A DNA stretch of 58,147 nt, the filler included, from Squatina squatina (Eukaryota): NCBI GenBank assembly GCA_031763465.1. It is 4 parts of 3 records of this genome, joined end to end, with 100 filler letters (N's around TTAATTAATTAA, not from the genome) between each part and the next. Parts side by side here need not be neighbours in the genome. Positions count along the whole stretch, not along the records: positions 12,388 to 25,375 come from JARFOE010000189.1; 3 more parts are not named here. One strand, given 5' to 3'. Numbering within the stretch: position 1 is the first letter of the stretch; each line of letters opens with the position of its first letter. The notes under the pieces were generated by a model that saw only the letters and a list, made by a program, of their open reading frames with translations, ran no database searches and was not told the origin of the DNA. Below, piece by piece: positions 1 through 58,147 of the stretch. The translations under genes and the position numbers were made by a program.

Positions 1-2313
1 AATTGTAAAGTGGCTAATTGGGGGCTTCACTGCAAATTTTCAAAAAACCCATTTCCAGCGCTAAATTCAGCACTTAGCGCTAGAAACTTTAAAAACCCGA
101 ATTGGCCACCCATGATGTCTGAAATCAGTTTTAAACTATTGGTAAAGGTGTGCAGATCTGGCCCAGAACAGAAGGTATGGGCCAGATGGTCTTACTTAAA
201 TATAAATAAAATCTTATCTCTGTTGTAGACAAACATAAGGCTGGTGGCCTGCACTACTCGGGATAGAATCCAGCTGCGTCTGGGGTTTTTCCACCAAAGT
301 TTTTATTACTTGGAGTAGTGTTAAAACTTGCATTCATTGAGCCTGAACACCACTTCATGGCTCATTATGGAAAATTGGAGGTGTGTCATGAATGCTGTCA
401 CTGAGTTACATGAAACTCCCAAAGGAGCATTAAGGCCTGTGGTTGTATGAGTACAACGAGTGTCTGGGTCGTAGCCTGCTATTTCAGGGCACTAATGGCG
501 TGGTAAGCTTACTGACATCCTGAATCTAGTGCCCCCCACGACTNNNNNNNNNNNNNNNNNNNNNNNNNNNNNNNNNNNNNNNNNNNNNNNNNNNNNNNNN
601 NNNNNNNNNNNNNNNNNNNNNNNNNNNNNNNNNNNNNNNNNNNACAGAAGTATTACCCCTCTTGCGAAATTGGTGTTACCGCCCCCATTAAAGAGGAGGG
701 CCGAGCTGCAGACTCTGCGGGGCCCGACCTGGATCACCAGGGAGCGGGATGCCCTGCCAGATCGCAGCACGGACACCATGTCCAAGGAAGCAATGGGCCG
801 CGACAGGTAAGTCGGCAGATTTTTTCTACATGCACGCCAACCTCTCCTTTAACTAGCACCCTGAGAGCAGTTGGCCACCATGTCACTGGCATCGCCCGGT
901 GCAGCTTCAGGGGGCAATACAAATTTTTGCTCCAGGGCGAAAATGGGTCGCTGCGTACGGTGATGATGCCACCAGCAGAGCGAGACGTTACAGGTTATCA
1001 CCACCACTAAACTCCCGCAGAATTTTGCATGAGTCGTTAGTGGCACCGCGCCCCGGCAAAAAGTTGTTTATGCCCTGTTAGCACTAACGGGAGCTATGAG
1101 CTTTAAGGGCTAGAAAGAAAATGGTGAGGGAAGGGACCTCATCAAAGTGTATCTGTCTATTAAGAAAACCTAGGGGGTAATTTTCAGCTTCTTTAACATT
1201 CATGGCTTTGCGTTATCTGTCATGGGATAGATTTCATCTGTGTACCAGGAATAGCAAAATTTTAAATGCAATCCATTTGCTTGACTACCTTTTCCTCTGC
1301 TGTTCTTGGAAATTTGATTTGTAACAAAGGAGACTTTCCCCTCCTCTTCCTGAGTGAAGACAGATGTGAAGTAATGTTTAATAACTCTGGTATTTCCTTG
1401 CCCCCAGATACCAGATTCTTACTATCATTTTTTAAGTGGACCAGTTTTTTTTTTCACCCTTTGTTTGCAGTGCACGCATTTGGAAAACCTTTTTGTTGAC
1501 AGCAATCCAGAACCAATAATGTTTCCCATAGCTTCTCTTGGACCTTTATTTGAGAGTGCTCTGACATTGTTCAGACCAGTTTCACATTCGTCTAAAGACT
1601 GCCACGAATCAATGCTGTAATTAGCCATGGAAAATTACACTGGCGGCACACTTTGTACTGTAATACACCCTCATTAAAGGCTCATGTGGCTCTAAATTAG
1701 TCTGTCAATTGAAATTAACCCTTATTTTTAGTGTACAGAGGAAAATGCAAGCCTGTGATAAATGCAATACTAGTGTAATTACCAACAGCTTCCACAGGAA
1801 AAAAAAAATCATTATTGTTTTATAAATCCTGCTAAAATAATGATACTGAAAGTATCCAATCCAGTCCATCGGGTGATTTTTTTGTATCGAACTAAAATTT
1901 GGTTTACATTCCTCTTCCACTATTATTTGTTGGATAATCAAGGCAAACTGTAATACAGTAGATGGTAGTTTGATTTTACTCTGCCACCTGCTAATGTAAT
2001 TTATTGAACGGCAGATAATTTATCAAAATGTGTAGAGACAAAAAAAAATTATGTACATTACTAGGATAATGAATGGACCCAAGTTTGTTTCGTTTAATTT
2101 TCCTCATTTGTGGGAGATGATCAATTGGTGTACTGTTAGCAGACTGTACAAACAAACAGGAAATTCCATAGTTTTTTAAAAGGGTAAAACTTAATTTTTA
2201 TTACAATTTTAAAAGTTTTTTATGCTAGTTCAGTTTCTACCTTAATCCCATGTGTATGTTCCAATCTTTATTTCGTCTTTTGTAAAATGATTAAAAGGTG
2301 AATACTAGACCTA

Positions 2314-2583
2314 GGGCTAGAAATTCATTTCCTGTTGCGCCCTATTCGCACCTCCGAGGGGCACTAATGGGGAGTAAAAGTTAAAAATGGTGCCGGGAGG
2401 TGGCTATCTTGCGTCCCAGGGAATTCAGCTGGGGCGCAAAGACCTTTGTGCCTGGCCAGCTGAATTCCGCGACGGGTCGGCATGTGACATCATCAAGACA
2501 GTAAAACCTGTTGCTGCAACGGCCCTCTTAAAGGGGAGGGCCTGTGCGCCTGAGGCCACCATCTGCATTTATCGACCAACTCT
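2314..2583 (+). mobile_element. GC-rich MITE-like element end
   Basis: gggctagaaattcatttcctgttgcg...ctccgaggggcac. Related GC-rich pieces lie at 644-1095, 6298-6945, 14988-15420 and 56320-56528. Confidence 0.5.
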
Positions 2584-5548
2584 NNNNNNNNNNNNNNNNN
2601 NNNNNNNNNNNNNNNNNNNNNNNNNNNNNNNNNNNNNNNNNNNNNNNNNNNNNNNNNNNNNNNNNNNNNNNNNNNNNNNNNNNCACTTTCCTGCCTTTTC
2701 GCCATAACCCTTGATTCCCTTATGAACTCATGTCTACGGATCATTAGTCCAGGCCTCTGGATTACTAGTCCAGTAATATAACTACTATGCCACCGTAGAA
2801 TCCCCACACCAAACTAGACTAAAAGCAGTAAGCTGCAAAACTGGCAATTTGTGTTTTTTAAAGCATTTGTAAATAGAATAAAAAGCTTTTTCAAAAAAAA
2901 CAAAACCAATTGCTTGTTTCCCATCTGGTGATGATAAAGGAGGTGACCAGGGATGGTTCAAGCACCAGTTTGGGTGAACAGGAGGCCTGAATCCAGAGTG
3001 GAGTATCATGGGTGGATCGGCGACAGGGAAATAGCAAAGCTGGAAAAGATGGGCAGCCCAGTAAGTAGACTTAAACGAATGTAAGCCCACTGAAATATTA
3101 AATAAACTTAAATTGATCTAAAGTTGCAATTGTCTAAACTCCCTTGCAGTGCCATCTAGATGACCTGATCTGGGAGACAGAGGTTGGAAGAGCAGCAGTG
3201 CCACTTAGCACTGTGAAGACTGAAGGGACCTATATATAAGTTAAAAGTAATATCCAGGTGTTATAACATGTGTGATGCCCAGGTGGGATTGAATTGTGAC
3301 ACAGGGAGTATGCTCCACAAACTGGAAATATGTAGTAGAGGCAAGACTTTTATTAATATAAAAATACATAACAAAAAGATCCATGAAGAATTTCCACAGG
3401 GTTCTCACCATACTTCCATTTTTAGCTGCCTACCCCATTTCTCCAGGGATTCCACCAATCATCTGACAAGATCGGAAGAACCCCTGCCAAAATTTCAGGT
3501 GACTATTTTATTCAANNNNNNNNNNNNNNNNNNNNNNNNNNNNNNNNNNNNNNNNNNNNNNNNNNNNNNNNNNNNNNNNNNNNNNNNNNNNNNNNNNNNN
3601 NNNNNNNNNNNNNNNAGCATTTTTTGTTTGTATTCTAGATTCCAGCATCCAGAGTATTTCGATTCTGTATTTAAATTGTCCTGTAGCTTTTCCTGTTCAG
3701 TTTTAGAGTCTACGACATTCATTAGCCTAACCTCAATAGTATTGACAAAGAGAAACACAAAAGGTTGCGGCAGAAAGTGTGCAATCTTAATGTGGGATTT
3801 GTTTACATTATGAATGTATTTAAAATTAAGCCTTTAGTGGGTAAGATATTAATGCCATCTTCAAAATGGTATAGTTTGTATGATTTCTGCTAAAATGCTG
3901 GTGCCATACTTTCATGAATATTAGGCGTGAATCTTCTCCAATAGTTAAAGGTATCATGTTGAGAACTGTTTTATGAATGGGTGCAGAATGCCCAACAGTA
4001 AGGCTTATTTGGACTTTCTAAATTGAATCTTTTTCTAAATCTGGAATTTCTATTGAAGACAAAGTTTTAAAAGAAGACCAAAAGCAAATGCCCTGCGATA
4101 TTGACAGTGTTTCTGGCTGCTTGAACTATGTTAGTCAGGATACAAGCTTTCCATTTCACAAAATATTTACATGATCAACATTAACATATTTATGATTTGG
4201 CACTATTCCATACTTTTTATAAAGGTCACAATTTCAGTTTTGAGATTATAGGACCTTAATGTTTAATAAAAAGAAAAATAAGAACGTGATTTTATATAGT
4301 GCCTTATCACATCCTCAGCTGTCCCAACACATTTCCCATCCAACAAAATACTTGTTTTGGATCAAAATTCATGGGAGAATTCTGCCGTCAATTTACATCT
4401 TTCATGGTCCTGAATTTAAATCTTTTTCAGCGTGTCAGCTAGTGCATTATGCATGTTGAAGCCTGCGTTCACTTGCTTTATATAGAGGGGTGAGAAACCA
4501 TTTGCACTGCTGAATAAACAGAATCTGTTGTTGGTATACATGCTATGTATTATACCTGTGCAGCAGAGCTGGAATGGATGGAACATTAGTGTGCACACAT
4601 CACCACACTGCAGGGTAAATTTTGTGAGGGCCCAAGCCAACAACAGGGCAAAAACTCACAAGCAATCCCTCATTGGCAGCGTGAGGCCTCACATAATTTA
4701 CCCTTTCAACTCAAAATATTAGTCGATGCACTATATAATTTCAAATGGCTGCAATGTCTATACTGCATTAAAGTTATTATTATCCTTCTTTAGGTCCATT
4801 TCATTCCAGCCTGAGAGGCCAGGCCTCTACTGATGAAGCTCATGAGTTAGACAATTAGCCAAGAGTTAGCGCACCCTGCGTGACTCACTTGTTTGTTCTT
4901 TCTGGAGTTCTAGGTGCCGAGGTGAGGAATCCACTTTTGGTTGGGGTCAATAAATTGTTAGATGGGAAATCAGAAGTTGCAAACCTGCGGACCATTACTC
5001 CATGGAGTAAGGTGTACATACAGCAGCTTGATGTGCAATGGTGTCACCCCAAATGTCTTTTAAAATATGTTTCAACTGGATTAATCAGCCGATCTCTGAA
5101 TCCAAATGATCAGAAATCTGAGTAAAACTGTTATTTTTGGCAGAATGAGTTTGTCAGTGCGACATTTTCTGTGTTCAGTCATTTGCAGTTTCTTCCATGT
5201 GTCTCAGTGTTTCAGTTATTCTTTACGGTTACTGTATTAATGGACAGCACTGAATCTATGTGACACGTAACAGTCGTGAATTTATTGAGCTTATGTCCAA
5301 AATATTCAATCATGCATTGTTCTCTTGATTTTATTTACCTTTTCATTTTCTGGTCTTCAAACAGTTCCATTGTTTATTGGCAACCCTCCAGTAGTTCCTT
5401 GCAAGTGTTCACTCTTCATGGGTGATGGTGAGCATCAGCTGGGTACTTGTCAGTGGTGGATGTCACAGCCGAGCCCAATCTTCTCCCTGTTCAACATTCA
5501 CACATTGGCCCTGAATTTCCTCACTATCAATAACATTGATGCTGTTAT

Positions 5549-5775
5549 TAACAACAACAACAACTTGTATTTATATAGCGCCTTTAACGTAGTAAAACAT
5601 CCCAAGGTGCTTCCCAGGAGTATTTTCAGACAAAAAAATTTGATACCGAACCACATAAGGAAAAATTAGGGCTGGTGACCAAAAGCTTGGCCAAAGAGGT
5701 AGGTTTTAAGGAGCGCCTCAAAGGAGGAAAAGAGAGGCGGAGAGGTTTAGGGAGGGAATTCCAGAGCTTAAGGCT
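5549..5775 (-). mobile_element. L2-clade LINE 3' end
   Basis: aacaacaacttgtatttatatagcgcctttaacgtagtaaaacatcccaagg...gagggaattccagagc. Confidence 0.7.
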
Positions 5776-7567
5776 ATTATTGAACTAAAAAAAGGATCAA
5801 GGAAACCGCCTTTTGCTGTAATATACCACTTAAGCACCATTAATGNNNNNNNNNNNNNNNNNNNNNNNNNNNNNNNNNNNNNNNNNNNNNNNNNNNNNNN
5901 NNNNNNNNNNNNNNNNNNNNNNNNNNNNNNNNNNNNNNNNNNNNNAGATCCTACTGTTTAACCTCGTCAAACTCGGCACTTGTGTGATCTATGTATGACC
6001 AGGAGAAATATGTAACTGGGAAATGTCCACTCCAAAAACTCCACTGCAGGGCTACCATACTGAATATGGCATCATACTTGCAACCTCAGCAGATGCCATA
6101 CCCACTGCAGAGCAATGCAAAATTTATCATCTGCGTTTTAATAAGATTTTGTATAAATGTTGTAACTTCAGACACAATCACGTAATCATATCACCGATCA
6201 CAGATTCCTGTTTAAAGCAAGTTATAAAACATCACTGCTTGAAACAGTCCATTACAAATATCAGATGTGTGCTTAAATTTTATTGGACCTTATTTTCTGG
6301 GGCCTATAACCACGTACGTACGTGGTCATACATGCCTCGCAAGTTCCGAGTCTCCACGTACGATGTGCATGCGTGAAAACCCGGAACTTGTGATCTATCA
6401 GATCGTATGAATGTACAGGAAATGGACATTCGCTGGCAGAGAGTTGGACTATTCACCCAAATACTGCCCAGCGAATGCCCACGAAACTCTTATGCCTGGT
6501 AAAGCATCAAAACACCTCTAAAATAAGTTAAGATTATTTTTAGCCTCTTTAAAACATTTAAATTTATTTTTCAAAAAGTTAAATTTTTGCTTTAAATGTT
6601 TTTAATTATTTTTAACGTGTGGTGATTTATTTTTATTTAAGTGGGGTGAAAGTGTGTTTTTTTTTTAGGGGATTCATATTCTGCTTATGGGGATTCCGTA
6701 CGTAAATGGAATCCCCATAAGCAGAATGAGAATCCCCCTTTTGCCATTGTTTGGGCCAGCCCATGTGATCGCAGGGACGCTTGCGAACCGCATACTTTCC
6801 TGGGATACATGAGCCTTTACGCAGGCGTACGCCTGCAGGCCCAGGACCACAAGAGCCCAAAGATACAGAGGCCCCAGGTGCATACTTTTCTTGTAGATCA
6901 GAGGCACTCTCCCATGGGAAGCCTCTGACTGCAATTTCCAGCCCAGTATTGTAAATTCACAGACAGAGGGGTTAAAATAAGGATAGCCCCAGTTAAATAC
7001 GAACATCGGTGCACCTTGTATGCAGTTCACTGCAATAAGAATATGGAAATTAGGCTATTGTGTTTGCAATTATTTATTTTACAGTGGAAATCCAAAGAGA
7101 ACAAGTTTAACAATCCGCTGAAACAAGCAAGTTCTCGAGCTGCATTCGATATCTTTGAAATGATTTCCAGTCATAAATGTGGAAAAAGTGGTAAGCCATA
7201 GGTTAACATGAGAGTATATATCCTCCACCACCATATTTTGACATCTTATTTAAAAATGACTTGTTCAATAGCAAATGGAATTATTCCACAGATTTGCAAT
7301 TTAGGTACATATCTGATAAAGAAGGACATTGGTTTGAAATCTTTCTTTGCTTCACTGTTATGAAATGATTATCTAAATCCTATTATATTTCACATTACCC
7401 AGTGGGTGGCAGGTGCTTTAACAACATTAAAAAGAATGGTTCTCTTCTGAAAAAGCCTGTGCCTGAAGGAAATGCAATACATAAGCTAACACATCTCAGA
7501 CTCTCCTGACAGCACACAATTCCCTATTCAATTCGCACATACGAAAAAAATAAATCACAAGGGCTCA

Positions 7568-7675
7568 TGGAAGGCTGGCCTTTATATCGAGAGGACTAAA
7601 GTACAGGGGGGAGAAGTTGTACTGCAGCTGTACAAAGCCCTGGTTAGACCACACCTGGAGCACTGCGAGCAGTTC
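7568..7675 (+). mobile_element. CR1 ORF2 fragment
   Basis: Encodes LYKALVRPHLEHCEQF. Related fragments lie at 30060-30154 and 38960-39063. Confidence 0.75.
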
Positions 7676-7775
7676 NNNNNNNNNNNNNNNNNNNNNNNNN
7701 NNNNNNNNNNNNNNNNNNNNNNNNNNNNNNNNNNNNNNNNNNNNNNNNNNNNNNNNNNNNNNNNNNNNNNNNNNN

Positions 7776-7980
7776 GCAATCACTTCTGCCTTCCACACAA
7801 TGATGTTACCCTTTGTTCTTCCGTCTCCCCCCACACCCCGTGCCTGCCAGTGCTTTAAAACTTCCTATATTTCTGGCATTTTTCTGTTCTGACGAAGGGT
7901 CATCGACCCGAAACGTTGACTCTGTTTTTCTCTCCAGATGCTGCCTGACCGGCTGAGTTTTTCAGCATTTTTTGTTTATA
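7776..7980 (+). mobile_element. Penelope-like element terminal (pLTR-type) repeat fragment
   Basis: Hammerhead core followed by ...ctccagatgctgcctgaccggctgagtttttcagcattttttgttt. Near-identical inverted copy at 55985-56217. Confidence 0.6.
7885..7921 (+). ncRNA. Minimal type I hammerhead ribozyme motif in a Penelope-type repeat
   Basis: CUGACGA-A-GGGUC-auc-GACCC-GAAA-CGUU. Conserved core, 5-bp helix II, loopless palindromic helix III (ACGU), short helix I (GUU/GAC). Confidence 0.65.
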
Positions 7981-8650
7981 TACCAACAAAATAGTTGGGT
8001 TCCCTATACTGGTGAACTCACTTTGGCATTTCCTTTGCAAACTACTGCGACAACAGAAATGTATTGAGTTGTCCTGACACATAACATAACGTCCTGAAGT
8101 GTGTGTTCCACAGAGCCCTCGATTGCTGGTAATTAATTTTGCTAATGTCATTGTGGAGCTTTTAACCATCACTTGGCTTGTTTCTATTGATTTTAACAGT
8201 TGATGGCTTGGAGTTTCCACTCGGTTGCACTGGCGGAACTGGCGCAAAAGATTGTGGAATTTTAAGCGCAATTTGTGTTCAATGCAAATCGAGGTCCCGT
8301 GATCTTTTGCGCTTATTTTTTTTTTTTAACCTATTTATTTGTTTGAGAGCTACATAAGGAATATTGAGCCAGTTTATCCTCTTCTCCTGCATTGTGCAGC
8401 ATTCCCTGTCTGAGAACACAGACAGGTCCACGTCAGTTGTAAATATATTCTGTAACGGCCTGCCAGGCGGTATGGGTCAGGTTAACTCACCACCTGATTT
8501 TACCTTCCTATGGGGAAGTGCCATGATAGTGTTTAGCACTTTCCCTTAACTGGCTGGGATTTGAACCTCGCAGCATTCATGAAGACTTGACATCCTATTA
8601 TTCTACAGTGCCACATGCTGTACCTCAATGCACTGAATTATACCATTTAT

Positions 8651-8673
8651 CTCTCTCTCTCTCTCTCTCTCTC
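8651..8673. repeat. (CT)11 microsatellite
   Basis: Direct reading. Confidence 0.9.
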
Positions 8674-9759
8674 CACCCAACAGGAAGCAGCCTAGCACAG
8701 GATTTCAGGATTCTCTGAGCGTTTTAATGTTTCACCCTCCCAGCTAAAAGAGAAATGGCAACAAAAAGGATCAGTTGAGAATTTCAGACCTGACAGGATG
8801 ATCATTTACTTAATACTGTAAAACTGGTAATAGTCCTCCAACAGGCATACCCCAGTGAGTACATTAATATTTACTCATCTCAACACGACTGACTGCTTTT
8901 GGAAAGAAAGACAGATTTGTGCTTATAAAGTCACTTTGAAAAGGACAACCCAGTGCCAATTTTCTTTAAAATCACTGATGACACATCTTATGGTAACGAG
9001 ACCTCAAGCTAATTTGATCAAAAAGATCATGGCTGTTGAGGAGTCATAATACAGANNNNNNNNNNNNNNNNNNNNNNNNNNNNNNNNNNNNNNNNNNNNN
9101 NNNNNNNNNNNNNNNNNNNNNNNNNNNNNNNNNNNNNNNNNNNNNNNNNNNNNNNGGTTCATTACCAAGTACCAAATCCAAAATAGACTCTCCTCTGGTC
9201 GGACTATCCGACATACTCTGAAAAGCGATGCTCCCCTCTTACTTTTATTGGGGCTAAGGTTCCATGCAGCTTCTGCAGGTCTCCCAGGCAATTGCCACTG
9301 TGGTTAGGGTATAACCCAGGAGTGAATGATGAGACAGTAAGTTAGTAACAACTAGACCCGTCATGGTTTAAAATAATATGACAGTCAGCAGATTTTGCCA
9401 GTTTACAATCTCCATCTTGCAAACTGACTGACTTCTGCAGCTGGGGTTGAATCGGTTGCTGAATTGAAATCTTGATATTGAAGGGAACATTTCGAAATGC
9501 CCTGAGCGAAACTGTCATTGTCAAAAAAAAATTGCATTAGGAGTGATACGTGAATTCAAAAAGCTTTCAAAACGAATTTGGAGCTTCAGAAGCATTTATA
9601 ACTATGGAGGGTGTGATATGGTACCTATAACTGATGTGGCTTGGTCTTGGACAGGACTAGGAACTTAATTCCTGGTTAACATTTTCAGCATATAGTGTGA
9701 GGAAAAGGGGTGGGTATTAATAAAATTTATATCTCAGTCCTCAAGATGTTCTGAGCAAA

Positions 9760-10199
9760 AATATTGGGTGATTTTAATGATCCCAAGGTAGACTGAAATT
9801 AAGTAATACTTGTCGTCAGACTGGGGAGGACATATTTTAGAATGCATTCAAGACTGTTTCATAGATCAGTATGTTTCTAGCCCAACAAGCCAAAAAGCAT
9901 TGCTTGATTTAGTTGTGGGAAATGAAGTGGAATTGTAGTATCGTAAGGTTTAGATTAGTTATGGAGAAGGACAAGGAGCAATCTGGAATAGAAATAATTA
10001 ACTGGAGGAGGGTTAATTTCAGCAAATTGAGGACGGTTCTGACCTGGGTAATTTGGAGTCAAATGCTGGCAGGCAAAAATGCAATGGAGCAATGAGGAGA
10101 TGGTTCAGGTACAGTTGAGGTACTTTCCTACAAGGGGGAAACTGAAGGCAACCAAAGTCAGAGCTCCCTGGATGATGAAGTTGGAGAGTAGGATGAAGC
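9760..10199 (+). mobile_element. Degenerate CR1 endonuclease/linker fragment
   Basis: Remnants of GDFN.P, FLECIQDCF.DQYV..PT and LLDLV, and later PWM, with stops and frameshifts. Confidence 0.6.
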
Positions 10200-12287
10200 N
10201 NNNNNNNNNNNNNNNNNNNNNNNNNNNNNNNNNNNNNNNNNNNNNNNNNNNNNNNNNNNNNNNNNNNNNNNNNNNNNNNNNNNNNNNNNNNNNNNNNNNT
10301 CATTCCAGTGTAAGTAATTTTTTTGTGGCATGATGAGTCTTAATTGCTGCCAAACAACATCTTTGGCACTGAAAATTATCTTTTGCAAGTGTGAAGTCTT
10401 GTTCCTTCAGATTTTAATTATTGTTGGAGATGAAAAACTTTTTAAAACTTTTTTCGTTCTGTCTCTTTTAGCTCTCTTAATCCCATCTTTCTTTCCCTCG
10501 CTTTATTTAGCTTTCTGTACATGATTTGGCATTGAATTAAATATTCTAACTTGCACGTCCTGGTTCAGTCTCCGCGTGCCTCAATAAGGATTCTTCAGTC
10601 TGATTGGTTATGGAGATACACAGTTGCTTTCCCTGTTCACACAGGTCCCAGATTCCCTGTAGAGGGAACAGTGTCAAAATGGTGTTCTAATCATAGCATG
10701 TTCCAGTGCAAATGCCCTTAGAATGTCCATGGGCAAGAGTAAATGTAATGAATGGCTAGCGCCATTCGTTTGTCGTTGAGCAAAATCTGGGCCTATATGT
10801 TGGTAGAACCTGGTGAAGTGGACCAAGTGCAATAACCTTCTAAAATTTGATCACCTCATTTATGCTTGCTCACATATCTAGTGTCTTTCCAAGTTTCAGA
10901 AGAAATCCAAGCGCACCTGGCTAGTTTAAGTATAACTTTAAACATTAAATGACATTGCTTATTGTGTTTCATCCACACTGACTCCCTTTCTATAATAAGA
11001 GCATGATTCCTTTTGAAGAATCTGTTGTTGTCATTTCTAAGTTTAAAGGAATCATCAGTTGCTTCTAATATATTTTTATTGATATATTCCATTCGAACAA
11101 TGCTTTTAGTAACTGCAACTTTGGAGAACTGGTTCGGAAAAAGGAAACACCGAGCTCAATTGGAGTTGAAATTACATGTAGAGTTAACACTGAAATACTA
11201 AGATTAATGATAACCACTAATAATTTTGCTGTGGCTCCAGTTACTCATCCATGTCATGCCCCCATCATTAGATCATCAGCGCTTAATGATAAGCAAATAA
11301 ATTCAACTGGATTAGGCAGATAAAGGAAACCAAAACATTTTTGATTACTTGAGTAAACTACATTTTTTAATGGTATTGATGACATTCTGAGGTTTTGATA
11401 TTACTTTTGTACACATACACTTCATAGATTTAATTTTAACATTTTGAATTCTCAAATACGTTCTCTTTCTCCGACCTGTATTCTATTTAACATGAGCAAC
11501 GCAGGACATCTGTTAATATCTATCTATAATATAAAAACAACACTGCTGTGTGCATTTACTGGCTGTCACAAATTTTGTTTGGTTCAAATAATAACAAACT
11601 ACCCAGAACAATAATAATAGACTACCCAGGACTCTGCAACTGAGCACTCCTAAAACTATCAGTTGAACACAGTAGGCCCATCCAATCACTTAAAGGAAAT
11701 AAAAATTCTATCTGCCACAACAAATCAGAATTACGATAAGTGAAAATTTCTCAATCAAATTGCGGCTACACCACCACCACCATCCACAAGTCGGGTGAGT
11801 GGTATGGGGAAATGTATAGCTGTGCATGGTGACGTCAACAAAGGGCAAGTCACCATCTTTGAGTCAAGTTTTAATAAGGTTAGGGATGAGGCTGTGGATA
11901 AAAGCCTTATTTGTGAGGGAGTAATTTTAAGGACAGTGGAGTAGGTGGGTAGTGGGAGTAGCAGAAGTGGTCAGAGTGGCAGATGAAGGCACCTGAGGCA
12001 AGAAGAGGGAAATGATCGAAGAGGTTTTCTCAGAGTGGTGCTGGAGAGGTTTTGTGTCAAGATTGAAAAGTGAGGCAGTGTAGAATGTTGATTTGGCAGT
12101 GCTGATAGTGGGAGCTGTGATGGGTTTAGCAAGATATGCTGATAAAAGGAGAAGTGGAGGGGATGGATATTAAGCCCAGTAGTGGAGGTCCTGGATGGTG
12201 CTGAGCTTATTGAGTGTTGTTGTGGTTACGCTCATCCATGCAAGTGGTTAGTAATCTATCACACTTGTGACGTGCCTTGTGGGAAGT

Positions 12288-12387
12288 NNNNNNNNNNNNN
12301 NNNNNNNNNNNNNNNNNNNNNNNNNNNNNNNTTAATTAATTAANNNNNNNNNNNNNNNNNNNNNNNNNNNNNNNNNNNNNNNNNNNN
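12288..12387. other. Artificial concatenation linker N44-TTAATTAATTAA-N44
   Basis: A six-frame stop 12-mer centred in an exactly 100-nt gap. Confidence 0.95.
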
Positions 12388-12899
12388 TACAAATTCCAAG
12401 CAAATCTAACATTCCACTGCATCAGAAAATTATTTAAGTTGTAAATGATCGAGGCAAGCGGTCAGTCACCATGGCAACAAGAGCTCCGGATGTGGCTTTT
12501 CCTAATAATGTAACCTTCATTAAGTGTTTCAGTAGAGTGCCAATTGAGAAACATTTTCCTATTTACAGAGACTGTGTATGCAGATAGAGATAGTGATAGA
12601 TATGACCACAAGAGAGATAGATACGACCACAATAGTCTACTTCCTTCATTTTTCTTTCCTCAACAATGCTCACCATCATGCCTGCTTACCAAAAATGTCA
12701 TAAGCGGCAAAGACCAAGCACTCTCCAAGTTGTCTCACAAAGATTTAAACAATATAGTGAATAGAACACTTATCTTTAAATAGCAATCTGATGTCGTTGA
12801 ATTGGCTTTGTAACAAAGCAATAGTTTTTCCAAGCAGTGCCATTTAAAAGAGTACACTTTAATAAGAGCCAGTACAATAACAAATGCAAAGCGTTTTAC

Positions 12900-13028
12900 C
12901 TCTGATTCACTACATTCATCAGGTGAATCCTGGTGCACAGCCATCTGATACTTGGCATACAAAGTTGCTGACTGGTTAAAGGATTCAGTGAAATCTGGAT
13001 CTTCGGAGGAAACTGGCACTAGTTTCAC
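12900..13028 (-). CDS. ATE1: ATE1 (arginyl-tRNA-protein transferase 1) alternative exon 7, downstream copy (7b), 129 nt
   Basis: Boundaries ctgaag|GTG ... GAG|gtaaaa, phase 0/0. Encodes VKLVPVSSEDPDFTESFNQSATLYAKYQMAVHQDSPDECSESE, which closely resembles the vertebrate ATE1 alternative exon (VRLVPVSFEDPEF...YQVAIHQDPPDEC). Confidence 0.93.
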
Positions 13029-13136
13029 CTTCAGAGCAGGAGATCCATGTAAATTTGCAAAATAAGTAAATAGTTGAAAACACTTTTACAATGGAGAGCT
13101 GAAGTAAACTTTAAGATTTACCATATAGCTTTACCA

Positions 13137-13167
13137 CTGAAGGTAAGAGTAGTGCAGGTTCTCCTCC
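13137..13167 (-). promoter_or_regulatory. ATE1: Intronic element complementary to the 3' splice sites and 5' ends of both ATE1 exon 7a and exon 7b (putative competing RNA structure)
   Basis: The plus-strand text ctgaaggtaagagtagtgcaggttctcctcc aligns with the sense sequences ctgaagGTGAAACTAGTGCCAGTTTCCTCC (7b) and ctgaagGTGAGGCTAGTGAGGTCATCTCC (7a). The pre-mRNA copy is therefore antisense to both. Confidence 0.7.
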
Positions 13168-14567
13168 ATATCCAGTTCAAAAGCTGATTTAAAATGATCC
13201 AATTTATTCCTACAACCAAAAGGTCAAATTAATCTGAACAAATTTATAAGGAACTAATAAATTTGTTTTTTTCTTTTCCATGCCCAGCTTCTGGCAATAA
13301 ACAACATTTAAACTTGCACTTGATTTGTAGGCTTCACCTCTGGCACAGGCCAGGTTTCCAAGCTGCTAACAAAACCATATGTTTGCATTTTCAAATTGGC
13401 TCCAAGTCAAGTTGCTAGGTGGGGCACTATAATGTGCTTGGCTTTTCCCTTGGTCTACATAGTCTGTGCGCTTGTGTGCAAGNNNNNNNNNNNNNNNNNN
13501 NNNNNNNNNNNNNNNNNNNNNNNNNNNNNNNNNNNNNNNNNNNNNNNNNNNNNNNNNNNNNNNNNNNNNNNNNNNNNNNNNNNNNNNNNNNNNNNNNNNN
13601 NNNNNNNNNNNNNNNNNNNNNNNNNNNNNNNNNNNNNNNNNNNNNNNNNNNNNNNNNNNNNNNNNNNNNNNNNNNNNNNNNNNNNNNNNNNNNNNNNNNN
13701 NNNNNNNNNNNNNNNNNNNNNNNNNNNNNNNNNNNNNNNNNNNNNNNNNNNNNNNNNNNNNNNNNNNNNNNNNNNNNNNNNNNNNNNNNNNNNNNNNNNN
13801 NNNNNNNNNNNNNNNNNNNNNNNNNNNNNNNNNNNNNNNNNNNNNNNNNNNNNNNNNNNNNNNNNNNNNNNNNNNNNNNNNNNNNNNNNNNNNNNNNNNN
13901 NNNNNNNNNNNNNNNNNNNNNNNNNNNNNNNNNNNNNNNNNNNNNNNNNNNNNNNNNNNNNNNNNNNNNNNNNNNNNNNNNNNNNNNNNNNNNNNNNNNN
14001 NNNNNNNNNNNNNNNNNNNNNNNNNNNNNNNNNNNNNNNNNNNNNNNNNNNNNNNNNNNNNNNNNNNNNNNNNNNNNNNNNNNNNNNNNNNNNNNNNNNN
14101 NNNNNNNNNNNNNNNNNNNNNNNNNNNNNATTCAAGTTGTGTAGGATTTATTTTTTTGTCCTTATTTTTTTGCTGATGTCTACAAGTTACACACACTGGT
14201 AAACATGAAGGAGGTTTTAACCTTTACATTAACTTTCTATAGTAACAACTAAAAATACACAAAGATTAAAGATTTTCATGTTCAATTTTGACTATTTCTG
14301 AAATCGGAAAATACTTTTTTTTCTATGAATCCTTGAAGTGAATCCAACAGTTCATCACTTCACTCATGGACGAAGACGAGATATCATAGGAATTATCCAA
14401 AAAAGTTATAATTTAAGGTAATGCATTACCTTCTTTTCAAAGTATTCATTCTCACCTGATTTAGTGTTTTTATTTAGTATTAACTTAGCCATTTATATAT
14501 TACCCACTGTAATGGTAAAGGGGAAGAAACCATTAAATAAATGTCAATGTTTTTCTTTATGAATCTA

Positions 14568-14804
<237 letters not shown>

Positions 14805-15437
14805 CTACAGAAGCATTTATTCAATCAAATTCCTCGAACTTAAGGAAAGACCTTTGTTACAGAAATGTTAGTTTCAGCAAGATTACCAAATGTAGCAGCA
14901 TCAGCCAATACTGCATTGTATTGCGCATTTAACTCTGTAGTAACAATAAAAATTACAATATAAATTACATTTTAAAATTACAAACATTGGGGGCGGACAA
15001 TTCGTTACTTACCGGCTGCTGGAATACGTCGTTAAATCAGCGTTGGATCCCGAATGCCGTTTTTCTTCATTAACTGCGGCGCCAGACAATTCGTCGGGGT
15101 CCAGCATGGCGTACAAAATAGAAACTCAGCGTATGGCGCTAGGTGGCGTCCATGACGTCATCAGTGCACGCAACGCTGAAAATGGCTGGCCGGCTGACAA
15201 TTAAGGTAAGTTACTGGTCCTTAAAAGTAGCAGTGACACCGCCGGGGTTTTTTGGCGATGTCACCTGGTGGGGAGAAATGTTTTATCATTAAAATGAGCG
15301 CTAATTGTTTTTTTAAAAATAGCGATTTTTTTTTTTAAAACCTAAATTTGGTTGTAGGCATTGTTAGAAAGTGCAAAAGTGGTTCACCTACCTTAAAAAA
15401 TGGTTTTGCATGGCCACTTTTGATTTTTTTTAATTTG

Positions 15438-15745
15438 ACTATTCAGCCATGAATAGCATCACTAATGTTGGAGTGGGAACGGAGATGCAGGGATGGCATC
15501 CTTTTGGAGCAGGGATGAGTCACATTGATAATTACCTTTGTCTGACCAGTTGGCTTCGTGAACAATCTGACCAATTGCCCATGGGGGGGATTCACTAATG
15601 TTGGAGTGGGAACTGAGGTGCAGGGATGGTGTCCTTTAGGAGCAGAGGGATGAATCACATTGATATTCACCTTTGCCTGACCCGGTCGCTTTGTGACCAA
15701 TGTGACTATTCAGCCATTGGGGCATCACTCATATGTTGCAGTAGG
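15438..15745. repeat. About 133-bp diverged tandem repeat, about 2.3 copies
   Basis: gactattcagccat occurs at 15438 and 15704. cactaatgttggagtgggaac is repeated at about 15460 and about 15593. Confidence 0.75.
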
Positions 15746-16059
15746 ATCTCCACTGACACCACATGAGGTAGGGGAGGTAGAGGGATTGCCTCCTTTGGGA
15801 TGAGAGAGAGATGAGGGCACACCAAGATGATGCCAAGCAGCAGCAGCTGGTAATCATCAGCACGCTCAGCAACCCCTTCACTTGCCACAGCCAGCTATGT
15901 CACTGGTGGCACACGCCGCAGCCCTGCATCATCCTCCAAGAGGGCGGACAGGAAAGTGANNNNNNNNNNNNNNNNNNNNNNNNNNNNNNNNNNNNNNNNN
16001 NNNNNNNNNNNNNNNNNNNNNNNNNNNNNNNNNNNNNNNNNNNNNNNNNNNNNNNNNNN

Positions 16060-16318
16060 ATGATTTCACCGAGTTGAGGAGAAATTTTTTCTCACAGGGC
16101 AGTGGGTGTCTGGAACACACTGCCTGAAAAAGCAGTAGAGACAGAAACCTGTATCACATTTAAAAAGTACTTGGTTATGTACTTGAAGTGCCATAACCTG
16201 CAAGGCTCAGAGCAAGAGCTAGAAAGTGGGATTAGGCTGGATAGCCCTTTTGCGACCGATGCAGACATGATGGGCCGAATCGCCTCCTTCTGTGCCGTAA
16301 ATTTCTATGATTCTATGA
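16060..16318 (+). mobile_element. CR1 LINE 3' end
   Basis: ORF2 C-terminal remnant (NFFSQRAVGVWNTLP) and a (TTCTATGA)2 tail. Confidence 0.8.
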
Positions 16319-17163
16319 AAGAATGTTCCACCTATTCTACAGAAAGGCAGGCATAGCAAGGACCCATATGGACTCCTACAGCAACATTTTATTTGGAGGA
16401 AGTGAGTGGAGTCAAAGGAGAAGTTATTCAATGCAAGAACAAGTTCAGCCAGTCAGGAGGGTGGTGGTGGATGGGAACTGGTTGGACCTGTTTATTGAAG
16501 AAGCAGAGGGCCCTCAGGCCAAGTGGAGAAAACAGTCGAGATAGGAAGAAATAAGTTCCAGGGTCAGTAGGGGCAAGATAAGTCTAAAACGACAGGTCTG
16601 CTAGCGGAGTCCTGTTTATGGATCTTGGGAAGGAGGTAAAAGCAAGTTGTACGGAGCTGGGGGTCCATGAGGTTAGAGGCCGTGGAGGTGGGTGGGAAAG
16701 AGAGGAGAATGTCTCCAGAGGAGATGAGGTCAGTGACGGTCTCGGTAATGACAGTTTGATATTCCAGGTGGAGGGAGGAGCAGGTNNNNNNNNNNNNNNN
16801 NNNNNNNNNNNNNNNNNNNNNNNNNNNNNNNNNNNNNNNNNNNNNNNNNNNNNNNNNNNNNNNNNNNNNNNNNNNNNNNNNNNNNACTGCATATAACTTT
16901 GCAACGTAAGAAAGAGCAAGGATGGATATATGATGAAGTGAATGCTGAGGTCAGCTTGTAACTGTTATCCACTATGAGGTGATTCACACCCACTTTCAAA
17001 CTACGTGGAAAAAGTTAATTGTTCTTTCCAATAATCACTAGGTGCTTCTTGGCCAGTTAATATTCAGGTATTTCCCTGAACACTACCTCCAAGAATTCCA
17101 CATAGAAAAATTGCCAAGAAAGTGGAAATACTGATGGTTACCTGAAGACAGACATAATGCTTA

Positions 17164-17259
<96 letters not shown>

Positions 17260-18993
17260 TTACAGCTATAGTGTAAATCAAATCTAAACATGTCAGTCTG
17301 ATTTTGTTTTGAATTCACTAGGCATCCTGCACCACATACCAAGAGAAAGGCAAATGATCAGTTGCCAGGCTTCTGTTTTGGCCACTGTTAGGAGATGCAC
17401 AAGGTCAGCACAAATCAATATAATGATTATCCTTTCCTTGTGATGAACTCACTTGACTTAGTCTCTCTCCATCAACTGTAACCTAGATTAGGAAGATGCA
17501 TCAACACAGCATCAAGCTATCCAGATGATATAATTTTAAAACTTTAGTATCTGGGGAGACTCTTGACTTCTCTCTCACAGTCCTGGGCAAGCTGATGTTT
17601 GTCTGGATAGCAATCCTGCTGTCGCATTCAACCTCTCTCCCTTTCTCTACTTCACTGACACCACAGTCAGTGCTCTTCTGCCCTTTCATTCTTTCTAAAC
17701 TCCATACATGTTGTCCTGCACGCTGTGCTCAAATTTTAAATAATTCTTTTCCAAAAATTCAAAATTTTGAAAATACTTCATTATTTCCTTCTTCCTATAA
17801 TCTTCAAGTTTGTAAACCCAGGTTTAGTATTGAACAGCACTACATAATTTCATCTCTTATTCTTTTCAGCCTCGATCATATCCTGAACAATGGCCTTTGG
17901 TCCTTCAACAATGTTTTAACAAATGTCCTTTCTTGGGTTTCCAGCACCACACATGAGCAAAGAGCAGGCAATTAGCTCCCATGCCTCCTTCAATGCAGTT
18001 GTAAAAGCAGAGACAAAGAGTTATACCAATAAGAACCAACGGTCGCTCTGCCTTATATTCTGCACTCTTCCCACTGGGAATATCTGGCCTATCTTATTTC
18101 TCTTTGATGAGGTGGGTTGGGTTGACAATCCACTACTCTACAGCACCACAACTAATTTATCACTTTTTAAATTTTGCAAGCAAACTGGTACCATTTATCA
18201 AATAATTTACAATCCAGTTACTTCGAAAACTAACTTAGAAATAAAAACTTAAGAATCATAAATGGACCATCTTGCACTCAGGAAATATATCCTGAAAGCT
18301 GGCCAGAATTTTGTAAATATATATATTAGAATAGAGTTTTAACNNNNNNNNNNNNNNNNNNNNNNNNNNNNNNNNNNNNNNNNNNNNNNNNNNNNNNNNN
18401 NNNNNNNNNNNNNNNNNNNNNNNNNNNNNNNNNNNNNNNNNNNTATATGTAACCACATCTAAAAGCATGTGCAAGGAACGACCCTAGCTGGAAACAATGC
18501 TGGTCTCAGACCAATAGCTGCAACATAAATACAGCATTAGATGCAGTCAGGAAGTCTCAATTAATTTACATGATTTTTATTTTTGAAATATGGATCATTA
18601 GGAAGTCATCCTATTTTTAATATTTTGATGAGACACAGAAAAAGGCAAACAATTCCCCAATGTGCACTGAGTTAACTGATCTCAGCTGGGACAGTAATAG
18701 GGATGCTGCAATTGGCTTCTGCACCTCTGGGCTAGAAGCAAAACCAATGATCTCTGTTGAATTTGCCAATGTAAGGTTATCAGATCTAGGCCCAGTCATA
18801 ACACCCCCACAAATGAATAGCTTACGAATACCATCAAGTGAGATGCTACACAATGATCAACACTCATGGGACTACACCCCAGCAAGAAGTTTACACATCA
18901 GGAGAAAGAATGCTTTCATATATACAATTTGTGGAAGGGGCATCTTAGTGCAAATGGCTGCACTTCAAGTCAATTACTTTATGTAACACTTAC

Positions 18994-19088
18994 TCTCACA
19001 ATGAAGGATACATGGAATATGTTCTCCACAGTCCGTGAGTAAGAATGTGGATCAATTACAAAGTCAAAGAAATTGATTGGCGTTTCAG
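18994..19088 (-). CDS. NSMCE4A: NSMCE4A (Nse4 kleisin of SMC5/6) exon ~7, 95 nt
   Basis: Boundaries ttttacag|CT ... AGA|gtaagt. Encodes [31 protein letters not shown], the Nse4 C-terminal motif (human [31 protein letters not shown]). Confidence 0.92.
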
Positions 19089-19808
19089 CTGTAAAAGATA
19101 ATGCAATCGAAAAATTAATATCTTCTGATGACATTATCTCATCAAACCATGTGGCAAAGAATAGGATCGGACAATTAGATTAGAGTAAATGTCTGGCTAA
19201 GAGTGGGGGAAAAAAAGGTGACAGAAAGAAGGGCAACAATTACTGGAAGTAAGTTCTATCTGCAAGTCTTAGATTTGAAGAAACTGGAAACAGTAAAGCT
19301 TTAGGTACATTTATAGACNNNNNNNNNNNNNNNNNNNNNNNNNNNNNNNNNNNNNNNNNNNNNNNNNNNNNNNNNNNNNNNNNNNNNNNNNNNNNNNNNN
19401 NNNNNNNNNNNNNNNNNNGTCGTTGTCACACAGCCGTGAAACCTGAGTCGGGGGGGAGGGGTGTGGAAAAGTTGAATGTTTGTAAATGCTGCATTCCTCA
19501 CTACATTTTATGGCTATTAGCTAGCTGCTACTGAATCTTTTGAAATTTACTATCCTGGACCCCCTCACTGAGTCAGTGTTACTAATTCCAGCCATATTTT
19601 CCTTTCAATCTTCCATTAATTTGTTCGTAAAATCAGAGGTTTTTTTTCCTTGATCCTAGGATTTATTTCCCTCTCCCAGGAAATTGTACAGCTACGTAAT
19701 TGGAAGAATGAGATAGGAATGATGGCAGGCAGAAGTTGCAGCATGCCAGGTATGATATTTGAAAAACAGATGGCCAAGTATTGCAAAGTTGGCATAAAAT
19801 CAACAAAC

Positions 19809-19908
19809 CTGTGTAGGCATTATTCTGCGTTCTTCCTTAGTTGGGACCCTCTTCTGTCTCTCTGTTCTTTGTCGTGGAACTGGAGGTTCACTCTTGAAAG
19901 ATCCCAGC
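19809..19908 (-). CDS. NSMCE4A: NSMCE4A exon ~5, 100 nt
   Basis: Boundaries gtgtag|G ... CAG|gtttgt. Encodes LGSFKSEPPVPRQRTERQKRVPTKEERRIMPTQ. Its phase fits the preceding exon, which ends AT|gt. Confidence 0.88.
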
Positions 19909-20128
19909 CTACACCATAAAATAGATATGTTTAACTTTGTAAGAAAGTAAAAGACAGACTTGCAATTATAAGACGCCTTTCACAACTTCAGGACATCCTA
20001 AAGCGCTTCGCAACCAATGAAGTACTTCTTAAGAGTAGTCACCGATGTACTGTATTTGGACATTTGGATTGCAGCATTAGAAGTTTAACATTGCTACAGA
20101 TAACAGGAGAAAAATGTGCTCAACTTAC

Positions 20129-20274
20129 ATATAATGAAAGGCTTGAGCTCTTTTAAAATATTTTTCAGTTTCATTTCCTAGTTTGGTCCAGGCATCTTTA
20201 GGAAGCCACCCCACAGATTCATCGTCATCATCACTCCCTTCAGTATCCAGTCGGTTCAAACCCATGAATGTCAA
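20129..20274 (-). CDS. NSMCE4A: NSMCE4A exon ~4 sequence (146 nt, open frame, real donor, but no upstream intron or acceptor in this contig)
   Basis: Encodes LTFMGLNRLDTEGSDDDDESVGWLPKDAWTKLGNETEKYFKRAQAFHY(M) and ends AT|gtaagt. Its 5' side is joined directly to an exon-3 copy. Confidence 0.8.
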
Positions 20275-20403
20275 CAGTTCCTCTGCAAAGACTGCTGGGT
20301 CAAAAACTGATTAGCGTTATCTGGACCCAAGTTTGTTTCAAGCACTAGAAACTGGGTATCCAGGGCTGCCTCGTGTGTCTGTCAGACATTGGAAAACAGT
20401 TTG
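20275..20403 (-). pseudogene. NSMCE4A: Processed (spliced) and disabled copy of NSMCE4A exon 2 end plus exon 3
   Basis: 20387-20403 is identical to the exon 2 3' end (21672-21688) and abuts an exon 3 copy with no intron. The copy has an in-frame TGA, a 19-nt deletion (ccatcatatctgtgtgtaa) and several substitutions relative to genomic exon 3 at 21132-21217. Confidence 0.8.
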
Positions 20404-21131
20404 NNNNNNNNNNNNNNNNNNNNNNNNNNNNNNNNNNNNNNNNNNNNNNNNNNNNNNNNNNNNNNNNNNNNNNNNNNNNNNNNNNNNNNNNNNNNNNNNN
20501 NNNAACAAACTTCTTATAGAAAAATGCTAGCTGCAGAACACAATCCAGAATATATGTATTTCTCCTCCATAATCTAGATGAAAGGCATACTAAATCAAGT
20601 GATAATATCACTCTTCAATTTAAACACAAGGCGTTGCCATAATCTTATGTACGCTCTAGCAAAAAGCCAGCACAGACTCTTATGCTGCAAACAACGCTTC
20701 TAATGCATCATTACCATATGACTTTAATCTTTGAGAAACAATAGGCAAAGTTAACTATGTAAAAAGAGTAAAATACTAGAAATTATTGAAAATCAATACT
20801 TCGATCACGTTAANNNNNNNNNNCACTTCTTAACTACCAAAGCACACAATAACTACCAAAACACACAACTGTCAAAGCTGTTGTATGGATATGGTGATCA
20901 CAGCAACAATCACTAGTGGCTCTAATCCTGGTAATTAAGCAAGCTGCTAAACAGTTTTGTAAAAAATGAAATGAAGCAGAGTTAAACATAATTCCATCTT
21001 GGACATTTCGAATGAATTTGAAAACTTTCCAATTCATTTTTTCCAGTTGATAGCAAACAAGTCTCTGGATGTAACTCACTCCACGGTATCATTCTTAATG
21101 TCGTGAAGTTTTGCACGCAAGGAAATCTTAC

Positions 21132-21217
21132 CAGTTCCTCTGCAAAGACTGATGGGTCAAAAACCATCATATCTGTGTGTAACTGATTAGCTTTTTCTTG
21201 ACCCAGGTTTGTTGCAA
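21132..21217 (-). CDS. NSMCE4A: NSMCE4A exon ~3 (5' part lost in gap)
   Basis: Encodes ATNLGQEKANQLHTDMMVFDPSVFAEEL and ends CTG|gtaaga. Nse4/EID-type N-terminal region. Confidence 0.85.
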
Positions 21218-21671
21218 NNNNNNNNNNNNNNNNNNNNNNNNNNNNNNNNNNNNNNNNNNNNNNNNNNNNNNNNNNNNCATAATCAGGTATAATTTCAGTT
21301 TTAGTGCATAGTTTTAAGTCTACAAAATCACACGAGGTCCCTGCGCAATATAATTCAGCTACTAAACAACGTCACTATGAATCTAAGGGAGTGTGAGACA
21401 AATGGCTACCAAGGAAATCAGAGGTGGAAGGAAAAGTGTACACTGCTGGGCGTAACTTTTGTCAGCTTAACCAAGCTAAAGACCAGACATCCTCTAGTTA
21501 CAGTGTACAGTTTTAACTATTGGCTGAACAGGAAAAAACAGCCAGCGTTATATTAGCCAGTTTACTTGGTTTGAGATATGTCACAAATTTCATCCGTGAT
21601 TATTTTTGGATTTCACTGCACTATAAACTTTTCTTTGGAAGATATATTACATATTAATAAAGGGTACTCAC

Positions 21672-21752
21672 CATTGGAAAACAGTTTGTTAGCTTCCTCA
21701 AGTGCTTCTGTTAATTTATTACTGTTGGGTCTGATCATATCCTCACGATTCT
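21672..21752 (-). CDS. NSMCE4A: NSMCE4A exon ~2, 81 nt
   Basis: Boundaries tttcag|AG ... AATG|gtgagt. Encodes NREDMIRPNSNKLTEALEEANKLFSN (human QNREDILNAGDKLTEVLEEANTLFNEV). Confidence 0.9.
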
Positions 21753-22083
21753 CTGAAATGTTAAGGAGGGGAAAATGCAAATCAGGGAACCACTTAAAAA
21801 AGAATTTTGAGGACTAATATCATTGTAACACGAGAGAAGGTTATGGAGGTAGGGAAGGGATGAAGCCATGGCAGGATATAAATATGAGAATGAGAACGTT
21901 TAAGTTTAATTTAAGGCATTGGGGAACACGCCAGGTCTGAACTAATCCAATAGGTATTCAATTCCTGACACCCAAGACAAGTANNNNNNNNNNNNNNNNN
22001 NNNNNNNNNNNNNNNNNNNNNNNNNNNNNNNNNNNNNNNNNNNNNNNNNNNNNNNNNNNNNNNNNNNNNNNNNNNNNNNNNNN

Positions 22084-22190
22084 AATTTCTCTGCCATTTC
22101 CTTATTCCCCATTATAAATTCTCCTGTCTCTGCCTGTAAGGGACCCACATTTGCTTTCACCAATCTTTTCCTTTTTACATACCTATAGAA
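22084..22190 (-). mobile_element. CR1 ORF2 linker fragment
   Basis: Encodes FYRYVKRKRLVKANVGPLQAETGEFIMGNKEMAE. Confidence 0.75.
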
Positions 22191-23839
22191 GTGCAAGTTG
22201 TTGCTGTTATTGGTTCAATGAAAGCGTGATAAAATGTTTGCATTGATCTTCTGGACTCAACATTTTTCCTGCTCCATTTGCTGTCAGCTCAGGTGGAAGG
22301 TGCTTGACATTTAATGTGTATTAAAGACCTTCACCTGTAATTTCCACAGGAGACTTCTTTTGATCTATTGCTGTAACTTTGGCGGTAGAGCGGTAGAAAC
22401 CCTGGATAAACAGTATAAATGGCTAAAAGTGAAATAAATGAAATAAAAATCTGGTGATTTCTATAATGGGCAGGGGATCCACTCCACTAGATTACTGCCC
22501 AGATGATGAAGACAAAAATCTACCCACAAGATGTACCAGCTGACCAACTACAGTTGTGGGCTCTCATGGGGAACCAGGCCAGGACTGTGGCCTGGACCTT
22601 CCTGACCTGGATCCCTGAAGATTTTCATCAATGTCTTTTCTTTGGTTTTATAGCCACCCTCTTTGTATGGGGCCTAGAGGACTGCTGACAAAATCTTCTG
22701 TGGAGAATCTGGCACTTTTCTTCCCCTCATTCCAGACTGCGAGACTTTCTGGCTGCTTTGGTGGAAGTAAAGACCACCCCAGATTTTCCATTCAACCTGA
22801 TGAAGGAATGCAAATAGTGGGACCTTCTCCTGTGCTTACAAACTTCAGCATGGTCAGCGGCACAGATCATGGGTGGACACTTCTTTGTACTTATACCAAG
22901 ATGTGCCACTGTGTGGATTTTCAGGGTATATATCTGTAGAAAAATAGTTATTTGATTTCCCTGGAGTTGGATTCACTCAATCCTTTTTTGAGACATTTGG
23001 TTAAATACAGTTTTTAAGTAAAATTGGCACACTACAATTCAACATACCATAAATTCCTTTCCAGTTTCTCTTCCACGAATACAATAATACTTTGCGCAGT
23101 GCTGAATGTTTACAAAAGAAAGTCATCTGTGTGTTGAAAATAAAATCCAGGATTAGAGCCAGTTCATTTTATCCTGGTGACACATGATGCCGGACAAGGC
23201 AAGCCTCACTTTAATCTACATTATAATAATATTGTCCAATGAGGTTACTGTACATAAGGGTATTTGCACTCACAGTTTGCTTTAATGGCTGCAGCACGTT
23301 ATTAAACACTGAATAAAGAAATAAGGAGAGAAATATGCTGAGGCTCAACTGCTTATGAAAAAGGATGTGAAAATAAAGGTAAGTAATTCCTTGAAGACAT
23401 CGAAATACTGAAAATACACTGTTGTTTTCAGACAGAAAGGGTTCGTATCAAAGTTGAACTGGTTTGTAGGTAACTGCGTCAGTTTAGTTTGCAATGAATA
23501 AAGAGCTGTTTTTGGCTCAGAGCTGTTACACTGTTTGCTAAGCAGTCTCCAATTTAAGTCTATTTTATTATTAGTCATATATGTCATGAGATTCCAGTGT
23601 ATGGCTGTACTTTAATCCATTTTTATTTGCTCTTGGCGTTCAATTCTTCAAGAGATGTGTACAAGGTGTTTATTACTGCCACGCGTAATTTCTTGTACAC
23701 ATCAATGAGAACTGCAGTTAATAAAATATGATTGGAACATTTGCTTGGAGTACATTTTAATTAGATGCAGTATGTTCCATCATTACTTTCTGCAATTAGC
23801 TTAAACATACATGCTGCATTTTTGTGTTCAAATAAATGC

Positions 23840-24570
23840 CTTCAGGGTCTTGCTCCTTCCTGTCTCTATAACCTCCTCCAGTGCTACAAGCATCCCCTTT
23901 AACTCTCGGGGGCTGAAATTCATAATTGCTCCACTGAGGGCGCTTACAGGGTGGGAACCAGCGCCTCTCACGTCGGCTCCCACCCCACCCGCTGCAGAAT
24001 TAGTTGTTCCGGGGCGGGACCGAGGCACTGCGCTGTCGGCCTCGCTCCTGGGTGGGACTGGGGTGGTCGACCTGGAACATCGCTGGCGTGGCACCAGCGC
24101 CACGCCGGTGATGTCAGTTGCACTGCGTCAGCGCGCACTGCCAGGCCTCCCTTAAAGGCCCCAGCTGAAATCCCCGGGAGGCGAGATGGCCACCTCCCAG
24201 TACCATTTTGTCCTGTTCCGCCCCGTTCGTGCCCCTCGGAGGCACTAACGGAGTGCAACAGGAGATGAATTTCTAACCTCCTTTTTCTCTGTCTCTGGCC
24301 TTTTGTGCATCCTCTGCTTCCTTTGCCCCATCTTTGGCGGTCATATCTTTAGCTACCCAGGCCTTATTCTCCAGAATTCCCTCCTTAAACACCTCTGCCT
24401 CACTACCTCCCTGTCTTCCTTTAAAACCTACCTCTTTGCCTAAAATTTTGCTTACCTCTCCTAATATCTCCTGCTTTGGCATAGCATTCGTTTTCCTCTT
24501 ACAACTCTGTGAAGCACCTTGGGATGTTTCTTCTACATTAAAGGTGCTTTATAATTCAAGTGTTTGTTGT
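23840..24570 (+). mobile_element. L2-clade LINE 3' end, interrupted by a MITE-like insertion
   Basis: Ends ...tgtgaagcaccttgggatgttt...aaaggtgctttataattcaagtgtttgttgt. Homologous to inverted copies at 5549-5775 and 33318-33495. Confidence 0.65.
23908..24278. mobile_element. GC-rich MITE-like element with GGGCT(A)GAAATTCA-type termini
   Basis: Left end ggggctgaaattca, right end tgaatttctaacc. The reverse complement of the right end matches 2314-2362. Internal sequence is shared with 24921-25375. Confidence 0.6.
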
Positions 24571-24920
24571 TTAAGTTGTAGTAAATCATTTGAAATTACA
24601 TCCTCTGTGATAAGTGATCAACAATTTCTCCTGCAAGAATACATTAATGCATGAGAAAAACATTGAACCACATCATCATTGATGATGTACTTGAAATGAC
24701 TGTTCTTGAATATTTGCATTTTCTTACCAGAACCAATCCTACTGAATATTAAAATTGTCTGATAGAATCCTATGAATTGCAGCGAATTGTTTAATTGTTG
24801 ACTAACTTAAAGGGCAATTTCTAGAGGTTATATAATGTCACATGGTCATTTATAGCTCATAGTTTTAATGCAAATAGGACTTGCGGCATACGTGCAATTA
24901 CAATAAACTTTTAAAAATCT

Positions 24921-25375
24921 GGGGCTAGAAATTCATCCGCGCCCCTTTGGGGCGCTTACGGGTCAGGAACTGGTATTTCTTGTGCCGCTGCCACCCCAAC
25001 CACCGCAGAATTAGTAGTTCCGTGGTGGGAGCGAGCCGCAGTGGGGTCGGCCTCGCTTCCGAGCAGAACTGGGGCATCTGGCCTGGTACGTCACTGGCGT
25101 CGCCTCAGCGCCATGCCAGCGACATCAGTTGCACCGCATCAGCATGCTGCGCACTGGCAGCAGTAGCACTGCCAGGCTACCCTTAAAGGGGAGGGCCACC
25201 GGCCATCATGACGGCATCCCGTGGTCCCGCCACTGGGCCACCAAGGAAGCCGGCGACCAGGCCACCAGCCTGGCACTCCAGTCAGAGTGCCAGGCGAGGG
25301 GATGGTGGCCCGATCCGGCCGTAGGCCGCAATCATTCAGCCGACAACAGAGTCAGCTGACAAATTACGGATGCAG
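24921..25375 (+). mobile_element. GC-rich MITE-like element, same family as 23908-24278
   Basis: Starts ggggctagaaattca. Shares ggcgcttac.ggt, gcagaattagt and cagttgcac motifs with 23908-24278. Confidence 0.55.
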
Positions 25376-25475
25376 NNNNNNNNNNNNNNNNNNNNNNNNN
25401 NNNNNNNNNNNNNNNNNNNTTAATTAATTAANNNNNNNNNNNNNNNNNNNNNNNNNNNNNNNNNNNNNNNNNNNN
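25376..25475. other. Artificial concatenation linker
   Basis: Same structure, 12-mer at 25420-25431. Separates the ATE1/NSMCE4A block from the CDH20/PIGN/RELCH block. Confidence 0.95.
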
Positions 25476-25626
25476 TCTAGATATTAAAGGCATCAAGGGA
25501 TATGGGGATAGTGCAGGAAAATGGGGTTGAGGTAGAAGATCAGCCATGATCTCATTGAATGGTGGAGCAGGCTCGAGGGGCCGAATGGCCTGCTCCTGCT
25601 CCTAGTTCTTATGTTCTTATGTTCTA
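25476..25626 (+). mobile_element. CR1-clade LINE 3' end
   Basis: gatcagccatgatctcattgaatggtggagcaggctcgaggggccgaatggcc followed by a (TTCTTATG)n-like tail. Confidence 0.8.
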
Positions 25627-25749
25627 ACATCTGCACTGAAAGAGAAAGTAAGGTAGCAGGAGGCAGCAACATGGAATATTGGAAGAGATTAAAAGGGGAG
25701 GTGGAAAAGTCAATGATAATAAAATCGGCTTCTCATTGTCTAATTGTAG

Positions 25750-26044
25750 CTTCATTCTGACATGGATAAGGGAGAAGGTTCTGTCAGATACATCCTCTCT
25801 GGTGATGGAGCCGGCACCGTTTTCACTATTGATGACAACACTGGAGACATTCACGCTGTACAGAGGCTAGATCGGGAGGAGAAAACGCACTACACCCTAC
25901 GTGCACAGGCAGTGGACAGATGGACTGGGAGGCCAATGGAGCCTGAGTCTGAATTCATCATCAAGATCCAGGACATCAATGACAACGAGCCCAAGTTTCT
26001 CGATGGGCCTTACATTGGCAGCGTGCCTGAATTATCACCCGTAG
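25750..26044 (+). CDS. CDH20: Type II cadherin, CDH20-like, EC1/EC2 exon (295 nt)
   Basis: Boundaries ttgtag|CTT ... GTAG|gtaagg. Encodes [22 protein letters not shown]...LDREEK...[16 protein letters not shown]...SPV with the LDRE and DxNDN cadherin motifs. Best remembered match is CDH20, supported by PIGN/RELCH synteny. Confidence 0.9.
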
Positions 26045-26435
26045 GTAAGGAGACACGCATTGTTTTGTGTGTAACCTCTGCCTTGATTGCTGTAGAAGTG
26101 ACACTGGTATTCACAAAGATCCAAAATGCAAAAGCATGCTTCATTTTTATTCTGCAATTGTAACCTATAAATCCTAACTTGGTTTACAAGCATGTCTTTG
26201 CACAGTGTGATGTTTGTCAACAATGAGCAGTCACTTTCATGGACTGTCACTTCAAAAGTCTATATGTGTGTTTTAGGTAAATGGAAATCTATTTACTGAA
26301 CCTTTGGAGAAGGCTTAAGTCAGCTACCTTAAGGAAAGGTTTTATTGAATTGAACAAACTCGATGAATAATTGGATTTCAATGAGGTTTGAGTTTACGCT
26401 GTAGTATTGTGAAGTACAAAATGGCCGACTTTTGC

Positions 26436-26556
26436 AAAAGCGAAACACTGCGGATGCTGGAAATCTGAAAAAAAAAACAGAGAATGCTGGAAATGCTCAG
26501 CAGGTCAGGCAGCATCTGTAGAGGGTGAAACAGAGTTGATGGCCTTTCGTCAGAAC
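26436..26556 (-). mobile_element. Penelope-like terminal repeat with the GAAACGTT half of the hammerhead deleted
   Basis: ctgcggatgctggaaatctg...ctcagcaggtcaggcagcatctg...cagagttgatggcctttcgtcagaac. Confidence 0.55.
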
Positions 26557-26929
26557 ATTTGGTTTGGCTAGGGTGACCAGATGTCNNNNNNNNNNNNNNN
26601 NNNNNNNNNNNNNNNNNNNNNNNNNNNNNNNNNNNNNNNNNNNNNNNNNNNNNNNNNNNNNNNNNNNNNNNNNNNNNNNNNNNNNAGTTACCTTGTGGTC
26701 ACCTCGATCTCTAATTTTAAAACACCGTGTAAACCACCAAGCCTAGAAATCACTTGTTTCTGAAATTGGAATTGATCAGATGAATTGATAAAAATAAAAT
26801 TGATACGAGTTGCTGTTGCGAGCACTCGAATGGAAAATTAAACTGAAGTTTAAGGGAATAGTCAAATTTTCATTAAAAGAAACAGGTGAAAAGCAGTCTA
26901 GATGATCCTGCCAATTGCTGTGTATCAAG

Positions 26930-27128
26930 GAAAGAAAGACATACATAGCGCCCCTCACGACCAACAGACATCTCAATGCGCTTTACAGTCAATGAAGTCA
27001 CGGTTGTAATGTGGGAAACGTGGCATCCAATTTGCACACAGCAATGTGATAGTGACCAGATAATGTTTTTGTTATGCTGATTGAGGGATAAAGGTTGGCC
27101 AGGACACCGGGGATAACTCCCCTGCTCT
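26930..27128 (-). mobile_element. DeuSINE (SacSINE1/AmnSINE1-like) Deu domain and tail
   Basis: ccaatttgcacacagcaatgtgatagtgaccagataatg...gattgagggataaa...ggccaggacaccggggataactcccctgctct. Confidence 0.7.
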
Positions 27129-27390
27129 GGAAAACAGTTTTTGGAGAAATAAAATTGAACATGTGACAAAACCTGTCAGTCCAACAGTAATGGACTCAGG
27201 CACAATATAATGGGTCACTTTTGGAAATAAACGGGCCTCTAAAATAATGATAAACAAACAAGATGTGGTAATAACTGAGACCAAGTGGTANNNNNNNNNN
27301 NNNNNNNNNNNNNNNNNNNNNNNNNNNNNNNNNNNNNNNNNNNNNNNNNNNNNNNNNNNNNNNNNNNNNNNNNNNNNNNNNNNNNNNNNN

Positions 27391-27618
27391 GAAACCTTTT
27401 TACGCAACGAGTGGTTAGGATTTGATAGGGTGGTGGATACAGATTCAGTAGTACACTTCAAAGGTGAATTGGAAAAATACCCGAAGGATAAAAAATTGTA
27501 CGGATATGAGGAAAGAGCGGGGGAGTGGGACTAAATCGATTGCTTTTCGAAAGAGCCGATGTAGACTCAATGGGTCAAATGGCCTCCTTCTGTGCTGTAC
27601 TATTCTATGATTCTATGA
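27391..27618 (+). mobile_element. CR1 LINE 3' end
   Basis: ...aaatggcctccttctgtgctgtactattctatgattctatga tail, homologous to 16060-16318. Confidence 0.75.
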
Positions 27619-27999
27619 CTAATATTTGCAAGAAGGGCAGGGGAATGTTTAGGCAGATTACACTGCAGCTACTTTGCAATCCCAGTGATTAGAGATCTAT
27701 TTTAATATTTAATTTTCCTCTATGGCACTATTCCATTTTTTTTAAGACTGAATCGAGAAATACTGCCAGCAGATAGAAGGGAAAGAGACGTCACGCCCAG
27801 TAATGTGTATAGGTTGAACACAGACTTGAGTGTATCTGGTGCACAACTGGTTTAGCCATCCATCACCAGATCTGGCTTGAGCACATCAAGCCCTTTTGGG
27901 CCTCATTCTCCACTGCCTTCTCCTTTCCCAGCTCTCCCCAGGCTCCCCCATGCCCTAACTCAGAACCCACATCGGTCTTGAGTTTCTCTCCCGTTGCCT

Positions 28000-28276
28000 C
28001 TCATGCCCTCTCCATCAAGCTCATCTGGAGACCCATTTTCTCCTTAAACTGCTGACCACCAGCCTACCTTTCTGTCCCCCATCCCAACTCAAATGGTTCC
28101 AGCTCTGCACTTACCTTTCAAAACCGCTGTCATTGCTGCTCTCCTCAAAAAAAAATCCACACCTGACCCCACGATACCTGCAAACTACCACTCCATCTCC
28201 AAACTCCCTTGCATCTCTAAAATTCTTGAATGCATTGCCGCCTCTCAAATCTATGCCCAACTCTGCTGTAACTCTG
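28000..28276 (+). mobile_element. L2-clade LINE reverse transcriptase fragment
   Basis: Encodes FKTAVIAALLKK...DPTIPANYHSISKLPCISKILE, an RT N-terminal motif. Confidence 0.7.
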
Positions 28277-28524
28277 NNNNNNNNNNNNNNNNNNNNNNNN
28301 NNNNNNNNNNNNNNNNNNNNNNNNNNNNNNNNNNNNNNNNNNNNNNNNNNNNNNNNNNNNNNNNNNNNNNNNNNNNTTTACACTATCGCCTAACTCTAAA
28401 GTGATCTCCCTACTTTTTGGGTCCAGTGGAACCCTCAGTGAAGACCACTTTCTCCTTTTAGGTAATACGGGAGCGTCGGCCCAATCTCCATTAACTTACA
28501 CCGTTTGTTACGCTTTCCTTTCAG

Positions 28525-29021
28525 TGTTGATACTGTTCATTTTAACAATGAGGAAATACAAGAGGAAGTCCCTTATCGTTGATGATGAGGAAAACGTCCA
28601 CGAAAACATTGTACGCTATGATGATGAAGGCGGCGGAGAGGAAGACACGGAGGCCTTTGACATTGCTGCCTTGTGGAATCCCAGAGAAGTGCAGCTGACA
28701 AAATCCAGGCGGGATATGCTGCCAGAAATCGCAAGTCTCTCCCGGTACGTGTCGCAGTCCAGAGTAGGGGGCGACAATGTAAACAACTACATCCTGACCA
28801 AGCTGCACGACGCCAACTTGGACCCCTGCGCCCCCCCCTTCGATTCGTTGCAGACCTACGCCTTCGAAGGGAATGGCTCCCTGGCAGAATCGCTGAGCTC
28901 CTTCGAGTCGGCCACGACGGACTCGGACCACAACTACGATTATCTCAGCGACTGGGGGCCTCGGTTCAAAAAGCTGGCAGACATGTACGGAGGCTCCGAG
29001 AACGTCGAGGACTCCTTGTAG
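28525..29021 (+). CDS. CDH20: CDH20-like terminal exon (end of TM segment and cytoplasmic catenin-binding domain)
   Basis: Acceptor tttcag|TG. Encodes ENIVRYDDEGGGEEDTEAFDIAALWNPRE...PPFDSLQTYAFEG...DWGPRFKKLADMYG, stop TAG. The WNPRE and MLPEIxSLSRYV motifs are characteristic of CDH20. Confidence 0.92.
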
Positions 29022-29270
29022 CCGGCGGACGGGAAGCCCCCTGTCTGTGAACCTGCGAGCGTGGGACTCTATTTCCATTTGGGCCAAGATGGCCCGTAGT
29101 CCAGCCGAGGCACCTTTGGATTTCTGCCGCGTTTAAGCACCGCCACGTGGGAAATACTGGAACTGCGGCCCTGGCAGCACAGCATCTTGCGGGACCCGTG
29201 CGGCAGAAAGGAAGGAAAATTACCCTGACTTGCTGAAGTCATTGTTCGTCTGTAGGGAAGAAGAGCAGAA

Positions 29271-29311
29271 AATAAAAAACGCACTAAGGTAGCTCAGTCT
29301 CTGAGAATAAA
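29271..29311 (+). promoter_or_regulatory. Candidate CDH20 polyadenylation signals
   Basis: AATAAA at 29271 and 29306, 250-290 nt after the stop codon. Use is not demonstrable from sequence. Confidence 0.3.
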
Positions 29312-31251
29312 AATGGTTGCATCTTGCCTGTGTAACGCTGAAAACGACTCTAACACTGGGCAGCAACGTCTCACATCCCTCCACCCCTCCCGCCGCACAC
29401 GGATATACCCTGCAATCGGAATAGGATTGGCCTCCGTTTCCTTTTCCCTTTTTTTAAAAAACTCATTGTAAATATATGCACAGGCGCAGCACTCATTAAT
29501 CAGACCGCTGTTTCAGTCACGCGGCAAGCAGGCTCATCTGTAACTTGCAACGTCATGCAGCTGCCGTGTTGGGACCCTGCAGATTGCTGAGCCAATAATT
29601 ACACCTTTTCATTAAGGAAACACCCCCCACCGCTATATATGGAAGAATCACCCAAACCGACGATAGAGGTGAACGCTGGGAGGCCTGCCTGTCCAGCTGG
29701 AAGCCTGTCTACGAGCAAGCTCCACCTGTGTAGATTCCGCTCTGAATGCACAGGGAAGGTTTGCAGCACTGAGGCGTGAACTCCCCGTCCAGGGAGCCCC
29801 AGGTCTGAACCCCGCAAGCGAAGCAAGTCTGGATTTTCTTTTTGTTTTAACCCCCCCCCCCCGATCTCCATCGGTCGACCAACCATCCTCAGCCGCAACG
29901 CTCTGCGTGCTAATCCTAAAGTGGTCAGTGGCGCCAGTCAGTCATTAACGTGAGAGAGGGGGCCGTGAAGCTGGAGGAACTAAGCAGGGGCTAGCGACGG
30001 AATATACAATAAAAGGTCGAACACTGAGGAATGCTGAGGAACAGAGGGACCTTGGTGGGCATGTCAAAGGGGATGGAGTATAAAAGTAGGGAAGTCTTGC
30101 TATAACTGTACAGGGTGCAGGTGAGACCACACCTGGAGTACTGCGTACAGTTTTNNNNNNNNNNNNNNNNNNNNNNNNNNNNNNNNNNNNNNNNNNNNNN
30201 NNNNNNNNNNNNNNNNNNNNNNNNNNNNNNNNNNNNNNNNNNNNNNNNNNNNNNTAGGCAAAGTACAGAAAAGAGCAGGAAGACTGACCCCCAATGCAGA
30301 GGGGAAGAGCGAAAAAGGGAAGCTTAAGCTCCACGGTCTGGAAAGAAATCAGTTAAGAAGGCAGTCTTACTGAAGTATGTAAAATTCAAAATAGCTGAGA
30401 AAAGGTTAGCTCAAATTATGACTTCAAAGTGCACAAAGAAAGTAAGACCAAAGGGTATAAATGGAAATTATGAAAATGTACATTTAGAACAGGTATCAGA
30501 AAAATACTTCTTTATTTCAAAAATGATAAACGTTTGAAACAGCCTATTGAAAAGTGTAAGAGAGGTAAACCCTAATAAATAGCATAATTAGGGTTATTTA
30601 AAATGTCACTAGTTGCTGGATAGAGAATGAATGTACTCAAGGGTAAGATTCCATAGGCCAACTGGCCATTTCCCATTCTTTATACTCTACTTATCAGACA
30701 ATGATGAATACAAACACGCATCGCATAAAAATCTGGGTCATGCACATGATATAACACGAGTCCATAAATATTCAAGTTGTGCACAGCATATTCAAATCAT
30801 AACTATTATAAACTTCAGGCTTACTGGATGAAGTGAAGTGGGGTAGTTTCATTCCACAGGCAATTATGGGCTTAAACTGCAACATTACAGTGAAGGCCAC
30901 ATTTGGTCACTACATTACTCCCACGCAAAAACCACATTTCCCTGGTAAATACATGCATTTAATGGCAAGCTAGTTGCGTCTTAACATGGCATCAACTTTA
31001 ATACTATTTAATTAACAAGTGACGCCAGACATGTGAAAGTTGTGGTGTTCTTACACTGCCACACCCCTGAAATTCACCTGAGACGGCATGTTCGAATACA
31101 GAGCAGCGAGTAGCACAAGTTCCAATATATCAAGTTAAAATAAGTGCAAACACGAGAAAGTTTCAAAAGGCTTAAGCATAACCAATGTTCCCCTCCAATT
31201 TGTTTTGGCCCGCGCGGCCCCTTTAAAGGGGCCATTCAAAATTTTGCACAT

Positions 31252-31347
31252 GCTCAGTGGGCAGCACCCTCGCCTCTGAGTCAGAAGGTTGTGGGTTCAA
31301 GTCCCACTCCAGAGACTCGAGCACAAAAGTCTAGGCTGACACTCCAG
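31252..31347 (+). mobile_element. tRNA-derived SINE head (SacSINE1-like)
   Basis: A-box-like gctcagtgg and B-box ggttcaagtcc, followed by non-tRNA sequence. Confidence 0.7.
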
Positions 31348-31798
31348 NNNNNNNNNNNNNNNNNNNNNNNNNNNNNNNNNNNNNNNNNNNNNNNNNNNNN
31401 NNNNNNNNNNNNNNNNNNNNNNNNNNNNNNNNNNNNNNNNNNNNNNNTGGGAGTTCCTTCACCACACGGACTGCAGCGGTTCAAGAAGGAGGCTCATCAC
31501 CACCTTCTCAAGGGCAACTAGAGATGGGCAATAAATACTTATTGAGCTCAGAAGAGTCCAGAGACCGAACCTTCCTGGTCTATGCGACACGATACACATA
31601 TCAGGTCTCAAAATAAACTTTTGAAAGTGATTTCTTCCTCAATTATTGTTTGAAAACATAAAAACGCATAAACTTATTTTGTCATTACACATTACCACCA
31701 TACTGAATTATTAAAATCTCTCGCTCTAAATGTGTCCAATTTCTAAGTGACAGATAAAACACAGATATTTTTAAAGAAAAGATTGTGTGCAAACTTAC

Positions 31799-31890
31799 AC
31801 AAGAGTAATATTGGGGTTTCTTCCAACAACTGGCATCAATGGAAATACAGCCAGGATGAAGCTGAAAAAAATCCAGCTTAAAGACTTACC
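31799..31890 (-). CDS. PIGN: PIGN (GPI ethanolamine phosphate transferase 1) exon, 92 nt
   Basis: Boundaries ctcttag|GGT ... GT|gtaagt. Encodes [30 protein letters not shown](V), matching PIGN SLSW...[12 protein letters not shown]. Confidence 0.9.
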
Positions 31891-32199
31891 CTAAGAGGAA
31901 CAAAACCAAGTATAACAAATAAAAAATAAAATTAAGACAAATCGTATTAAGGGGCCAACTAAGTTTTAGCCTGCAAAACAAGACAACATTTTCCAGTTTA
32001 TGTGAATATTAGTCAGTGGACGACAACACTGCTCTTTCATCTCTGGGTTTACAGCTGAGACTGGCTTTACAATTAGGCCCAGTTCCTGGGGGTAGGGGTA
32101 ATAATTGTTATAATTACTGTAAAAGAACAGATACCACCGTCCCCATCTCTGGATATAGTGAATACTTATATACAAAGCAAAATATTCGCTTCCTGTGAG

Positions 32200-32336
32200 C
32201 CATGGGGAAGAAGAATGAGAGGTGATCTCATTGAAACATGAGATTCTGAGGGGGATTGACAGGGTCGATGGTGAGAGGTTGTTTCCCCCTGGCTGGAGAG
32301 TCTAGAACCAGGGGTCACAGTCTCAGGATAAGAGGT
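32200..32336 (+). mobile_element. CR1 ORF2 C-terminal fragment
   Basis: Encodes FPLAGESRTRGHSLRIRG (CR1 TRGH motif). Near-identical inverted copy at 34117-34335. Confidence 0.8.
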
Positions 32337-32733
32337 NNNNNNNNNNNNNNNNNNNNNNNNNNNNNNNNNNNNNNNNNNNNNNNNNNNNNNNNNNNNNNNN
32401 NNNNNNNNNNNNNNNNNNNNNNNNNNNNNNNNNNNNGACTGTGCTGGCCCAATAAAAAAGTAATGCACGATGTTCTGTCAGTCAATTTTGATTCATGCCT
32501 CAATTTAACTTGACCTAGAATCAAATGACTGGCCACTTAATAAGTTGTACGAAAATTTAATTAAGTGATTTTGAATTATTTAATGATGCATTCTGCCCAT
32601 GAACATGAATGAAAATAACCAGAAAGCTTGGGAGTATGATTAAGATACACATGAAAAGCAAAACTAATTTGCTTGGTGAGAGTTAAACATTTTTTTTGAA
32701 AAAACTGACACTTAAAAATAATGAATTCCATAC

Positions 32734-32826
32734 CGTAAATTGTTCCAATATTTGCATGGCATTTGTTAGCATGCATTCAGCTTTGAAATGGTCACTGTTG
32801 TTTAAGTACTCCAAAGGTAAAATGCC
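32734..32826 (-). CDS. PIGN: PIGN exon, 93 nt
   Basis: Boundaries tttgatag|GGC ... ACG|gtatgg. Encodes [31 protein letters not shown] (human [31 protein letters not shown]). Confidence 0.9.
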
Positions 32827-33654
32827 CTATCAAAAAAAATCAAAATATGTAGAACAAATTGATGCACGAGAGACAAATGAGTATTTGAAACAGTTGCTTT
32901 AAGTTTCTTGAGAAAACTTGCTGGTTGCATTTTATTCAGGCTACATTATTTTCCAAAGTATAAAAGAGTGATTAATAAAATGTCCGAGTACCTTGCCTTT
33001 CAGAGTTTTCCATAAAATTACTCAATTTATGGGCATTCATGACCGAGCAGGTTAACAGGGGTCACCTTCTGAATAGGACATTGGACAGTAAATAGAAAAG
33101 TATATATTATGAAAAAAGTGTACACTTCCCAAATATGTAAGTTTATTGCTGAAAATGGGTCAGAGCTGATGAGACAGATTACAGGCTTGGTGTGAGTTCT
33201 ATTCCGGGAGTACTTACNNNNNNNNNNNNNNNNNNNNNNNNNNNNNNNNNNNNNNNNNNNNNNNNNNNNNNNNNNNNNNNNNNNNNNNNNNNNNNNNNNN
33301 NNNNNNNNNNNNNNNNNGGCAGGTGACCAAAAGCTTGGTCAAACAGGTAGGTTTTAAGCCACACCTTAAAGGCGGAGAGAGAGGCAGGGAAATTTAGGGA
33401 GGGAATTCCAAAGCTCGGGGCATCGGCAACTGGAGGCACGACCACCAATGGTGGAGCGATGAAAATCGGGGATGCGCAAGAGGCCAGGTTATCGGCCACG
33501 CAGTGACATTGAAAATTACTCCCGTCGTCTTCTGGAACTTTATGTAAATGCTATTGTTTGTTTACAACCACATCATTTCTCGTCCTCCTATGCATCTAAT
33601 GCAGTTTGTCAGACTGAAATAAGGTGGTGGTCGTTTTTGTAATTTCTGAAAGAA

Positions 33655-33710
33655 GTCACTATTTCCAAACAAAATGGTCACTATTTCCAAACAAAATGGT
33701 CACAATTTCC
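33655..33710. repeat. 22-bp tandem repeat x2.5
   Basis: (gtcactatttccaaacaaaatg)2 followed by gtcacaatttcc. Confidence 0.85.
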
Positions 33711-34116
33711 TTTTTCCAAAGTGGGTGGAATGACCAGTTCTGAGTAGGTATTACAGTCAAAGCAGAAAGCTTCATAATCCTTCTTTTGCTTTGGTGGACT
33801 GGAGAGAATGGGAGAACGAGATGGTTAAGTACAAAATGATGTCCAGGATTGACCATCTTTCAGCAAACCAGGTTTGACCTTCCAAATTTTTCATCGCCAT
33901 TTGTACTCCGTGTTACAGTATCTGCAGATCAACAATGCATTATAGTAGTGTACAGTCCATGCTTTATATCTATATCTGTTCTTGATCTGTGCATACATAA
34001 TGTTTGGGAAGCACGGNNNNNNNNNNNNNNNNNNNNNNNNNNNNNNNNNNNNNNNNNNNNNNNNNNNNNNNNNNNNNNNNNNNNNNNNNNNNNNNNNNNN
34101 NNNNNNNNNNNNNNNN

Positions 34117-34335
34117 CCCTCTGAGTGAAGAAATTCCTCCTCATCTCAGTCCTAAATGTCTGACCCCTTATCCTGAGACTGTGACCCCTGGTTCTAGACT
34201 CTCCAGCCAGGGGGAAACAACCTCTCAGCATCGACCTGTCAATCCCCCTCAGAATGTTGTGCTTCATTGAGATCACCTCACATTCTTCTTAACTCCAGAG
34301 AATATAGGCCCAGTCGACTCAATCTCTCCTCATTC
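34117..34335 (-). mobile_element. CR1 ORF2 C-terminal fragment
   Basis: Encodes TRGHSLRIRGQTFRTEMRRNFFTQR. Confidence 0.8.
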
Positions 34336-34915
34336 TTTTCAGCTAGGGATTAATCTAATGAGCCTGCACATAACCAGCATTGATTTCAGTATTTCCTCCA
34401 GCTGGGAAGAAGGCTTCATCTCGACTGTGGATTGACTCAGTTTTGCTTTCTCCAAGTCGGAATATTTTCCTCCTTGTGGAATGCTGAAAGAGCAAAGTAG
34501 CCCATTGAGTGAGTTGAGAGCTCTGCCATTGGATCGGAGATTAACTTGCAAATCAAAAAGAACAAGACAAAGATTTACTATGCTAATTGTGGGGAAATTC
34601 TATTTGAGACTGAAGGGACATGGGCCTGTTAAACTAGCTGCTCCATTAGGAGTAGATCTTTCACTTGCATTTGGGCGATGGGTATGTACTCCCAAGAGGC
34701 CCACAGGTGCTTCATTGGAAACTTAATGTCACAAAGCTTGGTTTGTGTGGGGATGGGGGAGAAGTTAGTTGACGAAATCCTGATGATGCCTGATTTATGG
34801 CAGTGATCATGCATTTTTATTTTAAACTGCATTTTACCAATTTGTAACAAAAGTAGTGTTAAACAATAGGACTGTAGATATAGTTATGTAGACTCTTTTT
34901 TTTGTCCCTTTTTAG

Positions 34916-35011
34916 GTTTCTCGAATCGCCGATAGTGAGCAGTGCGTGATGCTGATGTTGGGGCGATGTCTACCACACATAGTACCAAATGTGCTACTCG
35001 CAAAACGAGAA
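34916..35011 (+). CDS. RELCH: RELCH (KIAA1468) exon, 96 nt
   Basis: Boundaries ttttag|GTT ... GAA|gtaaga. Encodes VSRIADSEQCVMLMLGRCLPHIVPNVLLAKRE. Confidence 0.9.
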
Positions 35012-35200
35012 GTAAGAGAAAAGGAATATTTTGTCTTCAATGCAGTGCTCAAATTTTAGTGTTCCATCTCATTTTGTCTTTTTTGTCTTTATTTTTACAA
35101 CTTCAACTTTTTTGAGCTCACGTTCTTGTTTTCTGCTGAAAGTCTGTATTTGTTACTTACAACCATATTCTTACTCTTATACTTGCGTCTCTGATCCTAG

Positions 35201-35224
35201 AGAATGGTTGTACATCTCTGTCAG
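35201..35224 (+). CDS. RELCH: RELCH 24-nt in-frame microexon (RMVVHLCQ)
   Basis: Boundaries cctag|AGAATGGTTGTACATCTCTGTCAG|gtgagt, a consensus donor. Phase 0/0 and 189 nt after the LLAKRE exon. Confidence 0.7.
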
Positions 35225-36831
35225 GTGAGTTGAGAAAACCTCAAGGTATCCAAAAGGCTTTCTTCATTGTTGCTGCTACAACTTTCTTTTTCTTGCTGCT
35301 GTTTCTAGGGATTTAAAAACTTGAGGCTAACCACTTTAATTCTATTAATATTCTAATGTTTGCAGCTGCTGGCATAAATTCATTTAAGTATTTTGCCTTT
35401 TAGTGAGTAGATGACTTTTTTCACTGTTAAATCTCTAACTTCGTCCAGTTCTGATGAAAGGCCATCGACCTGAAGCNNNNNNNNNNNNNNNNNNNNNNNN
35501 NNNNNNNNNNNNNNNNNNNNNNNNNNNNNNNNNNNNNNNNNNNNNNNNNNNNNNNNNNNNNNNNNNNNNNNNNNNNTTTTGCGACTATTTGAATGCATTT
35601 TTTGAAGGAGTTTGTAATTCTCCCTGTGGTGGGATTTTTCACATTAGCCAGGTTTTGCTTTGTCTAATGCAGTAAGATTGGAGGTACAGCAAAAACAAAA
35701 TTATGATGCAAGTTAACCAGCCTTAGCTAATTGATGCAAGGTAACAGACAACAATTAGAAATGCTTACTATAGGGGAGCTCTGTTCCATTGCAAACATGC
35801 AGGTATTGCTGTTTTTTTTATCATCCTGTTAGATAAGAACATGTTGCCATGCTCCAGAGTGATATGAAATGTATTTCACTTTGTGATTACTTCACAACCA
35901 GAATGAAACATAAATATATGAAAGACAGACAGGAAAAGACTGACTGTCTCGACGTAACAAAGCATTGTGATTCTCAGTGCTCCTGCCCACTAGCAGCATT
36001 GTAATCATCTGGGAGACAAATAAATAAATAAATAAAAAAACCGGGCTGATTCAGTGGGGGGAAAAAAATCTGGAAAATTCCTCTCCAATCCCATAAGGTG
36101 ATCAAAAACAAGGTCTAGGAGATCACTATGACTATGTGGTACATATTCAAGTCCCTCCTACCTCTGTTTGCAGGATATTAGCCACCGTAAGGAACCTGTC
36201 CAGTTTCTTTTTGAACTGCCCCAGCTCAATCCCTCGATCTGGCTTGTTCCAGACGTAGTAAAATTGGCAACAATGGGGAGGAGTTTATTTAGAACTATGG
36301 AGTTAAGTGTTCATGTTAGTTATGTGGCTTGTTACTGAAAGAAATATCAATTGATTTTAAAGTGGTCCCATGAATTTAGTAGTACCTCTCAGCTGAGGGG
36401 CATTTCAAGATGGTAGATAGTTGCATCAGGAAGAGCAAAATGCAGCTCACATAACAGGATGGCATCGACTCTCTTAATAAGATAACTTTCAATTATTTTG
36501 ATATTAGTACACAGGAGTGGTAATTACTCTGGCTTACTGATATTTAAAGGTGCCTCAGATCGTAATGAGGTGAAATAAATATAGGCATATTATAGATCTC
36601 AGTGATATAAGTAAGTGCATGATATTGATCAAATGGATGATAACTGTATTACAAAAAATATCAGCGAAGTATTGGTGCTATTCAGTACCTTGTATGCATC
36701 ACCATATAAGATAATATCTAATCAGCCAAGCTTTGAGAGTATAGATTTTTTTTTTCCACATTCAGATCAAATATCTTTGGAAATTCCCAATTCTTTGTTT
36801 GTATGTATAAATGGCCTTTTTTCCTCCCCAG

Positions 36832-36996
36832 GGTTTTGAACTGCAAATGTCTGCCTTAAATGACCCCTCGGAGAGGGTAATTAATGCTACACATCAAGTT
36901 TTCCTGCCAGCTTTTGCAGCGTGGACTACAGAACTGGGTAAACTCCAGTCTCATCTTATTCCGACTCTGCTAAGCAACATTGAAAAAATACTCAGG
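36832..36996 (+). CDS. RELCH: RELCH exon, 165 nt (HEAT-repeat region)
   Basis: Boundaries ccccag|GGT ... AGG|gtaggt. Encodes GFELQMSALNDPSERVINATHQVFLPAFAAWTTELGKLQSHLIPTLLSNIEKILR. Confidence 0.92.
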
Positions 36997-38354
36997 GTAG
37001 GTTAAAAGAACACATTTGTATACTAGTCCCNNNNNNNNNNNNNNNNNNNNNNNNNNNNNNNNNNNNNNNNNNNNNNNNNNNNNNNNNNNNNNNNNNNNNN
37101 NNNNNNNNNNNNNNNNNNNNNNNNNNNNNNTTGCAGTTTTCCTTTCTCTACTTCTTCTCCTTGCCCCTCTCAACCATTCAACTGTTGAACCCAGCTGAGA
37201 ATCACATCACAGGAACAGGAGTAGGTCATTTAGCTCCTCGAGCCTGTTCTGCCGTTCAATGAGATCATGGCTGATCCGTGGCCTTGCCCCATATCGCTTA
37301 ATAGCTTTGGTTAACAAAAAGATTCTCGGACATTTTTTGTACCAATCTCATGAGGTTAGTTTTAAATCTGGTCTCCAAGCATTGTCATGTCGTAGTGTCA
37401 ATCATTATCCAGTTGGCCCAATTATGTATCTTAAAATGAGCACTGGAACTGTGCAGAAAATGGCTGGTGACTTCAACATTTCTACATCTAACAGTTTATT
37501 TTATGTTCCTGCTCAAGGATTCTACCCCAATCTATTAAATCGCTTGAGGGTGAGTTCTGCATTGGTGTACTCTCTGATCCCCAGAGATGGCCAAGATAAA
37601 CCCCAGGATATTCATCCATTTATGATGCAGCTTGACGAGAACCATTGTATCTTCTGGAGTATCTGATCATGTCTTTGGCCCTGTAATGTCGCATCCCATT
37701 GTCAACCAGACATTTCTAATGTCTTGAGGCTTGTTGATTTTAAATCTGTTTCTTTTCGGCCTGCACGCCAAGGCTAAACCAAATTAATCTCCCATTTATA
37801 TCTGTGACTGAGAATTGTGGTGAATCAAATCATGTTGTTCCTCTGTGCCCATTCTTTTTTTCCAGTAGAAGTACAGCCCTGGGAGTCCAGCTTTTAGTTT
37901 TTTGTATATTTCTATTACATCCGATGAAAATTCCCAAGCCCTAATGGGAATTGTAAAAGATGTTTGAATTTCTAAAGCAAAAGATAAAAATGACAGAACA
38001 TGCAGCAGTGGGCCCTGTCCAAATGGCAATTGAGCAGCTGAAACCGGGGATGATGGTAGATGCCCAAATCTAGATTTGATGGTTCATTCTCTGAATAATA
38101 TCTAACTTTGATATTGTTCACAAACTGACAAAACTAGTAAAACTGGGCCTCTACTTGGATCATCAATTTTGCCTTTAAAGGGAATGCTTAAAAAATGAAC
38201 CTTTTGGGTTATTCAATTTGCTGCGCCATCTTTTATTTTAAGGGTTTATACCTGCGTTTTGAATGGAGCAAGCACAGTAGGTATGTACTTCCGTGTGACT
38301 CTGGATTGTCTTTGTCTTTGTTTCAATCTAATGTGATGTATTGTCTGCCTTTAG

Positions 38355-38403
38355 GTGAAGCCACAGTTCCAGGAAATACTGAGGCTATCAGAAGAAGCTG
38401 TTG
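38355..38403 (+). CDS. RELCH: RELCH exon, 49 nt
   Basis: Boundaries ctttag|GTG ... G|gtaagc. Encodes VKPQFQEILRLSEEAV. Confidence 0.85.
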
Positions 38404-38822
38404 GTAAGCCAGACTCTCCACTGTGTTAATTTTTCCAGTGCTGAACATTTATTGAAAATCTCATTTTGCAGTTCTAAAGAGAATATTAAAGCCAAAATAG
38501 CTATGGTTTGCAATTTAAAAACAAATTTGTTCTTTGTTTTTAAATGTTTTAACTGTGCATATTTCAATAGTTTTAATGTTAGTTAGAACTTTAAAGAAAA
38601 ATTGTACGCAGAATGTAATTGGCTTTCCCCCAAATTTTTAGCAAACTTAAATAAGAAACCTAGTGTGTTTGTTGTAGATGTTTCTGCTGTTGTCTAGGCA
38701 GTAGTTTTGAAATCTATGCTCTTCAGCACTTTTCAAGGGGCAACTGTGAAGTTTAAACCCTCATTAACTTCGCATTGCAAAGCAAATTAAACCTATTCAG
38801 TGAACCATATGGGACCAAGCGA

Positions 38823-38955
38823 ACGGTAGCATCGTGGTTATGTTACTAGACTAGTAATCCAGAAACGTGAGTTCAATTCCCACCACAGCAGCTGGAGAAT
38901 TTAAATTCAGTTAATTCAAATTTTTTTTTTTTTAAAAGCAAGTATCAGTAATGTT
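38823..38955 (+). mobile_element. tRNA-derived SINE head, second family
   Basis: cggtagcatcgtggttatgttactagactagtaatccagaaacgtgagttcaattccc. Inverted homolog at about 2724-2797. Confidence 0.6.
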
Positions 38956-39063
38956 TTTGATAGGGAAGTTATGCTAAACCTGTCTTGAACCTTGGTTAGA
39001 CCACACTTGGAGCACTGTGTACAGTTCTGGTCACCATATTATAAAAAGGATATAGAGGCACTG

Positions 39064-39163
39064 NNNNNNNNNNNNNNNNNNNNNNNNNNNNNNNNNNNNN
39101 NNNNNNNTTAATTAATTAANNNNNNNNNNNNNNNNNNNNNNNNNNNNNNNNNNNNNNNNNNNN
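39064..39163. other. Artificial concatenation linker
   Basis: Same structure, 12-mer at 39108-39119. Confidence 0.95.
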
Positions 39164-42100
39164 TTGCTGATTTATTATTGTGGTTCCATGAATTTTTAAT
39201 ATTTTACATACAAAAGAAATATGTGGAAAATTAATATAGTAGTCAAAATTGATAGTAATAAAGAAGTGCTCATTCTCTATTAAATACAATTTTCAATATT
39301 AGTAGAAGTATTCGGAAACTCTATTTAAGTGGAATTTATAGTGAAATACTGTACAGACTTCTGCTTTGTTTTAGTAATAAAATTTGATCCCAAAATTATA
39401 TAGCACTTGTACTTAATTTTAATGCTATATTGCACACATGAACTATTTAATCATTCATAGATCAAGTTTTATAACCTATAGTCTCTCTTTATAAGAAAGA
39501 CTAAAGAGAAAATATATAGGTTATAAAACCGGAGCTTACCTTGTAAATATTGAAACAGCCTAGTCAAGAATAAAATGCATTTCTTTAGAGGGAATTTACT
39601 TTTTACATATTAGGTCCTCCATGTTCCTCAAAATAAATTGAAATAAATGTATCTATTCTATTTCATTAAAGTCCTAAACTTAATGGGAGTTTAACCCTTT
39701 GAGCACTGAACTTTGTCTACCAGCTTTTTAAACAAATATTTCTTATTTTAAATATGTATTTTGACAACTAATAAAATAACCTATGTACCTGTTATAAAAT
39801 AAATTCTGCCTCATGCTGTCTTCATGATGTATAACTATAGCTGTTCCAGTTGTTAAGTGTAAATATTTTAAGAGNNNNNNNNNNNNNNNNNNNNNNNNNN
39901 NNNNNNNNNNNNNNNNNNNNNNNNNNNNNNNNNNNNNNNNNNNNNNNNNNNNNNNNNNNNNNNNNNNNNNNNNNGAGAAAATAAATGTATTTTTTAGCTT
40001 GATCCAAGATGGCTGTCATTACATTATATATGTATTGGTACTAAGTACATGTTGTTATTGGAGCTATTACTGATTTCAAAATTGAGTATTGTGTTTTTCT
40101 AAATAGGCTTTATTTTAGTCAGTTATTGAAATATATTAATACATTGTATACCTTATAGACATTTTACACATTACAGTATTAATGTAGCACAACGTTAATC
40201 ATATACAGTCATTCATTGGAAATGGCCAGGCCTACATAGTAGAATATTACTGTTACAATATCCAATTTACAGCCATGCCCTTTGTGTTGCATGTGAAGTT
40301 GAGCATCTTTGGTCTCCATCATACTGATGCATATCCTCGTTTATTATTATTCCATTATCATCATGTCTTCTCAGCAGGCCCCACTAATTATAATCGAAAT
40401 ATTCATGCCAGCATGGCAGTTCTGTGATATTGAGGTTTGGCCAATTATGTAGGTGTGACCCAGGACTTGAAAGTTGAAATTCAGCATCTGTTTTCAAAGG
40501 TGGTATATTATTTTGTGGGAAATATAAATTTTAGTTAATCCATACTGCAGTATTAAATAATGTACTGAAATAAAAGCCAGTGAAGATTTAAACACTCTCC
40601 GTGGTTAATATAAATTTTGTTCATTCAAGTGCAAGCTTCTTGCAGAACAACTGTATGCATTAAAATGCAAGAAGACAGCATATATTGTGCTTTCACAAAA
40701 GGTAATGATCAAGCACTGTTACGAAAAGGTGCAGTACAAAGCATGTGTGATTGCTAATTAAGTTTTTGATAAAGTACATTAAAATGTTAAAATAAAAGCA
40801 GCTATACTTTTATTTTATTCCATTTTGCCATATTTTATGAATAGTAACATGGCAAAATTTGGTGCATATTTATGCTATATTATATGAGGATGTAAAAATG
40901 AGAGCCCAAATAAAGTGGTCTGCTGGTAGAAACCAAATGTGCCATGAAATTGCATAAAATTTGTAGCATGTAGCAGCAATTGAAGTATGTGCTGCAGGAT
41001 ATTCACTCCATTTGCAAACATGTCTTTATTATAAGACTACAAAAAAGTAGTAACGTATTGTGTTAGATTGTTAAATATTTCTAATTTTGAAAAATTAGTA
41101 TTTAAGTTAGCTAACTGACGTTGCTTGGAAAAAATAAATACAGTCTGGTCCNNNNNNNNNNNNNNNNNNNNNNNNNNNNNNNNNNNNNNNNNNNNNNNNN
41201 NNNNNNNNNNNNNNNNNNNNNNNNNNNNNNNNNNNNNNNNNNNNNNNNNNNATAAATCCAGTCTGGTCCCGAAAACGATTGGAAATATGATATAGACATT
41301 GTGTTTTCATTTTGAAATTTTTATTTACTTAGTAGTCTCTTATACAAAAATCTTAGCCATTTTCTAGTGGATTGTTAATAGATTGATAATAATTCACCAA
41401 TTCTTGTTCTGGAACAAACCTGAAAGCCCATTACTTTATGTAATAGAATGGCAAGCCTACCTGGATTCAAAGCCTGTATTATATCTATATATTACTATAG
41501 TGGGGGAGGGGTCGGGTGGAATCCTTTAAATAAGAAATCTCAAATAATCCTTAAATTAACATGAAGGGTTTTTTTAATAATTGTTCACAAAATATTTAAG
41601 TATATTTTTGTAAGTTTTATAAATATTTAATGTGAAAATATGAAGAATTAGTATTTGTCGCTGTTGCTTAAATTGATGTATGTTACTGTCCTACAAATGT
41701 CACATCAGATAACCCAGAAAAATTACTGCAAACCTCCATAATTATGCATATTCATGATGCTGTTTTATAGTGCAAGTAGCACATTTGATAAGAACGAAAA
41801 ACACATATTTGGCATTGTAAAATTACTGAACAGAAAATGCAAATAGACACAGTGAATGTTTTATTTTTCTTTGATTAACATTGACGCAGATGTATTAGTC
41901 ATTTGACAATTTTGTAAATCGGCTTTGGGTGCGTCAATTCTTTTAGTTGAAGCAGATGAATTGTCATTGTCTAGAATTATCNNNNNNNNNNNNNNNNNNN
42001 NNNNNNNNNNNNNNNNNNNNNNNNNNNNNNNNNNNNNNNNNNNNNNNNNNNNNNNNNNNNNNNNNNNNNNNNNNNNNNNNNNNNNNNNNNNNNNNNNNNN

Positions 42101-45100
42101 NNNNNNNNNNNNNNNNNNNNNNNNNNNNNNNNNNNNNNNNNNNNNNNNNNNNNNNNNNNNNNNNNNNNNNNNNNNNNNNNNNNNNNNNNNNNNNNNNNNN
42201 NNNNNNNNNNNNNNNNNNNNNNNNNNNNNNNNNNNNNNNNNNNNNNNNNNNNNNNNNNNNNNNNNNNNNNNNNNNNNNNNNNNNNNNNNNNNNNNNNNNN
42301 NNNNNNNNNNNNNNNNNNNNNNNNNNNNNNNNNNNNNNNNNNNNNNNNNNNNNNNNNNNNNNNNNNNNNNNNNNNNNNNNNNNNNNNNNNNNNNNNNNNN
42401 NNNNNNNNNNNNNNNNNNNNNNNNNNNNNNNNNNNNNNNNNNNNNNNNNNNNNNNNNNNNNNNNNNNNNNNNNNNNNNNNNNNNNNNNNNNNNNNNNNNN
42501 NNNNNNNNNNNNNNNNNNNNNNNNNNNNNNNNNNNNNNNNNNNNNNNNNNNNNNNNNNNNNNNNNNNNNNNNNNNNNNNNNNNNNNNNNNNNNNNNNNNN
42601 NNNNNNNNNNNNNGATTTGTTTGTGGACAGGGCTGTTTATCAGTATATTAGGCATCATAAAAATAAATCTTGTGTTGCAGAAAAATTAATGCTGGTTAAT
42701 GCAAAAATGAAATGTGTTTTGAAAGTTTTCGTGAGTTTTGCCATTTCTACTGCAGATTTTGTTTCTGTTAATGAATCCATTGTGTAATACAGGCAATCTC
42801 ATAGCAATGATTTATTTAGCAAGAGTATTTCATTATATATGCAGAAATGCTATTTGATTGTACACATTTTTCTACCTATTGCTCAATATCAGCTATAGGT
42901 TTCATCTGACCATGCTATGCATATGCATCAGATTTTCTCAGTTGTTTGTGTGTGATTTATTGGTAAATTAACAAGGCCCCGTTAAGCACTTCAGTCTATA
43001 AAACTCAAAAGAAAATGGGTCTGTTAATGTTAATGCAAATTTGCCCCTACCCACTTCTCATAAAATTCCTTCTGACTACAAGAGACACAGATTCAGTGAT
43101 GAAAACAAACAACCAATGAAGTATGACCGTAGTGTGCAATTAAATTGTTTCATTGTTGTTTAAGCACTGGATCGCAAACAACGTGGCCCATTTTTTGTTT
43201 ATGCTATAATGCAGCTACATGACTCAAGCTGCATATATCGCCCAGTTTATCTACAGAACACATGACAATCAGACAGCATTACAGTGAGACACTTACACAA
43301 ATGAGAAACTTTTGAAAATTACAACACACATACAATACACACACTAGTTCATGGAATTATGTTGAACTAGCTGCATATTTATTGCTGCAGTATATTTACA
43401 TTACTTAAGATATAGGACGAAAAGGCAACCTGTACAATAATTTAATTGATTTATTTGATTACTTCATGATTTCATTTTGAATAGTCAGGACCACACAAAG
43501 GAATATTCAACAATTAATGTGTTAAGCATAGGCTAAAAAAAAGCCAAAGTATTTGTGTCAAAGAATGAAGCTGATATGTTCAGATGTACCCAAACGTTCC
43601 AACAAAATGCCAGATTAATTGAAAATGGCTTTGCAGTTAAAAATCTGGAGACAGTTGCTATTTTTTTTAAATGGGATTTAAATTAGGTTCAGCTTATCTA
43701 AGTGCATCAGGTTTATCACAGAACAGTTTCCGTACCAGCAGGAGTTTAAGCAAAGAAGCGTTCATTTCCTTTATGTGATCTGCATAAGATGATGTCTACT
43801 TCTGCTCTGTCACTCCTAAAATTCATAGCTTTAGAAAATCATCAATATGCCGCAGGCAGGNNNNNNNNNNNNNNNNNNNNNNNNNNNNNNNNNNNNNNNN
43901 NNNNNNNNNNNNNNNNNNNNNNNNNNNNNNNNNNNNNNNNNNNNNNNNNNNNNNNNNNNNAAGAGACCTGTGAAAGTCAATCCAGTGCCTATAGCGCAAC
44001 AGCACTCTATGTTACATTGGTCATAAGTTTGTTACTTGCTTCAAGTTTTATTGTTATAACCTTTTAAAAAGTTGAATAAATGTTATCTGCTTCCCTGAAT
44101 ATGTATTAATGCAACGTCATGGGAAAGTTAAATTCCACCAATTGTACTGTACACTAGAATAATCACGTGTGGCATTGTAAAGCTAGTTTCTTAAAATATG
44201 AATACAAGTTGGGACTAATGAATATGATTGTGGGATGAGAATGTGATTTTAAAACATAATGTCCAGTACATTGAGCCTTATCGTTTCAATAAGTATGAAT
44301 GCGGCTGCTTACCACAAGTTAATTAATAAGGATAAACTTGATGTCAGTTTTACTTAACAAGAAGTCTCTATAATTTCCTTTCATATGCTCGTTTTAAAGA
44401 ATTTACGTAAAATCGGTGCTATGCTAAAAAATATATATTGTATGTCTCACCACAAGAAAATGTATGGAATTAAGTAAGGTTGAGAATGTAGCTCTGCCCT
44501 CTGCTGTGGGTTAAGAGCAAGCCTACCATCGACGCTGCTTAGATCGACGCACCACTGCAGGATGTAGAGTTGTTTAATCTACCTTCTGCTGCAACATTTT
44601 AATGAGCTATTTTACCTCCAAAATATGACAAATGTAATAACACATATGAGCTACATAAGCTACCGTTAAAGTGTTATTTAGCTCTACAAGATCTACTAGT
44701 GAAGGCTGAATGCAACACATATAGACTGCATTATTTTTTGTTTTCAAAGAAGCAGTCCGCCCCTTTAATGTGCCTATTAAAAAGAATGTTGTGAATGTAA
44801 GCATAGTATTATAAAGGTGATAAATGCTGTTCTGTATGCTTAATAATTCTTGGCTTGAAAGATTTCACATTGATTGGAGTGCTGGCAGCTATATAAACAT
44901 ACATCATTTGAAAGCAAGCAAAAAAAAAATCCTTGAGTAGAACATGCCATCATACTGCATAATACCATGGTTACCTTTCACCGAAAATGCTTGTGTGAAG
45001 CTTAATACAAAACACAATGGCTGACTGTGTTCTTTAATGCTGTCTTTGTTTTTCTTTTTCTATCTTTATTTTAGTCACTGCTTGGGCAGTTTTCAATGGT

Positions 45101-46444
45101 GATTTAAAAAAATAAATAAAAACCTTGCCAAGAAAAAGCGAAACATTCATTTATGGTCATTAGCAGCGTCCCGGGTAGCTTAAGAAGATTTCCAGTTNNN
45201 NNNNNNNNNNNNNNNNNNNNNNNNNNNNNNNNNNNNNNNNNNNNNNNNNNNNNNNNNNNNNNNNNNNNNNNNNNNNNNNNNNNNNNNNNNNNNNNNNGAG
45301 CAGCCTTATCAGCGAGTAACGCAAACTCCACAGATAAGCCTTTAAGGGCTTGCTTCAGGGTGCCCCAGGTGTTGCTCGTCGCCGATGCCCATGTAGGAAC
45401 TGGTGTTGTGTCAGAGCCCAGGGTGCTGAGACACAGGAAGGAAGTTGCAAGTGATGCTGAGAGTCTACCGGCAGTGCATGTCTTTACTGTTACCAGAGTC
45501 ATGGGAATGGCGAAAACAGTTAAGGTTCAAGGTCATCGCTAACATTCAGCTGTCGGGAGCTGTATTGTCTGTGAGTCTTCACTTCACTGACACATTTAAG
45601 GGTACTTTATGCCAACCACAAAGCAGCAGTCGATTGATACCATTGCATTTCATGTGCATGGAAACCGGTCCATATGGAACACCGTACTGTTGGAACTGTC
45701 TAACATTTATTCATGCAAATTGTATTGAAATTATATCTTCCTTGATTTACTTAATCCATTTAGGAATTATGAAGAAGCACAAAGTGTAATTTAACTGAGA
45801 TAACAACGTGTATATGGGAAAACTAGAGTATTCGTGATATTTTGGAATGTGTCTGAAAAGTACCAGCATTAACCTATCATAACTTTAAACTGAGAAAACC
45901 CTACAGTTTGAACACACACAAAAAAGAAAGCTACGCTGAGAAAAGGAGAAGTTAAAGAAAATATATCTACTCAGAGGTTTCTAAGGGTCCTAGGGAAGTC
46001 AAATTGCTCAGAAATGATATGAGACTGTGCAATGAAAAGAGGTAAAATGTAAGCCTAGGTCAGGGTACCAACTGTGATTAGCTCCATTGTTGGAGGCCCT
46101 TTGAGCTTCATTGGTCCCAAAGAAAACACCACTAATGAATCTATCTGAGCTTGGCAGAGCTTTGTATTGAAGGCAAGTTATAGTGGCTCTTCATGGTGCT
46201 GTGGCATACCATAAGTATACAGAAAAATTCCGTACAGTCCCATTCAACCTCCACCAGTACAAGGGACTCCAAACTTTCTTTTACTCATTTCTCCCAAGAA
46301 TTCCTTTTGCCGTTTTAAAATAACGGTCACTTAAATGAACTATATTGATACTGTTGATACTGTAACAGGAGAAAAAAAGCTAAAAATAGTTATTGATAAA
46401 CAGATTACAATATAAATAACATTGTAAAGTACTGACTTCAATAA

Positions 46445-46650
46445 AAACAAAACAAAAGTCAAAATGCACTGTAGGTAAATCAGCATCTGACAGAGAATGA
46501 TGAACATTTCAGCTGGGACCCTTCATCAACAGTTCTAATGAAGAGTTTCCATCTGAAATGTTAATCCGTTTTTTTCCTTTCAGACACTCACAGATCTGCT
46601 ATACATTTCCAACATTGTTTTGCATTTCCAGTATCAGAGTTTTTTCTTTT
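46445..46650. mobile_element. Degenerate inverted pair of Penelope-like terminal repeats
   Basis: A minus-strand copy (ttgatgaagggtcccagctgaaatgttc) is directly followed by a plus-strand copy (cagttctaatgaagagtttccatctgaaatgttaa...). Confidence 0.45.
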
Positions 46651-49600
46651 TACCTCTAAGTTATTATTTTCTTAGCTCTACTTTATTATCAATATTTTTA
46701 TTGGGCAGAATATTACCGTTTGCACATGTCTGGGGATCCTAACGAATAATGTTCACACTTAATATCTTAAGTTACAAATCAGAGAACACAAAGGTTATCT
46801 TTTCAGCAGGACCCTTAAATCCCTAAACAATTTTGAAACAGCCATGGAGTGAAATATGCACTCAATGTTGTTCATTATTGTGTGGCTGAATTCAAAATTA
46901 TTAGAAGCATCACTATTGTCAGCTGTATTTATAGAAACAGTTTCTATATCTACAATCATATCACAGCATTGCATGTTCAGCTTTGTTCAAAACCAAAAGG
47001 ACATCTTTACTGTGATACAGCTTTCTTTTTGCTAAAAGCAGTAGAAAAATTCACAGCAAATTTGCACGACTATGGTATTTATTTAATTTATTATCAACAC
47101 AATAATTTAATAAAATGCCTTGAAATATTAAGTTAAAAATACATGCATGTGTGTGTATAGAGACAGTATATATATTCTAGTAGTGGAAGATGTGTTGAAG
47201 TTAAACAGTTGCATTTAAACAACACCAAATTTCACATTTATCTAAGGTAATAATCTAATAAAACTTGGAATGTGTGCCAACAACCTCAGTGTGGGTTCTG
47301 TGAATGTCTGCTGTTTAGTTTGTCTCTGACATTTAGCAAAAGAGACATTTTCTCTGAGATCTGTAAGAAAAACCTTTGGGCAGTGTTGTAGGGAGCAGAG
47401 TCTCATGCAATCAGGTCTGACATGTCACAACTTTTATCCCCTCCCTTCCCCCTTCAGAAAATAGTAAACCAGCAATTGTGATTTCTTGTCTAACTCTTCA
47501 CTCATGTCTAAACTAAAACTTTTTAATATTCCACTAAACATCTGCAAATAAAGCCACAAAAAAGAAAGGAGTACAACAAGATAAATCAACTTGAATTTGA
47601 AATCCACTGCAGCATATTAAGTGGCACAGTCTCATTGTAAGAAAGAGCAACCCCGCGGCTTCTTGCAGTTTGAAGCTAATTGTTTTCGTCAGGATGGGAA
47701 CGTCTGGAAGTCCATTGCAGTGTCCCACCAGCACAGCTTCAGTAACTGAGCTGGCCTGCAGAGAATGAACCCACTTTGTACCGACNNNNNNNNNNNNNNN
47801 NNNNNNNNNNNNNNNNNNNNNNNNNNNNNNNNNNNNNNNNNNNNNNNNNNNNNNNNNNNNNNNNNNNNNNNNNNNNNNNNNNNNNNNNNNNNNNNNNNNN
47901 NNNNNNNNNNNNNNNNNNNNNNNNNGGCTGACCTGGAAAGAAGATTCTGAGACAGGAGAATAAAAGACCAGGCCCCATGAACACAACATATTGTTTCATT
48001 TTAAAGTATGATTCCCATACAAGAGAAAATAGAAAATGTGATGTAAATTTATTTAAATAGATTCTGCTGCTCCAAAGTTTGCCAGTCACTCTTGCTTAAC
48101 TTTCCCAGCTCCCTGATTCGTTGCTTACAGTGGGAATATAATGACATATAGTCATCATTGTAACAGCTTCTTTGCAGGGGCACAATAATGATTAATAGCC
48201 AGCAGCAAATTTTCACATGGGCTCGGAGGCACTGTGGCACTAAGCATACCAAACACTCCCAAATCCCCTTTTCTGTTCCAATCAAAAGTCCTCTCCTTGT
48301 ACCTTGCAGTTATGAACAAAGCCTATCTTAATTCCAATCAGATTTCCTTAATTCAGTGTAGACCTTTTCTGATTGATTCATGTGCTCTTTTTTCCCTTTC
48401 TCTTCTCCTCTGGTTGTCCATCCAATTTTCATGCTCTGTTTTTGTCCTTTGTTAATGTTTTCTCTAACCTTTGGGTGGGAGTTGAGGGTTTTGTGGTGAG
48501 GAAGGCTTCTTTTTGTGGTAGTGCTGCAGGATGCTAGGTGGGGGAGGGCTGCAGGTGGCAGGTCACGGGTGCCTTTATTATTTGTTGTCGGGATGTTGGC
48601 AAACCTAGCTGCCCTCGGAAGGTGATGATGAGCCTTCTCCTTGTGCAGATGATGCTCCCATGATGGTGTTAGGTAGGGAATTCCCAGGATTTGACACTGA
48701 CCATGAAGTAACCAGAACAGCATATGACTTGGAGTTGATAATATTCCCATAAGCTTACTGCCCTTGTACTAGTGGTGGTAGAAGTTGTGAGGCTGGAAAG
48801 CAATAATTTGTTTTTAAAGTATTTATAATGGCTAGTGCTTTAGGCCTGTAAAACTCTAGTTCCAAGTTTAGTGCTAAGACCAAGGGAAGAGGAGGAGAGC
48901 AGGGTCTGGAGTGGGAGCTCATGTTGAGCTCCAGGTGGACGGCTGACTGCNNNNNNNNNNNNNNNNNNNNNNNNNNNNNNNNNNNNNNNNNNNNNNNNNN
49001 NNNNNNNNNNNNNNNNNNNNNNNNNNNNNNNNNNNNNNNNNNNNNNNNNNCCACATTGTTGCATGTCAGCATATTGTGGATAATTTACAGAATCCATAGT
49101 CTCAAATAATGAGCTTTTCTGGTTGCTGTGGTGATCTACAGAATGTGCGAAAACTATTTATTATGAGTTCAGGTTTTAACAATTCATCAATTATGTTTGT
49201 CATGTTTCTTTGCAAATTCATTGATTTTAAGAAAAAGATTACTAGCATATAGTAGATAATTATGATTATATTTTTAAAATAAAATAATAGTCTCCAATTG
49301 TCTTGAGTTCATGAGGAAATAGCTCCCAAGCAAACTGAGTGCTGAGACTTCAGGTCAAGGTCAGTCAGGAGCCGAGGGCACTTCAGTGAAAGTTATCATT
49401 AATGCCCTATATTATAGTATAAATTGTTAAAAGAGAAGCTTATCTGCATTTCAGTTTTACTGTGAGGTTTTAGCTGAATGAGATACAGTATTATATCATG
49501 TGCAGGGTATGCCCTTTCTCTGAAATGTGTTGTGAAATAAAACTCAGTGTCACTGCAGTTCAAATCACACAACACAATGGCACATCAGTATGAATGACAA

Positions 49601-52600
49601 GATTCAATTGTGGGAGCCCAATGTTCATTTTAACCCAGTGACTATATAATTTCAGCAATAAATTTGCGAATGTTGTTTGCATTATAATGAACAACACAGC
49701 TATCAGTAGGTATTAAAGATGAAGCACATAAGATTGTTTTTTGGTTCCTTTCCTCAGCTACAAGGCACTTAAACCAATTGTAGAACCTTGGCTAAGATCA
49801 GCTAACCGAACACAGACAAGGGATTGAAATTGGGGCCTTCTTATTATTGGCTCAGTATTACAGCAGGCAGTGCTTTTATCCACTGAAACATTGGGGACCT
49901 TGTTGCATATTTAACAGGAAATAATAAAATATTGAAATTTTACTCCTGTGCTTTATGACACAATCTGAACTCCTGGGTGGTTATTACTTGGTAAGGTGCT
50001 ACAGTTTTTCTTTATTATCCTGTATGTAAATACTGACCAAATCTCTCTCCAGTGGCTGAAAATTTCTTGCATGTTTTTGTTGATTTTCAGTAGAGTCAGA
50101 TATCAGAAAAGTTTTAGGGAAAAGAAAAGGGAAATAATAATGTACTGATAAAAAAAAAATCAAACAGCAAATTATTACTGACAATGAACTAACTAATGAT
50201 GAGATGACAAACGTTCTTCAAAGTAAATTCACAGCAAGGTAGAAATAGAAAGCATAGTGATCCCTCGTGATAAGACTTTGCGGTAAATCCAAGTCCCCAA
50301 GTTTAAACTTGATCAAAACGATTTTCACTGTTATAGCAGTAAGTAGAAACATGTTCACTGTGTCTCATTTGATGAGCCAAGATTCTCAATATAGTGGTAA
50401 AATATCACTTGAGAGGTGAAAATCATTTGATGTGACCTGTGTGTTATTAAAGCACCATTTATATTTATATTAGTCACCATGAAAATTGAATACACATTTT
50501 AATAACAAATATTTTTTTAACTAAAATAAAAACATTTTTTAGTATAAATAGAATGCCACAATTTTGAATCTGGGTTTAATCCCACATGTAGCAAAGACCT
50601 ATATAAGTCACTTACAACTTTGTCATGCTTGAAATATGATGACTTCCCCTGTACATGGGAATTTAACCCACAGTGTCCTCTTTTTTAATTGAAAAAACAA
50701 TATTAAGGCCAAGGGCATAGAGCAGGACACTACCAAGGTTGAAAATAGAAGGTTTGAAAATACAGTTAGGGAACAATAGATTGGGTTTGAAAAACTTGTA
50801 CATTGCTGAAGGAAGGGAAGGCTGAGGGAGGTAAACTGTCTAGTTTTGAGGTCTTGAAAAAGAATGAGTTAGACTGTATCTATACTATACACAGACAGTT
50901 ACATTCCAAATTGGTAAATTTTGAATGTTTTGAGAGCTGGATTGGGAGTGCCGTGTTCTCAAAACACTTAAAACAACTCTGCATATGTTTACTAAGTTCC
51001 AGTAGCTCCAAGCTGCCCCCTAAGTACTTGTTAAATTATATTTGAGAACTACTGAAGAGGATCTTACACACTCCTCTCCAGAGTCAAATCAGGACTTGNN
51101 NNNNNNNNNNNNNNNNNNNNNNNNNNNNNNNNNNNNNNNNNNNNNNNNNNNNNNNNNNNNNNNNNNNNNNNNNNNNNNNNNNNNNNNNNNNNNNNNNNTT
51201 TCAAGAGAAAGCTTTCTCTGCACAAAGATAAGGTTGGGTCAGGGCAGAGATTGGTCCTTCCTTTCAGGAGGAAAAAACAGTAAAAGTACCTGATGCAGGG
51301 ATATCTTAATTCACACATAGGAGCATGGCTAAGTCCAAATCTGGTTTCAGGTTTAACATCTTCAATTTAACACTGTGGACCATCTGAAATTCAATGCCAG
51401 GCAGTGTTGACAAGTAAATTCCCTAATTGCTTGTATGAATTTGCGTGAGGCTAATTGTACGATTCAGTTAAACTTTATCTCTAGACACAAGCCTCTTGGT
51501 CAGTGCTGCTGAAATTGCCATAATATACTGGTACAAGCTTCATGAGCATTGTCATAAGTTTAAATCTGTTGCAAATTAACTTTACTACAGTTAATGCAAT
51601 TTATACAAATCAAGAGGAAACTGGAAAATCCATCATTTAGTCTAGTATGGAGGGAAATTGGACATTAAATGATATTGAAGACAGGAAGAATAGTAGTAGC
51701 TTTATTGCAAGCAGTGTTGTTAGAAAACAATGANNNNNNNNNNNNNNNNNNNNNNNNNNNNNNNNNNNNNNNNNNNNNNNNNNNNNNNNNNNNNNNNNNN
51801 NNNNNNNNNNNNNNNNNNNNNNNNNNNNNNNNNTATTGCAAGCAGTGTTGTTAGAACACAATGACGGTTCTGTTGCATTTTTATAATGGTGACAATGTCT
51901 AGTCTCTTTGCAGATAGTTGCAACACAGTACGGCTTTTATGTACTTCTAGTTTTGTGCAAAAACAGGGGTCATTCATTGTGCAAGACAACATTTATAGGC
52001 ACATCACAAAAAATGTTCCAGTTTTGTTTTGTATAGTCAGCGTGATCCTTTGAGCATATTTCGATTGTTAGAAACAGAAACTTAAACAGTTTCTTGACTC
52101 TGTGTAAATAATTGCTTTTTTGTATTCATTCATAATGTTTTCATTGGTGCATTAGAGAAACAAAATATCAAGCAGCTCTTTGTGCAGTTATCACATTTCT
52201 ATAAAAAGACAATGAGCGGGTAATTGAAATAAATGCCAGCAGCTTTTTTTCTGCCTCTGGAGTTTTCAAATGTAGGAGGCAGAGGAACAGGTTTCAATTA
52301 TTGGAAGAAAGATCCCACCCATTTTTGACATATAATTCAGGATTAAATTGTAATTGTATCCCACTACCCTCGTCTCACTAAGTATAGTTCTTTTGAGAAA
52401 GTTTTCCTCTTCTCAGGATGAATTTTATGGATCTGGATATATAATCAATATATATTGAAGATGTATAGTCATATTGCAGGTCACCAGAAATGCTGGCTTA
52501 ACACAACACTCGACTAACATATGGAAGCTGCAAATCAAAAGTTGCTGATAAGTAACATAGTACACCCCAAGTATTTCCACTTGCATTTTGTCAGTGGAAT

Positions 52601-55600
52601 TCCTGTTCTGTACATTCGCCTTAGAATTGCAGTAAATTAATCATTATATATAAAACCAATCTAATTCTCTAGTATGACAGTAACAAATGAGATTTTTTTT
52701 TTTTAAAACAGATTAGTACATGCATGGAATAGACTCCGGTCAGTTACTGCTGCATTGATTTATGCCTTTAGTAAAAGAACTCACCGAATATCTGGTTTAG
52801 GACAAGATTGCTCTCATTTTCCATTTGCCCAATGATCTTCTCTCCCCACCCCACCCCACCCACGTCCACACTAATTNNNNNNNNNNNNNNNNNNNNNNNN
52901 NNNNNNNNNNNNNNNNNNNNNNNNNNNNNNNNNNNNNNNNNNNNNNNNNNNNNNNNNNNNNNNNNNNNNNNNNNNNATCTCACTCAAGCAGGTCATTCTT
53001 CAAGTGTGAGCCTGGACAATGAGTGCTGATGGACTTCAATTACGGGAAACATCACAGCCAAGTCTAATCCTTTTCCAATGTCCACATGTTCAAACTTTTC
53101 AACAGAAATTACTCAATGCCAATCAGGAGCAAGAATCATGGCTGATTTTTATATTTCATAACTGAGGAACACAGACCCTTTGTGGTAGCCTTACCTCTGT
53201 TTTGGCTCAGGTCATCTAGCACAGCATAAACCAGGGACTGTACCTGAAACTTTACTGATATGTATGGCTCAGTATCGCACTGGGTAGTGTACTTATCCAA
53301 TGAACCATCTGGATACAAAGAGAGCATCTTTACTAAAACAAATGCAGCTTTGCTGAGTTATACTACTGCTGCATCTAATCATAGTAGAGTATTTGATGCT
53401 GCTCTACTTATGATTGTAGATGTGGCTGTTAATAGGCTTTCTGAAGTTGACAGAGAATGAGCTTACGGATGTGTGTTAGAAGATAAAGCAAATGCTTCAG
53501 ACACTAAATATCATTTGCATATCCTGCATAGTCAATTTATCTTCGTAGCATAGCTCGATACATCTGTCACACTGGATAAAAATTAATTTTGTTAAGTAGA
53601 ACCTTGCTCAATATGTTATACTGTATTTCAGGATTGTTTTCAAATAAAAATCTTGCATAACAATTTGAAACACAGTGAACTGAAACTAGCCTACCGCGTA
53701 CAATTTATTGTGTTTGATAAAAAAAAGCAGCCTCTCTTAAAAAGCACGGACTATTAAACAGCATTGTGGACTGCTGGAAATAGATTGGTAAAAGTGCTGG
53801 AAACCGCGACTGAATTTGCATACAAATAATCAAGCGACTCTCAGGAATCACAGTGCCATGTGAAAACTGAGGAAAGCCATTTGCTGGCATACATAAGATG
53901 TCACCGCCATTTTGTGAGCACAAACAAAAGCAACAGTGCCACTAACAGAATTATGAAGCTATTCAATGGGTGACATGTACAAAGAGGGAATAATATGTAC
54001 ATTGGTTTATTCTTAACAACAGCTATTATTTGTTGTATAATTGCTATACCGTTTATTTTATCACTAGGAATCAAGGAGGACGAAGAATAATGAAAATATC
54101 AAAAACACGTCNNNNNNNNNNNNNNNNNNNNNNNNNNNNNNNNNNNNNNNNNNNNNNNNNNNNNNNNNNNNNNNNNNNNNNNTAAAATTTTTAAATTAGT
54201 CCTATAATATTTTCTATTGGATTGAAAAAAAGTTTTTTTTAATTAGAAGATTGCTATGAGACTTTCACAGCTATAGTTCATAAATGAGAATCACCTTGGA
54301 GTTTCTACACACACGTGAGCTCACCATATGGTATATTATGTACGCACACTTCAAATAAGAGAGGGGACCAACAGGCAGTCAGTACAAACGCAACTTTGAA
54401 GAGTAAATTGTTTTTCTTGGGAAATATAATCATCTTGTACTCATTATGAATAACTTGAAGATAATTATTTTTTCAAGAACATTATCTGATTCCTTTCCTC
54501 CTTTTTGTTTTAGTACTGCCCAGATATATGACAACTCTTTACCTATGTCCTTAAACAATTTCTTACATTATTAAAAATTCTGAGTACAGAGTCTTCAGCC
54601 TTTCTCTCCCATGAGGTCCAGCTGTCACAGTACACCAGTGACATTATTATGTAAATTATTATGGAACTTTCTCTTTCATTGAGTTAACCTTTTGCAGACT
54701 GAACTTGATTTGAAGCTGGAAGCAGAGTAGCATGCTTGGCATGATAAATAGTAAACTTTTGTTCTCAGTATCAATGATTAACTGTTAGAACAGTAGGGAT
54801 ATCTTACAATAAAACATAAATTATTAATTATAGGTCTACAGGTTTTATAAAATGTCACAATAATAACTTTGTCATTATAAACAATTCCAAATGACTTAGT
54901 GTGCCCAGACAGACAAAGCCACTTTTATACCTAAAAATTGATCGTACACTTAACAAAAATGTAAATTGGTACAAAGAAAGACATTTGCATGTATATATAT
55001 ATGGTTAGTTGTCATTACCTCATTAGTTTACATTTGGAACTTCAATAAAAACCCAGTGATAAATTTAATTAACTCATAAATGTGGATTGTTTCTTTAACC
55101 TTTTTTCACTTAAACTTGTTAAATGTTTGTTTTTTATTAATGTCAATTACATTTTTGTATTTGTGTGATTGAATACTATTGAAAATTTTCAATAGAAGCT
55201 GCCTGCACTATTGCACTGTTGGCATCTCCATTTTAATTTTAGGTTATTGCTGGTTAGAGAAATTAGAAGATACTTGAGGAACTAAAATTACAGAAATGAT
55301 TTCACAACTGAGATAAAGATCCAATAACTCAAAAATGATAATGTATGAGGCTCTTTCACAAGTGGGCAAAATTTTGTAGTGCATAGTTATCTTTATATAA
55401 CTCTGTATAATAAAAAAAAACATTAATTTAAATTTTACCTAAGATGAGAATCATTAAAAGTTTATTGTACGCTTCAGTATTCCTCAGTAGGACAGGTCTC
55501 TCAAGTCTCGCCAGCATCAAGTGGCTGCTGCCTTCCTTTACGGGGGTATACAAAGTTAAAATTCAAGAGATGACTTCAACTAAAAACAGAATATAATGCA

Positions 55601-55984
55601 ATACCGAGCAAGGATAGCAGTTCTGTGACTCCGTGTAAAATTTGTTTTAATAAATCAAAAAGGTTTTTTTTAATTCAGAATTTCGATGCTCAGCTCCAGG
55701 GAATCACAATGAATTATTACAACTCAAAGCAGAGCACCATATTTTAACTTATTAGAATGTCATGAACAAATGCAGAAAAAAAACTCCTTAGCCAGAGCAG
55801 CTATAGAAGTGCAACAATTGGACTTAGTGTCGCTGGAATAGGGTTAAGAAAAATCAGCCAATACTTACATTTCTAATTGCTCTTCACTAGCTGATTTGAA
55901 TCAGGTGGAAACCTTATTAATCTATTCAAATCAGGGTCTAATTACTGACGTAGGACCCCAGTCCAATATTAATGGCCGGCACAG

Positions 55985-56217
55985 AAGCGAAATACTGCGG
56001 AGGCTGGAATCTAGAATACAAACAAAAAATGCTGGAAAAACTCAGCAGGTCAGGATCTGTGGAGAGAAAAACAGAGTCAACGTTTCGGGTCGATAACCCT
56101 TCGTCAAAACTGAAAAAAGCCAGAAATACAGCAAGTTTTAAAGCACTGACAGGCAAAGGGGTGGGGGGTAGGAGGGAAGAGGGAAGGATGAAGGGTAACA
56201 TAATAGTGTGATTGCCT
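55985..56217 (-). mobile_element. Penelope-like terminal repeat, same family as 7776-7980
   Basis: Its reverse complement aligns with 7776-7980 and 3616-3670. Confidence 0.6.
56075..56111 (-). ncRNA. Minimal hammerhead ribozyme motif (C3U variant) in a Penelope-type repeat
   Basis: Minus strand reads AGUU-UUGACGA-A-GGGUU-auc-GACCC-GAAA-CGUU-GACU. Confidence 0.55.
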
Positions 56218-57631
56218 ANNNNNNNNNNNNNNNNNNNNNNNNNNNNNNNNNNNNNNNNNNNNNNNNNNNNNNNNNNNNNNNNNNNNNNNNNNNNNNNNNN
56301 NNNNNNNNNNNNNNNNNNATGCTGCAGGGCTACATGGCCCAGTGTGTAGTGCTGCTGAGCTGTACGCCCCGCTCCCACCCCAGGGAGGAAGTGGAGCACT
56401 TGATTTAGCGTTCCACTTCCTTTTGGGGGTGGTAACCCCAATTTATCCCGAGGGGCGGGACTTCTGCACCTGGCACAAAGTATCGCGCCTTGCGAGTGCT
56501 GCCCGGGGTGGTACCCAATTTCTAGGCCTTCATATTACATACTAATGTCAAGTTAATGTTAATAAAATTATAATAGCATTTCTGACTTCTTGTGACTCAT
56601 GATGCTACAATACTATTAGCTTTATCTCAGCGACTATATCTCACCGAGAGTATTTCAGATGTAAATTAATGACAATAAAACACAAAGGTAGTGGCCCATG
56701 GATATCACTATAATTTTAAATAGTTATGTCTCCAGAATTGAAAGGGTCTCCAGAATTATGTCCCATTGGACTAATTTTGTATGTGTTTTGTGTGTTTTTC
56801 TCATTCTTATTTGTATTTATTCCCCCTGGGTTATTGCCTGTTAAAATAGCTGACAAAGGAATTGCAACTGAAGTGAATNNNNNNNNNNNNNNNNNNNNNN
56901 NNNNNNNNNNNNNNNNNNNNNNNNNNNNNNNNNNNNNNNNNNNNNNNNNNNNNNNNNNNNNNNNNNNNNNNNNNNNNNAAAATAGCTGACAAAGGAATTG
57001 CAAATGAAGTGCATTAAGCACCCAGATGCTAATCTTCATAGCGTAGAATTTCAAGGCCTCAGTCTTTCTTGACATACCTTTGTGTTCTTCCTTTCGTTCT
57101 TTCTCTCTATAGTGAATTGAGAGGGTCAATATGTGATCTTTATTTTTAACAGTTATATTTTTTGTATATTGACCCAACATTTACTCTAATTAAGCCTGTA
57201 AAATATCTACTCACGGCATCTAAATTAGAAGACAGCATAGCCTGTAATTGATTCTGTGTCTCTTTCCCATCTTTGCTTTGATCTTCTCGGAGCCATTGAT
57301 TTACAGTGACTGAATAAGTCAAATCCAATTTTTGTTACATGGGATTCTGGGATTTTTACCAATGTTTTGGGAATCGCTTCACACAGATCTGTCTATTAAT
57401 AATTGGGGTCATTGGTTTATAATGATTGAATAAATTAAATTCTGTTTTTATTAAAAGGGATTTTAGGATTTTTAACAGTGATTTGAGGATCAAATTCTGC
57501 AATTCATTCCCTTTTTTCATAAAAAACAGAAATCAGTTACCTTAATAATTCAGCTTTGTATATGAGTTATATTTTTGCATGTACATGTGCTCTATGTTCT
57601 TATATTTGTGCTCATGTACATAGCCATATTT

Positions 57632-58147
57632 ATTTTTTATTCGTTCCTGGGATGTGGGCGTCACTGGCAAGGCCAGAATTTATTGCCCATCCCTAGTTGT
57701 CCTTGAGAAGCTTGTGGTGAGCTGCCTTCTTGAACCGCTGCAGTCCATGTGGTGAAGGTACTCCGATANNNNNNNNNNATAGTGCTGTTAGGGAGGGAGT
57801 TCCAGAATACTGACTCACCGATGATGAAGGAACAGCGATATATTACCAAGTCCGGATGGTGTGTGACTTGGAAGGGTACTTGCAGGTGATGATGTTCTCA
57901 TGGGACTGCTGCCCTTGTCCTTCTGGGTGGTAGAGGTCATGGGCTTGAGAGGTGCTGTCAAAGAAGTCTTGGCGAGTTGCTGCAGTGCATCTTGGAGATG
58001 GTGCACACTGCAGCCAAGGTGAGCTGGTGGTGAGGGAGTATATATTTCAGTGGGTGGATCGGCTGCCAATCAAGCTTTGTCCTGGATGGTGTCGAGCTTC
58101 TTGAGTGTTGTTAGAGCTCCACTCATCCAGGCAAGTGGAGAGTGTTC
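57632..58147 (-). mobile_element. Non-LTR retrotransposon 3' end (clade uncertain)
   Basis: The minus strand carries an ORF-end remnant (WNSLPNST) and a 3' UTR ending in an A-rich tail. It is homologous to 31448-31538 (+; GVPSPHGLQRFKKEAHHHLLKGN*) and 48580-48800 (-). Confidence 0.65.

Follow-up and report, generated by a model that had tools for sequence, protein, structure and literature searches.

A half-spliced NSMCE4A structure in a short-read shark assembly is very probably a chimera of a processed pseudogene and the true gene

In mammals, the Nse4 kleisin family has a second sequence, EID3 (also called NSE4B), which is intronless. The available part of the literature on it describes a working Nse4 paralog (PMC11431564). 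Copies made by way of RNA are widespread: the portion of one survey available to us reports retrocopies in every one of its 579 vertebrate assemblies (PMC13320880). Some copies are only half processed: in the semi-processed pseudogenes, of which the available part of one report names mouse preproinsulin I and the copy of TMF1 in CYBB (PMC4151081), some introns are gone while others are kept in one stretch. A different outcome of reverse transcription is intron loss, for which the reverse-transcriptase model, as set out in the accessible part of its source, has introns removed precisely from a working gene (PMC3652778).

Here we analyse a stretch of 58,147 nucleotides (the window) from the draft genome of Squatina squatina, assembly GCA_031763465.1, in which the contig at 19419-20403 carries what looks like a half-processed copy of NSMCE4A. 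We conclude that this contig is very probably an assembly chimera of a processed NSMCE4A pseudogene and the true gene, and that the half-processed structure is most likely not a real feature of the genome. The pseudogene most likely supplies the spliced exons 2, 3 and 4 from about 20403 to 20212, and the true gene the remainder of exon 4 followed by intron 4, exon 5 and intron 5, the two presumably meeting in a stretch of exon 4 that is identical in pseudogene and parent. A literature search on NSMCE4A, pseudogene and shark found no paper combining all three terms.

The gene at the locus is the shark NSMCE4A, with 93% identity over 58 amino acids to the protein of Heptranchias and 90% to that of Mustelus; a PF15412 match above the cut-off, together with the match to shark NSMCE4A sequences, places it in the Nse4 kleisin family. 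Read on the minus strand and with no gap, the contig joins exon 2 to exon 3 and exon 3 to exon 4 exactly at the splice joints, then runs through AT/gtaagt into a 220-nt intron 4 and exon 5 (Table 1), just as a preliminary description of this DNA had stated. Because these joints agree with the Heptranchias protein and with an mRNA-like contig of a relative (X15), their exactness is not a matter of chance. The exon 3 copy is also disabled as described: the in-frame TGA falls at R117, a 19-nt deletion lies near 20304-20307, and 6 of the 67 aligned bases differ from genomic exon 3 (20295, 20316, 20319, 20323, 20330 and 20338). The ends of the deletion are ambiguous by 3 bases, as in microhomology-mediated repair. 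Other parts of that description stand with amendments. Exons 4 and 5 had been called intact, which holds for exon 5, while exon 4 is open but carries E169D and A180V; genomic exon 3 and the intron-flanked exons 2 and 3 upstream are there, although exon 3 is partial, the rest of it falling in a 60-N gap.

Table 1. Coordinates of the NSMCE4A contig, of the neighbouring true exons and of other features of the window
Feature	Position	Strand	Remarks
Exon 2 end of the processed copy, last 17 nt	20387..20403	-	identical to the genomic exon 2 end (donor at 21672); contig stops at a 100-N gap
Exon 3 copy, decayed	20275..20386	-	112 nt (131 counting the 19-nt deletion); in-frame TGA, 8 changed residues
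Exon 4	20129..20274	-	146 nt, ends AT/gtaagt
Exon 4, 5' part	20212..20274	-	likely pseudogene-derived; E169D at 20245, A180V at 20212-20213
Exon 4, 3' part, parent-type	20129..20211	-	0 differences from relatives' parent-type contigs (X2 rec16, X11 rec1, X12 rec7, rec10); putative switch zone
True intron 4	19909..20128	-	220 nt, GT..AG; orthologous intron in X1, X4, X2, X7
True exon 5, intact	19809..19908	-	0 private residues
True intron 5, part	19419..19808	-	X4 and X7 have the orthologous intron; divergence 9.9%, as in adjacent introns
True intron 3	20504..21131	-	628 nt present; without the last ~153 nt and the AG acceptor
True exon 3, last 86 nt	21132..21217	-	28/28 residues as in P0001; first 45 nt inside a 60-N gap
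True exon 2 with GT donor	21673..21752	-	intron-flanked, upstream of exon 3
True exon 7	18994..19088	-	31/31 residues identical to P0001
ATE_C match, weak	14568-14804	-	E 0.0034, below cut-off
Cadherin-20-like exons	25750-26160 and 28710-29018	+	88% to shark proteins; piece after the 25376-25475 spacer
Gaps with an identical 12-base spacer, 44 N either side	12288-12387, 25376-25475, 39064-39163		n=3
Contig-end overlaps across 100-N gaps	51703-51864 and 56843-57014		31 and 36 nt

We call a residue private when it is present in none of 17 cartilaginous-fish proteins (15 species, two given twice), numbering residues as in P0001. The exon 3 copy has 8 changed residues in 36, every one of them private, and with the stop and the frameshifting deletion they give the picture of disabling changes and neutral decay that marks a processed pseudogene of the Nse4 kleisin family (PF15412, PF08743), as do the exact exon-exon joints and the mostly non-synonymous changes of a spliced part that has diverged by 7-9%. 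Unlike a processed pseudogene, the copy is visible for only ~190 nt and continues into true introns, which we read as misassembly. The contig reaches neither end of the copy, and no poly(A) tail, target-site duplication or insertion site lies within it. The window copy resembles EID3 in being a second Nse4 sequence, but EID3 works and is mammalian whereas this is a dead copy in a shark, and we infer an independent origin; EID3, which had been put forward as context for this locus, is thus not an apt comparison.

Such decay bears directly on one of three readings first proposed, that the contig is a snapshot of intron loss mediated by reverse transcriptase, in which recombination brought a cDNA into the parent locus. 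Spliced joints do adjoin genomic introns here, exactly, and processed copies abound for NSMCE4A, copies which the model, in the available part of its source, ties to intron loss (PMC3652778). However, the model predicts precise removal of introns from a working gene with its frame kept, and in this case the working gene loses no intron: exons 2 and 3 keep theirs upstream, the spliced exons are dead duplicates, and the spliced exon 3 is 9% diverged from its own genomic counterpart. The decay, moreover, extends into exon 4, which would not be expected of a working exon, and the acceptor of intron 3 is missing; its motif, taken from the relatives, was searched for across the window and not found. 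We therefore consider intron loss at this locus extremely improbable.

The step from decayed to clean sequence lies further along the contig. The two changes at the start of exon 4 (its first 63 nt), E169D and A180V, are each present in 0 of the 17 cartilaginous-fish proteins; E169D is found in 0 of 120 vertebrate proteins, 118 of which have E at this position, and the A180 column varies outside sharks. Genomic exons 2, 3, 5 and 7 and the rest of exon 4 together have 0 private residues in 144, against 2 in 21 at the start of exon 4 (p=0.016), and within the contig itself 10 of 57 residues are private and then none of the next 60 (Fisher p=0.0005). Nucleotides behave likewise when set against organism B, with 13 differences in 175 nt and then 0 in 84 (p=0.011), the mRNA-like contig of that organism giving the 13 differences in 20128-20386 and X2 rec16 none in 20128-20211. 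The background, counted between the true exons and organism B, is 12 differences in 274 nt, and the 4 that fall in the opening 63 nt of exon 4 (three of them listed, the other deduced from record counts) are within it, so that the assignment of the 5' part of exon 4 to the pseudogene, which is likely, rests on which residues changed, the nucleotide count not being decisive. Judging from these residues, the switch from aged pseudogene to true gene would sit inside exon 4 and not at the splice joint.

This step also bears on the second proposed reading, a semi-processed retrocopy, in which a single pre-mRNA with introns 2 and 3 spliced and introns 4 and 5 kept was reverse transcribed, inserted elsewhere and scaffolded here. 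The layout agrees with it, some introns being gone and others kept in one stretch as in mouse preproinsulin I and TMF1 in CYBB, and the class itself exists, as far as the accessible part of the source describes it (PMC4151081). Those pseudogenes, however, are single insertions of one age, in which spliced and unspliced parts should decay evenly, whereas in this contig the spliced part has decayed but the part with introns is clean and corresponds to the parent gene by orthology; 0 private residues in 60 would arise by chance with a probability of about 1e-5. The window holds no second copy of exon 5, and the copies in relatives splice exon 4 to exon 5. A semi-processed retrocopy is accordingly very unlikely. 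Intron divergence from the relatives was also tried as a test of this reading and does not discriminate, with 52 of 527 positions differing in the contig and 105 of 1150 in its neighbours (8 intron pieces, p=0.65). Intron 4 carries a very high-copy repeat at about 19949-20054, at the same place in the relatives, and this repeat may resemble a Deu-domain/AmnSINE1-like SINE.

Related sharks provide the normal arrangement for comparison. The comparison covered 7 of the 24 listed runs (5 organisms), all of them contigs and not reads, which contain introns and are of a kind that was guessed or unrecorded; the 24 are all from organisms other than the species of the window, with a best share of words of 0.09. 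In all 4 of the relatives' runs compared in detail (X2, X7, X11 and X12), intron 3 stands directly before exon 4: X11 rec3 spans exon 4, a 791-nt intron 3 and exon 3, X12 rec11 is arranged likewise, X2 and X7 show the AG acceptor ahead of exon 4 in their loose-end letters, and the joint of exon 4 to intron 3 (20275-20504 in the window) is also present in X4 and X7. The same four runs carry decayed spliced NSMCE4A copies as well, some with a 5-nt deletion. Among the spliced copies of the relatives, the joint of exons 3 and 4 is bridged by 31 or more letters in X11 and X12, provided that loose letters matching exon 3 are included, but the bridge is just 17 nt long in X2 and X4 and 6 nt in X7, while the spliced joint of exons 4 and 5 is bridged by 225 nt in X11 rec1, 34 nt in X7 rec23, 23 nt in X4 and 8 nt in X12. 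Among the 23 relatives' records listed (with 4 pieces not shown), none has the spliced exon 3-4 joint running on into intron 4. This missing link is informative in X7 alone, whose parent (rec22) and copy (rec23) sit on wholly distinct contigs, separate haplotypes that may reflect an insertion of the copy away from the parent; contigs break at branch points, so it says little for X2, X11 and X12 that none of their contigs makes the link.

How the two sequences could have been fused can be followed in X2, where a contig of only 92 nt, corresponding to 20128-20219, has a depth of 27.2. Two contigs enter it, intron 3 at a depth of 15.5 and spliced exon 3 at 12.3, and one leaves it, intron 4 at a depth of 15, all with 30-nt overlaps. 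Judged by its depth and its entries, this is a collapsed two-copy node, lying just where the sequence of the window turns from decayed to clean, and the path from the spliced exon 3 entry through the node to intron 4 reproduces the layout of the window. The processed copy in X11 rec1 is identical to the window over 20128-20190. In a simulation, a copy of 1100 nt at 7.4% divergence from its parent retained about 7 identical runs of 31 nt or more and about 1 of 55 nt or more, and since such runs arise, nodes shared between copy and parent are to be expected. The abrupt switch is seen in the window itself, while identity of copy and parent at the switch zone is seen only in the relatives X2 and X11 and doubled depth at the switch node in X2 (27.2 against 12-15). 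An AG acceptor before exon 4, a copy spliced from exon 4 to exon 5 and doubled depth are what the preliminary description had looked to for recognising a chimera, and each was found, in the relatives' contigs only. The chimera that it had listed as its third reading is supported, with the modification that the switch is within exon 4.

An assembly chimera would have come about as follows. The pseudogene would have arisen by reverse transcription of the LINE type and would be located elsewhere in the genome. The short-read assembly would then have fused both exon 4 copies into a single node and followed the wrong path out of it, the assembler of this window going, as we infer, from the spliced entry through the node into intron 4. 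The end of the true intron 3 and the start of the true exon 4 would have been lost into a gap, and scaffolding would have set the chimeric contig into the parent locus.

An alternative is that the DNA itself is a hybrid: within exon 4, the parent would have undergone an ectopic crossover or conversion with a processed pseudogene that was already aged. The hybrid could be a rare null allele at the locus, or a duplicate lying elsewhere and collapsed with the parent in the assembly. The join does lie within a gap-free contig, a crossover, too, would be placed in a stretch of identity, in line with what is observed, and would give the same decay step, and NSMCE4A retrocopies are common in related sharks; furthermore, a fully spliced source of the window copy, with its 19-nt deletion, was not found among the relatives' records listed, which also counts against a chimera. 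On the other hand, all four relatives are normal, and the same zone is a graph tangle in X2. The copy has 11 AG sites ahead of exon 4, of which a single one, a GAG, keeps the frame while the other 10 shift it, so the locus, having no usable in-frame (YAG) acceptor before exon 4, would likely be null if the join were real. The complex concerned, SMC5/6, is essential for mammalian development and cell proliferation according to the available part of one source (PMC13191284), and by analogy its essentiality may carry over to sharks. In either form, taken jointly, real hybrid DNA seems unlikely to us. If it were true, a dead retrocopy would be writing spliced, mutated exons back onto its essential parent in a wild shark, a natural case of recombination between retrocopy and parent.

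The state of the assembly counts for the chimera. The window is a short-read scaffold of 47 pieces (median 1043 nt), separated mostly by gaps of 100 N whose lengths are placeholders, and the placement of the copy inside its own locus, claimed at first, derives only from scaffolding across such gaps. Contig ends overlap in only 2 of the 46 gaps, and as a route to the k of the assembler these overlaps proved uninformative. The three gaps with a 12-base spacer are likely artificial joins of unrelated scaffolds, across which synteny should not be trusted: the cadherin-20-like gene beyond one of them lies, in six other sharks, on records of a length different from those of NSMCE4A. The ATE_C match is probably, by its sequence, an exon of ATE1, which we take to be a neighbour of NSMCE4A in other vertebrates. 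Exons 1, 6 and 8 onward of NSMCE4A were not found within the window; exon 6 likely falls in the gap at 19319-19418, the distance from exon 5 to exon 7 in the mRNA-like contig of X15 being 91 letters. Loss of these exons to graph tangles caused by retrocopies was considered and discounted, since the gaps hide much sequence generally, and the ATE1-like exon is only 4.4 kb from exon 7. Elsewhere in the window, at 6668-6737, there is a self-inverted stretch of 70 nt with 86% identity.

For annotation, a chimera would mean that bases of the pseudogene stand here in place of the start of the true exon 4 and would mislead; more generally, in short-read vertebrate drafts, any gene with retrocopies can be made to look half-spliced by the assembler. 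The earlier inference of an NSMCE4A retrocopy in this lineage holds, and at least two further types of processed copy occur in related sharks, which stands whether the join is real or not. By their shared changes, one type has 20197, 20223, 20254 and 20261 in X2, X11 and X12, and the other 20228 and 20252 in X2 and X7. None of the diagnostic changes of either type (20197, 20223, 20254, 20261 and 20373; 20228 and 20252) is in the window copy, and its 19-nt deletion is in no relatives' record listed; at most, site 20295 is shared with the first type, judging from alignment ends, and any change closer than about 30 nt to the end of an alignment goes unlisted, making the comparison of window copy and relatives' copies incomplete. 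Orthology of the window copy to either type is unsupported, and on its sequence it may be a third, independent retrocopy. Repeated retrocopying of NSMCE4A in sharks may merit a count in long-read genomes. One of the copies in X7 includes just 6 nt of exon 3 before it stops at a 5-base simple repeat.
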